From an uncultured Candidatus Saccharibacteria bacterium (GTDB lineage Bacteria; Patescibacteriota; Saccharimonadia; Saccharimonadales; CAZJQT01): a DNA stretch of 64,000 bases. Every line of letters starts with the position of its first letter. Position 1 is the stretch's first letter. The stretch is taken from assembly GCA_964636215.1 (NCBI GenBank), contig CAZWRJ010000002.1, positions 20,967 through 84,966 on the forward strand. Reading direction: 5' to 3'. The notes under the pieces were generated by a model. It worked only from the letters and a program-made list of their open reading frames with translations. It had not been told where the DNA came from and ran no database searches. Below, one piece after another: positions 1 through 64,000 of the stretch. Both the position numbers and the translations under genes were made by a program.

Positions 1-729
1 ATGAAGAGCGTTGAAAGTATGGAAAAATTCTTCTTGCATTTTTTCTTTACCAGCAATGAACTGCATATCGTCTACGATCAAAACGTCGGCACTACGGTAG
101 TGTTTAGCAAAATCGGTGGTTTTCTTAAACCTAAGAGCGTCGACAAATTCCTGGACGAACTGTTCGGTTGAGGCGTAAACCACTACAGCATTGGGGTTTT
201 TGGCTAAAATAGCGTTACCTACCGCTTGAACCAAGTGAGTTTTGCCTATGCCAACACCGCCATAAACGAACATCGGATTATATTTATTGCCTGGTGACTT
301 GGCTATAGCCTGGCAAGCGGCGTAGGCTAACTCATTACCGGCTCCCACCACAAAATTATCGAAGGTGTATCGTTCGTTTAATCCCTGACGGTAGCTGTGG
401 GTCAGGGTGTTGACGGGGGCTTGGCGGGTACTCGGACTATTAGTGAGAATAATTGGCTCTTCGGTTTCGGCTTTGGAGCTAGCAGCACCTGAATGTATCT
501 TATATTCCACCCTGGCCGGCTCCACACCATTTTTACTGAGTACTTGGATAACTAAGTCGTTGTACTTACTTTCTAATTGCTGTTTGATGAAAACGTTCGG
601 TACGCCAACCACTAATAAATCATCTTTTTGTCTGAGTAGCTGAGTCTTTTTAAACCAAGTCACAAAACTAGCATGTGAAATCGATAACTCAATTTCACCC
701 AAGACTGCTTGCCATAGGTCGTTTTGCAT
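1..729 (-). CDS. dnaA: Chromosomal replication initiator DnaA, N-terminal 243 codons (gene continues beyond the left window edge)
   Basis: Absent from the ORF track because it has no stop in the window. Reverse translation from ATG 729-727 gives MQNDLWQAVLGEIELSISHASFVTWFKKTQLL...YTFDNFVVGAGNELAYAACQAIA...NPMFVYGGVGIGKTHLVQAVGN...VLIVDDMQFIAGKEKMQEEFFHTFNALH. This shows DnaA domain I, Walker A GxGKTHL and Walker B. The gene is divergent from rpmH. Confidence 0.93.
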   Translation of the reverse strand, partial: MQNDLWQAVLGEIELSISHASFVTWFKKTQLLRQKDDLLVVGVPNVFIKQQLESKYNDLVIQVLSKNGVEPARVEYKIHSGAASSKAETEEPIILTNSPSTRQAPVNTLTHSYRQGLNERYTFDNFVVGAGNELAYAACQAIAKSPGNKYNPMFVYGGVGIGKTHLVQAVGNAILAKNPNAVVVYASTEQFVQEFVDALRFKKTTDFAKHYRSADVLIVDDMQFIAGKEKMQEEFFHTFNALH

Positions 730-775
730 CCCCAGCTCCCTTACTAAGTAGTAACTATACGTCACCAACACAGAG

Positions 776-900
776 TTTTCCACAAGTTTGCAAATTGCTC
801 CCGTGTTTCTTTAAAAATTCATCCAAACAGAGCATTGCTTATGCACATTAATAAAGACCATCTGTTAATCTGTGGATAATTCTTATTATAAAGTGGAAAA
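776..900. promoter_or_regulatory. DnaA-box cluster in the dnaA-rpmH spacer (candidate oriC part and/or dnaA autoregulatory region)
   Basis: TTTTCCACA at 776-784 (+); TTATGCACA at 839-847 (+); perfect TTATCCACA on the reverse strand at 871-879 (TGTGGATAA); TTTTCCACT on the reverse strand at 892-900. The surrounding sequence is AT-rich. Confidence 0.6.
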
Positions 901-989
901 CTTGCTATAATTAGTGGGTAAATATTGTCAAAATAACGTAGCTTAGGCCACCTACTTAGGCCGTGCTACACTGGCTATAACAAAAGACT

Positions 990-1127
990 ATGCCTAAACG
1001 AACCTATCAACCCAAGAAACGCCAACGTGCCAAAGAGCACGGTTTCATGAAGCGTATGACCTCACGGGCTGGCCGCCGCGTGCTAAGACAGCGCCGCCAA
1101 AAAAGCCGTACACGCCTAAGCGCTTAA
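990..1127 (+). CDS. rpmH: 50S ribosomal protein bL34
   Basis: Below the ORF-track size cutoff. ATG at 990, TAA at 1125-1127. The product [45 protein letters not shown] is a canonical L34 sequence, and rnpA follows immediately. Confidence 0.95.
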
Positions 1128-1146
1128 TTTTTGGCTGAGAATTTCT

Positions 1147-1524
1147 ATGATTGCCAGAACGAATCGCTTCCACGGTCGAGCTTCGCTGCGCTACGTCTAT
1201 CAGCGTGGGACTACCGTACGTGGTCCAATTCTGTCGCTTAAATACGTTTTTAACCCTAAGCGTAATGCCTATCGTTTGGCGGTAGTGGTTAGTAAAAAAG
1301 TTAATAAATCAGCGGTTAGTCGTAACCGTATGCGTCGGCGAATTTACGAAGTTATTCGTCAACTAAACCCGCCTATCGTTGAAGCCTATGATATGGTCAT
1401 AACAGTTTTTCACGAACAGCTGCTTGAGCTATCATCGCCTAAACTTGAACAGATGATCAAGGCTCAACTAAAACAAGCTGACATTATCAAAGGCAAAAAG
1501 CCGACCACAGGGCCTAATGATTAG
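1147..1524 (+). CDS. rnpA: Ribonuclease P protein component
   Basis: A 125-aa basic protein directly after rpmH. It carries an RNR-type motif (KSAVSRNRMRRRIYE) and sits in the conserved rpmH-rnpA-yidC order. Confidence 0.88.
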   Translation: MIARTNRFHGRASLRYVYQRGTTVRGPILSLKYVFNPKRNAYRLAVVVSKKVNKSAVSRNRMRRRIYEVIRQLNPPIVEAYDMVITVFHEQLLELSSPKLEQMIKAQLKQADIIKGKKPTTGPND

Positions 1525-1562
1525 TCCGTCTCGTGCTAACATAGAGGAGAAAGAGAGGAAAT

Positions 1563-2507
1563 ATGCCCGTTGCCTCGGTGTTTGAAGTACTTGTTGTTAA
1601 GCCCATTTTTAACCTATGGGTGTTAATTTATAGCTTTCTCCCAGGCCATAATTTTGGACTGAGTATTATCCTATTTACCGTTGTGGTTCGGCTTCTAATG
1701 TGGCCACTGGTCAAAAAACAGCTTCATCAAGCTAAAGCCATGCGCCAGCTTCAGCCTGAACTAAAACGTATCAAAGCAGCTACCAAAGGCAACAAACAAC
1801 AAGAGTCGATGATGCTCATGGAGCTTTATAAAGAGCGTGGCATTAGTCCTTTTGGGTCAATTGGCACTTTAATTGTTCAGCTAATCATCTTGATTGGTCT
1901 ATATTCCGGCCTAAGACGGGTAGTGGCTGATCCTCACGCCATAATTACCTACTCCTACGACTGGATGCATAACATTGGTTGGTTAAAGACCTTAGCGGAG
2001 GATATTAAGCAGTTTGACGCTACTTTGCTTGGTTTTATTGATCTTACTCGCAGTGCCTTGAATCCTGGCGGCGGTTTTTACTTCCCGGCTTTGATTCTAG
2101 TGCTTGGTAGTGCCGTAGCCCAGTATTTTCAAGGCAAGCAACTAATGCCGCAGGCTAAAGAATCACGCGGGCTAAGGGCTATTTTGCGCGAGGCTAGTTC
2201 AGGCAAAAAAGCCGACCAATCTGAAGTCAATGCTGCCGTAGGGCGGGGCACGCGCTACATGTTGCCGGCCTTTATCATATTCTTCACCATCAGCCTGCCG
2301 GCGGCTCTGTCACTCTACTGGCTGTCTAGCGGAGTAGTGGCCTACATTCAGCAAGCACGTATTCTAGGACGTGATGAAACTGAGCTCGAGGCCTTGGCTG
2401 ATAAAGCGAGCGGCCCGATTATCGAAGGGGAAGTTGTTGAAAAATCTCAAACTAAAAAAACTAAAACCAGCAAAAAATCCGCTAAAAAGCGTAAGCGGAG
2501 AAAATAA
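1563..2507 (+). CDS. yidC: Membrane protein insertase YidC/Oxa1 family (short, Gram-positive type)
   Basis: A 314-aa polytopic protein with LLMWPLVKKQ...MRQLQPELKRIK and a lysine-rich C-tail. A strong SD (GAGGAGAAAGAGAGG) precedes the ATG. Synteny with rnpA and jag supports the call. Confidence 0.88.
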   Translation: MPVASVFEVLVVKPIFNLWVLIYSFLPGHNFGLSIILFTVVVRLLMWPLVKKQLHQAKAMRQLQPELKRIKAATKGNKQQESMMLMELYKERGISPFGSIGTLIVQLIILIGLYSGLRRVVADPHAIITYSYDWMHNIGWLKTLAEDIKQFDATLLGFIDLTRSALNPGGGFYFPALILVLGSAVAQYFQGKQLMPQAKESRGLRAILREASSGKKADQSEVNAAVGRGTRYMLPAFIIFFTISLPAALSLYWLSSGVVAYIQQARILGRDETELEALADKASGPIIEGEVVEKSQTKKTKTSKKSAKKRKRRK

Positions 2508-2509
2508 TT

Positions 2510-2998
2510 ATGACCAGTGAAGAGCAGCCGGTTAACGATTCAATCGAAGAGGCGATTCAGTTTGCCAAGAAGTATCTAGAGGATATTCTGTCTTTTTTTG
2601 GGCTTAATACCGACGTATACGCCACTACTGAAGATCATGAAGTGATTGAACTTAATGTACCGAGTACTCATATGAACGGCTTTTTAATCGGTAGCCATGG
2701 TGATACGGTTAGGGCCCTACAGTTTCTGACTAGTAATGCCCTGAAGAGTGCTAACTACGGCTTCAACCGGGTTAATATCGACATTGCCGACTACAAGAAG
2801 GCCCGAGCAGGTCGACTAGCTGAAAAAGCCCAAGAATGGGTCAAGGCTGTCAAAGACAGCGGCGAACCGATGCACCTGGAGCCAATGAGTGCTGTTGATC
2901 GTCGAACGGTTCATAAAGCAGCCAGCGAAGCTGGCCTAGTTACTGAGTCGGAAGGCGAAGGTCCGGATCGTCATGTAGTGCTCAAACCGGCTGCTTAG
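2510..2998 (+). CDS. jag: Jag/KhpB-like RNA-binding protein (KH + R3H domains)
   Basis: 162 aa with an R3H-type C-terminus (VDRRTVHKAASEAGLVTESEGEGPDRHVVL). It lies immediately downstream of yidC, with its ATG in TAATTATG. Confidence 0.8.
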   Translation: MTSEEQPVNDSIEEAIQFAKKYLEDILSFFGLNTDVYATTEDHEVIELNVPSTHMNGFLIGSHGDTVRALQFLTSNALKSANYGFNRVNIDIADYKKARAGRLAEKAQEWVKAVKDSGEPMHLEPMSAVDRRTVHKAASEAGLVTESEGEGPDRHVVLKPAA

Positions 2999-4088
2999 GG
3001 CCCTCTAAAACTTCTTGATAAACCGCCAAAGTTTGTTCGGCCATACGTCGCCAGGAAAATTTAGCAACTTGTTTTTTACCAGCACTAATCAAGTTTTTGC
3101 GGCGCTTGTCGTTACTAATAACTCTTCGTATAGCCGCGGCCATATCTTCAATATCTAGCGGATCAAAATACTCAGCGGCGTCACCATGAACTTCTGGTAG
3201 GCAAGTAGCGTTACTACTGACTACTGGCGCTCCATGCATCATAGCTTCCAGCCCTGGCAGACCGAAGCCTTCGCTCAAGCTAGGGAAGACATAAGCGGCC
3301 GTGTGTTGGTATAGCCACTTAAGCTGTCCTTCGCTGACAAAACCGGTAAAGACGATGTCTGGGGTCAGATTCTTAGTCTTTTTCTCCATACGCCTAGAAA
3401 GAGCATCTTTTTTGCCGACTAGGATTAGTTTAAGATCCGGATAAGTTTGTTTTAGTAGTGCGAAGGCCTCACAGAGTCTGTCCAGGTTCTTGTGGGGCAT
3501 CCACCGGCCAACATACATGATGTATTGACTGTTTCCCAAGCCTTCAACAGGCTCGGTACCATCAATTATTTTGTCAGCGGCTTCCAGAGTTACAGTAATT
3601 TTACGGCTGTTTACGCCCGTAAACCGAGCGACATCTTCTTTAACAAACTCAGTGGGGGTTATTAGGGCAACAGACTTATGAGCAGCTCGTTTATTTAACC
3701 AAACATACACCCAACGCTTGATGGTAAAAATCAACCAATTTTTGGTGGGGTTACGGAAGCGCACTGTTGTCAGGTCTTGCATGGTGGTCACTACTTTGCC
3801 GTGGTAAAAAATTGGTTGTTGAACCATCGGAAAGTGCACCAAGTCCGGTTGTAGTTTTTTGATCTGCTTCAAAAAACCAATTTGCTCTGTGAAAGAAAAC
3901 TCTTTATAAGGACATTCAATTTTCTTGAATTTCTTGTTGGTTGGCGCCCAGCTCTCAAAATCTTTGGGCTTTATCAGGACGTTATAACTATTGATGTGGT
4001 CGATTTGTTGGAGATAATGAAGCAATCTCTCCACATAGCGTCCAGTACTGGTCCTTAGCTCCCGGGCATCTATAATAATCTTAGACAT
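2982..4088 (-). CDS. Glycosyltransferase, GT4 (group 1) family
   Basis: 368 aa with a C-terminal GT-B EX7E region (FPSLSEGFGLPGLEAMMHGAPVVSSN). Its 3' end overlaps the jag 3' end by 17 nt (convergent). Confidence 0.85.
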   Translation of the reverse strand: MSKIIIDARELRTSTGRYVERLLHYLQQIDHINSYNVLIKPKDFESWAPTNKKFKKIECPYKEFSFTEQIGFLKQIKKLQPDLVHFPMVQQPIFYHGKVVTTMQDLTTVRFRNPTKNWLIFTIKRWVYVWLNKRAAHKSVALITPTEFVKEDVARFTGVNSRKITVTLEAADKIIDGTEPVEGLGNSQYIMYVGRWMPHKNLDRLCEAFALLKQTYPDLKLILVGKKDALSRRMEKKTKNLTPDIVFTGFVSEGQLKWLYQHTAAYVFPSLSEGFGLPGLEAMMHGAPVVSSNATCLPEVHGDAAEYFDPLDIEDMAAAIRRVISNDKRRKNLISAGKKQVAKFSWRRMAEQTLAVYQEVLEGPKQPV

Positions 4089-5091
4089 GTTTACCCCTTA
4101 GTTTCCACCATTTATTTCGAAACTTCCTGAGGGCATGTGCATTAGGTGGTAAGTCGTGTGTCATCATCTTCCAAATATAGTCTACGCTGACTTGGCGAGC
4201 GGCTTGGATTTTTCGCCGTTCGAATAGTTTTTTGGGCATTAGCACCAAGGCCACCAAAACCCCTTTTAGTGCAGGCCAACCTTGGCCGCGGGTGACAGCT
4301 TTAAAAAAGAATAGTGTATCGGCGAGAGCCAGCCTAGGCATTACACGAGGCATTAATTTAATCGGTACATTTTTCCAAAACAGTAAAGGCAGGTTTTTCA
4401 GGGTTTGGTAGGTCGTGAAGCCTTTAATCTTGCTGCTGGTGGCGCCGATTTGATGATAACCGATGGCTTTAGGAGCATATCTAACTTTCCAACCAGCTAA
4501 TTGAGCTCGAAAACTGATATCCACATCTTCGTAATAGGCGAAGAAATTCTCGTCAAACAGATCAATTTTCCTAAGCATCTTTACCCTGTAAAGACTTGCG
4601 CCACCGGAGGCCGCAAAAATGTTGGTATCTTGATCATACTTATTACTAACAGGATCATCTCTTCCTCTTGGGAAAGGCAGACCCCAAATACTGTACCCCT
4701 CGCCAGTGCTATCGAACTCACTACCAGTAGAATTTAACAACTTACAAGTTACAATTCCACACCTTTCGTCTTCATCCAAGACTTCTTTTAAGTGCTTCAA
4801 CCAATCTTTGTCGGCAACGGCGTCATTATTAAACAAAGCCACATATTCAGCACCGTTATCAATAGCAAATTTAATTCCAACGTTCACTCCACCAGCAAAT
4901 CCCAAATTTTTCTGATTCTTCAGCAGCGTAACGCCCGGATAATTTTTTTCAATATAATCTACCGATTCATCAATAGACCCATTATCCACGACAATAAGCT
5001 CGGCTTTTATAGTTTGGGCTAACAAAGAGTCTATAGCCTTGCCAATTGAGTCAACGCCATTCCAGTTAGGTATTATGACTGTCGCTTTCAT
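4081..5091 (-). CDS. Glycosyltransferase, GT2 family
   Basis: 336 aa. The N-terminus reads KATVIIPNWNGVDSIGKAIDSLLAQT..ELIVVDNGSIDES, with FNNDAV and YEDVDISFR further on, all typical of GT-A/GT2. It overlaps both neighbours by 4-8 nt. Confidence 0.85.
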   Translation of the reverse strand: MKATVIIPNWNGVDSIGKAIDSLLAQTIKAELIVVDNGSIDESVDYIEKNYPGVTLLKNQKNLGFAGGVNVGIKFAIDNGAEYVALFNNDAVADKDWLKHLKEVLDEDERCGIVTCKLLNSTGSEFDSTGEGYSIWGLPFPRGRDDPVSNKYDQDTNIFAASGGASLYRVKMLRKIDLFDENFFAYYEDVDISFRAQLAGWKVRYAPKAIGYHQIGATSSKIKGFTTYQTLKNLPLLFWKNVPIKLMPRVMPRLALADTLFFFKAVTRGQGWPALKGVLVALVLMPKKLFERRKIQAARQVSVDYIWKMMTHDLPPNAHALRKFRNKWWKLRGKHV

Positions 5092-6791
5092 GTTTGCATG
5101 ATATCAGAATAGAGATCTTCAAGGATAAACTCAGGTACTGATGTCTTTTCCTTCATGAGTTTTGGCTGCCATCTACCAGTAGGTATACTAAACCCCTTCT
5201 TGTCCCTACTTATTATTTCTTTTGGAAGTCTTTTTATAAATGCATATTTCATCAACCCCTTAAGTTCTTTACCGTGATACCTAATTTTTTCTGGAACTGA
5301 GAAAACAAACTCAATCAGTTCAGTTGACAGTAAAGGCACTCGGCACTCAAGAGCAACTGCCATACTTGCTCTATCAACCTTAGTTAAAATATCGTCATGA
5401 AGGTAGGTATGGAAATCCATGAACTGTAGCCGAGTAAAGAGGGGTAAATCTTTTCTATAAAACTTTCTGAAGTACCAATAATCATCATACGAATCAGGTA
5501 TTTTTAAGGAAGTTTTATATTCTTTCTTTTCCTCTTTTGTTAGCCCCGCCATAAGTTTTGTATAGTATCCAAACTCTAAATCCAATAACTTATCCTTGGC
5601 AAACAACCTGATTGCTGTACGTTTTATTTTTGGTAAATTATCCTTTACATATTTTTCAACTCCGTCTTCAAATTGTTTATACCAATTGTATCCACCAAAA
5701 ACTTCGTCGCCACCATCACCAGTTAATACCACTGTAGAGTTAGTTTTTGCCAGCTTTGAAACTGTGTAAACAGGGAAAGCTGAGGTATCAGCAAAAGGTT
5801 CGTCATACCAACCCCTAAGTCTATTAAATATTTTTTTAACTTCACCGACTGAAATTTTTTTGTTGGTGTGTTTTGTTTTAAATTTATCAGCAACAATTTT
5901 AGCAAAATGAGTTTCATCATGTTCTTTTATATCGAAACCTATGGAGTATGTATTTATTTGATCTATAAATTTACTGGCTGATGCCACTATGGTGCTTGAA
6001 TCCATACCTCCGCTTAAAAAAAAGCCCACAGGAACATCACTCATTAATTGTTCCTCAACCGCCTTATCCACTAGATACCTGACTTTTTTTGCGGCATCCC
6101 CCAACGAAATTGACTTTTCTTTAATCACCAATTCCCAATATTTCTCTTCAGAAACCTCTTTGGTTAATAAGTCGTATTCTAAATAATGAGCGGGAGTAAG
6201 TTTACGTATTTCCTTGTAGAGTGATTTTGGGGTTGGTATATAGCGGTAAGTCAGATAATCATAAACAGCGGTGTAGTCAACTTCCAAAACCTCATCCTTA
6301 TAAAACTCAGTGATCGCTTTTAACTCTGAAGCCCAGGCTAACTGATTGTTAACTAAAGAATAATACATGGGCTTTATGCCAACCCTGTCTCTCGCCAAAT
6401 ACAATTTGTTTTTCTTAATGTCGTAAAGAACAAAAGAGAACATACCTTCAATACGCGTTAGTAATTTTTCAATACCCCACTCTAGGTACCCATAGATTAA
6501 AACTTCAGAGTCGGAACCACTTGTAAAAGTATATTTTTTTTCAAGTTGATACTTTAACTTTTTAAAGTTGTAAATCTCGCCGTTAACAGTCAGAACGATA
6601 TCATGTTGAGCCATTGGTTGTCTTCCTTTGTCGGAAGTGTCCATGATACTTAGTCTTCTATGGCCAAGATACACAGCTTCATTATTCCAATCACCCCACT
6701 GATCAGGTCCCCTGTGTTTTAATTTATTTAGGGCTTGTCTTGAATGATTTATATTCTCTATAGGTTTGATATGACCAAAAATCCCACACAT
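5088..6791 (-). CDS. Asparagine synthase (glutamine-hydrolysing) family amidotransferase
   Basis: 567 aa. MCGIFG supplies the N-terminal nucleophile Cys2 of a class II GATase, and SGGMDSS is the PP-loop. The gene is embedded in the glycan operon. Confidence 0.85.
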   Translation of the reverse strand: MCGIFGHIKPIENINHSRQALNKLKHRGPDQWGDWNNEAVYLGHRRLSIMDTSDKGRQPMAQHDIVLTVNGEIYNFKKLKYQLEKKYTFTSGSDSEVLIYGYLEWGIEKLLTRIEGMFSFVLYDIKKNKLYLARDRVGIKPMYYSLVNNQLAWASELKAITEFYKDEVLEVDYTAVYDYLTYRYIPTPKSLYKEIRKLTPAHYLEYDLLTKEVSEEKYWELVIKEKSISLGDAAKKVRYLVDKAVEEQLMSDVPVGFFLSGGMDSSTIVASASKFIDQINTYSIGFDIKEHDETHFAKIVADKFKTKHTNKKISVGEVKKIFNRLRGWYDEPFADTSAFPVYTVSKLAKTNSTVVLTGDGGDEVFGGYNWYKQFEDGVEKYVKDNLPKIKRTAIRLFAKDKLLDLEFGYYTKLMAGLTKEEKKEYKTSLKIPDSYDDYWYFRKFYRKDLPLFTRLQFMDFHTYLHDDILTKVDRASMAVALECRVPLLSTELIEFVFSVPEKIRYHGKELKGLMKYAFIKRLPKEIISRDKKGFSIPTGRWQPKLMKEKTSVPEFILEDLYSDIMQT

Positions 6792-6793
6792 GA

Positions 6794-7738
6794 TCAGTGG
6801 CTCCTAGTAGACCCCAAAGAAAGCCTACCTTTAACCGTCGTAACGAATATCCGTTTAAAAGGGTTTTTGGGAACATAAGGTCTCCCCCAACTGTCAATCT
6901 CGGACTTAACTAAGTAATACTCTTCGGGCGGTACAAAATTACGTATTAGTTTATCAACATATGCTAAATCAATCTCTTTTTTAATTTTCGATTTTTCTTT
7001 AAGTTTTGATAACTTCAAGAATTTCAAAAATTCTTGAGTAGCTTCGTTTTTGTCCAAAAGAAGCTTCTCGGCATGCTTTTGGCCTACTAAAAATCCAGCT
7101 AACAAAACCGCAAAATCCCTATCCTCTCTGTTGCTCCTTTGCCAGTAAGGTACAAGAATATGTGCTAACGAACCATGCTTAATGCCATGCGTGAAGCCCT
7201 TTCGGAAAATGTCAGAATAATACTGTTCAAAATCATGTAAGCCGCAAACAATATCTGTTATGTCTACATAGTAACCTATAGCATGCATTTGTCTGATCAC
7301 ATATGTTTCAGGACGAACATTAACATCAGGTATAAATCGAATCGCTTTTGGGAGTAATTTTGTACGATAAAGCTTTATGCCACCTACACGCGTACCGCCA
7401 AAAAATTTATCTAACATCTCAGATTGTATCGTGAAAACTGAACCGGGGAAACTCTCGGCTCTCGTGAGGAGCTCTTGTAATGCACCACTACGTAATAAGA
7501 TATCGGCATCTATTACAGCAGTCCATTTCCTCCCCTCGCGCATACCTATCTCATATGATTTCCTGAGAGCAACACTAAAAGGATTTTCGTTAACGACAAA
7601 AACATTGTCATTACCAATTTCGGTTTCGAGTAACTTTATACAAGCAGAGTCAGTCCTTTCACCAATACTACGAACAATAACTATCATATGTCTGGCTAAA
7701 CCTGACTTATCATATGAATGTATACTGGATCTACTCAT
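6794..7738 (-). CDS. Hypothetical protein, possible GT-A-fold nucleotide-sugar transferase
   Basis: 314 aa with a Rossmann-like start (MIVIVRSIGERTD) and a DxD-like IDADILL. It is translationally coupled to the upstream gene (ATGA overlap at 7735-7738). I recognised no family. Confidence 0.4.
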   Translation of the reverse strand: MSRSSIHSYDKSGLARHMIVIVRSIGERTDSACIKLLETEIGNDNVFVVNENPFSVALRKSYEIGMREGRKWTAVIDADILLRSGALQELLTRAESFPGSVFTIQSEMLDKFFGGTRVGGIKLYRTKLLPKAIRFIPDVNVRPETYVIRQMHAIGYYVDITDIVCGLHDFEQYYSDIFRKGFTHGIKHGSLAHILVPYWQRSNREDRDFAVLLAGFLVGQKHAEKLLLDKNEATQEFLKFLKLSKLKEKSKIKKEIDLAYVDKLIRNFVPPEEYYLVKSEIDSWGRPYVPKNPFKRIFVTTVKGRLSLGSTRSH

Positions 7739-9111
7739 TGGACGGCCAACAGCTTATTAAACTCTTTTAGTATTGTGTAATCATATTTATGTGCTGTAAG
7801 AATGAAAGCGGGATGATTTCTAATACCGGTTGGTGGTTTGGTAAGGGGATACCAATCCAGATTATATTTTGATAACGAATAAGGAAAACTAAGCTGATCT
7901 CTCCTGCTAAATTTTAGAATTTGATTCCACCAAGTTTCCATGGCCTTGTTTACTTCCTTTTCTTTGTCACGAAGGTTAAAGGCTAAGAAATTACACTCGC
8001 CTAATTTATTATCAACGTAACCCTGTTGTTTATAAAAATCCACCTGACGCTTCATTGTACTAAAATCTTCTTTCTTAGCTTCTACGCAAGCCTTGAATTC
8101 TTCGTAAATAGTTTTTCTTAAAGGATGGATACTTGCACCAATGGCTTTACCCGAGCGCATAAACTTATCTAGAATCGGATAGATATCTCCCACAATCATT
8201 AGGTTTGAATCTATCCAAACCACAAGATCATAACCTTTAAATAAAACATGAGGATGCATTTTGGCGTAACGGGAAAGACGAGCATTGTCTATTTCAAGTT
8301 GGGGTAACGGGCGTATATCATAAAAGCCCATATCATTACATTGCGAGTCTGTATAAACAACGTAATTAAAACGACTATCCAACACCTCGTGTGGCTTTAG
8401 GGTATCGTATCCTTCTGTGAACGACGTTACGATAGCAATCTTTGGTTTATTTTTCTTCTTGTCAAAAATATAATCACTAACTAGTTTTTTGTAGACCTTT
8501 ATGTTTATTAGCCTTTTTATAACACTCATTTGCAATCTGGCATAAAGCTTAGCACCGTTCTCAGATTCAACTGATGTATCCAAAACAGCTTTCCAAGCAA
8601 CTAGTGCATTCTTCCAGTCTTTCTTCGCCGTTATAGACTCAGCCAGCTCAGTTAAAAGGGGAGTATCCTTAGGGTAATCTCTTAAAGCTTCCTTAGCTAT
8701 GGTCTGAGCTTCGCTAAACTTTTTACCGTGGCGAAGGGCCCTACAAAGTCTTATATAAACCGAGACCGGAACACTTCCACCAAGCTCTTTTTTTACATAC
8801 TTCCATTTTTTTATGGCAGAAGTCCAATCCTCAGTATCCATATCTATTTCGGCTTGTTCAATAGAAAGAGATACGTAATTCGGATGAAGTTTTAACCCTT
8901 TTTGTAAAACAGCTTCTGCTTTCTCGTATTGGTGCATATTCTTGTAAGAACGAGCTAACTTTAAAAAAACGCTTTTAGGGGTCCTAGGACCAAGTCTTTT
9001 AATCACTAGGCGCAGGTTCCTGATGGCCCGTAGCCAATCTTTCTGAGCTATTGCGATATCGGCGCGCTCAACATATTTCTCGGGTTTTCTGATCGGTAAA
9101 TACAAGAACAT
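7735..9111 (-). CDS. TPR-repeat protein fused to a DUF616 (TOD1/MUCI70-like) putative glycosyltransferase domain
   Basis: 458 aa. The N-terminal ~200 aa have TPR-like helices (AIRNLRLV..YEKAEAVLQKGLKLHPNY..). The C-terminal half carries LSRYAKMHPHVLFKGYDLVVWIDSNLMI and RDQLSFPYS, as in DUF616. Confidence 0.55.
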   Translation of the reverse strand: MFLYLPIRKPEKYVERADIAIAQKDWLRAIRNLRLVIKRLGPRTPKSVFLKLARSYKNMHQYEKAEAVLQKGLKLHPNYVSLSIEQAEIDMDTEDWTSAIKKWKYVKKELGGSVPVSVYIRLCRALRHGKKFSEAQTIAKEALRDYPKDTPLLTELAESITAKKDWKNALVAWKAVLDTSVESENGAKLYARLQMSVIKRLINIKVYKKLVSDYIFDKKKNKPKIAIVTSFTEGYDTLKPHEVLDSRFNYVVYTDSQCNDMGFYDIRPLPQLEIDNARLSRYAKMHPHVLFKGYDLVVWIDSNLMIVGDIYPILDKFMRSGKAIGASIHPLRKTIYEEFKACVEAKKEDFSTMKRQVDFYKQQGYVDNKLGECNFLAFNLRDKEKEVNKAMETWWNQILKFSRRDQLSFPYSLSKYNLDWYPLTKPPTGIRNHPAFILTAHKYDYTILKEFNKLLAVQ

Positions 9112-9154
9112 TGGTTTAATTCTACGTCATTTAACCCTATAATATCTAAGCTAG

Positions 9155-9955
9155 ATGAAACAAATTTTTTCAAAATCGAACCGAGCCCTAGTTTCCGAAC
9201 TAGTCAGAACCGATTTTAAGCTTAGATACCAAGGCTCAGTTCTAGGTTATGTATGGTCACTACTAAGCCCTTTGCTACTTTTTATAATCTTATATTTTGT
9301 ATATGTTAATTTTTTGCACGTGGGAGATAACTTCCCCCACTATGCTGTTTACTTACTTCTAGGTATTGTTTCTTGGAACTTCTTTAAGGAGTTAACCAAT
9401 CAAAGTCTTCAATCAATTGTTATGCGGGGCGATTTGATTAGAAAGGTGAGCATACCAAGATGGATTATTGTGGCCTCTACCAGCCTATCTGCGCTCATCA
9501 ATCTTGCATTGAACTCAATTATCTTGTTTGTACTTGCTATGATTAACAAACTACCTCTTGGGTTCGCTGCACTACTACTACCACTTATGCTTCTCCAGAT
9601 TTATATTTTTGGGTTAGCAGTTTCATTGTTTCTTTCGTGCTGGTACGTAAAGTACCGTGACATTAGTTATATCTGGGAAGTATTCATACAGGCAGGATTT
9701 TTCCTAACTCCAATACTATATCCGTTATCAAAAATAAGCAGTCTCACATTTCAGAAAATTATGTTGCTGAATCCTGTGGCCGTGGCGATCCAAGATGCTC
9801 GATATGTTTTTGTAACTAAATCTACTATCACAACTCATTCTGTGTTTAAACATGGGTGGTATTCTTTTTTACCTTACGTAGTTAGCTTATTGCTCATCGT
9901 TGGAGGTGTTTTTTACTTTAAAAAACAATCGAAATCGTTCGCGGAGAACATTTAG
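9155..9955 (+). CDS. ABC-2 type polysaccharide/teichoic-acid exporter permease (Wzm/TagG-like)
   Basis: 266 aa with six predicted TM helices and an N-terminal FKLRYQGSVLGYVWSLLSPLL motif typical of ABC-2 glycan exporters. The cognate ATPase gene follows. Confidence 0.8.
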   Translation: MKQIFSKSNRALVSELVRTDFKLRYQGSVLGYVWSLLSPLLLFIILYFVYVNFLHVGDNFPHYAVYLLLGIVSWNFFKELTNQSLQSIVMRGDLIRKVSIPRWIIVASTSLSALINLALNSIILFVLAMINKLPLGFAALLLPLMLLQIYIFGLAVSLFLSCWYVKYRDISYIWEVFIQAGFFLTPILYPLSKISSLTFQKIMLLNPVAVAIQDARYVFVTKSTITTHSVFKHGWYSFLPYVVSLLLIVGGVFYFKKQSKSFAENI

Positions 9956-9967
9956 TCGAGTCATATT

Positions 9968-11197
9968 ATGGATCATGACATAGTCGTTAAAGTAGAAAAC
10001 TTAAGTAAAAATTTTCGTTTACCTCACGAGAAACGCACATCAGTTAAAAGTCTTTTTGTAAATTTGTTTAGGCGTCAGGGATATGAAAACCTAAATGTTC
10101 TTAGAGATATTTCGTTTGAGATAAAAAAAGGTGAGTTTTTTGGCATTGTAGGTCGAAACGGCAGCGGCAAAAGCACACTGTTGAAATTACTGGCAGGAAT
10201 TTATTATCCGGAACAGGGACAAATCCAGATCAAGGGCAAGCTCGTACCCTTTATCGAACTTGGGGTCGGTTTTAATCCCGAACTAACTGGTCGAGAAAAT
10301 GTATTTTTGAATGGTGCACTACTTGGGCTGAATAGAAAAGAAGTGCTTGCCATGTACGATGAAATAGTTGATTTCGCTGAACTTGAACAATTTATGGATC
10401 AAAAACTTAAGAATTACTCATCCGGCATGCAGGTGCGATTGGCTTTTTCGATTGCCATAAGAGCACAAGCTGACGTCCTATTACTAGATGAGGTGTTGGC
10501 CGTCGGTGATTCTGCATTTCAACAAAAATGTTTTGATTATTTTTCTTCACTAAAACGTGAGAAAAGAACCATAATTTTAGTCTCTCATAATATGGCGGCA
10601 GTAGAACAGTTCTGTGATCGCGCAATACTAATCGAAAAAGGGGATATTAAACACATAGGTCCTAGTTCCACAGTAGCTGAAATGTACGAAGACATGTTTC
10701 TCCGTGAAGAAGCCGAACGGCTTCGGCAAGAAAGGGTTGAGAATAGTTCTAAAAAACCCTTGGCTTACGATAGCGAAGGCCATGTATTCAGCGTCAGCAG
10801 CATTAAAACTTTTCAAAGAGGAAAAGCAACTAGGAATATAGATGCCGATAAGGATTTTGTCATTGAGGTTAAGCTTCACAGCAAAGTAGATATGGAAGGC
10901 ATCAATATCGGCATCAATATCAAAAACCATGATCGTGTAATGATTTTCTCAACGGATAATTATGCGAGAATAGGCACCATAGATCTTAAGAAAAATAAAA
11001 CTACGACAATAAGATATAAAGTAGAAAATATTCTAAATAACGGTGTCTACACAATTAACCTTGGTATTGCCGAACACACAGAAGAGATTCCAAAAATTCT
11101 ATTAAGACAGGAAAAGGCCCAGGAGTTCACAGTATCGGGCGTCCTGTCACATACTAAGAGTTTGACCCATCCAAAAATAGAAATAGAGACTGGCTAG
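9968..11197 (+). CDS. ABC polysaccharide exporter ATP-binding protein with C-terminal extension (Wzt/TagH-like)
   Basis: 409 aa with Walker A GRNGSGKST, signature YSSGMQVRLAF and Walker B LLLDEVLAVGD. About 150 extra C-terminal residues are beta-rich, as in Wzt carbohydrate-binding domains. Confidence 0.82.
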   Translation: MDHDIVVKVENLSKNFRLPHEKRTSVKSLFVNLFRRQGYENLNVLRDISFEIKKGEFFGIVGRNGSGKSTLLKLLAGIYYPEQGQIQIKGKLVPFIELGVGFNPELTGRENVFLNGALLGLNRKEVLAMYDEIVDFAELEQFMDQKLKNYSSGMQVRLAFSIAIRAQADVLLLDEVLAVGDSAFQQKCFDYFSSLKREKRTIILVSHNMAAVEQFCDRAILIEKGDIKHIGPSSTVAEMYEDMFLREEAERLRQERVENSSKKPLAYDSEGHVFSVSSIKTFQRGKATRNIDADKDFVIEVKLHSKVDMEGINIGINIKNHDRVMIFSTDNYARIGTIDLKKNKTTTIRYKVENILNNGVYTINLGIAEHTEEIPKILLRQEKAQEFTVSGVLSHTKSLTHPKIEIETG

Positions 11198-11205
11198 GTT
11201 TATTC

Positions 11206-11850
11206 GTGACGAGTTCACTACTCAAGCATGGTTGGCTAAAAAAGAAGCAGGTTAAATATGACTTTTTGGATCTAGGTTGTAAAAAAGGTAGCTCTATTAG
11301 CTGGAGCCATAGGAAATACGGAGGACATGGGCTAGGAGTTGATATGAAGCCTGAATGGATCAAAGAAGCGACAGCTAACGGATATGACGCTATATGTGCA
11401 GATGTGCTGAAACTAGATTTCCCTAAAAATAGTTTTCGGTATATTTCTATGATGGATTTTCTAGAGCATATGCCTACCAAAGAAACCGCGTTTGAGGTCT
11501 TGAGAAACTGCAAGGAATGGGCCAGGGAATTCTTTTTTATTCACCATCCTTCATTTGAAGATATAGGTTATTTGAAAAAACTTGGTCTAAAAATTGATTG
11601 GACGGATGGCTATGATCATAATTGCCCTTTGACATTAAGTGAACTAAAAGCAATGTTTAAAAAACTGGGACTTAATGATTTCACAATTGAGGCAAAACTG
11701 CCTATGCTTGATAGTTCTGAAACTCATATTATTCCAATAGACTCACCTTACGATACACATTTATACAGTAAGGAGTTGGGGCCTAAGCGCCAAGTTAAGT
11801 TTGATCACCCGGTCTACAGTAGATTTGAAATAGTAGTTCGTTTAACATGA
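11206..11850 (+). CDS. Class I SAM-dependent methyltransferase
   Basis: 214 aa with a GTG start. Motif I is FLDLGCKKGSS, with an acidic post-I residue. It lies directly after wzt. Confidence 0.65.
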   Translation: MTSSLLKHGWLKKKQVKYDFLDLGCKKGSSISWSHRKYGGHGLGVDMKPEWIKEATANGYDAICADVLKLDFPKNSFRYISMMDFLEHMPTKETAFEVLRNCKEWAREFFFIHHPSFEDIGYLKKLGLKIDWTDGYDHNCPLTLSELKAMFKKLGLNDFTIEAKLPMLDSSETHIIPIDSPYDTHLYSKELGPKRQVKFDHPVYSRFEIVVRLT

Positions 11851-11870
11851 TACTGCATTAAACTTGTTAC

Positions 11871-13232
11871 ATGAGCGCCATTCGTCCAAAAATATTAATT
11901 TTGTCCCACATCTCGGAACTTTTGGGCGGGGCCGAGCGTTCTATGCTAGAAATTTTTGATAAATGGGCAGAACAGTACGATATTAAACCTCAATTTATTT
12001 TACGAGAGCCAATTAAGTCGCTCGCCGGTGAACTTAAAAATAGAGGTTGGAAATATTATCCTCTACGCTATACCTTCTGGTCCGATGGTAACCCACCAAC
12101 CCATCCAGAAGATATCTATAGAAACTGGCAACAAAATACCAAGGCAGTTACGGACATAGAAAAAATAATCAAGAGAACAAAACCCGATGTGATTATGACT
12201 AATTCAGTAGTCTGCCCATGGGCAGCACTAGCAGCCTATAATCAAAAAGTACCACACATATGGTTTGTGAGGGAATACGGCGATCTTGATCACGGCCGGG
12301 TATACGAAATCGGAAGAAAAAAGACCCTTGAAGACGTCGGGAATTTGTCAGCTCTTGTTCTAGCTAACTCAGAAACCCTGGCAGAACATCTAAGTAACTA
12401 TATGAATCCAAAAAAGGTATCTGCTATCTATGCACCGTTTGATATAGGCGAACTACAGGCCAGTGCTAGTGAGAAAGTACCTAACCCATTCAAAATTGAA
12501 GAATCCCTGAAGCTAGTCTTGGCTGGTAACTTAGCTAGATCTAAAGGACAGCTGGAGGCCGTCAGAGCCGTAGGCCAGCTGGTAAAACAAGGTTCAAATA
12601 TTGAGCTTTGTTTGATCGGAAAGTCAGGTGACACTGAGTTTAGCCAGCAACTGGATAATGCCATTAAACTATTTGCTATTGAAGACAGAGTACACCTACT
12701 AGGTTATCAGACTAATTTACTGCCTTATGTTTCAATGGCTGACGTTGGCATTATGCCTTCACGCATGGAAGCCTTTGGACGAGTGACATTCGAATACTTA
12801 GCTATTGGAAAACCGGTGGTTGGTGCTAACTCAGGAGCTACACCAGAAATGGTCAAGAACGGTGTAAATGGCTATCTATTCAAAGCCGAAGACATCAATA
12901 GCCTAGCTGACGCTATAAAACACTACGCTGATAAACCCGAGCTTATAGTCAAACATGGTATAGCCTCAAAGCTCCAAGCCGAAACCATGATGAGGGGTGA
13001 ATACAACACCGACGTAGCCTACTCCAGAATACTCAAGGCTCTAGATCATTATGCTCCCACAACCAAACCCATTAACTATTTGAATCACTGGGCATCATAT
13101 TCTAGATCATCCAAACCACCAGCAAGTGTGGATGATTCGCTCAAAACTAAACTCCGCAGAAAACTACGAAGACATGGCAAAACTGTCTACTTTAAGGCTC
13201 GAAGCCTAAAAGCAAAGGTTACTGGTAAATGA
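11871..13232 (+). CDS. Glycosyltransferase, GT4 family
   Basis: 453 aa with an EX7E region (PSRMEAFGRVTFEYLAIGKPVVGANSGATPEMV). Confidence 0.82.
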   Translation: MSAIRPKILILSHISELLGGAERSMLEIFDKWAEQYDIKPQFILREPIKSLAGELKNRGWKYYPLRYTFWSDGNPPTHPEDIYRNWQQNTKAVTDIEKIIKRTKPDVIMTNSVVCPWAALAAYNQKVPHIWFVREYGDLDHGRVYEIGRKKTLEDVGNLSALVLANSETLAEHLSNYMNPKKVSAIYAPFDIGELQASASEKVPNPFKIEESLKLVLAGNLARSKGQLEAVRAVGQLVKQGSNIELCLIGKSGDTEFSQQLDNAIKLFAIEDRVHLLGYQTNLLPYVSMADVGIMPSRMEAFGRVTFEYLAIGKPVVGANSGATPEMVKNGVNGYLFKAEDINSLADAIKHYADKPELIVKHGIASKLQAETMMRGEYNTDVAYSRILKALDHYAPTTKPINYLNHWASYSRSSKPPASVDDSLKTKLRRKLRRHGKTVYFKARSLKAKVTGK

Positions 13233-14119
13233 GCCGCGACACCCATTTGGTCACAATAGTTGTCCCCGTATACGGCGACTGGACCTCTCTAAAAGACTGC
13301 ATTGACTCCCTCAAGCAGCATGTTGCTGCAAAACACAAGGTCATGTTGGTGAATGACTGTGGTCCCGAGGTTGAACAAATGGAAAAGGGAATCAAGGATA
13401 GCATCAAGGGCTTTAAAAACTTTTCATATTATCGAAATAACAAAAATCTTGGTTTTGTGGGCACCTGTAATCGAGCCGTGCTTGAGCTGGATAAAACCAA
13501 AAACGATATCCTACTTCTTAATAGCGACACCAAAGTAACAGAAGATTTTTTGGAAGAAATGTCGGCTGCACTTTATGAATCAGATGACGGTGGGGCAGTA
13601 TCTCCAAGAAGCAACAACGCAACTATTACAACGGTGCCTTTGTCTATGGCGAGTCAAAAAGGTATAGACCCCAACGAGTCATATAAAATTTTTCAGAAAA
13701 TTAAAGACAAATTACCTCGTTCTAATGAGGTGCCAACAGCACATGGGTTCTGTATGTTAATCTGCCGATCACTGGTAAAAAAGTATGGCTTATTTGACCC
13801 GATTTTTGGGAAAGGCTACGGGGAGGAAGTTGATTTTTGCCAACGTATTCTAAAGCAAGGTTACAAGAGTTTGATTTGTAACAGAGCATTTGTTTTCCAT
13901 ATGGAAGCTAGAAGTTTTAGTATGGAGACTAAAACCAAGTTACTTGAGAAGAACAACAAAATTATCTGGGAACGCTACCCAGATTATCGTCAATCAGTAC
14001 AGGACTATATGACCAAGGCTGTAGCTGCCGAAAACGAAGTAATCGAACGCTCGGGTGTTAAAACATCGGGAAAATTAAGTTTCAGTAAGCGTTTACTAAA
14101 AAAGCTACTAAGACACTAA
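13229..14119 (+). CDS. Glycosyltransferase, GT2 family
   Basis: 296 aa with VTIVVPVYGDWTSLKDCIDSL...VMLVNDCGP...LLNSDT. It overlaps the upstream gene by 4 nt. Confidence 0.82.
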   Translation: MSRDTHLVTIVVPVYGDWTSLKDCIDSLKQHVAAKHKVMLVNDCGPEVEQMEKGIKDSIKGFKNFSYYRNNKNLGFVGTCNRAVLELDKTKNDILLLNSDTKVTEDFLEEMSAALYESDDGGAVSPRSNNATITTVPLSMASQKGIDPNESYKIFQKIKDKLPRSNEVPTAHGFCMLICRSLVKKYGLFDPIFGKGYGEEVDFCQRILKQGYKSLICNRAFVFHMEARSFSMETKTKLLEKNNKIIWERYPDYRQSVQDYMTKAVAAENEVIERSGVKTSGKLSFSKRLLKKLLRH

Positions 14120-15432
14120 GAGTTTCGATTCAAAAACCTTATTAATTGATCATACATTAGTTGGCCAGCAGTTTCCGATGACCGCTTTTCCCAGACATAT
14201 TTCTGACCACTTTGAATTGTTTGTAAGGCATTGGTCCTAAAAGCCGGGAGGTCAGATATAACCTTCTCCAGGGCTTTATACCAACCATCAGATTCTTTCG
14301 TTGGTTTTATAACAAAAGTATCAAGTTCCGGGTTTTTGTAGGCTTCGGTGTCTGAAACCATCGGCAAAATTCCAGCAGCTAGATAGTCAAGACATTTAAT
14401 ATCTGATTTGGCTCTATTAAAATCATTATCGACTAACGGTGATAAACCAATATCGAACGGACCTTTCTTTAAAAAACTTCTGACAAATTTTGGATAAATA
14501 GTTAGGCCACGTCTGACATGCCAACGTTGAAGCCATGGTCGTTCAGGCAACACACTAGCTACTCCCACAATCGTCAAAACAAAACAGTCAGGATACTTCT
14601 CAGCTAATTTGTCTAACTCTGGCATTATCATGGACAAATCTTGATCGTGTGTACCCGTGCCCATATAAACCAGTCTAAGAAGCTTGTCATTAATTTTGGG
14701 CCGGCGCAGTTTAGTGCCAGACCATAATCTCTTATCTAAGCCATTGTTAATAACCAAAGCTTCAGTGGTCTGGCTTACAGATTCCTTGAGTCTATTTGTT
14801 GATAACCAAGTTTGATTAGCCTTCGATACTAGAAATTGTAATGCTTCATCTCGTTCAGAATGCTCATTGTGCTCTGGGTGAGACTTGTTAATTACGGAAA
14901 AGGCGTCATCACTATCCAAAACTAACATTGCCTTAGCCTTATTAAGATTTTCAACAAATAATTGAGCTGTGTTCAAATCGTCATAAGCTGTTCGCTGTAC
15001 AATAAAAACCTTGATGGACGGATCGACCTCAACGGTATTTTCTGGCAGTAGATTTACGTGTAGTTTGTTCTTCAGTGGTTCAGTGGTTAGGGGAGCTATC
15101 AATCGAATAAAAGCTGAACTACTAGGGTGAGTTAAGCTATGTCGGACAACTAAGCCAACTTGCAAAACATCAGGATCAGTGGGCTCTTCACTGTACCCAA
15201 AAACCCTATTCATTATTTTCCCAAGCATTAGTTTTTGGCGCCACTCTAAGAAGAGAGGGAAGTCGTAAATCAATCTCCAAACCTTTAACAACATTCGTCG
15301 AACGAACCTGAGTAAATTAATAATCCTGCGTCGAGTAACTATTAATATCTCACCAAGGTCACCGCGTTTCAGCATATAAATAAAATTGTTTACAGTGTTT
15401 CTTGGTGGCTTTTGGTTTGTATTATCTGGCAC
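14116..15432 (-). CDS. Hypothetical protein, GT-B-like C-terminal half (putative glycosyltransferase)
   Basis: 438 aa with a GTG start. LRLVYMGTGTHDQDL..LAEKYPDCFVLTIVGV and CLDYLAAGILPMVSD resemble a GT1/GT4 C-domain. The N-terminal half is unassigned and the start is uncertain. Confidence 0.4.
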   Translation of the reverse strand: MPDNTNQKPPRNTVNNFIYMLKRGDLGEILIVTRRRIINLLRFVRRMLLKVWRLIYDFPLFLEWRQKLMLGKIMNRVFGYSEEPTDPDVLQVGLVVRHSLTHPSSSAFIRLIAPLTTEPLKNKLHVNLLPENTVEVDPSIKVFIVQRTAYDDLNTAQLFVENLNKAKAMLVLDSDDAFSVINKSHPEHNEHSERDEALQFLVSKANQTWLSTNRLKESVSQTTEALVINNGLDKRLWSGTKLRRPKINDKLLRLVYMGTGTHDQDLSMIMPELDKLAEKYPDCFVLTIVGVASVLPERPWLQRWHVRRGLTIYPKFVRSFLKKGPFDIGLSPLVDNDFNRAKSDIKCLDYLAAGILPMVSDTEAYKNPELDTFVIKPTKESDGWYKALEKVISDLPAFRTNALQTIQSGQKYVWEKRSSETAGQLMYDQLIRFLNRNS

Positions 15433-15477
15433 ACCAACACTTTACTACCATCTATAGTCGTTACAAAATCCTAGACT

Positions 15478-16140
15478 CTAGTTAACAAAGACAATTTTTG
15501 CGTCCGATCCCGACGCTAACGAGTTATTTATATAGAAAACCTTACCTCTATTAACCGATACGGTATCAGTATTGTCGTTATTCCAGTCTCCAGAAAGGGG
15601 TTTATCGCTGGACAATCCATAAGTAAATTTAAAGTCCGATCCCGACGCTAACGAGTTATTTATGTAGTAGTAATTTCCTATCTTGGCTGAAATAGTGTCA
15701 ACCCCATCATGATTCCAGTCTCCGGCCACAGTTTGTGTACCTGGCGTACCATAAGTAAATTTAAAGTCCGATCCCGACGCTAACGAGTTATTTATGTAGT
15801 AGGTACTACCCATTCTCAGGGATATAGTATCCATTCCGTCACCATCCCAGTCTCCGGCTATAGCAGGCGTAGCAGGGTTTCCATAAATAAAGCTAAAGTC
15901 CGATCCCGACGCTAACGAGTTATTTATGTAGTAGGTACTACCTCTCTTCAGAGCTATGGTGTCAATGCCGTTGCCATCCCAGTCACCAACCAAAGCCACA
16001 TCATTATCGTTACCATACAGGAAAGATATATCGGCCACCCCGTCGTCATCTGTGTCCAGTAAGAACTGATTACCCCTCTTAATACCAATGTCGGTTGTTC
16101 CGTCACCATTCCAGTCTCCGGCTATAGCAACGTCTGGTCC
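15478..16140. repeat. In-frame 132-bp tandem repeat array (about 5 units) inside the FG-GAP protein gene
   Basis: The exact 30-mer gtccgatcccgacgctaacgagttatttat occurs at 15502, 15634, 15766 and 15898, giving a period of 132 bp (44 codons). A more diverged unit follows up to about 16140. Confidence 0.9.
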
Positions 16141-16998
16141 TGTGTAGTGGGTTGATCCAAACCACTCCTCGTAGGTATCTACGAAAACTTCGTTTCCATG
16201 AAAATGAGGAGTGTACCAATATAGCGCCGCCGTGGCACCGCTACCCATGCGCGTGGACGAACTGTCTATTGTGGTATAGCCATCATAAAAAGTGGTGGGT
16301 CCGCTCGGACATACCTGCCAGGTACCCACAGTCATGGGACCACTATAACAAGATTCCGGATCATCTGAATTATCCCAATCACCTTTGATTATGGCCCAAT
16401 TAATATTTCCCAAAGATCTTTGTTCCCCAAATTTTAATAACCAAGCTGCGTGTATTACCTGCTGAGAAAATCCAGCTTTCGAGCTACTATTCACACAAGT
16501 ACCACTGACTGATGTTACTACCGTTCCATTTTTCTTATAAAGCTTAAGCCCACTGTAATTATGAGTGGTTCCGCCGTCTGGACAGCCATACCCCATGGCT
16601 CCCGTATATCTCAGTACGCTACAACCAGCACCGCCGGTAACCAGGGTTTGTTCTTTCTGCAGTGTTACTATCAGTATTCTAGGGTTAAGGTCATAGGCTT
16701 GTGCAGCACTGTAGATTACATTGCCGGCACTGACGTAACTGCCATACTTATAACCATCAGATGGTGAATAGCCAGTAGGCTGAATGGCTTCAAAATGGTT
16801 GTTGGTACTAATGCAACTTGATGGGTAACTATTCAAAAAAGCGTCTACCTGGCTGGCATTCATGGAGTCACTAGAGCTAAAAACGGAGTCGCTCATCAAC
16901 ATATTCTTATCAAATTCAGCATACACAGGCACCGCCATCGATAGTGCGCCCGATATTGATAAAAATCCTACGACCAGTAGCAGTACTAATTTCTTCAT
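15478..16998 (-). CDS. Secreted protein: Cys-rich N-terminal domain plus C-terminal FG-GAP/VCBS-like repeats
   Basis: 506 aa with a signal peptide (MKKLVLLLVVGFLSISGALSMAVPVYA). The N-domain contains PRILIVTLQKEQTLV. The C-terminal half consists of 5-6 copies of GDW(D/N)GDGxDTIxxxxGxxYYINNSLASGSDFxFxYG. Confidence 0.75.
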   Translation of the reverse strand: MKKLVLLLVVGFLSISGALSMAVPVYAEFDKNMLMSDSVFSSSDSMNASQVDAFLNSYPSSCISTNNHFEAIQPTGYSPSDGYKYGSYVSAGNVIYSAAQAYDLNPRILIVTLQKEQTLVTGGAGCSVLRYTGAMGYGCPDGGTTHNYSGLKLYKKNGTVVTSVSGTCVNSSSKAGFSQQVIHAAWLLKFGEQRSLGNINWAIIKGDWDNSDDPESCYSGPMTVGTWQVCPSGPTTFYDGYTTIDSSSTRMGSGATAALYWYTPHFHGNEVFVDTYEEWFGSTHYTGPDVAIAGDWNGDGTTDIGIKRGNQFLLDTDDDGVADISFLYGNDNDVALVGDWDGNGIDTIALKRGSTYYINNSLASGSDFSFIYGNPATPAIAGDWDGDGMDTISLRMGSTYYINNSLASGSDFKFTYGTPGTQTVAGDWNHDGVDTISAKIGNYYYINNSLASGSDFKFTYGLSSDKPLSGDWNNDNTDTVSVNRGKVFYINNSLASGSDAKIVFVN

Positions 16999-17600
16999 GG
17001 TCCTACACTTAAGTTTAATACATCCGTAGTGGATTTGGTTTGATCCGCTAGAGTGGCCGTAGCTTTAATGGTCCAATCGCCTTGCGTAAGCCCCAACTGT
17101 TTAAGCGTCCAGCTCCAGTATGCTGCGCCTTCTCTATCCGTGGTTTCTGCTGGCAGTGATTTAGTTACACTGTCTTTGGTAAAGCTGATCATACAGCTGG
17201 CTCCGGAGGTTGTAACGCACGCTGATTGAATGATGTTTGAATAGGGTTGGCCATCAAGATTAGGGTGATGGTTACTTACAAAATTTCCATAAGGTGCAAC
17301 CAAGTTGCTGGCATTTCCCGATTCGTTATTGGTAAGTTTGGTGTTATCGTTTGACTCTTCATTAGAGTTTATATCAGTTCCTGAGTTTTTTGTATGTGAG
17401 ATCTCTCCCTTTGTTTGTTGCCCGGCTGTTGTTTGAATAGGGTTGGGGTTTTTTCGTAACCCAAATAAGTTTATATGATCAGTGAGCTCTAGAACTACAA
17501 GCAGTGCCAAAGCAACTAATAAAGCCGAAACTATGTATATACGTTTATTGACCAGGGGTCGCTTACGAGCTTTTGTAGAACTATATTTGTTTTTAGGCAC
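16995..17600 (-). CDS. Hypothetical membrane-anchored extracellular protein
   Basis: 201 aa with a GTG start. It has a basic N-terminus, one TM helix (IYIVSALLVALALLVVL), a low-complexity N/S/T linker and a small Cys-containing C-domain. A 4-nt overlap joins it to the downstream FG-GAP gene. Confidence 0.55.
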   Translation of the reverse strand: MPKNKYSSTKARKRPLVNKRIYIVSALLVALALLVVLELTDHINLFGLRKNPNPIQTTAGQQTKGEISHTKNSGTDINSNEESNDNTKLTNNESGNASNLVAPYGNFVSNHHPNLDGQPYSNIIQSACVTTSGASCMISFTKDSVTKSLPAETTDREGAAYWSWTLKQLGLTQGDWTIKATATLADQTKSTTDVLNLSVGP

Positions 17601-17684
17601 GCAATATATTTTAGCATAAGAGTTTTTATAAATCTACAGAGGTAGGCACGTTGCTAAATTAAATGTTAATATTAAATATAGCAA

Positions 17685-19184
17685 ATGGCTTTTAAGGGTA
17701 AAACAAACGACAATTCTTTTCGCAGAGTTAATGAGTACCTCGGTGGCTATGTTGAATTATCTTCACACAAAGTTCCTCGATTATTTCTGGTAGGACTACT
17801 AGGGGTAATTTTTATGTACATCGGTGTTGCCGGAACCATATCTGTGAATGCCCCTTGGTTAGTGAGGGGCGACACCACGCAACATGTGGATTATGTTTGG
17901 CGTCTGTACAATGGTCAATTACCTAAAAGGAGCGACGGCATACAGTATCCGCCTTTTGTACAAGCTGCCGGCAAATATAAACCACAAGCAGCATCTAAAA
18001 GCCCACCCCTGTTTTATGCTATACATGCTCCATTTGTTGGCCCATTGCTTAATAGTGGTAACTGGACCCTAGCTATCGGTGTCGGCCGGGCGATTAACAT
18101 TTTTCTGGGTGTACTATGTATTGTCGCCCTTAGCTGGGGTGGATGGCTATTTGGTGGCTCACGAAAATGGCTTCATGCTGTCACGGTGCCAGCCCTTAGT
18201 GTTTTAATTTTCAGATTCACAAGACTAAATGTAGATTACGCCAATGACGTTCTTTTAGTGTTAATGAGTACATTATCGGTAATATATAGTTATAAATTGA
18301 TAGTATTGGGGCCAACCCGAAAAAACTTAATACTTATTACACTTATTTCGGCCGCCGGGATGTTAACCAAGGTATCATTCATAGTTTTCCTGCTTACTAA
18401 TGGCTTTGCCGTTTTTGTTTCCTATTTGCTGCGCAGTAAAAAAATAAAAAGTTACAAAGATATTACAAAACTTCTCATACCTCCTGCGTTAGTTGTTATA
18501 GCTGCCTTGGCTGCCTCAGCTTGGTACTACTATATACGTGATTATAAAATAAGTGGTAATTGGTTTAGCGCTGTTCCATTTTCAAAACACGGGTCTGGAA
18601 GAGTGGTAAGGTCATTCAAAGATGTTATTACTAGTTCTGATCTTTGGGGATTGTTTTATGTGAATTACTTTAGGTCTGCCGCAATTTCGATTGCCATAAC
18701 TAGCTTTTCTTTAGCCGGGATATTAAGCATAAAAGTGAATTCTTATAAGGAGTTCATAAAAAACAAAAAGCTATTTTTGTCAGTTTGCATCATGCTACTA
18801 GGGGCTCTTGGGATTTTTTGCACTCAGCTCCAACATGCAGACGGAACCGGTTCTATAAATTTCAGATATATGCTACCTGCGCTTTTGCCATTCGGGCTCT
18901 TTCTATCTTATGGTCTCAATCAGATTAGATGGGCTAGGGGAGCCTTTGCTGCTATAGCAGCTATAGCTATGGGGGCTACTTCCATACAAGCGTTTGCTAG
19001 CCCTATCTCCACTTTTTTTAAAAACGGTTTAATAAACAAGTTCCTAGGAGGTATTTTCACCGCAGCTGGCAACAATCACGTGCCCGCCGTGATAACGGCA
19101 TCTATAGTATTGGCCTTTGCCGCCGGCTGCTTAGCCTTTGCATGTGCCCTATTCGGCTTATCGACTAAAAAATACCAGACCTAG
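17685..19184 (+). CDS. Polytopic membrane protein, GT-C-like (ArnT/PMT-type) putative glycosyltransferase
   Basis: 499 aa with about 12 TM helices and a large hydrophilic first loop. It sits in the glycan cluster next to a polyprenyl-phosphate GT2. The family assignment rests on architecture only. Confidence 0.45.
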   Translation: MAFKGKTNDNSFRRVNEYLGGYVELSSHKVPRLFLVGLLGVIFMYIGVAGTISVNAPWLVRGDTTQHVDYVWRLYNGQLPKRSDGIQYPPFVQAAGKYKPQAASKSPPLFYAIHAPFVGPLLNSGNWTLAIGVGRAINIFLGVLCIVALSWGGWLFGGSRKWLHAVTVPALSVLIFRFTRLNVDYANDVLLVLMSTLSVIYSYKLIVLGPTRKNLILITLISAAGMLTKVSFIVFLLTNGFAVFVSYLLRSKKIKSYKDITKLLIPPALVVIAALAASAWYYYIRDYKISGNWFSAVPFSKHGSGRVVRSFKDVITSSDLWGLFYVNYFRSAAISIAITSFSLAGILSIKVNSYKEFIKNKKLFLSVCIMLLGALGIFCTQLQHADGTGSINFRYMLPALLPFGLFLSYGLNQIRWARGAFAAIAAIAMGATSIQAFASPISTFFKNGLINKFLGGIFTAAGNNHVPAVITASIVLAFAAGCLAFACALFGLSTKKYQT

Positions 19185-20644
19185 AAAACAGTCTTTATGT
19201 CTTTAATCACGTCATTGCGTATATGATTCGAGTTTCCATTAAACCATCGAGGCCCTGTCAGTAATAGGTACGATGGTAGACTCGACAAGAAGAAAACTAA
19301 AATTACAAACATCGTAAAGATTGGTAAGAAAACTTTCCTATAGAATTTAATCTTATAGATGTAGAAAGAAAAGACCAGGTAGAGTAATGGAAGTGAGAAA
19401 AATGCGTATCTGCCCTGGACGGCAAAGTCGAACGAACCATAACGATTATAAACTCCGTTATTTTTGATTATCAAAATAACTATATAAGCTAGTGACATAA
19501 GCAGGAGCAAGATTATATTTTTATCTTTTCTGCTTATATTTCTGACTAGAGACAAAAACCCTACTACAAAAATTAGTTGTATAGCAATAAGTAGCGACGA
19601 AAACGGAAGCATAACCTCGTGTGCAAAAACACCATATATTCGTTTGCCCATCAGTACAGCCCAGTCTCCAGAGTACTCCAAGATATTTTTGGTTGGCGCT
19701 GGTCTAGCAGAATTATTCAGGGTTTCACTACGTCTAAATAAAGCGCTTTCACGGCATTGATCAATCGTTAGAACACGATCACAAGCAGGACTCGGGGATC
19801 TGTATTTTACAATATTACCTATATACTTTTGGACAAATAAACCTGACAGAAGTAAGATAAAAATAGTTGTAGCTATGTATGCAAAACGTTCTGAGGCGAC
19901 GTAGCTTTTTCTAAGTTTGTTGACTAATAGGCCTAGCTTTCTGTACTTTAAATAAACCGATACGAGCAAGATAATTATGAGCGTCGCGGCAACTACTAAG
20001 AAATTAACCTTTACCAAGCTGCCGGCCAGTATAATCGACACGAAATAAAGACTATCTTTTACGTTTAAATTGCTCATCAACCTTAAGGTCAGTAAAACGC
20101 CGGCCATAGACAAAGCAATGAACAAATTGTCGTAACTTACCGATCCACTTATGAACGAAAACATGAGCGTATTTACCAAAATAAATATACTGAGATTGGT
20201 TACAAAATTAGAAAATTTTAAATACTTAGCAATTTTGTATACCAAAAATATTGATACTAAGCTTAGGCATATATTCGTTACTCTGAGCAATAGCAAAGAA
20301 TTTAAATGGATAAACAGGTGATTAGGCAAACTTAAAAAATAGTGGTACAAGAAAAACGGGGACCGTGTAACCTCACCCAGAGAGTAGTAACCGTTCTGGT
20401 TATGTATAAATGGCAGCCACCCATTTTTGGTGAATAGTTGTATTAGATTGAAATGATACGTCTCGTCCGGTGGTACGCCAAAGCGAGTTGTAATAGCAAA
20501 GAATAAGGCTTGTATGACAAACCACGTATAACAAAAAACTAAAAAGGCTTTTGAAGATACAAACAAAAGCACCTTGCTAAACATATTATCTACCTTAGAA
20601 GTTTTTTTTGGTGCCTTACTACTAACTTGCTTCATTTCTTGCAT
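19181..20644 (-). CDS. Polytopic membrane protein, GT-C-like (DUF2142/ArnT-type) putative glycosyltransferase
   Basis: 487 aa with about 12 TM helices. The first extracytoplasmic loop carries GVPPDETYHF, an acidic D/E motif typical of GT-C enzymes. It is convergent with 17685-19184 and overlaps it by 4 nt. Confidence 0.5.
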   Translation of the reverse strand: MQEMKQVSSKAPKKTSKVDNMFSKVLLFVSSKAFLVFCYTWFVIQALFFAITTRFGVPPDETYHFNLIQLFTKNGWLPFIHNQNGYYSLGEVTRSPFFLYHYFLSLPNHLFIHLNSLLLLRVTNICLSLVSIFLVYKIAKYLKFSNFVTNLSIFILVNTLMFSFISGSVSYDNLFIALSMAGVLLTLRLMSNLNVKDSLYFVSIILAGSLVKVNFLVVAATLIIILLVSVYLKYRKLGLLVNKLRKSYVASERFAYIATTIFILLLSGLFVQKYIGNIVKYRSPSPACDRVLTIDQCRESALFRRSETLNNSARPAPTKNILEYSGDWAVLMGKRIYGVFAHEVMLPFSSLLIAIQLIFVVGFLSLVRNISRKDKNIILLLLMSLAYIVILIIKNNGVYNRYGSFDFAVQGRYAFFSLPLLYLVFSFYIYKIKFYRKVFLPIFTMFVILVFFLSSLPSYLLLTGPRWFNGNSNHIRNDVIKDIKTVF

Positions 20645-20652
20645 ATATTTAT

Positions 20653-21936
20653 TTACAATCCTATTCCTCTGTACACGATGGAATTGTCTATAAGCGATTG
20701 TTTAATCTCCCTCAGTAAATTACGGCCATCAATTACTACTTTTACTTCGGATTGTTTTAAAGATTTTAGCGTTAGGCTTTCAGCAAATTCTTTATGAGCA
20801 GTAGCTATAATTATTGCATCAGCTTCTATCAAAGCCGCTTGTAAAGTTTTAGCAGAATTAGTGCCACTAAATAAATAAGGATCATAGGTGGTAATTTTTA
20901 CACCACGTTGCTTTAGAATATTCAAAATGTCATACGAAGGACTTTCTCGATCATCTCCAACGTTGGCTTTAAACGACAGCCCGAGCAGAGTGACTTTAGT
21001 ACCTTTTAATGACTTGGCTATTTCATTAAGCGCCTCTTCCAGAAGATCCACAGTATATGCTGGCATACCATCATTAATTTTGCGGGCAAGACGTAGGAAC
21101 TCATGGTTGAAGCCATAACTGCTGGCATATTCGATTAGATAATAAGGATCCACAGGTATACAGTGCCCTCCAACTCCACAACCTGGATGATGTGCCATAA
21201 AAGAAAACGGTTTAGTAGAAGCACCATCGATCACATTTTCTATATTTATTCCAAGTTTATGAAAACTCATTGCCAGTTCGTTTACAAAAGCAATGTTTAT
21301 GTCTCGAAAAGAGTTCTCAACTACTTTAACTGCCTCAGCCTCCTTAAGACTTGCCATTGGTTTTATCTCAGCATCAATCAACGATTCGTATAATTCCTTG
21401 GCAATTGTTAGTTCTGTTTTGGTATTTGCACCTATAACTCGGCTAATATTACTCACATTCCATTTAGTATCACCCGGATTTATCCTCTCAGGACAATATG
21501 CCAAATAAATATCTTTACCAATCTTGTGCTTTGTTATGCTTTCAATCAGAGGGACCACTATCTCGTCGCATACCCCAGGGTTTACAGTGGATTCCAATAC
21601 TACAAGGGTTTTGGATTGCAGAAAGGGAGATATAGCCTCAAAAGCGCCTCTAATTGGTCTGAGGTCTGGCTCTTTATTTTTAGTGACTGGCGTAGGAACG
21701 CAAACAATAACGGCATCGGCTTGCTTAATTACGCTTGGATTTGTAGAGAATTTAACTGATGAATTAGAAAGTTCTTTGTCGTCCACATCCGTAATCGGCG
21801 ATTTACTCGATTTTAATAACGACACCCTCTCCTTACTTATGTCTAAGCCTGTAACCGAATAGCCTTTTCGATCTGCGAGTAAAGCCAACGGCAACCCAAC
21901 ATATCCAAGTCCAACTACGACTATATTTCTCAACAT
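20653..21936 (-). CDS. Nucleotide-sugar dehydrogenase (UDP-ManNAc/UDP-GlcNAc 6-dehydrogenase type, WecC/Cap5O-like)
   Basis: N-terminal Rossmann motif IVVVGLGYVGLPLA and catalytic-region motif GVGGHCIPVDP. I prefer ATG 21936, preceded by GGAG, over the TTG 21975 given in the track. Confidence 0.82.
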   Translation of the reverse strand: MLRNIVVVGLGYVGLPLALLADRKGYSVTGLDISKERVSLLKSSKSPITDVDDKELSNSSVKFSTNPSVIKQADAVIVCVPTPVTKNKEPDLRPIRGAFEAISPFLQSKTLVVLESTVNPGVCDEIVVPLIESITKHKIGKDIYLAYCPERINPGDTKWNVSNISRVIGANTKTELTIAKELYESLIDAEIKPMASLKEAEAVKVVENSFRDINIAFVNELAMSFHKLGINIENVIDGASTKPFSFMAHHPGCGVGGHCIPVDPYYLIEYASSYGFNHEFLRLARKINDGMPAYTVDLLEEALNEIAKSLKGTKVTLLGLSFKANVGDDRESPSYDILNILKQRGVKITTYDPYLFSGTNSAKTLQAALIEADAIIIATAHKEFAESLTLKSLKQSEVKVVIDGRNLLREIKQSLIDNSIVYRGIGL

Positions 21937-21990
21937 TACTCCATTATGGTAAGTAGACTGATACAATAATAACAATTAACAGGGAAAATC

Positions 21991-22977
21991 ATGAAACTTT
22001 TAGTGATTTCAATCTGCAAAGATGAGTCAGAAACCATCGGTAAGGTGCTGGATGGCATACCGAAAAACATACCAGGCATAACTCGAATAGAAAAGTGGGT
22101 AATTGATGACGGGAGTGTTGACGATACTCCGCAAGTAGCCAGAAATCATGGCGCACAAGTTATAGCAGACGGTGTAAATAAAAAATTGGCTTTCCGCTTC
22201 AGAGAAGCCCTAGACCTAGCTCTTAATAATAATGCAGATGTGTTAGTTAATATTGACGGTGATATGCAGTTTAATCCTGCTGATATACCTAAATTCATTA
22301 AGCCAATTGTTGATGATGAAGCAGATTTTGTGGCTGCTGATCGTTTTACTAATCCTGAGACTGGAAGTGCGCGACGACCTGAAAATATGCCACTGGGAAA
22401 ATACCTGGGCAATAGATTAGGAACGTTCATTGTAGGACGCCTAAGCAAACAAAATTTTGCCGATGTCACCTGTGGTTTTAGGGCCTATAACAGAAACGCC
22501 TTAATAGCCCTGAATATAAATAGTGAATATACCTATACCCAAGAGTCATTTCAGGTTTTAGCCATGAAAAAACTTAGGATTCAATCAGTACCCGTAAAAG
22601 TTACTTACTTTGCTGGCCGAAAATCCAGGGTAGTAAAAGGCTTTAGTAAATTCGTGCTTGGTAGTGCGATTAATATACTCCGGGCATACCGTGACTATGC
22701 TCCGCTTAGATTCTTTGGGATATTAGGGTTTTTGTTTTTTCTACCAGGCACACTATTGATAGGGTTTACAGGTATGCACTGGTTGAACACGGGTGCTTTC
22801 AGTCCATATAAAGCTTTTGGTTTAACAGGCTTATACCTTTTTACCATGAGTCTTTTTATTTGGGCGATTGGTTTAGTAGCCGACATGCTAGACCGGAGTT
22901 TAAATAATCAAGAGAAAATACTTGAAATTACCAAAAAAGCCTATTATGCAAAAAAAGATACAAACAAAAAAGATTAA
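21991..22977 (+). CDS. Polyprenyl-phosphate glycosyltransferase, GT2 (GtrB/DPM1-like) with two C-terminal TM helices
   Basis: 328 aa with LLVISICKDESETIG..IDDGSVDDT..NIDGDMQF, followed by C-terminal hydrophobic helices (FFGILGFLFFLPGTLLIGF; LYLFTMSLFIWAIGLV). Confidence 0.78.
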   Translation: MKLLVISICKDESETIGKVLDGIPKNIPGITRIEKWVIDDGSVDDTPQVARNHGAQVIADGVNKKLAFRFREALDLALNNNADVLVNIDGDMQFNPADIPKFIKPIVDDEADFVAADRFTNPETGSARRPENMPLGKYLGNRLGTFIVGRLSKQNFADVTCGFRAYNRNALIALNINSEYTYTQESFQVLAMKKLRIQSVPVKVTYFAGRKSRVVKGFSKFVLGSAINILRAYRDYAPLRFFGILGFLFFLPGTLLIGFTGMHWLNTGAFSPYKAFGLTGLYLFTMSLFIWAIGLVADMLDRSLNNQEKILEITKKAYYAKKDTNKKD

Positions 22978-24052
22978 AGTTTGTTATGTAATCTGTTACA
23001 AGGATCCAAAATACATAAGGTCCAGAGTACTTCTAAGTGCACTTGGTTTAGCAAAAGATCTAGAAATTACAAAAGTAACTAATACACACATAGGACCAAT
23101 TAGGTATATAGAAACAATTACTAAGCTTATTTGGGTGAGGCTAACAGTTAGACCACAGGTTTATATTCTGGGCTTTAGAGGACACGACATATTTTTACCA
23201 GTACGCCTTATCACTCTAGGCAAACCCCTTATATTTGATGAGTTTATAAACATATATGATTGGGTTGTACTAGAGCATAAAAAATTTCCCCAAGATTCTT
23301 TTATTGCAAAAACCGTAAAGTTTTATAGTAGATTGTGCCTGCAGACTAGTACCAGGATCATCACTGACACAAATTTGAATGCGGATTTTTCAAGTTCCCT
23401 TCACGGTATTCCCAGGGAAAAATACTTCACAATTTACGTTGGTACTGACGAAGAAACGTTTAGATCTGAACCAGAGTCAAGGTCAATAGACAAAGAATTG
23501 TCGGTTTTTTTCTACGGTACGATGTTACCTCTACATGGGGTGAATATTATTCTAAAAACAATTAAATCTCTTGCACATACATCCATTAAATTTGTAATTA
23601 TAGGTGGGAAGGATAACAAAAAAGTACCAGAACAAATAAGCACATTTATTTCTAAACATCATATACAAAATTTATTGTACAAGCCTTGGGTTGACTATAA
23701 GTATTTACCTGAGTACATAAATAAGGCAGATATTTGCCTGGCTGGACCATTCGGAGGTACGTCACAAGCAAAAAAAGTAATCACTGGCAAAGCCTTCCAA
23801 TTCATATCCATGGGTAAGCCAACCGTCATAGGTTCAATAAATGAAGCCGCGGGGTTTCAAGATAAATATAATGCAATAGTCATTAAGCAGAACTCATCTA
23901 AGGCCTTATCAGATGCCATATTATGGGCTGACAGTCACAGAGAAAAATTACAGAATATCGGTAATAGGGGTAGGCAATTATTTGAAGCTAGGTTTTCAAA
24001 TCAAATTATATGTAAAAAACTCCAGAGGTTGATAAAAGAAACACTAGTTTAA
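22946..24052 (+). CDS. Glycosyltransferase-like protein (GT-B fold)
   Basis: The region reads KIKVCYVICY...FFYGTMLPLHGVNIILKTIKSL..FVIIGG..ITGKAFQFISMGKPTVIG. I prefer ATG 22946 over TTG 22922. It overlaps the upstream gene by 32 nt. Confidence 0.6.
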   Translation: MQKKIQTKKIKVCYVICYKDPKYIRSRVLLSALGLAKDLEITKVTNTHIGPIRYIETITKLIWVRLTVRPQVYILGFRGHDIFLPVRLITLGKPLIFDEFINIYDWVVLEHKKFPQDSFIAKTVKFYSRLCLQTSTRIITDTNLNADFSSSLHGIPREKYFTIYVGTDEETFRSEPESRSIDKELSVFFYGTMLPLHGVNIILKTIKSLAHTSIKFVIIGGKDNKKVPEQISTFISKHHIQNLLYKPWVDYKYLPEYINKADICLAGPFGGTSQAKKVITGKAFQFISMGKPTVIGSINEAAGFQDKYNAIVIKQNSSKALSDAILWADSHREKLQNIGNRGRQLFEARFSNQIICKKLQRLIKETLV

Positions 24053-24092
24053 ATCCGTTTTGCGCAAGGGTTATTTCATCACCTTTTAGAAC

Positions 24093-24971
24093 TTAGTGAT
24101 TTAATTTTTCTTGCCATTCTTTTTCATTACCGTAGCCAAGAGTGTTCATAAGGGGATTACAAATTTTGTCAATTTCATTACATTCTATGCTATCCCATTT
24201 TTGCCATCCAGGCACACTACTAAATCTAGACTTATTAACTGCTGTGTGTTTTTGATCACCCTTTACTAATTTTTGTTCTATCCCAATTATTTTAACAATT
24301 TTGCTAAGCTCACTCTGAGTTTCATCAAATAAATCTTCAAATCGAATTCTACGATAGTGTTTTAGTTTACTGCCAGAACTAATTAATTCCGCGTTAGCTA
24401 TTTTCCAATAGCCAGCTGCTTTCATTTTTGTAGATAAAGATTTTTTTAAACCTAAGATCTTACCCACATTAGGTAACCAAAAGGGGACATACTTATTAAA
24501 AAGTAGTTTTATACCAAACGCATTACCATGATTTAATGACGAACGTATGTACTCTCTCGGGTCCCTAACTATTTGGATTACCAGGGGTTGATTAAAAACT
24601 TTATCAAGAACTGGGGCGAAACCTAACAAATATGGATTTGATTCAATATATGTACCGGTCTTAATGTCCGATATTAATTTTTCTCTTTTTTGCCACAATA
24701 CAGCCTCCATATAATCGTTGCTAACCTTACCGTCTAAATAAGCCATCGACCACATACGAAGAATTCGTGAAGGCTTTGGTTCGTGAAGTGCAACTGTGTT
24801 TTTAAATTTACCGAAATAATCTGCAAAAAATTTAGTGCCGGTTCTGCCAGAAGATAATATAAAGACAACCCGAACACCCTTTAGTAATGTTGAGTGGTTC
24901 TTGTTCGGCCGAAGCCTAGGTGTAATTAAACGTAATAATATAGGTGCACGGCTAGAAGGGTTCTTTAACAT
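24093..24971 (-). CDS. Sulfotransferase family protein
   Basis: 292 aa with a 5'-PSB-like loop (FILSSGRTGTKFF) and a 3'-PB-like IVRDPREYIRSS, the architecture of PAPS-dependent Sulfotransfer_3-type enzymes. Confidence 0.7.
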   Translation of the reverse strand: MLKNPSSRAPILLRLITPRLRPNKNHSTLLKGVRVVFILSSGRTGTKFFADYFGKFKNTVALHEPKPSRILRMWSMAYLDGKVSNDYMEAVLWQKREKLISDIKTGTYIESNPYLLGFAPVLDKVFNQPLVIQIVRDPREYIRSSLNHGNAFGIKLLFNKYVPFWLPNVGKILGLKKSLSTKMKAAGYWKIANAELISSGSKLKHYRRIRFEDLFDETQSELSKIVKIIGIEQKLVKGDQKHTAVNKSRFSSVPGWQKWDSIECNEIDKICNPLMNTLGYGNEKEWQEKLNH

Positions 24972-25080
24972 GTATATGTAAGTTTAACTGATGAATTAAA
25001 TACATTGAAGTTTTTATAGTACACAAATAATACTCTGGTCTTAGTAGTCGGCGCTATGTCATAATCAGACCGCACAATTT

Positions 25081-26034
25081 ATGAAAAAAAATCTATCTAA
25101 ATTAATTACTTTTGGCTTCCTAGCAATATTCATCGCCTACGTAATAAAGAATCCGGATGTTTTTAGTGGTCTAAGAAACGTTTCAATCATCTTTTTGATC
25201 TTAATAGCACTCGGCAGAATGCTAGTTTTCACAAGTAATGGCCTGTTTATTAAGTGGACAGCTGAATCATTTACACGAAAACTAACCACTGGCGAGGGTA
25301 TTTACGTGGGCATTTTGTCCGCAATAGGTAATTTCTTTGGCCCGCTTCTAGGAGGGGCTAGTATCCGTGCAGTTTATCTTAAGAAGGTTCACAATCTTGC
25401 GTACAGTCACTTCACATCGACACTACTTGGATATTACTTAATACTTTTTATCATAAATTGCGTAGCAGCCCTGACATCGTTAACACTGTTACCAAAGACA
25501 AGTCAGACCAAAGGTTTAGTTTTGTTCTTTCTAATATGGCTAATCGTCATGATACTTTCTATGGCTTTAAAATTACCTAGACGAGACAAACTCAAAAAAG
25601 TTGAAGAAAAAAGGTTAGGGAAAAAGATAGTCTCGGTCATGTACGATATTGAATATGGTTGGCATAGAATTGTGCATGATAAAAAATTACTTGTCAGACT
25701 TTTCTTCTTATCAATACTCAGCTACCTTGCTAGTTATTTTATATCGTTCATAGAATTCCGAGCCATAGGAGCACACATTGGTATTGCTCAATTAGGGCTT
25801 TATACTGCGGTCGTAGCAATCTCACTATTAATTAGTATTACTCCTGGGGCTATTGGAATCAGGGAAGGTCTGCTTTTGTTTGTTAGTACTACAATTGGTG
25901 TATCGAACGAGCAAATACTACAAGTGGCAGTCATTGATAGAGCAGTAATGTTCAGCCTTTTATTCCTGATGTTTATGGTCACACGGAGTAAAAAATTAAA
26001 ACGACTTTTTACAGCTCGTGATATTGCCGTGTAA
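25081..26034 (+). CDS. UPF0104 / LPG-synthase-TM (flippase-like) family membrane protein
   Basis: 317 aa with about 8 TM helices and the conserved TPGAIGIREG motif near the C-terminus. Confidence 0.65.
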   Translation: MKKNLSKLITFGFLAIFIAYVIKNPDVFSGLRNVSIIFLILIALGRMLVFTSNGLFIKWTAESFTRKLTTGEGIYVGILSAIGNFFGPLLGGASIRAVYLKKVHNLAYSHFTSTLLGYYLILFIINCVAALTSLTLLPKTSQTKGLVLFFLIWLIVMILSMALKLPRRDKLKKVEEKRLGKKIVSVMYDIEYGWHRIVHDKKLLVRLFFLSILSYLASYFISFIEFRAIGAHIGIAQLGLYTAVVAISLLISITPGAIGIREGLLLFVSTTIGVSNEQILQVAVIDRAVMFSLLFLMFMVTRSKKLKRLFTARDIAV

Positions 26035-26135
26035 AATTACTGCGACTAGTTGGTCGACTAGGCCTGTGGTACATTCAATAGGTTATCAGAGGTGCTAATG
26101 GCAAAACATTTGAATGAACCAGCGGCGGGAAGTTA

Positions 26136-26906
26136 ATGGACGATCTTGCTGAAGCTATTTGCCATATTGCTCGGGGGGCGGGAGATATAATTATGTCTGT
26201 ATATAATTCCGATGACTTTGATATACAGATAAAAGCTGGCAATTTCCCAGTTACTAGAGCCGATAAAGCCGCCGATAAATTTATATCAGATGAGCTGAAA
26301 AAGATATCCAATCTGCCTGTTATATCTGAAGAGGGCGAGAGTAATGCCGATGTAGGAGATGAATTTTGGTTGGTAGATCCGCTAGATGGTACCAGGGAGT
26401 TTATTGATAAAAATGGTGAGTTCACGGTAAATATTGGTCTAATCAAGAACGGCAAACCCGCAATGGGGGTTGTTTATGCGCCAGCTATTAGTGAACTCTA
26501 CGTAGGTACAGTTGGCGAAGGGGCATACAAGCAATCATCAAAAGGGGCTGAAAAACTATCTGCCTTATTTCAAGACAAAATACCTATAGTTGTTGTTAGC
26601 CGTTCACATAAAGACGAAACAACTACCAAACTACTCAAAAAAATCGGTAAACATCAAGAAATAAAAATGGGTTCATCAATGAAGCTGTGCCTTGTTGCTG
26701 AAGGCAGAGCTATGCTCTATCCTCGCCTTGCTCCAACGTACCTATGGGACACGGCTGCGGCTGACGCAGTTGTCAGAGCGGCAGGCGGCACTGTCCAGGA
26801 CCTAGGTGGTAATGAACTTGTGTATGATCCAAAAATTAGTATTAAGAACCCTTATTTTGTGGTAGCCACAAAAAATACAATTGATTGGCAAACTGCCATT
26901 AACTAG
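26136..26906 (+). CDS. cysQ: 3'(2'),5'-bisphosphate nucleotidase (PAP phosphatase), inositol monophosphatase superfamily
   Basis: 256 aa with ISEEG, WLVDPLDGTREF, GSSMKLCLVAEG and WDTAAADAVVRAAGG, the CysQ-type motif set. Confidence 0.8.
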   Translation: MDDLAEAICHIARGAGDIIMSVYNSDDFDIQIKAGNFPVTRADKAADKFISDELKKISNLPVISEEGESNADVGDEFWLVDPLDGTREFIDKNGEFTVNIGLIKNGKPAMGVVYAPAISELYVGTVGEGAYKQSSKGAEKLSALFQDKIPIVVVSRSHKDETTTKLLKKIGKHQEIKMGSSMKLCLVAEGRAMLYPRLAPTYLWDTAAADAVVRAAGGTVQDLGGNELVYDPKISIKNPYFVVATKNTIDWQTAIN

Positions 26907-28237
26907 TAGCGACCTACCCCAACGTAAATTAAATCATGTACTGCAATATCCTCTGGTGTGAAAGAGTTCATGGCGTCGACGAATAAATCTCCAGACATCA
27001 GCTTAGCCAGTTTACCTAAGTCGTAGTTAATAAACTCTGGCCAATCAGTAGTTATACAAACAGCATCCGCTTGTTTAATGGCTGTCTCCATTGAGTCACA
27101 GACAATTACATCACGTCTTAAATCTTCTTTCGCCTCACCATTTGCCTGCGGATCGTAAACCGAAACTCTTGCCCCACTATGCGCCAAAATGTTTGCCAAT
27201 TTTACACCTGGCGATTTGCGGGCATCACTGGTGCCAGGCTTGAAAGCCAGTCCCAAAACCGCTAGCTTCTTTCCCCGTAAGCCACCCAGCTTTGATTGAA
27301 CTTTATTAGCTATATAACCGGGCATAGTTTCATTAAGTTCCGAGACGGCTGTCATAATTGTCAAATCTACCCCGTATTCACTAGCACTACTTATTAGACC
27401 GGTAACATCTTTGGGGAAACAGCCTCCGCCATAACCACGACCAGCGTTCAAGAATGCACGGCCAATCCGATGATCAGCTCCAACAGCGTCCATAACTTCT
27501 TTTACATCGGCCCCGGTATTATCAGCTAGTTTGGCAATGGAATTTGCAAAAGATATCTTTAGTGCCAAAAAGGCGTTGGCAGTAACTTTAATTAATTCCG
27601 CACTACTTAAATTGGTTGAAGTGTAGTTAGTCACTACGTCTAAACCGACCAAATTTGTCCTAGAAACAATTTCTTCTCGATGTTTTTCAATAGTTTTATA
27701 AAGGGCCATTACTCTGTCTGAAGATTGCGTATCCTGACCACCTACTACCACGCGGTCCGGCCATAGGGAATCAATGATGGCGGTACCTTCCCTTAAAAAC
27801 TCTGGGTTTGAAACATAGTTAAATTTTTTGTTTTGTTTTTCAATTTTCGCACCAGTGCCAACCGGGACTGTGCTTTTTTGTACGAATACAGTACCCGACT
27901 TCATATATTTTGCTGCCTCTTTGGCTGCCGAAAATACATAACTAAGATTAGAACTCCCATCTGGGTTGTCGGGAGTACCTACGCAGGAGAAAACAAATTG
28001 GCTACCCGGAATACTTTCGCCATATGAACTGGTAGGAATAAGGCACTTAGTTTTCAGAGAATGTTTGATGAGAGGGTCAATACCTTCCTCATAAAAAAAT
28101 GATTTGCCAGATTTTATAGCAGCTAGTCTTTTTTTATCGACATCTAACGCAAAGACCCTGAACCCAGATTCGGCTAGTAAAACAGCCGTAGTTAACCCAA
28201 CGTAACCAGTGCCAATAATGGTTATAGTAGTTTTAAT
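26903..28237 (-). CDS. ugd: UDP-glucose 6-dehydrogenase, apparently starting at ATT
   Basis: The track ORF (26903-27904) lacks the Rossmann domain. The same frame stays open up to 28258 and encodes (I)[45 protein letters not shown] upstream of MKSG. The 27905-28258 stretch has no in-frame ATG, GTG or TTG. ATT 28237-28235 is preceded by GGGGGAAG and overlaps the rfbA stop codon. The C-terminal part has GGGCFPKD. Confidence 0.8.
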
Positions 28238-29105
28238 CGTTTTCTTCCCCCAGCAAACTTAATAAATATTGTCCGTAACCGGACTTTTCCAGTGGTTCTG
28301 CTAGTTTTTTAAGTTGCTTCTTGTCAATAAAGCCCATCCTAAACGCCGCTTCCTCAATACAGCCAATTTTAATAGCTTGACGCTCCTCAATAACCTGCAC
28401 AAACTGGGCTGCTTGATTCATGCTAGTGAATGTACCAGTATCCAGCCAAGCCGTCCCACGGTCCAAGAGGCAGACTCTAAGCTTGCCCTTTTTCAGATAT
28501 GCGTCAAGTATGGACGTAATTTCAACTTCGCCACGCTCACTAGGCTTTACGTTTTTAGCAATCTCAACTACCTCGTTGTCGCAGAAATAAAGCCCAGCAT
28601 TTGCATAATTCGATTTAGGTTGCTCAGGCTTTTCCAGTATAGATAACACATTCATGTTTCGGTCAAATTCATAAACCCCATAACGCTTTGGGTCAGACAC
28701 CTGTGCCGCGAAACCTACGGCACCGTCAACATCAATGTATTCACGTAGCTGTTGATCCATTTGCCTGCCATAAAAAATGTTGTCACCAAGAATCAGTGCT
28801 ACTTTGTCTTCGCCAATAAACTCTTCGCCAATGATGAAGGCTTGAGCCAAACCATCAGGCGAGGGTTGTGTGGCGTAACTTAACTTTATACCTAGTTCAG
28901 AGCCGTCGCCCAGTAAACGTTTAAATTGTTGTTGGTCGTCTGGAGTAGTAATTATCAGAATATCACTTATCCCGGCTGATATTAAGGTGCTAAGCGGATA
29001 ATAAATCATTGGTTTGTCATAGATAGGCACTAACTGCTTGGATATGCCTTTAGTGATCGGATACAATCGTGAACCACTACCACCAGCTAGCACTAGTCCT
29101 TTCAC
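28233..29105 (-). CDS. rfbA: Glucose-1-phosphate thymidylyltransferase
   Basis: 290 aa starting [41 protein letters not shown], a near-canonical RmlA N-terminus. Confidence 0.92.
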
Positions 29106-30223
29106 TTATCCTCCGTAAAAAAACTTTCCTTGCCTAGAATACCAATAAATAACTCTGAGAAATGAATAACTGAAAACTGTTCTGAGTGACCAGCGACTAG
29201 ATGCGAGTCAAAAATAGAACTCTTAAAATTCGGGAAAACCTTTACTAGACTAGCTACGTTTTGATCTTCAAAAAATACGCCGGTTTTATCTTTGACAACA
29301 TAGTCTAAACTACCTCCCCCTTTGTAAGCAATAACAGGTGTGCCGGTGGCCATGGCTTCAACAGGTGTTATGCCAAAATCCTCATGGGCTGCATATAAAA
29401 AAGCCTCTGCCCCTGCGAAATATTCCGGCATCTCCTCGTCAGATACGTTATCCAAGAAAGTTACAGTTGGGCCTGCAAGCCGAACCAGTTTCTTGTGTTC
29501 TGGACCACGGCCTATGACCTTAAGCGGCAAACCGAGCTTGGTGCAAGCCTCAACAATAACGTCAATTCGCTTGTAAGGAACCTGTCGACCAGCTGTCACA
29601 AACCCATGTCGAGCCCTTGGCTTTGTCTTACTGAATCTCTCCACGTCAACTGGTGGATGGATCACAACCGAATCACGCCCATAATATTTTTTGATGTCAG
29701 CTTGGGTGTGAGTAGAGTTAGCGATGAACTGATCAACATTTTGAGCGGCCTTATAGTCAGCTTTCCTAAGTGGCCCCACCAGAAGACGTAAGCCAAATCT
29801 AGCCAATGGATTAAAAAAACCAAAACCAGGGTTTTTTAAGTATTCATCATAATGCCGCCAATAAAAATGTACAGGTGAGTGGCAATAACATATGTGTTTA
29901 ACTCCTTTTGGGACTCGTACACTCTTGGCCTCGCCGTTACCGGCACTGCTAATTACCAGATCAAATTCTGACAAGTCCAAATGCTTAAACCACATTAAAC
30001 GAAGAGGGGGTATAAACTTACGCAAAACCGAAAACGGCCAATGTTGTAAGTAGCCAGTGACTACTTTGTTATTTAGTTTCTTGCGCCACTCATCCGTGCA
30101 GTAAGAAGTATAAATAGGGGCCTCTGGAAATATGTGGTGGAGTTCCAAAACAACTGCCTCAGCACCACCCCCGACCAGCCAATCATGAACAATGGCTACC
30201 TTGAGCTTGGACAAATCTCTCAC
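29102..30223 (-). CDS. Glycosyltransferase, GT4 family
   Basis: 373 aa with a GTG start in a GTGA overlap and an EX7E region ([27 protein letters not shown]). Confidence 0.82.
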
Positions 30224-31671
30224 CGAGCACCTTCACCGGTTATGACCACCCTAATGGTTTTTATCAATATCACGATATCAAGCCAAAAACTCCAGTTCTG
30301 CACGTAGAACATATCCAGTTTGCGTCGTTCATCAAAACTAATACTACCCCGCCCAGAAACCTGGGCCAAGCCGGTTAGCCCTGACTTGACGCTTAAGATA
30401 GCGTGACGTTTCTCATAGACGTCAAGTTCTTGTGGTACCAAAGCCCTAGGGCCAACTAGGCTAAGGTCGCCACGTATAACGTTGATCAACTGTGGCAGCT
30501 CATCCAGACTAGTTTTACGTAGAAAATTACCTAGCCGACCATAGCGTGGGTCATGCGACAGTTGGTCGCCATGATCGCGGTACTCGCTAATCAGCTCTGG
30601 CCGTCTCATTTTCTCAAAGGCTTTCTCTGGGCTTAGTCCGTTATAGGTGGGCCTAACGGTTCGGAACTTGTAGACTCGAAAGGTTTGATTAAACCGCGTC
30701 AAGCGCTTTTGGCGGAAGAAGATATCCCCTCCGCTAAATAATTGAAGAATGACTATTAAGCCAAATAGGGGTAATAGAACTATGAACAAAAACAGCCCTG
30801 TGACCAGGTCAAATAAGCGTTTGACAATCCGGCCCCAGCCCACCAAGGCGGTCTGGTGAACGGCGATAACTGGCAGGGACTGGCGAAATAGTTCAACCGT
30901 AATATTGCCTACAAATAGCTCGGTGTTACTCGGAATAAAACGAAAAGCAATATGGTGTTGTTGGGCAAATTCTAAGATCTCATTGTTCCGGATGGAATCG
31001 GCATAAAGCTCGGTCTGGACAATGCTATGAATATCTTCACTACCCAATTTAGCAACTGCTGACTGGAAGTTATTAAAAACTTTTAGCCTGGGGAAGTGTT
31101 TATAAGCCTCAGATTTGCTACTGACTAACCCGACAATTTTATAACCTGACAGCCGGCTATTGATTAATGAAGTTACTAGCTCCTCGGTCAGCTTAGTATT
31201 ACCAACGATCAATAAATGGGTTAGCCCAATATCGAAACGAAATAGAATACTGCGTATCAATCTAGCCAAATTACGAAAAAGCAGTAAGAACAGGAAAGCC
31301 AGACCAAAACCATAAAAGGGAATTAATTTCCCCGGGAATATAGCCTTGTTAGATACAAAGGCCCAGGCCAACACGAACAGTAGGCCAATAAAGGATCCAA
31401 CCAACAGCCTACCGGCTTCAGCAAAACGCTTCTCATAGATGGAATTGTCGTAAAGACCGAGCATGGCAAAAATGACAATCCAAAACGGTACTAACAATAC
31501 AAATATCTTTAGATAGGTAATAGCGTGAACCTGAGCGGTGATTGCTGATGTTTCTAGGCCTAAACCGAAAGTAACCCGCAAGATATAGGCGCCGACGAAA
31601 GCTAAAACTAAGGCCAAAAAATCGCCGATAACTAGGAAAAGGTTATAAAGCAGTGAGGCATTTGATTTCAT
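30220..31671 (-). CDS. Polyprenyl glycosylphosphotransferase (WbaP/CpsE-type initiating sugar transferase)
   Basis: 483 aa with 4-5 N-terminal TM helices, a central domain and a C-terminal bacterial sugar-transferase domain ([57 protein letters not shown]). Confidence 0.88.
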
Positions 31672-31711
31672 ATAGACGTGTAGCGAAGCGCTATACTAGA
31701 TTGTAACACTT

Positions 31712-33031
31712 ATGAGCAGTACTAAGCGTCTCGATCGACTGGCCCATTACGGTGCAATTGTCTCAATGGTTGTAATCTACCTATTGCCGTTCCAGGCCTT
31801 ATTAGTTACTTGGCTGGGTAGTAACACGGGTCATTTGGACGTTTGGAGGATATGGAAAGAGATAATTCTCTTTGTTTTATTCATAACTACCCTATTCATC
31901 GCTCTTCAAACACCGAAGTTTAATCAATGGTTTAAGTCGTCAAACTTGCCAAAATTAATCGTGGCTTATCTTAGCCTTTGTCTTATCCTGGGTGTTTGGG
32001 CACTTTGGACCAGCAGGGTAAATCCGCCAGCTTTGATATACGGGTTATTTGTTGACTTGCGTTTCTTGGGCTTTTTCATGATCACATTAGTTATTGGTAT
32101 AAGGTCCAAGTTAATGGACAAAAGTTGGTGGCGACTACTTATAATACCCGGAATACTTGTTATTACTTTCGGGCTTTTTCAGCTGGCTCTGCCAAGGGAT
32201 TTTCTTAGACATTTTGGCTACGGTCCAACTACCATACCCGCTTTCCAAACCGTTGACCAAAAATTAGGTTACCGCCGGATTCAATCTACTATGCGAGGCG
32301 CTAACCCATTAGGTGCCTATTTGGTATTAATAATTACCGGACTGTTGGCCCTAAAAACCAGACGAAAACTGACGAGGTATTTAATTCTAGTAGCAGGTCT
32401 GGTGGTGTTATTTTTCAGCTATTCCAGGGCAGCTTACCTAGGACTATTAATCTCGGCTGGCTTTTATTTAGGATATAAGCACCGGGTTTTTCTAAAAGCC
32501 TACCTAAAACAAATCGTCATAAGCGGAATTATTCTAGTTGGTGTGATTGGTTTTGCTACCGCTGCTCTAAGCAGCTCTAGTGCCTTCGACAATGTATTTT
32601 TCCATACTGACACCAGCTCACGATCAGCCAATAGCTCCAATTCCACTAGGTTTCAAGCCTTACGCCTTGCTGGTGAAGACGTGCTAAAGCACCCGCTTGG
32701 CCAAGGTCCAGGAACTGCTGGACCAGCTAGTACCAGGAACGATCATCCGCCGCGAATTGCCGAAAATTACTTCCTGCAAGTTGGTCAGGAACTGGGATGG
32801 CTAGGCCTTGGTCTATTCATAGCCATTTACGCAATGGTTGCAAAGTTGCTTTGGCAAAACCGTAAAGACGAACGTGCTTTAGTGCTGCTGGCAAGTTTGA
32901 TCGGGCTTACAGTAATTAATTTGGTATCACATGCCTGGGCTGATGATACCTTGGGGTTACTCTGGTGGGGACTAGCTGGCGTAGTGTTATCTGGTGCTAT
33001 ACTGCCAACAAAGCGTAAACGTCATGGCTGA
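31712..33031 (+). CDS. O-antigen ligase / Wzy_C family polytopic membrane protein
   Basis: 439 aa with about 11 TM helices. It has the Wzy_C-type segment FFSYSRAAYLGLLIS and a large extracytoplasmic loop. Confidence 0.7.
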   Translation: MSSTKRLDRLAHYGAIVSMVVIYLLPFQALLVTWLGSNTGHLDVWRIWKEIILFVLFITTLFIALQTPKFNQWFKSSNLPKLIVAYLSLCLILGVWALWTSRVNPPALIYGLFVDLRFLGFFMITLVIGIRSKLMDKSWWRLLIIPGILVITFGLFQLALPRDFLRHFGYGPTTIPAFQTVDQKLGYRRIQSTMRGANPLGAYLVLIITGLLALKTRRKLTRYLILVAGLVVLFFSYSRAAYLGLLISAGFYLGYKHRVFLKAYLKQIVISGIILVGVIGFATAALSSSSAFDNVFFHTDTSSRSANSSNSTRFQALRLAGEDVLKHPLGQGPGTAGPASTRNDHPPRIAENYFLQVGQELGWLGLGLFIAIYAMVAKLLWQNRKDERALVLLASLIGLTVINLVSHAWADDTLGLLWWGLAGVVLSGAILPTKRKRHG

Positions 33032-33473
33032 ACAAATACGACCTACCAAAAAACAACGAGAACTACTTACATATATAGAAACCTTTATAACTGAACACGG
33101 CTACAGTCCTAGCTACCGTGAAATCATGCAAGGCCTATCATACAATTCGGTAGCCACCGTGGCGCTGCACGTAAATAGCTTAATTAAGCGTGGTCATATA
33201 AGGAAACGTGATCATTCGGCACGGTCTTTGGAAGTAGTTACTGACGATCAGACTGAACCGCTTAGAACTAATGCCGTGTCGGAAAGTGAGGAAAAATGGT
33301 TGGTTAAAAAAGTAGAATACTTTTTTAAAGAGGCCGAGGGTCAACCGTCTATTGCTACCGATAAACTTGATCGGCTTTATGTTCTGATTGGTGCTCTCAA
33401 AGTTCTGGGCCTGGACGGGGCGGCTCAAAGCTTCATACCTCGTCTGAGTGAGCTCAAAAAACATGTACAATAA
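33024..33473 (+). CDS. LexA-type winged-helix DNA-binding domain protein lacking the S24 peptidase domain
   Basis: MAEQIRPTKKQRELLTYIETFITEHGYSPSYREIMQGLSYNSVATVALHVNSLIKRGHIRK aligns with the LexA N-terminal domain. The remaining ~75 aa have no Ala-Gly site and no Ser/Lys dyad. The ATG at 33024 overlaps the ligase stop (ATGGCTGA). Confidence 0.65.
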   Translation: MAEQIRPTKKQRELLTYIETFITEHGYSPSYREIMQGLSYNSVATVALHVNSLIKRGHIRKRDHSARSLEVVTDDQTEPLRTNAVSESEEKWLVKKVEYFFKEAEGQPSIATDKLDRLYVLIGALKVLGLDGAAQSFIPRLSELKKHVQ

Positions 33474-34374
33474 AACGGTGAAACCGGTCATTCAGCTAAA
33501 CAATGTTACTAAGATGTATGGTAATAGTCGCGGTGTTCTCGACCTTAGTCTAAATATCATGCCGGGGACCGTATTTGGTTTCTTGGGACCTAATGGAGCA
33601 GGCAAAACAACCACTATAAGTATGCTAGTCGATCTAATTCGGCCAACTAAAGGTACCGTGAAGATTTTTGGGATGGACAGCGTTAAAGCTAGCGTTGAAA
33701 TCCGTCAACGACTGGGGTTTTTAGCTGGCGATTTTGCACTGGATAAAGATCTAACTGGCTGGCAACAATTGGAGTATTTTGCTAACTTACGTGGCCAATT
33801 TTCTAAAAAACTAGTCAAAGATTTAGCTGAGCGCTTGGACTGTGATTTAACTAGAAAGTTTGCTACCTTATCGCGTGGTAACCAACAGAAACTGGGATTG
33901 ATATCAGCACTTATGCACGAACCAGAACTGTTAATTTTTGATGAGCCAACCAGTGGGTTAGACCCCCTAATACAAGCCGAGTTTAATAAAATAATTCTTG
34001 ACTACCGCAAGCATGGTCGAACGGTTTTTATTTCTTCTCATAGTCTAGGTGAGGTCCAATTGTTGTGTGACCAGATTGGTTTTATTAGAGAAGGCAGACT
34101 AATTGACGTTAAGACACTTGAGGAATTACTAGATGTTTCCACCAAATATGTCCGGGTAAATAGCAACGATAAAAAATTACTGAGCGTCCTAGAAAACTTG
34201 CCAAACGTTAAAGTTGAGTTCAAGCACACTTCGGTTATATCACTGGTACTAAGTGGTGATGTTAACCCTTTGCTAGCTATTTTAGGACGGCACAAGGTTA
34301 AAGACTTGACCATATCTGAACCAGATCTAGAAACCGTATTCTTGCAGTATTACCAACAGGATCGACATGTTTAA
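33463..34374 (+). CDS. ABC transporter ATP-binding protein (ABC-2/BcrA-like subfamily)
   Basis: Walker A GPNGAGKTT, signature LSRGNQQKL and Walker B LLIFDEPTSGLD. I prefer ATG 33463 over GTG 33448. Confidence 0.85.
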   Translation: MYNKTVKPVIQLNNVTKMYGNSRGVLDLSLNIMPGTVFGFLGPNGAGKTTTISMLVDLIRPTKGTVKIFGMDSVKASVEIRQRLGFLAGDFALDKDLTGWQQLEYFANLRGQFSKKLVKDLAERLDCDLTRKFATLSRGNQQKLGLISALMHEPELLIFDEPTSGLDPLIQAEFNKIILDYRKHGRTVFISSHSLGEVQLLCDQIGFIREGRLIDVKTLEELLDVSTKYVRVNSNDKKLLSVLENLPNVKVEFKHTSVISLVLSGDVNPLLAILGRHKVKDLTISEPDLETVFLQYYQQDRHV

Positions 34375-35164
34375 ATCTATTTTCACTAAAACGATGTACG
34401 AAAAACGTTGGACAATCTTGTTTTGGAGCCTGGGTGTTATAGGTATTTCTTTGCTTATGATGGGGTTCTATCATTCCTTTTCTCAAGGCGGCTTTGACGA
34501 TGCTCTAAAAGACCTACCGAAAGCAATCCAAAATGTTGTAGGTGACATAGCCAGCCTTAAGACAGTACCGGGATACGTATCGCAACAGGTCTTTGCTTTG
34601 CGCATTCCTTTGCTGGCTCAAATCATGGGTATTATCTTATTTACTGGGCTGCTAGCGGGTGATGAGAATCAGGGGACTTTGCAGACCTTACTAGCCCAGC
34701 CGGTGTCGCGTTTGAAGGTATTTGTCCAAAAGCTAACTGCCGGTTTACTTATTAGCTTGCTGATTTGCTCGGCGTCTTTTATTGGAGTAATCATTGGCGT
34801 GGCTTTAATTCATGAGCATATAGGCATTATGCCGCTGATCGAATCAGTGATAGGTGTCTGGTTGCTCACTGGCGTTTTCGGCTCCCTAGGCTTTGCGCTA
34901 GGGGCTATTACAGGCAAGCGTGGGGTGGCCGGCAGTATAACTGGGCTAGTAGCTTTCGGAAGCTATTTATTAACTTCTTTTGCGCCGAACGTAAAAAGTG
35001 TAGAAACTGTCGAAAAGTTGTCGCCTTTTCACTACTACAATAAGCCATCAATCACAGAATATGGCTTAGACGCTCGGAACGTAATTATTATGATATCTAT
35101 TCTGGTGGCCCTACTACTTATCGCTGGTGTAATTTTCAATAAACGAGATATCAATCAACAATAA
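34367..35164 (+). CDS. ABC-2 family transporter permease
   Basis: 265 aa with six TM helices. It overlaps the ATPase gene by 8 nt. Confidence 0.75.
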   Translation: MFKSIFTKTMYEKRWTILFWSLGVIGISLLMMGFYHSFSQGGFDDALKDLPKAIQNVVGDIASLKTVPGYVSQQVFALRIPLLAQIMGIILFTGLLAGDENQGTLQTLLAQPVSRLKVFVQKLTAGLLISLLICSASFIGVIIGVALIHEHIGIMPLIESVIGVWLLTGVFGSLGFALGAITGKRGVAGSITGLVAFGSYLLTSFAPNVKSVETVEKLSPFHYYNKPSITEYGLDARNVIIMISILVALLLIAGVIFNKRDINQQ

Positions 35165-35166
35165 CT

Positions 35167-35964
35167 ATGACTCTTATTCAAGCTTTAATTTTAGGATTGG
35201 TACAGGGGATAACCGAATTTATACCAGTCTCTAGTTCTGGGCACTTGGTGCTAGTACACAACGCACTTGGCCTAAACGATACTGGGCTAGCTTTTGACGT
35301 AGCTTTGCATCTAGGTACTTTGTTAGCATTGATTCTATATTTTTATAAAGATATCTGGAGGTTAGTACTGGGACTTTTCGGAAAAAATGAATTAAAAAAA
35401 CTGGCTTGGCTGCTAGTTTTAGCTACCATACCGGCGGTTATAAGCGGAGGTTTGCTGGAAAGTGCCGCGGAATCGACCTTTCGTTCGGTAAAATTAGTAA
35501 GCATCAACCTGATTTTGGCGGCCCTAATCATGCTCTGGGCAGAGCGTGTTTACCAAAAACGCAGTCGTCATACCAATCTTGAAGATACTAAAACTTCGCA
35601 GGCCCTGGCCATGGGCCTGGCTCAGGCTGCAGCTGTCGTACCCGGCATATCGCGTTCTGGCAGTACTATAACAATAGGTTTATTTGCGGGTTTAGACAGA
35701 GTATCTGCCACTCGCTTTTCGTTCTTACTCGGTATACCGATCACCGCTGGTGCGATACTAAAAGTGTTTGCAAGTAGTAGTGCTGAAGCTCAATTTTCAC
35801 AACAATCCGGAGTATTTATCGTGGGAATGATCACCGCTTTTATAACTGGTTTATTTGCCATTAGGTTCATGCTGAGGTATTTAGCTAAACACAGCTTGGC
35901 GATCTTTGCCTACTATCGTATTGCCGTAGCCTTGCTGGCTATACTGTTAATACTTGTCTTCTAG
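35167..35964 (+). CDS. uppP: Undecaprenyl-diphosphate phosphatase (BacA/UppP)
   Basis: 265 aa with QGITEFIPVSSSGHL and PGISRSGSTI, the two UppP signature motifs. Confidence 0.9.
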   Translation: MTLIQALILGLVQGITEFIPVSSSGHLVLVHNALGLNDTGLAFDVALHLGTLLALILYFYKDIWRLVLGLFGKNELKKLAWLLVLATIPAVISGGLLESAAESTFRSVKLVSINLILAALIMLWAERVYQKRSRHTNLEDTKTSQALAMGLAQAAAVVPGISRSGSTITIGLFAGLDRVSATRFSFLLGIPITAGAILKVFASSSAEAQFSQQSGVFIVGMITAFITGLFAIRFMLRYLAKHSLAIFAYYRIAVALLAILLILVF

Positions 35965-36005
35965 TGTAAGTTACAAAATTACTACACAACATATAGTGTG
36001 CTTAT

Positions 36006-36163
36006 GCTACGATTAACTAGTAAGTTAAAAAAGTAACCGGAAACCAGGCGTAATTCCTGGGCTGTGCCGCAACTGTAAAGCCAGACACGGGTAAAGCCTC
36101 TCGAGCCAAGAGCAAAGTTTTCGGACTTTCTACCCCCTGACTCGATGAGCAGAGGGTATTTTT
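36006..36163 (+). promoter_or_regulatory. Structured 5' leader with cobalamin-riboswitch-like core and SD-sequestering helix (candidate riboswitch)
   Basis: Putative promoter: TTACAA 35971-76, 17 nt, TAGTGT 35994-99. Core: AAAAAGTAACCGGAAA, a CCAGG(cgtaatt)CCTGG hairpin at 36044-60, then GCTGTGCCGCAACTGTAA at 36061-78. This parallels the GGGAA..GGUGnnAAUCC..GCnG..CCGCnACUGUnA core of B12 elements. GAGCCAAGAG at 36103-12 resembles the B12 box. TACCCCCT at 36131-38 can pair with the SD AGAGGGTA at 36151-58 in 7 of 8 positions. Confidence 0.4.
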
Positions 36164-37462
36164 ATGTTTCCCCGGGCCGAGCAGCCACCACATTTAGCTG
36201 AAAGATCCAGATCGTTTGACCAATTGGCCAGTGTAGATCTCTATGCTTATGACCTAGAAAATTTTGGTTATATCTTACCAGAAACCGATCAGAGGGTTAG
36301 CGATGAGGAGTTGACCCTTATCGCCGAAGGACTAAATAGGCCTCTGCCTACTACCTTCATACTGCACGAGTCAAACGGGTCACTACAACACTTTGACCAT
36401 GGCCAATGGATTCCCTATCAAGTTACCTTGACCCGTGGCCTGGAGATAGCCGAAGCAGACGCAAGGCTTGATCCACGTAAACGGTTTTTGGCTGACCGAG
36501 CAGCAACTGATTGGATGATTGGCCAAACCCTAAATAACTTGCAGCCAGGTGAGTTATATAGCTGGTGTTCACCATTTCCTGATGAGGAACTTGCTAAGTT
36601 TGGGCCAGACTTTATAGGCGAACAAGGCTTTCAAGTGGCTCGGCGAATGGGTTTCTTGTATCACGCCGAAAAACTGACAACTGGCGAAATCGTCTTAAAG
36701 ACCCAATCGGTTGATAATAGTGACAAAGAAGCCTTTGTTGCGGCACTAGATGCTGGTGGCAATATCACTCAAATGCTTGAAGCTTACGACAAGGTGCTTG
36801 GTCTGAAAAATGGCGCTAACTACCGTGCTGGCCGTCTATGGAACCAGAAAATTGCCGAAGAAAATGCCTGGGAAGTAATACATAGGCACCTTGACCTAAT
36901 TGATTACTACAAGGAACAAATAAAAAATCTGGCTGCCTTGCGTCTATTTACTTCCCGTTATGATCTAGAACGGGATAAGAGACGTCTAACCTACAGTGTC
37001 TGGGCGGCTATCAAGCAACGAATCGATAAAACTACACCAGGACACCAGCAGGGACAACCTATCCAAGATTTATATCCGGACTTCGCCCATATTGAGCAAG
37101 AAATTCGGCACGCCTACCAAGAACTTAGCCGACAGGGAGAGGTATTATTTGGCTGCGGAGGAGCAATTCGTGGCGAAGATGCCTTGCTCAACGCTGACCC
37201 AAGTAACGTATTTGATGCGGTTTTTGGGAGTAATGGTTTGGACATGGATAAATTTGGTCCTCTGACTTTTACTTGCCGCAAGGGCCATACTAATCGGCGA
37301 CCACGCAACAAGTTGATTGATGAATGCCGGGTCTGTCACGAAAGTGTTATTTGTGATGATAAAATGAAGCCAAGCAAGGGAAAAAGAAACCATCATGGAT
37401 CAAACCGACGAAATCTATCAAGAGCTGGTCAAAGAGCGATCGCCGGAATTCTTCTGCGATAA
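36164..37462 (+). CDS. Hypothetical protein with C-terminal zinc-ribbon-like Cys/His cluster
   Basis: A 432-aa ORF with no signal peptide or TM helix. The C-terminus reads FTCRKGHTNRRPRNKLIDECRVCHESVIC. I recognised no family. Confidence 0.6.
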   Translation: MFPRAEQPPHLAERSRSFDQLASVDLYAYDLENFGYILPETDQRVSDEELTLIAEGLNRPLPTTFILHESNGSLQHFDHGQWIPYQVTLTRGLEIAEADARLDPRKRFLADRAATDWMIGQTLNNLQPGELYSWCSPFPDEELAKFGPDFIGEQGFQVARRMGFLYHAEKLTTGEIVLKTQSVDNSDKEAFVAALDAGGNITQMLEAYDKVLGLKNGANYRAGRLWNQKIAEENAWEVIHRHLDLIDYYKEQIKNLAALRLFTSRYDLERDKRRLTYSVWAAIKQRIDKTTPGHQQGQPIQDLYPDFAHIEQEIRHAYQELSRQGEVLFGCGGAIRGEDALLNADPSNVFDAVFGSNGLDMDKFGPLTFTCRKGHTNRRPRNKLIDECRVCHESVICDDKMKPSKGKRNHHGSNRRNLSRAGQRAIAGILLR

Positions 37463-37562
37463 CTGCGGCCATTATCCAATTGAGCCAGTCCATGGGCACT
37501 TTATGTGTCCAGCCTGTCATTTGCCGACAAAATGCTGCGAAGGTATGCCCCAAAATGAATAG
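37395..37562 (+). CDS. Small zinc-ribbon protein (55 aa)
   Basis: Below the track cutoff. The product is MDQTDEIYQELVKERSPEFFCDNCGHYPIEPVHGHFMCPACHLPTKCCEGMPQNE, with CxxC-17-CxxC plus CC. It overlaps the last 68 nt of the 432-aa ORF in another frame. Confidence 0.5.
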   Translation: MDQTDEIYQELVKERSPEFFCDNCGHYPIEPVHGHFMCPACHLPTKCCEGMPQNE

Positions 37563-37671
37563 TTTAGGAAAAGAGCAGCCGGAGACTTGGATTCATTCCA
37601 ATCCCCGCGCGATGAGAAAAACCGTAGGTTTGTCTCATGAGGCGTAGCCGTAATTGCTGCGAAGGTATGCC
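37533..37671 (+). repeat. 17-bp perfect direct repeat (tgctgcgaaggtatgcc) with copies 122 bp apart
   Basis: Copy 1 at 37533-37549 encodes CCEGMP at the end of the zinc-ribbon ORF. Copy 2 at 37655-37671 sits 5 nt before the nadD ATG and would read CCEGMPADA-stop, overlapping nadD through ATGCCTGA. Confidence 0.9.
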
Positions 37672-37676
37672 GGCTG

Positions 37677-38294
37677 ATGCCTGAGAGGGTAGCGATTTTT
37701 ATCGGTGTCTTTGACCCGATTCATAATGGTCACTTGGCGTTGGCTAGAAAAGTTTTAAGCCTTGGGACCAAAAAAGTCTTCCTCTTAGTTGAGCCAAGGC
37801 CTAAAAGAAAACAGGGCGTCAGAGCGCTTAAACATCGCAATGAAATGGTTCGCCTAGCTATAAGTACTGAACCCCATCTAGGTTTAGTTAAGACCAACCG
37901 TGCACGCCTGACATTTCGTGAAACCCTACCCGTTTTGGTTGCTAGATTCAAAGGTTGCCAGCTAGTACTTGTCATCGACCAGGAAAGTTTTCCGTACCTT
38001 ATAGAACACTTAGGCGATTGGCCAAAGCTCAAAAGTTTTGACAAAGTACTTTCACTAATAATTGTTGCTAGGAAAAACCAAAAGGCCGATTTACTCAAAC
38101 AAATAAAACTACTAAACGATTATCAGTTTTCTTTTGATTGCCAATTAATTGATGCTGCCCAGCCAATCATAGACTCAGAACAGCTGAGACTAGAGCTAAA
38201 GCACCACCGAAAAATCACAGAACTACCAGAACCAGTTTTGAAATACATAAAAGCTCATCGGCTTTATGCATCAACCGCCATCGCTCCCAAGTGA
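37677..38294 (+). CDS. nadD: Nicotinate/nicotinamide-nucleotide adenylyltransferase-like (cytidylyltransferase HxGH family)
   Basis: 205 aa. The N-terminus VAIFIGVFDPIHNGHLALA carries the (T/H)xGH motif of NadD-type nucleotidyltransferases. Confidence 0.7.
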   Translation: MPERVAIFIGVFDPIHNGHLALARKVLSLGTKKVFLLVEPRPKRKQGVRALKHRNEMVRLAISTEPHLGLVKTNRARLTFRETLPVLVARFKGCQLVLVIDQESFPYLIEHLGDWPKLKSFDKVLSLIIVARKNQKADLLKQIKLLNDYQFSFDCQLIDAAQPIIDSEQLRLELKHHRKITELPEPVLKYIKAHRLYASTAIAPK

Positions 38295-39970
38295 TGTTGT
38301 AGATATTTTAAATGTTTTTCGCGGTACTTTTTAAAAACACTCTTCTTCAATCCGCTGCGTCTTACGAAATCACTAATTTGTTCGCTGCCAATGTAGTGAG
38401 GCACCATTACGTAACTAGCTCCCAGCTCATAGAGCTCACCGGCTTGAATAGCATCCTCGGCATGACAAATTACCACTGCCCTTGGGTTGGTGCTTTCCAT
38501 GAGCTTAACGATAAAGGTATTAGCTTCGTGATCGGTTACTGTCGAAACTACTAATTTAGCATGTTCAATACCAACCTCCTCAAGCAATTCAATATCAGTA
38601 ACGTCGCCGTAAATAAAGTTAGCTTTTTGGCGCTCTAAAATATCGGCAACATCTGGGTCGTAATCTATAACAACATAAGGCTTATCTAGGTCGTGAAAAA
38701 GTTTCAAAAACTCATGGCCACCCTTCAGGTAGCCCAGTAACACCAAGTCATAGCGATTATGGGCCTCATGTTCAATATGGACTTTACGCCGTTCAAACAA
38801 GCTCAGGTGCTCCTCAAACTTGATGAACAACTTGTCTGAATAAATAATCAGATAGGTCGACACGGCTATCGATACTAGAGCTACCATGGTGACTATAGCC
38901 ACTAGGTCGTTAGACACCAGGCCGGAGCGATAACCCAAAATCACAAAAATAAGTGAGAACTCACTGACCTGACCCATGGTCATAGCAGTCTTAAAGCTAG
39001 TACGCTTGGTATAGCCCAAGAGCCCCATTAAAATCATGACAATCAAAGGTTTCAAGATTATTACTACGAAAGAACTGATCAAGATAACTGGCAATGCTAA
39101 AGCCGGGCTATCAAAAACTAGTCGAGTACCCAGTGAAATGAAGAATACAATAATGAAAAAATCTCTCAAAGGTTTGAGTCTGGAACTAATCTCCTGCGCA
39201 TAGGGCAGGCCGGCCAAAGATACTCCTGCAATTAAAGCGCCAATTTCCAAACTAAAGCCAGCTTGCTCAAATAGGGCTGCCGCGCCAAATCCCCAAGCTA
39301 GGGCAAACAAAAACAAGAACTCTTGGCTGCCACCCAGCAACTTATGGAATTTGGGCAATACAAAAGTACCGATAAGTAGGAGACTACCACCCAAAAGCCA
39401 ACCTTTGATTAGTAGACCGACTAAATTATCAAATGCAAAGCCGTTATTTTGACTATGGGCTGTTACAAAAACTAAAGCAGTGGTCGCTAAGATGTCCTGT
39501 ACTAGAAGTAGCCCAGTAGCAATCTTGCCGTAAAGACGTGCTTGTTCTTTCTTATCGTTAAGTAGTTTTAGAATGATAATCGTGCTGCTAAATGACCAAG
39601 CGACGGCTAAAAATATAGCTTCAGTTTGGGATAGTCCCATAAAGGTACTGGCCACGTAGCCAATCAGAAAAGTAAAAGCTACCTGCAAGACACCCACCAC
39701 GGTCGCTACTTTTCCAACCTCACGAATAACTTTAAGATTTAATCCTAAACCAATAATAAATAGTAATAGGGCAATGCCAATACTGGAAAACACCTCGATA
39801 GTGTTAGTTGAACTTACAAAATGCAGCACACTAGGTCCAACAATAATGCCAGTTAGAATATGACCTATTATCAGTGGCTGGCGAATTAGGCGCATAATCA
39901 GCGACATAACCGCCGCAATGACAATGATCAGACTAAGCTCGCCAAAAATTGACGCTTGCATAACTAACAC
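38264..39970 (-). CDS. Cation:proton antiporter (CPA2, Kef-type) with C-terminal RCK/TrkA-N domain
   Basis: 568 aa with about 12 TM helices, then YDLVLLGYLKGGHEF...VVIDYDPD. The start is GTG 39970 or ATG 39961. Its 3' end overlaps the nadD 3' end by 31 nt. Confidence 0.8.
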   Translation of the reverse strand: MLVMQASIFGELSLIIVIAAVMSLIMRLIRQPLIIGHILTGIIVGPSVLHFVSSTNTIEVFSSIGIALLLFIIGLGLNLKVIREVGKVATVVGVLQVAFTFLIGYVASTFMGLSQTEAIFLAVAWSFSSTIIILKLLNDKKEQARLYGKIATGLLLVQDILATTALVFVTAHSQNNGFAFDNLVGLLIKGWLLGGSLLLIGTFVLPKFHKLLGGSQEFLFLFALAWGFGAAALFEQAGFSLEIGALIAGVSLAGLPYAQEISSRLKPLRDFFIIVFFISLGTRLVFDSPALALPVILISSFVVIILKPLIVMILMGLLGYTKRTSFKTAMTMGQVSEFSLIFVILGYRSGLVSNDLVAIVTMVALVSIAVSTYLIIYSDKLFIKFEEHLSLFERRKVHIEHEAHNRYDLVLLGYLKGGHEFLKLFHDLDKPYVVIDYDPDVADILERQKANFIYGDVTDIELLEEVGIEHAKLVVSTVTDHEANTFIVKLMESTNPRAVVICHAEDAIQAGELYELGASYVMVPHYIGSEQISDFVRRSGLKKSVFKKYREKHLKYLQHHLGAMAVDA

Positions 39971-39983
39971 TTATTCTAACAGC

Positions 39984-41360
39984 TTATGCTAAAACAATAG
40001 CGTATATAGCCGCTACGCCGGCCACTGTCATTAAACCGACAACTCCCCAGCCGAGTAATTTAGAGATTGGTCCACTAACCCACCGGCCCATAATTTTACG
40101 ATTACCAGCAATTAACACTATCAGAGCCAAAATAACCGGCGCTACTAAACCATTTGCTACAGCGGCATAGATCAAGGCTTTAATGGGATCAAGACCGATA
40201 AAATTGATACTGAGACCAACTAACATAGAGATAATAATCACACCATAAAAAGCATAGGCTTGTTTGAGCGGTCGGTTGAGACCTTCTTTCCAACGAAATG
40301 CTTCTGACAATGCATAGGAACTAGCTCCAGCCAGAACTGGGATGGCTAACATACCTGTCCCAATAATACCGATGGCGAACAGCAAGTATGTAGTATTTCC
40401 AGCAAACGGTCTTAAAGCCTGTGCGGCTTGATCAGCCGAAACGATTTTTGTTACCCCATTGGCGTGCAGTACAGCAGCTCCAGCGGCAATGATAAAGAAC
40501 ATAACTACGTTAGATAGCAGCATACCCGACCAAACATCAATTCGCATTTTCCAGATACTCGCGCGGTCAGAACCGCGTCGGGACTGCAACGACACTTTGC
40601 CTTCTACAATTTCATCCTCTACTTCTTGGGAAGTTTGCCAGAAGAATAGGTAGGGCGAGATTGTGGTACCTAAAATAGCGCAGACTAGCAATATCTCCTC
40701 TTTATCAAAGGATAGATGTGGGACTATAGCCTGATGAAGTACCGCATTCCAGTTAATGTGAGCCAATAAAGCCGAAAAAACGTAAGCAAACAACACTAGT
40801 GCTAACCACTTTAAATACTTAGCATACTTGGCGTAGTTTGAAAAAATCTGTACGACCAAACTAAAAACAGTGAAGACTATAACCAGAAACCCAAAATCCA
40901 GACTGGGTCGAAGTAATTGAGTCGCCTTTGCCATAGCACCCAAGTCAGCACCGATGTTAAAAGCATTAGCCATGAATAGTAACCAGGCACAGGCTAGTAG
41001 GACCGGCCTAGAGAAATGTAATCGGATATTACCAGCCAGTCCCCGTCCAGTAACTAAGCCAATCCGGGCACACATCTCCTGTACTACCGACATCAACGGG
41101 AAGGTGATTATCGACATCCACAGTAACCTAAAACCAAACTGGGCACCGGCTTGGGAGTAAGTAGCTATTCCCGAAGGGTCGTCATCGGATGCGCCTGTGG
41201 TAAGTCCCGGTCCCAAAGTTTGCCAATATTCTTTGGTTTTTTTCAGGACTTTTTTACTTGGAACATGTTTGCGAAACCGGTTGGTAGAGTCCCAGGCCCG
41301 ATCCAAAGCAATGGCCGGTGCTTCGGTCACACGTTCAACTGTTGATTTTCGTTTTTTCAT
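39984..41360 (-). CDS. mntH: NRAMP-family divalent metal (Mn2+/Fe2+) transporter
   Basis: 458 aa with GPGLTTGASDDDPSGIATYSQAGAQFGF, the NRAMP DPGN-like signature, and 11 TM helices. Confidence 0.85.
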   Translation of the reverse strand: MKKRKSTVERVTEAPAIALDRAWDSTNRFRKHVPSKKVLKKTKEYWQTLGPGLTTGASDDDPSGIATYSQAGAQFGFRLLWMSIITFPLMSVVQEMCARIGLVTGRGLAGNIRLHFSRPVLLACAWLLFMANAFNIGADLGAMAKATQLLRPSLDFGFLVIVFTVFSLVVQIFSNYAKYAKYLKWLALVLFAYVFSALLAHINWNAVLHQAIVPHLSFDKEEILLVCAILGTTISPYLFFWQTSQEVEDEIVEGKVSLQSRRGSDRASIWKMRIDVWSGMLLSNVVMFFIIAAGAAVLHANGVTKIVSADQAAQALRPFAGNTTYLLFAIGIIGTGMLAIPVLAGASSYALSEAFRWKEGLNRPLKQAYAFYGVIIISMLVGLSINFIGLDPIKALIYAAVANGLVAPVILALIVLIAGNRKIMGRWVSGPISKLLGWGVVGLMTVAGVAAIYAIVLA

Positions 41361-41439
41361 TAGCCCACTACACTAGTGTTATTGTTTATGCTTAATCTCA
41401 TTATAAGCACAAATCTGGTAGACTCCTAGTGAAAAGTGC

Positions 41440-41469
41440 TTGACACAACGCTTAAGGCTATGTGAGAAT
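41440..41469 (+). promoter_or_regulatory. Near-consensus sigma70-type promoter with no downstream plus-strand CDS
   Basis: TTGACA at 41440-45, an 18-nt spacer, and TGtGAGAAT (an extended -10) at 41461-69. It is back-to-back with the mntH promoter, whose TATAAT lies on the minus strand at 41405-41400. Confidence 0.5.
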
Positions 41470-41475
41470 TGTAGT

Positions 41476-41730
41476 ACTTCGATGTGTAGCTGTATCTGCA
41501 CGCTAGAAGACAAAAAGTTCTAACTAAAAACAATAGGACCGTGTGAGGGTTCTGTTAATTAGGGGGGATGACCAATGTTGGTCAAAATAAAAATAATAAA
41601 TAAGCGGAGGGTATCCCGCGTGGAAGTTAAAATTCGTCGGCCTAAGTGGCAACAATTTCTGACCTACTAGGTTTTTAGTATAGACCTAGGGTTTTATAGA
41701 CGGCCGGGCCAAGAGTCCGGCTTTTGTTTT
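41476..41730 (+). ncRNA. Candidate ~250-nt small RNA (promoter-to-terminator unit, class unknown)
   Basis: Bounded by the promoter above and a GC hairpin plus T-run at 41703-41730. It contains several local hairpins (GTGTAG..CTGCAC; GACCAAtgTTGGTC). Only tiny ORFs are present: a 13-aa MCSCICTLEDKKF at 41482 and an 11-aa ORF at 41568. Confidence 0.35.
41703..41730 (+). terminator. Rho-independent terminator-like hairpin, plus-strand oriented
   Basis: GCCGG(gccaagagt)CCGGC followed by TTTTGTTTT. On the opposite strand no U-run follows the hairpin. Confidence 0.5.
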
Positions 41731-42367
41731 AACTTTTTTGAGCAGCAATTGCCGCGTCTATGAGCTTACTAAATTCTTGAACACTTTGGGGGCTGGGGTC
41801 GAGTTTCTGGTCGTTTAAGAAGAAGGTTGGCGTTGAGTTGACGCTCAATTTTTGGCCGGCCTCAATATCTGCATTAATAACGTCGTTAACCTCACTACTG
41901 GCCATATCCGTTTTAAATTTCTCTACATCAAGGCCTAGTTGATTAGCGTAGCTGATAAAGAAACTATTTGGATCACTGGCAGCGCTCCAAGCTTGTTGAT
42001 TTTCGTAAAGCAGATCATGCATTGGCCAGAACTTGCCTTGCTTGTCGGCGGCCTCCGCGGCCCGGGCGCCCACAAAAGCGTTGTGGTGAACTTGGGTCAG
42101 GGGAAAGTTACGAAACTGGAAGAAAATTTCTTTGTCATACTTCTGTTGGACCTGCTTTAGGATTGGGTAATACTGACCACAAAACGGACACTGGTAGTCA
42201 CCGTACTCCACTAAAGTAATCTGTTTTTGTCCCTTGCCTATGACATGATTGGTTGGCTGCACACCTCCGTTTGAACCAGAACTACCATCTTTATTCTTGG
42301 TGACGAAGAAGATTCCAAAAAACAGTACAATTATTGTCAGTAAAATAACAAAAAATCGATTACTCAA
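41729..42367 (-). CDS. DsbA-family thiol:disulfide oxidoreductase, membrane-anchored
   Basis: 212 aa with a TTG start preceded by AAAGGGG. It has an N-terminal TM helix and a thioredoxin-fold CPFC active site (GDYQCPFCGQY). Confidence 0.8.
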   Translation of the reverse strand: MSNRFFVILLTIIVLFFGIFFVTKNKDGSSGSNGGVQPTNHVIGKGQKQITLVEYGDYQCPFCGQYYPILKQVQQKYDKEIFFQFRNFPLTQVHHNAFVGARAAEAADKQGKFWPMHDLLYENQQAWSAASDPNSFFISYANQLGLDVEKFKTDMASSEVNDVINADIEAGQKLSVNSTPTFFLNDQKLDPSPQSVQEFSKLIDAAIAAQKS

Positions 42368-42407
42368 CAGTAATACCCCTTTAGTCTAGATATAGTAACA
42401 TAAGTGT

Positions 42408-43466
42408 ATGCAAACAGCATTTACAGTCCTTTTGGCTATGCTAACTCTTTTAGCTGTTAGTTTGCAGCGAACCTACGCTACGGTTCCTTTAAAAGAATTA
42501 AAACGTCGGGCCAGAGGTGGTGACGAATTGGCTGCCGGACTTTTAAAAGCCGTAGCCTATGGCCATAGCCTTAGGGCAGTACTGTGGTTCCTGATTGGGC
42601 TGACTAGTGCCGGCTTTTTTGTTCTAGTCAGCTTAACAACACCTACCTGGCTGGCTTTAGTCGCCTCCGTTGTCCTAGTCTGGGCCGGGTTTGTATGGCT
42701 ACCATCATCTCGTATTAGCAAATGGGGGGAGAAATTGGCAGCTTGGGCTGCACCACTACTGGAGAAACTCCTAGCCTACATTAACCCAATCATTGATAGA
42801 ATAGTTGGTTTTATACGTAGTCACCGCCCCTTGCACGTTCACAGTGGACTATATGAGCGGGCTGATCTTTTAGAACTAATCGAACAACAACAAGTTCAGC
42901 CGGATAATCGTATAGAAAAAACTGAGCTAGAGATCGCCAAACACGCTCTGTCTTTTGGCGATCTGACGATTGGTTCACGAATGACTCCTAGGCGGGCAGT
43001 CAAGCAAACTTCAGCCGATGACAGCCTAGGTCCAGTTATTATGGACGAGCTTCACGCCTCCGGTCACTCCCGTTTCCCGGTTTACGAAAAAAACAAAGAC
43101 AACATCGTCGGCACCCTTTATTTACATGATTTGGTACGGTCGAAACACGGTGGCACGGTACGATCCTTAATGAGGCCAACGGTTTATTATTTACACGAAG
43201 ATCAATCGCTGCACGATGCTTTGCAAGCTTTCTTAAAAACCCATCACCATTTATTTGTGGTGGTTAATAGTTTTGAAGAATATGTCGGTATCATCACTAG
43301 TGAAGATATCCTGGAAGCTATTTTGGGTAAACCAATCATTGATGAGTTTGATCAATACGAAGACCTGCGGGCAGTTGCTGGTCGCGCCGCTAAGCAAGAA
43401 CACCAAGAACATACATCGGCTGAGGAAGAAAAGCCTACAGCCGATGAGCCAGAGGTGTTAGAATAG
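42408..43466 (+). CDS. CNNM/DUF21 + CBS-pair domain protein (hemolysin/CorC-type putative Mg2+/Co2+ transporter)
   Basis: 352 aa with four N-terminal TM helices (DUF21) and two CBS motifs (SRMTPRRAV...; HHLFVVVNSFEEYVGIITSEDILEAILG). Confidence 0.75.
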   Translation: MQTAFTVLLAMLTLLAVSLQRTYATVPLKELKRRARGGDELAAGLLKAVAYGHSLRAVLWFLIGLTSAGFFVLVSLTTPTWLALVASVVLVWAGFVWLPSSRISKWGEKLAAWAAPLLEKLLAYINPIIDRIVGFIRSHRPLHVHSGLYERADLLELIEQQQVQPDNRIEKTELEIAKHALSFGDLTIGSRMTPRRAVKQTSADDSLGPVIMDELHASGHSRFPVYEKNKDNIVGTLYLHDLVRSKHGGTVRSLMRPTVYYLHEDQSLHDALQAFLKTHHHLFVVVNSFEEYVGIITSEDILEAILGKPIIDEFDQYEDLRAVAGRAAKQEHQEHTSAEEEKPTADEPEVLE

Positions 43467-43471
43467 GCCCC

Positions 43472-44785
43472 ATGGATCGAGTCTTAGCTCGTGACCTAAA
43501 AAGTCACGTTGGTAATGAAGTTACAGTAGAAGGTTGGCTACATAAAAAACGTCTGCTCGGTGGGCTAACTTTTATTAATTTGCGTGACCGCAGTGGCCTT
43601 ATTCAGATTGTTGTCCAAGACAAGGACGAGGTTGAAAAACTACGCGGTCAGCAAATAGGTGCTGTACTTAGAATTAGCGGGCAAGTTAAAGAAGAGCCCA
43701 GGGCCCCTGGCGGTGCGGAACTGCACGATCCAAAAATAGAGATTATAGTACCAGTCACTGACGAATCACCAATCGAAATTGATAAGCCGCTCAGCCACAA
43801 GTCAGACAATCTAGACACCCTGTTTGATAATCGTGTTGTTGGACTACGTAATCTTAAGGAAACAACAATTTTCAAAATTCGTAGTGAACTAACTCGCTAC
43901 ATCCGCGAATTTCTATATAAGAATGATTTTGTAGAGATCAACACCCCTAAGTTGGTGGCCGGTGCAGCCGAAGGTGGCGCCGAAGTGTTCAAACTTGATT
44001 ATTTTGGCCAAGAGGCCACTCTGGCTCAGAGCCCGCAACTTTACAAGCAAATTATGGTAGGCGTCTTCGAGCGAGTCTTTGAAATTGCTCCAGCTTTCCG
44101 GGCTGAGTTATCAGCTACCACACGCCACGTATCGGAAGTTACTATGCTTGATATCGAGATGGGATTTATCAAAGGACACGAAGACGTACTGAAAATGGTC
44201 CAGGATATGGTGTACGAAGTCGTTTCGCGGGTTTATCAAGAACACGGAGATGAATTAAAAACTTTAGGTGCGCCCGATTTAGTGCTTAAGCCGGAACTTC
44301 CCCGCTACAGCATGCCCCAAATTCATGAGTTATTTACTAGAGAAACAGGCACTGATACCACAAACGAACTCGATCTGACGCCAGAGGAAGAAAAATGGAT
44401 CTGCGAATACACCAAGACCCATGATGGTTGTGAAGCATTGTATGTAACAGGTATGCCGGTAGTTTCTAAGATGAAGTTTTATCACAAGAAAGCTGATAAC
44501 GGCGAGCATGCTGAAGCGGCCGACTTACTATTCCGTGGTGTCGAATTGGCTACCGTACCTCAACGTGAGCATCGTCACGAAAATCTAGCCGAACAAATGA
44601 AAGCGGCCGGGGTTGACATAAATCACCCTGGTTTCTCTCATTTTCTACTGGCGTTTAAGCACGGCCTGCCGCCGCACGGCGGTTGCGGGTTCGGCATAGA
44701 CCGACTAACTCAAAAAGTCGTCGGTCTGGCTAATATCAAAGAAGCCATACTATTCCCGCGCGACATCAACCGCCTGTCCCCGTAG
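43472..44785 (+). CDS. aspS: Aspartate--tRNA ligase, archaeal/type-2 (possibly non-discriminating)
   Basis: 437 aa with an N-terminal OB fold (VTVEGWLHKKRLLGGLTFINLRDRSG). Class II motifs are present: FRAE, and GLPPHGGCGFGIDRL as motif 3. Confidence 0.85.
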   Translation: MDRVLARDLKSHVGNEVTVEGWLHKKRLLGGLTFINLRDRSGLIQIVVQDKDEVEKLRGQQIGAVLRISGQVKEEPRAPGGAELHDPKIEIIVPVTDESPIEIDKPLSHKSDNLDTLFDNRVVGLRNLKETTIFKIRSELTRYIREFLYKNDFVEINTPKLVAGAAEGGAEVFKLDYFGQEATLAQSPQLYKQIMVGVFERVFEIAPAFRAELSATTRHVSEVTMLDIEMGFIKGHEDVLKMVQDMVYEVVSRVYQEHGDELKTLGAPDLVLKPELPRYSMPQIHELFTRETGTDTTNELDLTPEEEKWICEYTKTHDGCEALYVTGMPVVSKMKFYHKKADNGEHAEAADLLFRGVELATVPQREHRHENLAEQMKAAGVDINHPGFSHFLLAFKHGLPPHGGCGFGIDRLTQKVVGLANIKEAILFPRDINRLSP

Positions 44786-44803
44786 AAGAGTAAACAGCTT
44801 TAC

Positions 44804-45058
44804 TTACCTACGGCTTTTCGGCTCGCCAGTTTTATGATCAAAACCAAGCCAACCCTGATGAGGACCTTGAATTGCCCATCTGTCTACCGTGATGAGTTCA
44901 TGATCGTCACCACCATAACCGGTTTCCGGTAACGAGCCCGATCCTACTGTGTCTGAGCCAGACTCAGAAGCAAAATGTAACACTGCTCCCGAAACTTGGC
45001 TTGAAACATCACATGATGCTAGTTGGTCGCCTTGCTGAACCTCACCTATAACTGTCAT
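44804..45058 (-). CDS. Hypothetical small protein (84 aa)
   Basis: The ORF has an AAAGGA SD-like element 7 nt upstream and sits just after a terminator hairpin. I recognised no family. Confidence 0.4.
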   Translation of the reverse strand: MTVIGEVQQGDQLASCDVSSQVSGAVLHFASESGSDTVGSGSLPETGYGGDDHELITVDRWAIQGPHQGWLGFDHKTGEPKSRR

Positions 45059-45072
45059 TTTATATCCTTTCT

Positions 45073-45107
45073 GACAAAGAAAAACCTCCCCTTCTTGCGG
45101 GGAGGTT
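45073..45107 (-). terminator. Rho-independent terminator (minus strand)
   Basis: The minus strand reads AACCTCCCC(gcaagaa)GGGGAGGTT followed by TTTTCTTTG: a 9-bp GC-rich stem, a 7-nt loop and a U-run. Confidence 0.8.
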
Positions 45108-45270
45108 CGTTTGTCTTTGATTTAATTTATTTGGCTACAAACCGAACTCTCCCCTTTGGGCCACGATAATAGCTAGCTTGACGGCTGGAAAGTTAGTTTG
45201 AATAGTCACGTTTTTTAGACTACGCCTAAATCTATACTTGTCAACTCCGGGAAGAGTTTCCAATCTGTGA

Positions 45271-46794
45271 TTACTTACCTGAGGCACCCGCCGAAAAGGC
45301 ATCCCACGAAGCTTTGTGCGCGTAGTTGGTATCTACAAGGCCAAAGTTATATCCACCAGAGCTGTTGTTGTCGCTATACGTAAACCAGAATAGTGGTCCA
45401 GCCCATGAGTAGCTAGAAAAGGTGCTATAAGCAGCTTTAAGCGCGGCGGCCTGCGCTGCTTGAGTCTCGCAGCAAGTACCTTGACCATACTCAGTGGCCC
45501 ATATTTTCTTATCGGCATCGTTGTTGCTAACCATAATGTTACGAATCGTAAGCATCTCCTGCCAACCTTGACCGTTAGGCGCTAGGCTGGGGAAATTATA
45601 AGGATGGAAGGCCAGGGCATCGAAATAATCAATTGCACCAGCTGCATACATCTGGGTTACAAAGGTCACAGGCGAAATAGCTAGACCGCCAGCTTCTGCG
45701 GTTGGAGCAGCAATAACCTGACTGCCACCGTCGACTGTTTTGATTGCCCCGTAAGCGGCCTTGAGCTGGGCTACATAACTAGCAGCACTAGGAGTCGGTA
45801 GCCACTTGGAATAGAAATTAGGCTCGTTACCAATCTCCCAATGTTTAACCGTATTACCCCGTTCTTTGAAGTGCTTGACGACTTCCTTCACAAAGGCACC
45901 AAAATCACTGGGGTTGGTAGCCGGATAGTTATTACCTTTACCGCCATTTGCCCAATCGGGGGTCCAATTCGGCATAATATTGACTAGCAGGTATAAATCA
46001 CGTGATTCGGCACCGTCAACCAGTCGGTCAGCATTGGTCCAGTCAATGGCGCCTCCTTTAGTTGGCTGCATCACTCTCCAGCTTATATAGGCTCGAACCC
46101 ACTTGGAGTGAGCAGCTTGAACGCCGTCCATGGCTTTATTAAAATCACTATCGCTAGACTTAAAGAAATCTAGGCCGGAAATTGATAATCCATAACGGTT
46201 TACTCCAGTAACTGGATAAGAAGACCCATCAATGTTACCGCTCCAGATGGTTATTCGGTGCCAGTCCCCGCTAACGGTACAAACTTTATTTGATGGGTTA
46301 TAGGTCGCTGGCTTGATTAACCAAGCCCCGTACCACAGGAAAACGTTACCGTAGTACAGAGTTTGACCGCTGACTGTTAGAGGTCCATAGCCTGTGAAAG
46401 CATTATCAATGTTACTACAGGTCAAATTTTTGTAGTGGAGCAATCCAGCAGTGGATATTGCAGAAGTTTTAGGGGCAAACTCCTTTGTTACAGGACTATA
46501 TGTACCCACACGACCCTTGCCACTTGAGGGTATCTCCACACAATTATCCGCGATTGGTCCGAAGATAGTAGATGTAGCCGACCTAGGACATTTAGTGTTA
46601 ATACCAGTATTTACTGGTTTAACTACGTTACTTCTGAGGTAATACAAAGGTGGATCTAGGGAACTAGCAAATGCCCGGAATAACAGATAAGCGGCAGGCA
46701 AGGCGAATAACACCACAAATATAATGGCTATAACTTTGCGACGCTTACTGAATGACAACTTGCGAACTTTTTTGAACTTCTTGTTTTTAGCCAT
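45271..46794 (-). CDS. Secreted/membrane-anchored glycoside hydrolase, GH5-like (cellulase superfamily)
   Basis: 507 aa with a basic N-terminus and a TM anchor. HWEIGNEPN supplies the acid/base Glu in the NEP motif, and IWATEYGQ supplies the nucleophile Glu. Confidence 0.7.
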   Translation of the reverse strand: MAKNKKFKKVRKLSFSKRRKVIAIIFVVLFALPAAYLLFRAFASSLDPPLYYLRSNVVKPVNTGINTKCPRSATSTIFGPIADNCVEIPSSGKGRVGTYSPVTKEFAPKTSAISTAGLLHYKNLTCSNIDNAFTGYGPLTVSGQTLYYGNVFLWYGAWLIKPATYNPSNKVCTVSGDWHRITIWSGNIDGSSYPVTGVNRYGLSISGLDFFKSSDSDFNKAMDGVQAAHSKWVRAYISWRVMQPTKGGAIDWTNADRLVDGAESRDLYLLVNIMPNWTPDWANGGKGNNYPATNPSDFGAFVKEVVKHFKERGNTVKHWEIGNEPNFYSKWLPTPSAASYVAQLKAAYGAIKTVDGGSQVIAAPTAEAGGLAISPVTFVTQMYAAGAIDYFDALAFHPYNFPSLAPNGQGWQEMLTIRNIMVSNNDADKKIWATEYGQGTCCETQAAQAAALKAAYSTFSSYSWAGPLFWFTYSDNNSSGGYNFGLVDTNYAHKASWDAFSAGASGK

Positions 46795-46847
46795 TAATTC
46801 TAATGTTTATTAACTTATCTAAACTATCGGTCATGTTGTCATTTTTG

Positions 46848-47459
46848 TCAATTATCCTTGGCGTGCCAAATGTACCAACAGGCGACGGTTTCGTAAGGAT
46901 GCCACTTATATTTTTTGGCAATAGACCTAATTTTTTCACCGTCCGGCAGAATTTTTATACCGTACAATTTTTGGATTCCTGAACGTATACCCAGATCACC
47001 AACGGCTAAAACATCCAGACGGGCCATAGCAAACATCAAAAACATATGCGCCGTCCATTCCCCAATACCTTTAACAGCAGTCAGCTCAGCGATGATTTCT
47101 TCGTTAGTGAGGTTATCAAATTTTTCCAATTCTAACTTTCCATCAACAATGTGCTGAGCCAGGGCGCGTACATAACTGGCCTTAGCATTGCTCATACCAG
47201 CTGAACGCAAAGTTTTGTGAGGCGTTATTAGGATCTGATCAGGGCTAGGCAGCGAACCTGGAAAAAGTGCCAAGAAGCGAGTTTCAATCGTTTTAGCGGC
47301 CTTAATACTGAGCTGTTGGCTGATAATGCTATCTACTAGTTCCCAGTAATAATCTTTGTGCGGTTTAATGGTGCAAAGACCAGCCTGTTTTACGACTGTC
47401 GCTAGCACCGGATCATTCTTTGCCAAATGATCGGCGGCCTTTTGCATAACTTCTTCCAT
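46848..47459 (-). CDS. DNA-3-methyladenine glycosylase II-like (HhH-GPD superfamily)
   Basis: 203 aa with a helix-hairpin-helix (LTAVKGIGEWTAHMFLMF) followed by VLAVGDLGIRSG, which holds the catalytic Asp. Confidence 0.78.
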   Translation of the reverse strand: MEEVMQKAADHLAKNDPVLATVVKQAGLCTIKPHKDYYWELVDSIISQQLSIKAAKTIETRFLALFPGSLPSPDQILITPHKTLRSAGMSNAKASYVRALAQHIVDGKLELEKFDNLTNEEIIAELTAVKGIGEWTAHMFLMFAMARLDVLAVGDLGIRSGIQKLYGIKILPDGEKIRSIAKKYKWHPYETVACWYIWHAKDN

Positions 47460-47497
47460 GGACTCTAGTATAAATTGCTTGTTACAATTCTAGTCAC

Positions 47498-48046
47498 ATG
47501 TCCAACGAAACTCTTACAGGCGAAGTGATCATTGACGAAGCAAAACCGGAGAACGCTGATGAGGTAGCAGCCTTTTGTCAACCGATTTACCAAGCAGTCT
47601 ATCCTAACGAAAAATATGGGTTAACTGCTGAGCAGTTTTCGCCAGAGATTTTTAAAACGGAGGATACTTTAAGCTACTTCAGAGACATTTTAGATAACAA
47701 TGAACACCAACGGGCTTATCTTGCTCGAATAAACGGCCAATTAGTAGGCACAATAAGCGTGACAGAGTTTGAGGACCATTATGAGCCACGTTGTTTTTAC
47801 GTCGAGACTAATCTTCAAGGTCAAGGTATAGGTAAGACACTATGGCAAAAGGCTATGGAGTTTTGCCAAAAGCCATTACCAGTTCGAGTTGAGGTAGCTG
47901 AGACAAATGACAAAACTATAGCGATGTACGAGAGTTGGGGTTTTGTGCGTAAACCAGATCTAGGCGTAAAGATGCGTCATTGGCCCGAGTGGCCAGAGAG
48001 TATCGAGAACGGATATATTTTCTTAGAAAAAACACCCAAGTCATAG
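47498..48046 (+). CDS. GNAT-family N-acetyltransferase
   Basis: 182 aa with acetyl-CoA binding motif A (FYVETNLQGQGIGKTLW). Confidence 0.75.
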   Translation: MSNETLTGEVIIDEAKPENADEVAAFCQPIYQAVYPNEKYGLTAEQFSPEIFKTEDTLSYFRDILDNNEHQRAYLARINGQLVGTISVTEFEDHYEPRCFYVETNLQGQGIGKTLWQKAMEFCQKPLPVRVEVAETNDKTIAMYESWGFVRKPDLGVKMRHWPEWPESIENGYIFLEKTPKS

Positions 48047-48062
48047 GCGTATAATCTCAATT

Positions 48063-48896
48063 ATGGACAAGAATAGTGCTTCCGGACCAGAACCAGAAAA
48101 AAATGAAGAACCAGAGCCTGAAATTGATCAGGTTTCGGCCAATAAAGCGGCTGCCGAATACGCCAAGACTATAACACCGGCTAAAAAATCTCGCCGCAAA
48201 CCAATCATTTTCATTACACTAGTGCTCCTGTTGCTAATCGTGGCCGGTATATTTTTACTCAAACGGCCCAAGCCCGAATCAATCCCAACTACTGACCTTG
48301 CGCCATCTAGTACTCAAACTAACACCACAACAACCAACATTAGTACCGAAACCAAAAAATATGATTCCTCACAGTTCCAACTAACCTTTAGTTATCCAAG
48401 TGACTGGACGGTCACCGATAAAGCTCTTAGCGGCGTATTAACAGCCGTATCTCCTCCTTTAAGTTTGACAGATAGCACCGGCGAAATAGTTACTGGGCAA
48501 GTCATCTTCATGCTCAGGGATCATAACCAAAAACTAGCTGAGTTTGACGCTGGAAATGCCACCGCGGCCATTGCCTCAGAGAAAATATCTTACACAAGCC
48601 CAGGACCCACACAGCGAGACAAGACTTATCTGAGCTATCTTAGATATGCTGGTTCAGAAGCGGCCACTCTCGACGGTCTGTATATAACAGGGGATTTTGG
48701 CTACAAATTAGACCAAGCCATTCCTAAAGTTGATATATCCAAAATTGACCCGATTACCAGCATCACTTTTGTTCAGTGTAGTGATAGCGCTTGTGCCGAG
48801 CCAACAATGCCGCTTAGTATCTCGCTCGATAGCTGGAAAAACTCCAGTCTATCCGGACCTCTAAAAAACATCCTGAAATCACTATCCATTAACTAA
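48063..48896 (+). CDS. Hypothetical single-pass membrane protein with extracellular domain
   Basis: 277 aa with an acidic/proline-rich N-terminus, a TM helix (IIFITLVLLLLIVAGIFLL), a T/S/N-rich linker and a globular C-domain. Confidence 0.55.
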   Translation: MDKNSASGPEPEKNEEPEPEIDQVSANKAAAEYAKTITPAKKSRRKPIIFITLVLLLLIVAGIFLLKRPKPESIPTTDLAPSSTQTNTTTTNISTETKKYDSSQFQLTFSYPSDWTVTDKALSGVLTAVSPPLSLTDSTGEIVTGQVIFMLRDHNQKLAEFDAGNATAAIASEKISYTSPGPTQRDKTYLSYLRYAGSEAATLDGLYITGDFGYKLDQAIPKVDISKIDPITSITFVQCSDSACAEPTMPLSISLDSWKNSSLSGPLKNILKSLSIN

Positions 48897-48981
48897 AGCA
48901 AAGCCCTTGGGTGAGATTGTAATTGGCAAACTTTGGTTTAAAGATTATAGTTTAGCTTAAGCATAAAAAAGGAATGATAAA

Positions 48982-50745
48982 GTGGCAGACGAAGACCAGC
49001 CGCCCGAAATACAAACAGGCGAAACGACCGAAGTAGAAACACCGAAACCAGACAACGGACCTGAGCCCACAGACACAAAACCTGAACAACCAGCCAAAAA
49101 GCCGAACTTTCTAAAACGTTTTTGGGCTAACTATAAGACTAAGAAAAAAGTTAGTATTCCTTTGACGGTCTTAGCTATTCTGACACTCCTGATGATTATT
49201 CCTACAACTCGCTATGCCATTTTAGGATTATTCGTTAAGCATGATGTCGACATACAGGTATTGGACAACCGCACAAACGCACCAGTTAGTGGTGTTAATG
49301 TTACGATCCACGGCCAGACTGTTATTTCCGATAGTGACGGCATTGCAGCATTTAGCTCTGTGAAAATAGGTCCTGCTGAAGTTACGGCCACCAAGACCTA
49401 CTATAAGGACGCCAGTCAATCGATCTCTGTTGGCTGGAAAAAGGACGTCAGTCCTCCGCAGGTCAAGATAGAAGCCACTGGCCGCCAGATACCTATCCAT
49501 GTAACTAACAAGATTACTGGGGCTGATCTAGCTGGAGCCATAGTTAAAACCAGCAATACCCAGGTTCAAACGGATGATAAAGGTCTAGCTACTATGGTAC
49601 TAGCAGCCGACGCCGATACAGTTCAAGCTGATATTTCACTGTCTGGCTACAATACTAGTAAAGTTAGTATTACTGTTGACGAAAAGGCCGTAAAAGAAAA
49701 CAGTTTTACTCTAGCACCAGCCGGCAAGATTTATTTCTTGTCTAAGCGGACCGGGAAAATCAATCTAATGAAGTCCGATCTTGATGGCCAAAATCAAAAA
49801 GTCGTTTGGGCCGGTACAGGCAAGGAAGAGGACACCAATACTATATTGTTAGCCAGTAGAGACTGGAAATACTTAGCATTTCTTTCAAGACGAGCAGGTA
49901 CTTATGGCCACCTTTACCTAGTTGATACTAGCAACGACAAGACAACTGAGATGGACGGCGGTGACGCCGTGATAACACTAGTGGGTTGGTCGGATCACAA
50001 TTTTATCTACAAAGTTGACCGTCAATCAGTAAAGGAATGGCAACCAAATAGACAAGCTCTCAAAAGCTATAATGCTGACACCAGTCAGCTAACGGTTGTT
50101 GACCAGACAGACGCCAAAGGCACTAGTTCTGACAGTGCTACTGAACAATTTAGTGACATAAATCTACTGTCGGATGAAATAGTCTATTCCAAGTATTGGT
50201 ATGGTTCAGAGGATAAACTGGCCGGCGAGCGTATGGGAATTTACACCGCTCATCCCAGTGGTGCTGGTCGTCAGCTAGTCAAAGATTTTCCTACTACTGG
50301 GGGGTACATCAGTAGTGTTTTGGCCAAACCCGACAAAGTATATTTCAGCATTAGTACCGATGCCACTACATACTATGTCTACGAAAACGGTAGCCTGACT
50401 AATGATTCTAGTGTGACTAGCGAAGACTACTATGCCGCTGACACAGTTTATTTAGCTTCGCCAAATCTCCAAAAAACTTTCTGGTACGAAGAGCGTGACG
50501 GTAAAAATGCTTTGTTCGTGGGCGACGCTAATGCAGGTGGTGCCAAAGAAATAGCCGACCTCAGTGAGTACAAAACTTACGGTTGGTACACCGATAACTA
50601 TCTACTAGTTTCCAAGGATGACAGTGAGCTTTATATTCTGCCTGTCGCTGGGGCTGGTGACAAAGGTCAAATTCTCAAAATAACCGATTACCACAAACCA
50701 TCCGCCAAGTTTTACGGCTACGGTGGTGGCTACGGCGGAATCTAA
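48982..50745 (+). CDS. Hypothetical membrane-anchored protein with Ig-like/PEGA-type domains and TolB-like beta-propeller region
   Basis: 587 aa with a GTG start and an N-terminal TM anchor. Two ~80-aa beta-sandwich-like segments occur (VDIQVLDNRTNAPVSGVNVTIHGQ..; IPIHVTNKITGADLAGAIVKT..). A KIYFLSKRTGKINLMKSDLDGQNQK segment is typical of TolB/WD40-like blades. Confidence 0.5.
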   Translation: MADEDQPPEIQTGETTEVETPKPDNGPEPTDTKPEQPAKKPNFLKRFWANYKTKKKVSIPLTVLAILTLLMIIPTTRYAILGLFVKHDVDIQVLDNRTNAPVSGVNVTIHGQTVISDSDGIAAFSSVKIGPAEVTATKTYYKDASQSISVGWKKDVSPPQVKIEATGRQIPIHVTNKITGADLAGAIVKTSNTQVQTDDKGLATMVLAADADTVQADISLSGYNTSKVSITVDEKAVKENSFTLAPAGKIYFLSKRTGKINLMKSDLDGQNQKVVWAGTGKEEDTNTILLASRDWKYLAFLSRRAGTYGHLYLVDTSNDKTTEMDGGDAVITLVGWSDHNFIYKVDRQSVKEWQPNRQALKSYNADTSQLTVVDQTDAKGTSSDSATEQFSDINLLSDEIVYSKYWYGSEDKLAGERMGIYTAHPSGAGRQLVKDFPTTGGYISSVLAKPDKVYFSISTDATTYYVYENGSLTNDSSVTSEDYYAADTVYLASPNLQKTFWYEERDGKNALFVGDANAGGAKEIADLSEYKTYGWYTDNYLLVSKDDSELYILPVAGAGDKGQILKITDYHKPSAKFYGYGGGYGGI

Positions 50746-50822
50746 CAATCTTGGCTATATGAGCTCATCCTCAACTGGCTAACTACCGGTGTATTTGTTA
50801 AACTCTGACAAGGATAAGCATT

Positions 50823-51392
50823 ATGGCTAAAAAAGAGCGCAAAGAGGATTTAAACCCACGCAGTGAAAGTATCGAGGAGAAGGTCAGGCAAATGCTCGAC
50901 CCTAATTTACCTGATAAGCCAGAACCATCGACTCCGCCCAAGAGTGTTTCTATCAAAGACTTAGACCCTATCCCAGAAATAGAACTGGACACCAAGACCG
51001 AGCAACCACCATCAGCACCAGAATTACCAAGTACTGAAACGGTCAAAAAACCAACCAAGAAATCGACAATTGCCAGAGAGCGAAAGGTAATTATGCCGAT
51101 TGGTGAAGCAAGCCTATCCGAAGAAGTTAATGTAAGAGTGAACCTCGATAAACAAGCAAAATCCTCTAAAAATCCAGTAATTGACGATACGGCTACCGAC
51201 AAAGCCGTAGATGAGATTATGGTAGCGGAAGGCGACCAACTGTTGGATGCAACCGCTCCCTTATTGCCGCCTGCGACAGAAGATGATCAGTCCGAAGGTA
51301 AAAAAGTACGACGTCACCCAGCGCTTAGATGGTTTTTTTATTTCGTACTCTTAGTCGGGCTCATAACCCTTAGCTTGTTAACTTTTAGCTAG
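50823..51392 (+). CDS. Hypothetical protein, disordered and acidic with a C-terminal TM anchor
   Basis: 189 aa with a P/E/K-rich low-complexity sequence and a C-terminal helix (WFFYFVLLVGLITLSLLTF). Confidence 0.5.
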   Translation: MAKKERKEDLNPRSESIEEKVRQMLDPNLPDKPEPSTPPKSVSIKDLDPIPEIELDTKTEQPPSAPELPSTETVKKPTKKSTIARERKVIMPIGEASLSEEVNVRVNLDKQAKSSKNPVIDDTATDKAVDEIMVAEGDQLLDATAPLLPPATEDDQSEGKKVRRHPALRWFFYFVLLVGLITLSLLTFS

Positions 51393-51450
51393 ACCTAGTC
51401 GCATCTTAAATTTATTGCATTTAGACGGAATATTTTGGACAATACTGCTT

Positions 51451-51690
51451 ATGAGTAAAAAGAATAAAAAACGAAATAAGGCTTGGTTTATTCGGGTACG
51501 CTGGAGTTATTTGCCAAATAGTTGGCAAGGCTGGTTAACATACATACCAATGCTTAGTTTCTTGGTAATAGTTTTTATTGTTATTCACCACCAAAATCGC
51601 TCATGGCTTAACACCATACTGCTCTACATACCTTATATGGTAATAACAGGTGTAGTTATGACTTGGATTGCCAGTCACGAAAGTCGTTAA
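51451..51690 (+). CDS. Small membrane protein (79 aa)
   Basis: I prefer ATG 51451 (MSKKNKKRNKAWF) over TTG 51415. Two TM helices are predicted. Confidence 0.45.
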   Translation: MSKKNKKRNKAWFIRVRWSYLPNSWQGWLTYIPMLSFLVIVFIVIHHQNRSWLNTILLYIPYMVITGVVMTWIASHESR

Positions 51691-51857
51691 TTGTCCCTAA
51701 AACTAACCCCTAAACGCTTGTGCTAAAATGGGAATAGTATAAACAGGACTACTAAGTAAACAAGAACTCGTTAGCTGGGCTATAGCTTATTAATACAATT
51801 TACTGGTAATTCTAAGCCGAGGCTACGTGCGTCGAGTAAACCAAGGAGGTAACAACA

Positions 51858-52433
51858 ATGGATGATGACAATCAAGCTAACCCTGTTCAGTCAACCCCGG
51901 ATGAGGCTGCCGCCCCAGACGTGGTTACTCCAGCTTCTCCGGCTGATGTGCCAGTAACCGAGCCAACTAATCCCGCCCCCTCCAGTCTACCCGTGGATGG
52001 CTTTTCAACTCCACCATTATCACCTCCAGTCGAAGAAATTTCAGTATCTTCTGATCCGATTTCGGCTCCAGCCGTAGTTTCTCCAGAGCCCACCCCGTCG
52101 GTTGGTGTAGTTGCACCCCCCTCATCTGAACCTTCGCCCGAATCCTCGGTGACCAGTCAGGCGCCGGTTACCAGCGGATACGGTTCTGGAACAGTTCCAA
52201 TCCAAGCTCCATCAAGTGACGTAACTACTCCAGCTACTGATTTACCCAGTGAGCCTTTACCAGCTGCAACCACCGAATCACCAGCAGCTACATCAACTAT
52301 TAGTGATGCTCCGAATACTCCAATGCCCCAGCAGCCCATACCTCCCAAATCTTCATCAAAGGGAGTTATTGTTTTAGCTGTGATCGTGGCTATCGCCCTG
52401 GCTTCGCTAGCCGTTTTCGCGTTCTTGAGATAG
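51858..52433 (+). CDS. Pro/Ser/Thr-rich protein with C-terminal TM anchor
   Basis: 191 aa. A strong SD (AAGGAGG) precedes the ATG. An extended PxxP/S/T low-complexity region is followed by VIVLAVIVAIALASLAVFAFL. Confidence 0.55.
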   Translation: MDDDNQANPVQSTPDEAAAPDVVTPASPADVPVTEPTNPAPSSLPVDGFSTPPLSPPVEEISVSSDPISAPAVVSPEPTPSVGVVAPPSSEPSPESSVTSQAPVTSGYGSGTVPIQAPSSDVTTPATDLPSEPLPAATTESPAATSTISDAPNTPMPQQPIPPKSSSKGVIVLAVIVAIALASLAVFAFLR

Positions 52434-52438
52434 ACCTC

Positions 52439-53725
52439 TTAGGCCTTAATAAAATTCTGGCGGGCCCATTCGTCTAAGCTGCTACCGCCACCACCAGAGA
52501 TACAGACCACCAGATCACCATTCTGGCGATGTTTGTTTATATGCTGTTTTAATTTATCGTCTAGCGTTGCAGGCTCAGCCACTTCTTTATTACCCATTGA
52601 GTCGATCAACTCAACTGGACTTAGCACGGCTTGTTCTGGATCCTCGCGAGCGAGATAGCTAGGCACCCAATATAGTTTTTTTACCCCTGCAAACAGGTCT
52701 TTGTAATCGTCCTTGATAAAATGTTGCCGCCGGTTAGTCAGAGGCTCATAAACTACCACTACGTTCGGTGAAATCTCAAAGGCAGTTTGCAAACAGCCTC
52801 GGATTTTTAAGGTGGTGTGAGCGTAGTCACTATACAAATTGTCAGCTAGTTTCTCAAAACGACGACTGAGACCGGGGAAGCGATTCATGATTGGCACCAA
52901 TTCTTCCAACGGCTTACGAGTTAGCTCGTGCAGGGCACTTATAACCTGCCAGGCATTCTGGCGATTAACCTCTCCTACTAGACCAAGTTGCTTTAATACG
53001 TTGTCGTGTTTGTTAAGTTCGATGAAAGTTGGCGAATCGGCCAGGTCAAGCTTCTTGGCATCTTCTTGCCAGACAATTTGACGGTCTGATTGCTCTACAA
53101 ATTGCTTGAAGGCCTGTTGGTAATCCTCACGAGTAGGAAATATTTCGTGATGATCCCAGTCGACGCCAGTAATAATACTTAAGGCAGGATGAAAAGCTAA
53201 GAAATTTCGGTCAAACTCGTCGGCCTCGAGGACAAAATACTCACTACCAGGACTAAATTCACCCATTTCACCAAATGGGATTTTAGCTCCTACAGAATAG
53301 GTGATAGGCAGACTAAGTTGCTTAAATAGCCATACCAGCATGGCTGTAGTGGTAGTTTTACCATGAGTTCCGGCAACAGCGACTAGTTTTAAGTTTTTCT
53401 CGTCTATTAGGTGATTAATAAACTCGTCGCGTTTACTGGTCCTGATCTGTTTATCTTGGCAAAACCGTATTTCTGGAGCATCGGGTTGCTCAATAGCTAC
53501 CGCCGAAGAATAAACGTACCAGTCGATCGGAGACTTATCGTGAACAACAGCAATCTGGTCATATTCTTGACCGACATGGATATCTTTTATGCCGTGCTTT
53601 CTTAAATACTCTAGGTACTGCGACTCTTGCTTATCAGAACCAGAAATCGTGTAGCCAGCCTGTTTGGCGATTAAAGCTAATGGTCCAATGGCCGTACCGC
53701 CAACCCCAGAGAAGAAGATATGCAT
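52439..53725 (-). CDS. Mur ligase family protein (MurC/Mpl type)
   Basis: MHIFFSGVGGTAIGPLALIAKQAGYTISGSD, then VAVAGTHGKTTTTAML (P-loop), FVLEADEFD, DWDHHEIF and SDYAHT. I prefer ATG 53725 because the track start 53806 would overlap the divergent neighbour. Confidence 0.75.
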   Translation of the reverse strand: MHIFFSGVGGTAIGPLALIAKQAGYTISGSDKQESQYLEYLRKHGIKDIHVGQEYDQIAVVHDKSPIDWYVYSSAVAIEQPDAPEIRFCQDKQIRTSKRDEFINHLIDEKNLKLVAVAGTHGKTTTTAMLVWLFKQLSLPITYSVGAKIPFGEMGEFSPGSEYFVLEADEFDRNFLAFHPALSIITGVDWDHHEIFPTREDYQQAFKQFVEQSDRQIVWQEDAKKLDLADSPTFIELNKHDNVLKQLGLVGEVNRQNAWQVISALHELTRKPLEELVPIMNRFPGLSRRFEKLADNLYSDYAHTTLKIRGCLQTAFEISPNVVVVYEPLTNRRQHFIKDDYKDLFAGVKKLYWVPSYLAREDPEQAVLSPVELIDSMGNKEVAEPATLDDKLKQHINKHRQNGDLVVCISGGGGSSLDEWARQNFIKA

Positions 53726-53782
53726 ATCTAGTAGTCTAAAGTCTCGCCTGAAAAAGTCAAAAACCCCGTATAATCTTAGACA

Positions 53783-54394
53783 ATGAATAAGCGTAAACTT
53801 CATCACCTTTGGGTTCAGCTTCGAAAGGTGAGCTTATGGTATTTCTTAATTCTGGCGATAATCTCGTTTGTCATCGCCGTTTTTGCTCTTAGGCAAAATA
53901 ACCTAACGGCGCTTCATCTGCGAGATCAAGTCCTAGCAACCGATAAGGCCAACGGAGAGGTTGAGACTGCACTTAATAAGCTTCGCTTATACACCTACAG
54001 CCACATGAATACCGATTTAGCTACCGAAGGGGGCATATATCCACCTATCCAGCTTAAATACCGCTACGACCGTCTTGTAAAGGCTGAGAAGGACCGTGTC
54101 TCCTCGGCCAACAGCCAGATTTATAACGATGCCCAACACTACTGTGAGCAAAGAAACTCTGTCGATTTCTCAGGCCATAACCGGGTACCTTGTGTTCAAC
54201 AATACGTTACAACCCATGGCGTCAAAGAACAGGTTATCCCTGATGATCTATACAAATTCGACTTTGCCAGTCCACTCTGGTCAGCGGATGTTGCCGGGTG
54301 GTTTCTAGTACTAGCCGGCTTTTTTGGGCTACTATTCATCGTCCAATTTATCTTGGAACTTTGGTTACGCCACCAAGTGAAGTCCAGAAACTGA
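53783..54394 (+). CDS. Hypothetical membrane protein (N- and C-terminal TM helices)
   Basis: 203 aa with TM helices at WYFLILAIISFVIAVFAL and GWFLVLAGFFGLLFIVQFIL, and a Cys-containing extracytoplasmic middle domain. Confidence 0.5.
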   Translation: MNKRKLHHLWVQLRKVSLWYFLILAIISFVIAVFALRQNNLTALHLRDQVLATDKANGEVETALNKLRLYTYSHMNTDLATEGGIYPPIQLKYRYDRLVKAEKDRVSSANSQIYNDAQHYCEQRNSVDFSGHNRVPCVQQYVTTHGVKEQVIPDDLYKFDFASPLWSADVAGWFLVLAGFFGLLFIVQFILELWLRHQVKSRN

Positions 54395-54423
54395 GCTAAC
54401 TAACTTTAGAGCAAATTCTATCT

Positions 54424-54984
54424 TTAACTGGCTGGTTGGTCACACTTCTGACCGTTAGGATTCTGCTGATGGTACTTGATGACAGCTTTGGTCACTTGAC
54501 CGTCCTTCTTCAGGTTTTCCCAGAACATTACTTGGTCACGATTAATGACCATTTCGTCTTCTGGTCCATGAAGCTCACACCCTAACTTGACCAAATTAAT
54601 CTGCTGGTTGGAGTTTTTACTGGTATTTGGCTGTACTTGTTGGTTGACCTGAAGATAGTAGATATTGTTCATTCTAAGATAACTACCGTTTAAGTCAGTT
54701 ATGTTGCCAAAATAGACTTGGCCACCGTTTAGGAACACTGCTTGTAGCTCACTAGTATTAACAAAGTCATTCTCAGGGGTTGGTTTAGTAAGTACTATGG
54801 ACCAAACTAGCGCCACTATTAGCACGGTAATACAAAAGAGTAATACGACGCTGACAATTCGCAGCCAACTCTTTCCCGGTCGCCCCCTGCGCCCGTGGCT
54901 GGCAGCAGCGTGGTTAGTTGATTGTGTGTTTGCGGGCTGCGCTGGAGTAGCGCTGCGGTTCAACCATTCCATATATTGATTCAC
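54424..54984 (-). CDS. Hypothetical single-pass membrane protein
   Basis: 186 aa starting at GTG 54984 or ATG 54972. It has a TM helix (IVSVVLLFCITVLIVALVWSIVL) and an extracellular beta-rich domain. Confidence 0.5.
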   Translation of the reverse strand: MNQYMEWLNRSATPAQPANTQSTNHAAASHGRRGRPGKSWLRIVSVVLLFCITVLIVALVWSIVLTKPTPENDFVNTSELQAVFLNGGQVYFGNITDLNGSYLRMNNIYYLQVNQQVQPNTSKNSNQQINLVKLGCELHGPEDEMVINRDQVMFWENLKKDGQVTKAVIKYHQQNPNGQKCDQPAS

Positions 54985-55159
54985 CTTTTCACTTTGATTC
55001 TACCGAGCTAGTGTACTGCATAAGCGCTTTGCCGCGCAATACTTATTTGTTATCGTCTGGCTCCTGAGATTGCCTAAAGTTAACTTCTTGGCTGTTGTGT
55101 TTTAATCTGTAAAGGCCACTTTTTACCTCTGTTACACGCTGTGGAAATTCTTATAGGGG

Positions 55160-55189
55160 TTGACAAGTAAAAACCGAGCAGAGTATGGT
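55160..55189 (+). promoter_or_regulatory. Sigma70-type promoter of the 64-aa gene
   Basis: TTGACA at 55160-65, an 18-nt spacer and TATGGT at 55184-89. The SD GAGGGAGAG lies downstream, before ATG 55228. Confidence 0.55.
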
Positions 55190-55227
55190 AAGGGGTACTA
55201 ACACTAACGAGAGGGAGAGCTAACACT

Positions 55228-55422
55228 ATGGCTTACAAGCACACAAACTCAAAGGGAGTAACATACTACCTAAACTCCAAGATGGTTACACTTCGCGGTG
55301 GCAAGCAACAGACTATTTACTACTTCAGCAAGGACCAGCGCCCAGAGGCTTCTGAGCTTCCATCAGGTATGGAAGTCAACGAGAACCCACGAAACGGTTT
55401 CTTGACCGTCAAGCGCAAATAA
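55228..55422 (+). CDS. Small conserved-looking basic protein (64 aa), function unknown
   Basis: The product is MAYKHTNSKGVTYYLNSKMVTLRGGKQQTIYYFSKDQRPEASELPSGMEVNENPRNGFLTVKRK. It forms a monocistronic cassette with its own promoter, SD and terminator. Confidence 0.6.
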   Translation: MAYKHTNSKGVTYYLNSKMVTLRGGKQQTIYYFSKDQRPEASELPSGMEVNENPRNGFLTVKRK

Positions 55423-55442
55423 TCCAAATCAAAACGAAGAAC

Positions 55443-55476
55443 AGCCGGCCGGGGACCACCTGGCCGGTTTTCTATT
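55443..55476 (+). terminator. Rho-independent terminator
   Basis: CCGGCC(ggggaccacct)GGCCGG followed by TTTTCTATT, about 20 nt after the stop codon. Confidence 0.7.
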
Positions 55477-55566
55477 AAACAAAAGGGTAAGTTTCTATTT
55501 TTGCCCAAACGCATTTTCGTAACATTACTTAACACGTTAAGCTATTTTGTGATAGAGTAGGGGAGT

Positions 55567-56325
55567 ATGGTTGAGAACATAGTTGAAGTCCAAAATCTTA
55601 CCAAAAAATACGGTAAGAAGAAGGCTGTTGATGGCATAAGTTTTGAGATCAAAAAAGGTGAAATTTTTGGTATTTTAGGCCCAAACGGCGCTGGCAAAAC
55701 CACTACGCTAGAAATGATTGAAACGCTCAGGGAAATTGACGGTGGCAAAATCATTGTCGATGGTCTGGACGTTTCCAAAGACCACCAGGCTATTAAGTAC
55801 ATCATTGGCGTACAGCCGCAAAGCCCGGCTTTTATGGATAAGGTTAAACTGACCGAACAGTTGGAGCAGCTAGCTTCAGCTTACGGAGCACGCGTCAACG
55901 CCAAAAAACTGCTGGAAGAGGTGGGCTTAACCGATAAGGCAGGAAGTTATGTCGAACAACTATCTGGTGGCCAGAAACAACGATTCAGCATTGTTGCCTC
56001 TTTAGTTCACCAACCCAAAGTCTTCTTTATGGACGAGCCAACAACTGGACTTGATCCCCAGGCCAGACGTAATCTTTGGGATCTGATCCGTGAAACTCGC
56101 GATAAAGGCGTAACCGTACTTATTACCACTCATTATATGGAAGAAGCCGAACTACTTTGTGACCGAGTAGCTATCATGGACAACGGTAAGATTATCGCCC
56201 TGGATACTCCTAAGAACTTAGTCAAATTACTGCTTAAGAAAGGCTTTAAGAAAGCTCAGCACGTTGAGCAGGCTAATCTAGAAGATGTCTTTATTGAGCT
56301 GACCGGTAAGGAGCTCAGGGACTAA
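55567..56325 (+). CDS. ABC transporter ATP-binding protein (ABC-2/DrrA-like)
   Basis: 252 aa with GPNGAGKTT, LSGGQKQRF and VFFMDEPTTGLD. Confidence 0.88.
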   Translation: MVENIVEVQNLTKKYGKKKAVDGISFEIKKGEIFGILGPNGAGKTTTLEMIETLREIDGGKIIVDGLDVSKDHQAIKYIIGVQPQSPAFMDKVKLTEQLEQLASAYGARVNAKKLLEEVGLTDKAGSYVEQLSGGQKQRFSIVASLVHQPKVFFMDEPTTGLDPQARRNLWDLIRETRDKGVTVLITTHYMEEAELLCDRVAIMDNGKIIALDTPKNLVKLLLKKGFKKAQHVEQANLEDVFIELTGKELRD

Positions 56326-56327
56326 TT

Positions 56328-57434
56328 ATGAAAAAGACTTTCCTACCAGTAGCTACCTTCGGTAAAATCGGCATACGCCGGGCCTTTCGTGATAAAACAG
56401 CCATTTTCTTTATCTTCCTCTTCCCTCTTATTTTCTTGTTTGTTTTTGGTGGCATTTTCGGTAAAAACAACGGAGTTTCATTTAAGCTGGCTCTAGTAAA
56501 CCAGGCCAACAATGAATTCACTACTAAATTTGTCAGTCAATTGGAGCAAAATGAAGCCTTCAAGATCGATAAAGAAGCTACTTCTTTAGATGCGGCCAAA
56601 GAAAAAATGAGCCGTGGCCAGCTTGATGCCACTGTCGTTTTACCACCCGATTTTGGAGTGGTTAAAAATGGACAATACCCATCCGGGGAGGCTAAGATTT
56701 ACTACACTCAGAACAGCCAGAGTGCCGCCACAACTCTTGAATCGGTACTTGGTAGCGTATTTACAGACATCAATAAAACATTCGTAAAAGCCGACACCCC
56801 ATTTACGGTGACATCTGAACAGCTCAACACCAAAAGCCTTAGGCAGTTCGACTACACCTTTGCTGGTTTGCTCGGGTTTAGCATTATTGGTCTAGGCATA
56901 TTTGGCCCAGTCAACGTTTTCCCAGAGCTCAAAAAACAGGGAATTTTGCGCCGTTTACACACTACGCCGCTAAGGGTTTGGCAATACTTTGTGGCTAACG
57001 TCATGTCTCAGTCAGTTATTGGGCTCATGAGTCTGGCCCTAATGTTCTTAGTCGCTATCATCTTTTTTGATCTAAAACTAGCCGGAAATCCTCTAGAATT
57101 AATCTTCTTCCTGATAATCAGCATTGTGACAATCTTTGGAATTGGTATGGCTATCGGAGGTTGGGCCAAGGACCAAAACCAAGCGGCACCGTTAGCAAAC
57201 ATCGTAGTCTTTCCAATGATGTTCTTGTCTGGTACCTTTTTCCCGCGCTTTTTGATGCCCGAGTGGCTGCAAAAAGTATCCGCTTTCTTGCCCCTGACGC
57301 CAATTATTGACGGCATTAGATTAATTGCCACTGAAGGCAAACATCTAACTCAAATCATGCCGCAACTAGCTCTTATCTTCGGATGGATGGTTATCATCTA
57401 CGTGATTGCTTTCCGCGTCTTCCGTTGGGAATAA
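56328..57434 (+). CDS. ABC-2 family transporter permease
   Basis: 368 aa with one N-terminal TM helix, a large extracytoplasmic loop and five C-terminal TM helices. It lies 2 nt after the ATPase gene. Confidence 0.78.
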   Translation: MKKTFLPVATFGKIGIRRAFRDKTAIFFIFLFPLIFLFVFGGIFGKNNGVSFKLALVNQANNEFTTKFVSQLEQNEAFKIDKEATSLDAAKEKMSRGQLDATVVLPPDFGVVKNGQYPSGEAKIYYTQNSQSAATTLESVLGSVFTDINKTFVKADTPFTVTSEQLNTKSLRQFDYTFAGLLGFSIIGLGIFGPVNVFPELKKQGILRRLHTTPLRVWQYFVANVMSQSVIGLMSLALMFLVAIIFFDLKLAGNPLELIFFLIISIVTIFGIGMAIGGWAKDQNQAAPLANIVVFPMMFLSGTFFPRFLMPEWLQKVSAFLPLTPIIDGIRLIATEGKHLTQIMPQLALIFGWMVIIYVIAFRVFRWE

Positions 57435-57436
57435 TA

Positions 57437-58660
57437 TTACTGAGGTAGTCCGTAGTAGGTATCGTCTTCAACTTCTGCTGAAAATCTGACCGGGTCTCTT
57501 CCGGACCTGATACCGGGCAGGCCACCATACCACTGAACCGGGACTTCTTCGCCAGGCAGTATTCTGTATCGAAGCAGAAAACGATATAATCTGGCCGTTT
57601 TTAGTGTCTGGCCGAAATTTTCACTAAATAATAGTTCATCCGTGTCAAAAACTAACTCCTGCAATCTCTCCGATAATGTAGTGTAGTCACCACCTATATT
57701 TGCCAAATCAATAACACTCATTAAGGCTGCGAGCCTGTCACCGTAGAGACCAACAAACTTGTCTGGATCCTGCCGCATATCACGTTGCCTCGCGGCAGCA
57801 AGCTGGCTCATCGGCTTCATCAGCAAACCATATATTTCCTCAAATCCTTCCTGGGCTACAATCATCCGCTGCCAAGAATCTTCATCCTCGCGGTGATACC
57901 AAGCATTGTTAACGGTTAAGACTCCCGGTTTTGTCCTCCGGCGACTGGCAACATATAAGAAATCCTCAGGATGCTCAGCGACAGAAAGAGTCATTTCTCC
58001 GTAAAGTTTGAGACGTAATCTGGCATCTAAATCCAATCGCGTTTCCTGCTGCAGGCGATCACTCCTCTCACGGTTGTTTGCTGCTTGCTGATCTAGTTCT
58101 CGGGCTCTCTCATCAAATTCATCAAGCGCATTAGTTAATTTTCGGTCCACTATGGTCGGCACATTACTGCCGGTACTAGTTAGAAGGCGGCTGCTACCTT
58201 CGGCTTGATCAACCGCTCTACGTTTGTGAGGATTGATAGCTCGCTCATCATCGCTAGCCAGCCTCTCAAGAGCCTCTATGTAGTGTTGTTTATGGGTAGC
58301 ACTCATTTCTGCAAACCGGGGTAGATATGAGGTGACAATAGTAGTTACACCACTAGCCGCTTGCATTCTTCCAGCTTCATCTTGGCGCTTAGCTTCGGCT
58401 ATTCTAACTGATTGAGCGGCATTATAGTCATCGGTTAGCCAGTGTATATATCTGGGATTATCAGGACCGGCCGGTTTCTCTTCATCGAAACGGAAATTAT
58501 ATATGGTTCTGATTCGATCGCCGGCCGCTATACCGTTTTCAGGTTTATTTATTACCGCGCCGTTTCCATATTCATCTATGATTGTGGTGACTTCACTAAT
58601 GCCCCCCAAAAGCTCAGCTTCGACTGGTTTTAATTCATATACTCCATATCTTTCAGACAT
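57437..58660 (-). CDS. Hypothetical protein (407 aa), no recognised domain
   Basis: A long ORF that looks soluble and has a central charged, coiled-coil-like stretch (ERARELDQQAANNRERSDRLQQETRLDLDARLRLK). TAGAAT lies 6 nt upstream of the ATG and there is no SD. Confidence 0.55.
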   Translation of the reverse strand: MSERYGVYELKPVEAELLGGISEVTTIIDEYGNGAVINKPENGIAAGDRIRTIYNFRFDEEKPAGPDNPRYIHWLTDDYNAAQSVRIAEAKRQDEAGRMQAASGVTTIVTSYLPRFAEMSATHKQHYIEALERLASDDERAINPHKRRAVDQAEGSSRLLTSTGSNVPTIVDRKLTNALDEFDERARELDQQAANNRERSDRLQQETRLDLDARLRLKLYGEMTLSVAEHPEDFLYVASRRRTKPGVLTVNNAWYHREDEDSWQRMIVAQEGFEEIYGLLMKPMSQLAAARQRDMRQDPDKFVGLYGDRLAALMSVIDLANIGGDYTTLSERLQELVFDTDELLFSENFGQTLKTARLYRFLLRYRILPGEEVPVQWYGGLPGIRSGRDPVRFSAEVEDDTYYGLPQ

Positions 58661-58699
58661 ATATTTATTCTACACCTGTAAACAGATAACTTCAGTGGA

Positions 58700-58728
58700 T
58701 TGCAATATAAGCATAAGTATGTTATAGT
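58700..58728 (+). promoter_or_regulatory. Promoter abutting the start codon (leaderless-type)
   Basis: TTGCAA at 58700-05, a 17-nt spacer, TATAGT at 58723-28, then 6 nt (ctgttt) before ATG 58735. No SD is present. Confidence 0.55.
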
Positions 58729-58734
58729 CTGTTT

Positions 58735-59196
58735 ATGCCAAGATTTCCACTTCTTGACCCAGAAACCGGCGCAATTATAGAAACTGCGAGCCAGCTTGAT
58801 GGCGTAGTTAGAGCTCAAGCTGAGCTAGCCGCTGCCAAAGCGGGTGTACCTCTGCCCGAACCGGAACACGCTTCGGACTCCGAAGCCGTTCAAAGAGCTG
58901 ACAATCAAACTCGTCTAGCCTATAAAAGGGCAGCAGAAGATGAGAAGAAATTTGATCCAAACAAGCCCCCTTCTGATGCTGCAGCCGATCAAGGACACGT
59001 CCCTATAACAAGGGCTGACCTTGAAGAGAGTGTTGATCACGCGCGAAGGGCCACCCGACAATTAACGTTGATAGATGTTGCAGAAGGTCCAGAGTGGAAG
59101 CTTGATGACGTTACACGTGAAGTTGGGCGCCAAGGTGTTGCTGCCGCAAGAGTCGCCCTAGAAGACGCTCGTTCCGCTAGCAATGAAGCAAAATAG
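58735..59196 (+). CDS. Hypothetical protein (153 aa), Ala/Glu/Asp-rich
   Basis: The ORF is divergent from 57437-58660. It has no TM helix and no recognised motif. Confidence 0.5.
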   Translation: MPRFPLLDPETGAIIETASQLDGVVRAQAELAAAKAGVPLPEPEHASDSEAVQRADNQTRLAYKRAAEDEKKFDPNKPPSDAAADQGHVPITRADLEESVDHARRATRQLTLIDVAEGPEWKLDDVTREVGRQGVAAARVALEDARSASNEAK

Positions 59197-59315
59197 TACC
59201 CTGCTTTTGCAAGTGCAAACAAAATATGGACACGTCGTTTAGTTGTGAATAAAACTCACAATTTGCTACACTGAGTTATTAGATAAACCAAGTAACTAAC
59301 AAAAAAGGAAAATCG

Positions 59316-60407
59316 ATGGAACCAACAGAACCGAATCCATCAAATCAACCACTATTTCCGGCTAATAACGTGAGTCAACCGTCACCTCAACAAGATCCTC
59401 CTCAGCCACAAAACCCCCCTTATTCGCCGCCGAGCCCGGAACATTATCAACCATCATCTGGAACATTTGCGCCACAACCTTCTCAGCCAAATCAATCACA
59501 GGTTACCGGTCACATTTCTCCAAACGTTATTGTGCTCCAATGGCTAACTTATGCTTTCTGGGGCTGGACAGTACTAGCTATGGCGTTACTAACCGGTGCT
59601 GTATTGGCCAACTTCATAGCTAGTAGCGAAACAGGGGGGGTCGCACCTTACGCCATTGCTTCAGTACTAGTATTACTACCAATCTCCATTGTTTGTGATG
59701 TACTTTACTCTAAGCATGAGCCGCAAAAGAAGACCGGAGCGGCTTCTGTGGTTCTGGTTATCCACGCTGTGTTATTTGCTCTGTTTGGTATCGGGGCGGT
59801 TATTGGAATAGTCCTATCCCTAGTGACACTATTTACTAGTAGTTCTGCTACCGATAGCAATCAAGTTTCTCTTTACACTTTCATGATCGTATCCATTTTG
59901 TATGCCGCAGTATTGCTAAGAACGTTGAACCCGCCACGCTTCCCCTGGGTCAGACGATTCTTCATCATTTTCATGGCAGTAGTGGTTGGTTTAATCTCAA
60001 TACTTGGCATAGTCGGACCAGTGGCCAATGAGAGAACTACCAAAGACGATAAGCTTATAGAACAAAACCTATCAAGTATTAAGCTAGATGTCGATACTTA
60101 CGCTTCTCAAAACAAAAAGCTGCCTGATAGCTTAAGCTCTATCAATTTAGCAGGAGATGCTAAGAAGGCTGTTGATGCTAATCTGGTGAAGTATACTCCA
60201 AACACCAAACAAGCAAGCGTGACCACTGTTACCCCTACATATACAACTACCAATTCAACCTACTCGTCTACTATCTACTATTATGAATTGTGTGCAAATT
60301 ATAAAAAAGCTTCTAAATCGCAATATGCTTCTTACGGCACTGGCACTTCGACCGATAGTGATGGCTACTCAACTTACCTAACTGCCTATTACCATCCTGC
60401 GGGCTAA
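59316..60407 (+). CDS. Hypothetical polytopic membrane protein with Pro/Gln-rich N-terminus and extracellular C-domain
   Basis: 363 aa. The N-terminal ~65 aa are P/Q/S-rich, followed by five TM helices. The C-terminal ~130 aa include KLPDSLSSINL and YYYELCANYKK. Confidence 0.55.
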   Translation: MEPTEPNPSNQPLFPANNVSQPSPQQDPPQPQNPPYSPPSPEHYQPSSGTFAPQPSQPNQSQVTGHISPNVIVLQWLTYAFWGWTVLAMALLTGAVLANFIASSETGGVAPYAIASVLVLLPISIVCDVLYSKHEPQKKTGAASVVLVIHAVLFALFGIGAVIGIVLSLVTLFTSSSATDSNQVSLYTFMIVSILYAAVLLRTLNPPRFPWVRRFFIIFMAVVVGLISILGIVGPVANERTTKDDKLIEQNLSSIKLDVDTYASQNKKLPDSLSSINLAGDAKKAVDANLVKYTPNTKQASVTTVTPTYTTTNSTYSSTIYYYELCANYKKASKSQYASYGTGTSTDSDGYSTYLTAYYHPAG

Positions 60408-60459
60408 GTTTGTTATAAACTAAAAACCAATCCTTACTCTACTTATTAGATATGTAACA

Positions 60460-60535
60460 TGGTGGGGCAGGATGGAATCGAACCATCTACCAAGCGGTTA
60501 TGAGCCGCCTGCTCTGACCGATGAGCTACTGCCCC
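60460..60535 (-). tRNA. tRNA with CAT anticodon (elongator Met or lysidine-modified Ile2), CCA encoded
   Basis: The minus strand reads GGGGCAG TA GCTC ATCGGTCA GAGC A GGCGG CTCATAA CCGCT TGGTA GATGG TTCGATT CCATC CTGCCCC A CCA, a clean cloverleaf. The G1-C72 pair and C29-G41 argue against an initiator tRNA. Confidence 0.9.
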
Positions 60536-60579
60536 GTAACAGATGAAAGTATAACATCTGGTGTATAATATGTCCGTCA

Positions 60580-61032
60580 ATGTTAGATAAAATAAAAAAA
60601 ATAATAAACAATCAGCACTGGCAAAACTTCCGGGATATACGCTTCCTGGGCTTTGTGGCCTTCGGTATTATTGTTTTACTGACGACTTGGAGTGGGGCTA
60701 ATGTTATCGAAACTAATTACAAGCTTCAGAAACAAATTAGTCGTCTTGATCAGCAAAATCAGGTTAGTGAATTAGAAAACTCAAACTTGCAACTTCAAAC
60801 ACAGTACTTCAACACTAATACCTACTTGGAGCTAACTGCCCGACAACAATTTACTAAAGGTTCCCCGGGAGAGAGCCTGATCTTAGTTCCTAAGAGTGTT
60901 GCTTTGGCTTACGCACCTAAATTAACGGATTCGGAATTTGACGCATCAACAACTTCGGACAGTGAGTCGACTGGACACCAAAACAACCTTCAAGCTTGGC
61001 TGAACTTTTTCTTTCACCGACAGCAGAACTAG
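60580..61032 (+). CDS. Septum formation initiator family protein (FtsB/DivIC-like)
   Basis: 150 aa with an N-terminal TM helix (FLGFVAFGIIVLLTTW) followed by a coiled coil (NYKLQKQISRLDQQNQVSELENSNLQLQTQ). Confidence 0.65.
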   Translation: MLDKIKKIINNQHWQNFRDIRFLGFVAFGIIVLLTTWSGANVIETNYKLQKQISRLDQQNQVSELENSNLQLQTQYFNTNTYLELTARQQFTKGSPGESLILVPKSVALAYAPKLTDSEFDASTTSDSESTGHQNNLQAWLNFFFHRQQN

Positions 61033-61640
61033 ACTAAGCTACTCCAGTAATACCAAAAATGGTTAAGAATCAGACCAATGATTATAAGGTACCAAACAAT
61101 TAAAATGTCGGCGTGATGTCTTTGTACGAAATTAACTACAGGACGTAGTTTGGTCGGAGTAGGCAAATGCCCTTCTTGTAAATTATAAAGTGTGACGTAC
61201 CAGAAAATTGGAATGGTTACCGACCACACCACCATACAATATGGACAGAGTGCACCTATCTGGTAGATACTCTGAAACATCAACCAATGAATAAAGCCAA
61301 CTCCAAACAAAGCTCCAATTTCTAACCCACGCCAAAACCAGCGCTTAAACTTTGCACCGGCTAGCATTGCCATGCCAATGGTAGAAACTACAGCAAAACC
61401 GGCTATGCCAAGTAGGGAATTAGCAAAACCAAAAGCACTTGCCTGCCAAGTTTTCATTACCGAACCGCAACTTATCAATGGGCTTATGTTGCAAGTTGGT
61501 ATGTAGTTAGGATTTTTTAGTAGTTCAATTTTCTCAACCGTCAGCACAAAGGCGGCCAAAAACCCAATAATGCCACCGATAGTCAGCAGCAAGGGCAGTA
61601 CGCGCACGGGAGCATGTGAAGTTGATTCAGTGGCTTTCAC
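61029..61640 (-). CDS. Vitamin K epoxide reductase (VKOR) family protein
   Basis: 203 aa with a GTG start and 4-5 TM helices. The loop cysteine pair is CNISPLISCGSV and the TM active site is CPYC (GALCPYCMVVW). Confidence 0.78.
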   Translation of the reverse strand: MKATESTSHAPVRVLPLLLTIGGIIGFLAAFVLTVEKIELLKNPNYIPTCNISPLISCGSVMKTWQASAFGFANSLLGIAGFAVVSTIGMAMLAGAKFKRWFWRGLEIGALFGVGFIHWLMFQSIYQIGALCPYCMVVWSVTIPIFWYVTLYNLQEGHLPTPTKLRPVVNFVQRHHADILIVWYLIIIGLILNHFWYYWSSLV

Positions 61641-61800
61641 GGCTACATTGTAACAAGTAGGCGAGTTACCAGCCAGCCACAGAAGATAGAAGTATGCCGC
61701 TAATCACAACGTTTATGCTTAAATATCCGAGTGAGTTCTAATACCCAAAATCAAACTCCCAAAAATACTAACCCACCCAAGACCAGTAGTTGATAAGACA

Positions 61801-62220
61801 ATGATAAAACTAAAGCCAACTTTAATAATTGTTAGTTCCGTGGCAGCAGCAGTCCTTGTTGGCCTAGAAAGCTACCATTTAGCTAATAACTATCTAAATA
61901 GCCACCGTGTTGAATCAACCCAGGTTGTTGACTGCAACAGTCCCGGACAAACCCATAAGGTTACAATTGAGAATTCCCAGGTTAATCCAGTGCATACCGA
62001 CGCTAAACTATGTGACAATCTAACGATTATTAATCTTGATGATCGCCTGCGTGAAGTAGCTTTTGGCGAGCATGATGATCACCAAACTTATGATAATGTC
62101 ACAGAAGAATTCTTGAAAAAAGACCAAGGGTTTAGCGTCAAGCTCAACCAAGCAGGTAATTATCTTTTCCATGATCATCTAGATGAAACAGTAAAAGGCG
62201 ACTTCACGGTTACTAATTAG
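61801..62220 (+). CDS. Hypothetical membrane-anchored protein, cupredoxin-like beta-sandwich (no Cys ligand)
   Basis: 139 aa with an N-terminal TM helix. HKVTIENSQVNP...LTIINLDD...GNYLFHDHLDETVKGDFTV resembles the plastocyanin/EfeO cupredoxin pattern, but the copper-binding Cys is missing. Confidence 0.4.
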   Translation: MIKLKPTLIIVSSVAAAVLVGLESYHLANNYLNSHRVESTQVVDCNSPGQTHKVTIENSQVNPVHTDAKLCDNLTIINLDDRLREVAFGEHDDHQTYDNVTEEFLKKDQGFSVKLNQAGNYLFHDHLDETVKGDFTVTN

Positions 62221-62249
62221 ATATTTGACAGAGGTTTATAATTAAACTT

Positions 62250-62600
62250 ATGGCAAAAAGAAAAACGGGTAAGGCCAAATCAGGGTCACTGCTCTGGAAG
62301 GTAGGAGTTTGGGCCACCTGGTGGTGGGGCGTGAGCTGTGCTTATGTACTACTCTTAACCTGGCAGTCCAGGGATGTATATGCTTTTCTAAGCGTTATGT
62401 TGGCAAGTAACAGTTCCCTATACAATTGGCGGATCGCTGTCTCAAATACTTACAGTAATACAACTTGGCTACAAGGTCTGCTGGCTCTAATAGTTATAGG
62501 CTGGATAGTCGGCATCGTTTTCTGGCTTAAAGCCCTAAAACAATCCAAAATTAGCTATAAAGCTGGCTTCAAGGATTTATTCCTAACACTGCGCAGATAA
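62250..62600 (+). CDS. Hypothetical small membrane protein
   Basis: 116 aa with three predicted TM helices. TATAAT at 62237-42 lies 7 nt before the ATG and there is no SD. Confidence 0.45.
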   Translation: MAKRKTGKAKSGSLLWKVGVWATWWWGVSCAYVLLLTWQSRDVYAFLSVMLASNSSLYNWRIAVSNTYSNTTWLQGLLALIVIGWIVGIVFWLKALKQSKISYKAGFKDLFLTLRR

Positions 62601-62705
62601 TACCCTTTAGAAAAGTAGTTATCTAAAAGAAACTGTTGAGTATGAAATCTAACAGATAAATCTCAGCATCGATATTATTATCGTGGTGGATAGGAGGTTA
62701 AAGCT

Positions 62706-63092
62706 ATGAATCAAACTATACGAGAAACTAGGGAACGCATAACAGACGATAATTCGTACGAGGAAGAAACAGGACCAAGCCCTAAAACCGAATATACGAC
62801 CACAGTTCTAGAACGAGTTATCTACTTCGTTGGTGGAATTATTCTAGCTTTTATAGCCCTGAGGATTTTGCTATCGTTGCTGGGAGCCAATAAAAGCAAT
62901 GCTTTCGCCAGCTTGATATATAACGTCAGTCACCCGTTTGTGGCGCCGTTTTTCGGGCTGTTCAACTACCAAATGCGATATGGTGTCAGTAGGTTTGAGT
63001 ACGAGTCCTTTATTGCCCTTCTGGTTTGGGGACTTGTAATATTTGCAATAGCTCGCTTGGTCACGATCGGCAGCAGGCACTATAATAGTTAA
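62706..63092 (+). CDS. YggT family membrane protein
   Basis: 128 aa. The SD GGAGG precedes the ATG. RVIYFVGGIILAFIALRILL...LIYNVSHPFVAPF...FEYESFIALLVWGLVIFAI follows the YggT pattern. Confidence 0.6.
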   Translation: MNQTIRETRERITDDNSYEEETGPSPKTEYTTTVLERVIYFVGGIILAFIALRILLSLLGANKSNAFASLIYNVSHPFVAPFFGLFNYQMRYGVSRFEYESFIALLVWGLVIFAIARLVTIGSRHYNS

Positions 63093-63105
63093 TTCTCTCG
63101 CCGAT

Positions 63106-63279
63106 TCACTTCCCAGGTGCCTTAGCCCTAGCTTTTCGAGCTTCTGAAAGCCCAATTGCAATGGCCTGCTTCCTGCTGGTCACTTTCTTTCCACTCTTGC
63201 CCGATTTAAGCTCACCTCTCTTCATCTCATGCATGGCTTTTTCAACTTTTTGCTGCGCTTTTGGCCCATATTTGTTCAT
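63106..63279 (-). CDS. Small basic protein (57 aa)
   Basis: Below the track cutoff. The product is MNKYGPKAQQKVEKAMHEMKRGELKSGKSGKKVTSRKQAIAIGLSEARKARAKAPGK, which resembles a widespread family of small Lys-rich proteins of unknown function. Confidence 0.55.
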   Translation of the reverse strand: MNKYGPKAQQKVEKAMHEMKRGELKSGKSGKKVTSRKQAIAIGLSEARKARAKAPGK

Positions 63280-63288
63280 AATTTCTAT

Positions 63289-63441
63289 TTAGACCGCCCG
63301 CCCTCTCGTAACCAGGTCGTAAATGAATATCACTAAGGCTACAAGCAGAATTATATGAAACACCGGGGTACTTATGTGTATGGCCACTAAGCCAAGCAAC
63401 CATAATATGGCTAAGACTACGGCAATTGTCATTAACATCAT
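63289..63441 (-). CDS. Small two-TM membrane protein (50 aa; lmo0937-like)
   Basis: Below the track cutoff. A strong SD (TAAGGAGGAAA) lies directly upstream. The product is MMLMTIAVVLAILWLLGLVAIHISTPVFHIILLVALVIFIYDLVTRGRAV. Confidence 0.6.
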   Translation of the reverse strand: MMLMTIAVVLAILWLLGLVAIHISTPVFHIILLVALVIFIYDLVTRGRAV

Positions 63442-63599
63442 TTTCCTCCTTAGTTAGTACTTAGCATTCTATGAGCATAGACCCAGCCTGTATATTAGAA
63501 ATATTACATACTTCAGGATCATCTCTCGCGCAGGAATGAATTGTTAGTTTTCCCACAGAATACTTATTGAGGGTGACTTAGAATAAAAGTGCTAAAGCG

Positions 63600-63803
63600 A
63601 TGGGAGGCTATATGCAAGGTTATATAAAAACACCAATACATACAGAGACCCAGGAAACTTATGCCGATTATTTGCGAGCTAATATGAGATGGATGAGGAG
63701 AGCTAGGAAGCTAAGAGAGAAAAGGTGGAAGGAGCTGACGAATAAGATTAATCGAGTAGAATTTTCTAGCAACTTTGGTGCCAGACATTCAGCTTTTCGA
63801 TAA
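63600..63803 (+). CDS. Hypothetical basic protein (67 aa)
   Basis: This is a track ORF only, Arg/Lys-rich, with no recognisable SD or family. Confidence 0.25.
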   Translation: MGGYMQGYIKTPIHTETQETYADYLRANMRWMRRARKLREKRWKELTNKINRVEFSSNFGARHSAFR

Positions 63804-63809
63804 AACAGT

Positions 63810-63986
63810 CTAGTCTAAAGGTTCTGGTAGCTTACGGCAGACGTAGATCTCTCTGTCGATGTTATCAGTGAAGTAACCACGGGTCCTGATTCCTTCGTAG
63901 TAGGCTCTGCGGGCTATCTCTTCGGTGATCCTGTTTCTGTCTTCTGTCGAAACGATAGCCGGGCTAAACTCAGGGAAATAAGTCAT
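63810..63986 (-). CDS. Hypothetical small protein (58 aa from ATG 63986; frame stays open to the window edge)
   Basis: The product is MTYFPEFSPAIVSTEDRNRITEEIARRAYYEGIRTRGYFTDNIDREIYVCRKLPEPLD with stop TAG at 63810-12. The frame has no stop up to position 64000, so the true start may lie outside the window. Confidence 0.3.
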   Translation of the reverse strand: MTYFPEFSPAIVSTEDRNRITEEIARRAYYEGIRTRGYFTDNIDREIYVCRKLPEPLD

Positions 63987-64000
63987 CAAGTTTTGTATGA

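Follow-up and report, generated by a model that had tools for sequence, protein, structure and literature searches.

A probable small-protein mRNA with a conserved structured leader in Saccharibacteria

Introduction

Several described bacterial systems resemble parts of the locus analysed here. MntS of E. coli, formerly listed as the sRNA RybA, is a small hydrophilic protein of 42 aa that is encoded near manganese genes by a short intergenic unit of sRNA-like appearance. Small basic ribosomal and ribosome-associated proteins, such as bL36, bS22 and bTHX, are about 30 aa long, have no autonomous fold, and are known together with structured, autoregulated r-protein leaders. The leaders of E. coli ompA and B. 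subtilis aprE stabilise their mRNAs with a 5' stem-loop, and dual-function sRNAs (SgrS/SgrT, RNAIII/hld, SR1/SR1P) join a small open reading frame (ORF) with extensive conserved structured RNA in a short transcript.

Here, we analysed a 64-kb stretch of Saccharibacteria DNA, referred to below as the window, in which a 368-bp gap (41361–41728) separates mntH from a DsbA-like gene, both on the minus strand. The original prediction had described the gap and its flanks correctly, and had placed in it an orphan plus-strand transcription unit with no protein gene. Our analysis, which rests on sequence and comparison, indicates that what the gap holds is very probably not a gene-less sRNA but the mRNA of a small protein, headed by a conserved structured leader.

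This unit has something in common with each of the systems above. It is short and sRNA-like, lies near a manganese gene and encodes a small hydrophilic protein, as does the MntS unit, although its product has 30–31 aa and matches no Pfam or NCBIfam family. With the small r-proteins it shares length, basic charge in the window's copy, the lack of an autonomous fold, a strong promoter, a single copy and a conserved structured leader; however, the peptide has no homology to ribosomal families in Pfam, NCBIfam or the PDB, its gene is outside a ribosomal operon, and one subfamily is nearly neutral. With the ompA and aprE leaders it shares a hairpin 1–2 nt from the predicted 5' end, an unstructured A-rich stretch and a Shine–Dalgarno (SD) sequence, whereas here the flank GACAAAAA and the loop motifs GYGAG and GC-GAGA-GC are also conserved, which goes beyond what a plain stabiliser needs. 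Finally, unlike in the dual-function sRNAs, it is the ORF and not a seed region that has the clearest selective signature.

Results

The plus-strand promoter named in the original prediction is present with its 18-nt spacer and extended -10 element, and is the sole site on both strands of the window with at least 10 of 12 matches and an extended -10 TG (Table 1). A promoter-like match alone is not significant, as three were found in a 2.2-kb stretch against 2.8 expected. TTGAC stands 115–240 nt 5' of the ATG in all 78 orthologous loci whose upstream sequence extends for at least 150 nt. When 64 non-redundant leaders were anchored on TTGAC, a TG-n-nAnnnT -10 region appeared at constant spacing, giving the consensus TTGACA-N16-TG-n-nAaaaT. 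The predicted transcription start is the first base of an ACUUC block, which is conserved across orthologues at positions 37–41 counted from the start of TTGACA.

The predicted plus-strand terminator was likewise found, with its T-run overlapping the DsbA stop codon. By a lenient scan, 62 of 81 orthologous loci have a hairpin followed by a U-run no more than 150 nt past the stop; about two-thirds of these 62 terminators are strong and near the stop. Promoter, terminator and conservation agree on an independent plus-strand unit of the predicted size (~250 nt), and with its 5' and 3' ends placed from sequence the gap reads as one monocistronic mRNA of about 255 nt, running from a strong sigma-70-type promoter to an intrinsic terminator.

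Table 1. Features of the small-protein locus and its neighbours, with positions in the window
Feature	Position	Strand	Evidence or detail
Nramp/MntH gene	39984..41360	-	Pfam Nramp E=4.4e-82; divergent from small gene, variable slot, outside unit
Sigma-70-type promoter	41440..41469	+	-35 TTGACA 41440-41445, 18-nt spacer, extended -10 TGtGAGAAT 41461-41469
Predicted transcription start, A of ACUUC	41476	+	7 nt past -10 box; placed by spacing
5'-terminal stem-loop	41477..41509	+	P1 CUUC 41477-80/GAAG 41506-09; P2 UGUGUAG 41483-89/CUGCACG 41496-502
Single-stranded ACAAAAA (41510-16), then A-rich linker	41510..41535	+	Leader alignment
Second leader hairpin, GUGAG loop motif	41536..41552	+	GGACC-GUGUGAG-GGUUC; fold
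Shine–Dalgarno run GGGGGGA	41562..41568	+	ATG 7 nt further
Start-codon hairpin, AUG in loop	41570..41583	+	GACCA-AUGU-UGGUC; fold comparison
Predicted small-protein gene, 31 codons + TAG	41575..41670	+	MLVKIKIINKRRVSRVEVKIRRPKWQQFLTY; ORF listing, orthologue comparison
Stop-codon hairpin	41667..41689	+	CUAGG...CCUAG, then GGUUUUAU; terminator-like in scan
Intrinsic terminator	41702..41731	+	GGCCGGGCCAAGAGTCCGGCT then TTTGTTTT; 8-bp stem, 6 G-C pairs, then UUUUGUUUU
DsbA-like thioredoxin-fold gene, convergent	41729..42367	-	Thioredoxin_4 2.6e-25, DSBA 8.7e-18
CBS-pair protein resembling CNNM/CorC/GldE/PaeA	42408..43466	+	Domain matches; conserved neighbour

As had been expected, the transcript resembles no known RNA in the searches made. 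At E <= 10, the best local Rfam 15 matches in the gap scored 14–22 bits against thresholds of 46–80 (E >= 0.55) and belonged to unrelated families, and at gathering thresholds the whole window gave tRNA only, with nothing in the gap. ARAGORN found no tmRNA, no tRNA lies in the gap, and the covariance models of 6S, tmRNA, RNase P, SRP and yybP-ykoY gave no match near the gathering score.

The claim that the unit lacks a protein gene, on the other hand, proved wrong, because a 31-codon ORF had been missed, one that by its substitution pattern is under clear purifying selection. The loci were gathered by peptide similarity, so that the open frame is partly a matter of construction and the independent evidence is the substitution pattern itself. 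Seven orthologues adjoining mntH have a common start and stop and a pN/pS of 0.18–0.55, with synonymous change near saturation. Entropy at the three codon positions is 0.80, 0.48 and 1.44 bits (64 distinct 30-codon sequences), and the invariant R, P, V, W, Q, F and Y are encoded by all of their synonymous codons (six at R21, four at P22 and four at V17). The stop is at one position and uses three codons (37 TAA, 36 TAG and 9 TGA), while none of the antisense frames is kept open (40, 3 and 3 of 81). Orthologues carry a GGAGG- or GGGAG-like SD at the matching position. Because its start and stop are fixed, an SD precedes it and selection on it is purifying, the ORF looks like a small-protein gene (at most 50 aa), and among the options of the original prediction it is the micropeptide gene that agrees with it.

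The two mini-ORFs that had been listed in the unit do exist (13 aa, 41483–41524; 11 aa, 41569–41604), but neither is conserved and neither is the gene of the unit. Of 78 leaders, 15 have an ATG-initiated ORF of at least 10 codons that begins within 40 nt of the transcript's 5' end, and 2 have an out-of-frame ORF just 5' of the true start. The G-rich run that had been assigned to the 11-aa ORF is real and SD-like, but it serves the ATG 6 nt beyond that of the 11-aa ORF, at normal SD spacing.

Members of the encoded family are about 30 aa long, with the consensus MPVKIKVxNSRxxRVEVKVRRPxWQQFLxY; the C-terminal R-R-P-x-W-Q-x-F/Y-x-x-Y is invariant, and every member stops just past WQxF/Y-x-x-Y/H. 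Three representatives were returned when 1.84 billion proteins were scanned in full with HMMER, and profile searches, in which N-extended database members were placed first in the alignment, collected 83 and later 127 protein clusters, all annotated as “hypothetical”. The family was confirmed by tblastn on 178 metagenome stretches. It counts 82 distinct loci, with one copy per locus, and so far it is limited to contigs of Saccharibacteria or Patescibacteria type. The exact peptide of the window has no record in a collection of 15 billion proteins and is unmatched in Pfam, NCBIfam, PHROGs and PADLOC at E <= 10; a PDB profile search with the family gave nothing beyond chance matches of 10 residues. 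One 452-aa cluster “member” (P0084) was considered as a fusion and proved unrelated. In literature searches covering small proteins, the ribosome and riboswitches of Saccharibacteria, neither the gene nor the motif in its leader came up, and both appear to be new: an undescribed small-protein family of Saccharibacteria and a new leader motif.

The peptide is charged, hydrophilic and amphipathic, and contains no hydrophobic or transmembrane segment, cysteine or metal-binding residue. The net charge is about +9 for the window's copy. AlphaFold2, run with a 48-sequence alignment, gave a pLDDT of 59 and no secondary structure or confident fold. Basic charge is not universal in the family, as the subfamily MPIDIRKVPSRAKRIEVEIIPAEWQLYIAH is nearly neutral, which weakens the case that the peptide binds RNA or the ribosome.

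Conservation and folding indicate that the mRNA also has a conserved leader of about 100 nt. Its 5' stem-loop is followed by the invariant, unpaired (A/G)GACAAAAA and an A-rich linker; then come a hairpin whose loop carries G[UC]GAG, the SD and a small hairpin around the AUG. The leaders of 44 non-redundant sequences fold with a mean z-score of -2.06 and a mean energy of -10.1 kcal/mol for native sequences against -6.7 kcal/mol for chimeras, and the plus strand is the more stable one in 34 of the 44 (p ~1e-4). The 5' stem-loop begins 1–2 nt past the predicted 5' end, and its architecture of two stems, P1 and P2, is seen in the minimum-free-energy fold of nearly all orthologues.

The original prediction had proposed an analysis of conservation and covariation in related genomes; there, the unit is conserved and covariation is seen among the P2 pairs, whereas that of P1 was not significant in a partner-permutation test (135/1000). 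P1 is invariant within the window's subfamily, whereas distant members have AUCAU/AUGAU or GUCUCGC/GCGAGAC instead. MAFFT with RNAalifold recovered P1 alone, because the P2 hairpins are too variable for sequence alignment. A covariance model built from an N-padded seed matched true leaders only, with a single match within the window; it covers chiefly the window's subfamily, and insertions cost it P2 pairs.

The single-stranded parts of the leader are conserved as well. The A...AAAAA columns are invariant in a 60-leader alignment, and 58 of 64 non-redundant UTRs contain CAAAAA and 42 of 64 GACAAA. G[UC]GAG, mostly at unpaired positions, occurs in 50 of 64 non-redundant UTRs compared with 13.3 +/- 3.1 in shuffles, and the loop motif GC-GAGA-GC is likewise conserved. 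In most orthologues the AUG hairpin has the form GGC-N3-5-GCC and is built with codon 2 (CCN); codon 2 is UUG in the window, where the hairpin is kept with other bases. Ensemble folds show the SD and AUG about 50% paired on average, with no clear switch between alternative structures.

So much conserved structure raises the question of whether the RNA itself is the product, either as a purely non-coding sRNA or as a dual-function RNA that works mainly by base pairing or protein sequestration, with a secondary ORF. Untranslated sequence accounts for about 60% of the transcript; conservation is as strong in the leader, which has sequence motifs of its own, as in the ORF; the whole plus-strand RNA is more stable than its shuffles (z = -2.77); and the transcript converges with dsbA so that the 3' ends may overlap. 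Against this, purifying selection on the ORF together with synonymous drift would not be shown by a non-coding RNA, the orthologues have correctly spaced SDs, and Rfam gave no match. We therefore regard an sRNA or dual-function RNA as improbable.

The neighbourhood of the small gene is conserved on its downstream side. In 40 of 61 loci the small ORF has a convergent DsbA gene no more than 400 nt away, and the divergent subfamily and a complete genome show this arrangement too. For 45 of 61 loci the CBS gene is found at most 1.5 kb downstream; in four of the 61 it is the next gene after the small ORF, in the same orientation, with neither DsbA nor a strong terminator in between. The block of small ORF, DsbA, CBS and aminoacyl-tRNA synthetase is retained even where peptide identity has dropped to about 35%, with a variable upstream flank. 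There, a divergent mntH occurs in 6 of 40 loci, and mntH can have either orientation; elsewhere the slot is taken by DUF1003, AAA_33, CorA, CTP_transf_like or PIG-L genes. The link with mntH and manganese implied in the original prediction is thus not conserved and is incidental, which also sets the unit apart from MntS; an analogy with MntS, suggested by the mntH adjacency, was weakened once loci L081–L083 and later ones showed other genes in the slot.

The same observations bear on the opposite strand, where the conserved element could have belonged to mntH, as its 5' UTR or as a riboswitch. The gap does sit upstream of mntH, its minus strand, too, is more stable in folding than shuffled sequence (z = -2.45), and mntH is under riboswitch control in some bacteria. 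However, the element travels with DsbA and CBS and not with mntH; promoter, SD, ORF and U-tailed terminator are all on the plus strand, which is the more stable of the two; and no Mn riboswitch match was found in Rfam. Synteny and strand evidence together effectively refute an mntH leader.

Cation transporters are nevertheless frequent around the gene, among them a Kef-type exchanger (Na_H_Exchanger+TrkA_N), Nramp, the CBS protein of CorC/GldE/PaeA type and, in locus L170, CorA. The peptide might then be a cytoplasmic partner or regulator of a neighbouring transporter (the CNNM/CorC-like CBS protein, MntH or a Kef-type exchanger), comparable to MntS, with a leader that senses a cation or polyamine. 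The nearby CBS gene, its same-strand position in four loci and the persistence of the block would suit such a role, but synteny is weak evidence for it because Saccharibacterial genomes are generally collinear. The rarity and either-way orientation of mntH, the absence of hydrophobic segments and metal-binding residues from the peptide, and the absence of yybP-ykoY (Mn) and all other Rfam riboswitch models at E <= 10 on both strands speak against it, and we consider a transporter regulator unlikely.

The four same-strand CBS genes, together with the shortness of the peptide and its invariant C-terminus, also recall a regulatory leader or arrest peptide for a downstream gene, a RiPP precursor or a type I toxin. 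In the window and most loci, however, a terminator and a convergent gene come next, so there would be nothing to attenuate. RiPP maturases (radical SAM, YcaO and lanthipeptide enzymes) are absent from the neighbourhoods read, which hold DsbA, the CBS protein, aminoacyl-tRNA synthetase and transporters instead; the peptide is hydrophilic, without a transmembrane segment or cysteine, unlike the hydrophobic membrane-spanning peptides of type I toxins, and PADLOC and PHROGs had no match. Roles of this kind are very improbable.

Discussion

With a small-protein mRNA as the preferred identity of the unit, our best guess at its function is that it makes a small binding peptide of β-hairpin form, at a level determined by the leader. 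The peptide may form an amphipathic β-hairpin of two strands that ends in an aromatic C-terminal tail, and may fold only on its partner, which could be RNA or the ribosome, or a protein. The leader might set the level in two ways: the 5'-terminal hairpin would shield the mRNA from 5'-end-dependent decay, and the AUG hairpin, together with the GYGAG and GACAAAAA motifs, could be a site for feedback or trans-acting translational control. Taken as a whole, this specific reading is tentative, with the balance of probability against it.

In a different account, the 5' stem-loop, the GACAAAAA strand and the GNRA/GYGAG-capped hairpins would together make the leader a new class of sensing RNA, riboswitch-like or used in protein feedback. 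The peptide under its control would then be a lineage-specific component of the core machinery of Saccharibacteria, for example a new ribosome-associated protein or a regulatory subunit of a CNNM/CorC-type transporter. This combination seems to us unlikely to be the right one.

Saccharibacteria and other Patescibacteria have tiny genomes with a large share of genes without known function, and genes of about 30 codons are at or under the cut-off of gene callers. The small gene likely has an important role in these reduced cells, because it is kept as a single copy across wide divergence, at a fixed position, with its own strong promoter and an elaborate leader. To our knowledge, very few cis-regulatory RNA motifs have been described from this phylum, and the leader adds a candidate to them. 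“Orphan promoter–terminator” units in such genomes should be checked for conserved small ORFs before they are labelled as sRNAs. If the reading of a sensing RNA with a core component were true, a core gene of the candidate phyla radiation would have gone unseen until now.

A small protein-coding gene in the mntH–DsbA gap

The original prediction described an orphan plus-strand transcription unit in the mntH–DsbA gap, with no protein gene, as a candidate sRNA of about 250 nt. Its promoter, terminator, gap length and flanking genes were all recovered by our scan, and the observation was accurate and worth following, but a 31-codon gene inside the unit had been overlooked (see the table below). 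The unit matches no known RNA: the gap holds no Rfam family near threshold on either strand, no tRNA, and no tmRNA. A tRNA-Met (CAU) at 60460-60535 on the minus strand is the sole Rfam or ARAGORN match in the 64-kb window.

Features of the small-gene locus and of the divergent MPIDIRKVPSRAKRIEVEIIPAEWQLYIAH subfamily
Feature	Position	Strand	Description
mntH–DsbA gap	41361-41728		368 bp
Nramp/MntH gene	39984-41360	minus	borders gap
DsbA-like thioredoxin-fold gene	41729-42367	minus	borders gap
Promoter	41440-41469	plus	TTGACA, 18-nt spacer, GAGAAT with TG before (scan)
5'-terminal stem-loop of leader	41477-41509		P1 (closing helix) and P2 (inner hairpin)
Small ORF	41575-41670	plus	ATG 41575 to TAG 41668-41670; 31 codons
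Terminator	41702-41731	plus	8-bp stem, 6 G-C pairs, then TTTGTTTT (scan)
CBS-pair protein gene	42408-43466	plus	conserved downstream neighbour
Small ORF, locus L035	5493-5585		MPIDIRKVPSRAKRIEVEIIPAEWQLYIAH subfamily
Small ORF, locus L170	5001-5093		MPIDIRKVPSRAKRIEVEIIPAEWQLYIAH subfamily
Small ORF, locus L172	3330-3422		MPIDIRKVPSRAKRIEVEIIPAEWQLYIAH subfamily

The first comparison covered 80 loci of MntH relatives (60-78% identity), almost all from Saccharibacteria or Patescibacteria metagenome-assembled genomes. BLASTN of the gap against these loci gave matches in seven of them, 5' of mntH, all confined to window positions ~41505-41680. Read in the plus orientation of the window, all seven keep the TTGACA...TGn-10 promoter, the block ACUUC-hairpin-GAAGACAAAAA, the SD, and a 29-31-codon ORF with identical ends; MPIKIKIINHRSIRVDVKVKRPYWQQFINY and MPVKVKVMPSRRLYVAVQVKRPAWQQFINY are among the orthologous peptides, and the peptide of the window is MLVKIKIINKRRVSRVEVKIRRPKWQQFLTY. 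Synonymous change among the seven is near saturation (pS 0.47-0.94) while pN is low (0.14-0.36; ratio 0.18-0.55), and TAG, TGA, and TAA are all found at one stop position.

The same pattern appears in the larger set, where mean entropy is 0.80, 0.48, and 1.44 bits at codon positions 1, 2, and 3 (64 distinct 30-codon sequences), peaking at the third. Invariant residues are written with several codons (R21 six, P22 four, V17 four, Q25 two, F27 two, Y30 two), and the stop is TAA in 37 cases, TAG in 36, and TGA in 9. Antisense frames, open in 40, 3, and 3 of 81 loci, are not maintained. The loci were collected by peptide similarity, so that an open frame is expected by construction and the substitution pattern is the independent evidence. 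Judged by that pattern, the 31-codon ORF is a protein-coding gene under selection.

The G-run that had been read as touching the ATG of an 11-aa ORF sits 7 nt 5' of ATG 41575, at normal SD spacing, and serves that start. Both mini-ORFs of the original prediction are present in the window but are not conserved (15/78 and 2/78 loci). Inside the ORF, a GCGGAGGGUAUCCCGC hairpin located in the variable turn codons (41604-41619), flagged by the scan as minus-strand terminator-like, is not kept in the orthologues read.

Promoter, transcript, and terminator

Promoter-like matches alone are at chance level in a scan of the locus stretch (3 vs 2.8 expected). Sites matching at least 10 of 12 promoter positions number only 14 on both strands of the 64-kb window, and the promoter of the small gene alone additionally has the extended -10 TG. 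Every one of the 78 loci with sufficient upstream sequence has TTGAC 115-240 nt 5' of the ATG. When 64 non-redundant leaders are anchored on it, the consensus reads TTGACA-N16-TG-n-nAaaaT, followed 6-7 nt on by A-C-U-U-C, which puts the probable transcription start at 41476. The predicted RNA (~41476 to ~41730, ~255 nt) agrees with the length first estimated. The 5' UTRs deduced in this way measure 81-201 nt (median 114), and 35% of their bases are A.

A lenient scan found a hairpin and U-run within 150 nt past the stop in 62/81 loci. Many of these terminators are bidirectional (A-run/hairpin/U-run) and common to the convergent DsbA gene, as compared in L083, L096, L109, L113, and L123. The window terminator has a U-run on the plus-strand side only, and therefore the DsbA transcript may run antisense into the small gene. 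In L111, L155, and L165, 3' UTR hairpins GAGACAAACC...GGUUUUUCUC in the first 40 nt past the stop repeat the GAGACAAA motif of the leader.

Protein family

Searched in full with HMMER, 1.84 billion representatives yielded three relatives of the 31-aa query, two with wrongly extended N-termini, and profile searches gave 83 and later 127 clusters. Apart from members whose N-terminus was miscalled too long, lengths are 29-33 aa, and annotations are "hypothetical" or lacking. The one stray label belongs to P0113, called "preprotein translocase subunit Sss1" by JGI, apparently in error. One cluster is named as from "Patescibacteria group bacterium". P0084 (452 aa), in the 90% cluster of P0021, is unrelated to the family and was rejected as a clustering artefact. 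A metagenome scan with RPxWQ[QE]F[LI]xY found 178 stretches that tblastn confirmed, and 80 of them were retrieved; the analysed set comprises 95 instances in 82 distinct loci, with a single copy per locus. The exact window protein is absent from a 15-billion-protein collection.

MntS/RybA is the textbook unit that was first listed as an sRNA and later found to encode a small protein, and the present unit behaves alike. Its protein falls outside the MntS family and every other described family: all sequence-based membership tests failed, and searches of Pfam, NCBIfam, PHROGs, and PADLOC, like a PDB profile search, were negative.

AlphaFold2 with a 48-sequence alignment gave a pLDDT of 59 and no secondary structure. 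The sequence pattern (V-K-I-K-V, a turn, V-E-V-K-V-R-R-P, then a C-terminal W-Q-Q-F-L-x-Y) suggests an amphipathic β-hairpin of two strands with an aromatic tail, whose folding would depend on a partner. Net charge in the window copy is about +9. Basicity does not define the family, because the divergent MPIDIRKVPSRAKRIEVEIIPAEWQLYIAH subfamily, with C-terminal H rather than Y, is nearly neutral.

Genomic neighbourhood

A convergent DsbA-like gene lies within 400 nt of the small ORF in 40/61 loci, and the gene for the CBS-pair protein lies downstream within 1.5 kb in 45/61, with a class II aaRS next after. In NCBIfam the CBS-pair protein is most similar to GldE, CorC, and PaeA (CNNM type), with every score under the family cut-off. 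A Kef-type exchanger is found upstream in 22/40 loci. The manganese context is incidental, MntH being the divergent neighbour in just 6/40 loci. The slot directly upstream of the small gene, between it and the Kef-type exchanger (39984-41440 in the window; equivalents in L081-L087 and L170-L173), holds MntH in either orientation, DUF1003, an AAA_33 kinase-like gene, CorA plus a hypothetical, CTP_transf_like, or PIG-L; synteny seems to break here, on the border of a conserved block.

The block of small ORF, DsbA, CBS, and aaRS is kept in the neutral MPIDIRKVPSRAKRIEVEIIPAEWQLYIAH subfamily (~35% identity) and in a complete 1.0-Mb genome. DsbA is absent in four loci of one subclade (L084 5001-6204; L120, L133, L136), where the small ORF may be co-transcribed with the CBS gene, since it lies ~105 nt 5' of it on the same strand without a strong terminator. 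A functional tie to the CBS/CNNM-like protein would explain the kept synteny, and so, just as well, would the collinearity that is general among these small genomes; that the peptide is a partner of a CNNM/CorC-like or other cation transporter seems unlikely to us.

Leader structure

Single-sequence MFE folds of the first 40-55 nt give a common architecture in almost every locus: P1, a short closing helix starting 1-2 nt from the 5' end (CUUC/GAAG in the window); P2, a hairpin with quite different sequence in each lineage; and an unpaired (A/G)GACAAAAA directly 3' of P1. The mean z-score against dinucleotide shuffles is -2.06 (44 non-redundant sequences), and the plus strand is stabler than the minus in 34/44 (Wilcoxon p ~1e-4). 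Fold energy is -10.1 kcal/mol for native leaders vs -6.7 for chimeras whose 5' and 3' halves come from different loci.

P2 is not alignable by MAFFT, and covariance models were built from a hand-registered seed. Their significant matches are true leaders, with a single such match in the window; a weak local one at 625-638 on the minus strand (UACU...AGACAAAAA, 15.8 bits, E ~0.04-0.25), which skips the whole hairpin, is most likely chance. In the covariance-model alignments, double changes occur at all scored P2 pairs. P1 is invariant in the subfamily of the window and thus uninformative on pairing, and partner permutation of P1 across 61 leaders was not significant (135/1000). Distant members have P1 pairs that differ yet complement (UGUC/GACA, CUUUACC/GGUGAG, AUCAU/AUGAU, GUCUCGC/GCGAGAC), which is suggestive of a helix, less secure than P2. 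The clearest single compensated P1 is AUCAU/AUGAU in place of CUUC/GAAG in L173 4800-5100 (CP023991.1, the complete 1.0-Mb genome), whose leader has a GCGAGAGAG-type P2 tip and retains ...ACAAAAAC after P1. The leader of the MPIDIRKVPSRAKRIEVEIIPAEWQLYIAH subfamily is shorter and without GACAAAAA, with the 5' stem kept and GCGAGAC as its 3' strand.

G[UC]GAG, found in 50/64 UTRs vs 13.3 +/- 3.1 after shuffling, mostly occupies loops. One large subfamily has it as GC-GAGA-GC, a GNRA-capped P2 tip, and the window as the GUGUGAG loop of a second hairpin. The start-codon hairpin is usually GGC-N3-5-GCC via Pro codon 2, or pairs the SD GGA with a Ser codon UCC; the window has UUG as codon 2 and forms GACCA-AUGU-UGGUC instead. 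No clear on/off switch is evident, as ensemble folds leave the SD and AUG ~50% unpaired on average. We regard the RNA itself as a very improbable main effector.

Possible roles of the leader and the peptide

Stem-loops at the 5' end of ompA and aprE are known mRNA stabilisers, and that of the small gene is placed alike; by this analogy it probably protects the mRNA. Stabilisers of that type need less, whereas the single-stranded GACAAAAA, the GYGAG loops, and the AUG hairpin exceed a plain stabiliser. It is plausible that a trans-acting factor, which might be the peptide, touches the mRNA at these elements, or that they make tertiary contacts.

Partner binding in β-hairpin form is the most likely mode of action of the peptide. 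Tentatively, it may associate with RNA or the ribosome and regulate its own leader by feedback; the remaining probability goes to roles that we cannot name. The conserved unit of promoter, leader, SD, ORF, and terminator encodes a selected protein of 30-31 residues. The gene is of a known kind; its protein family and its leader motif are new.
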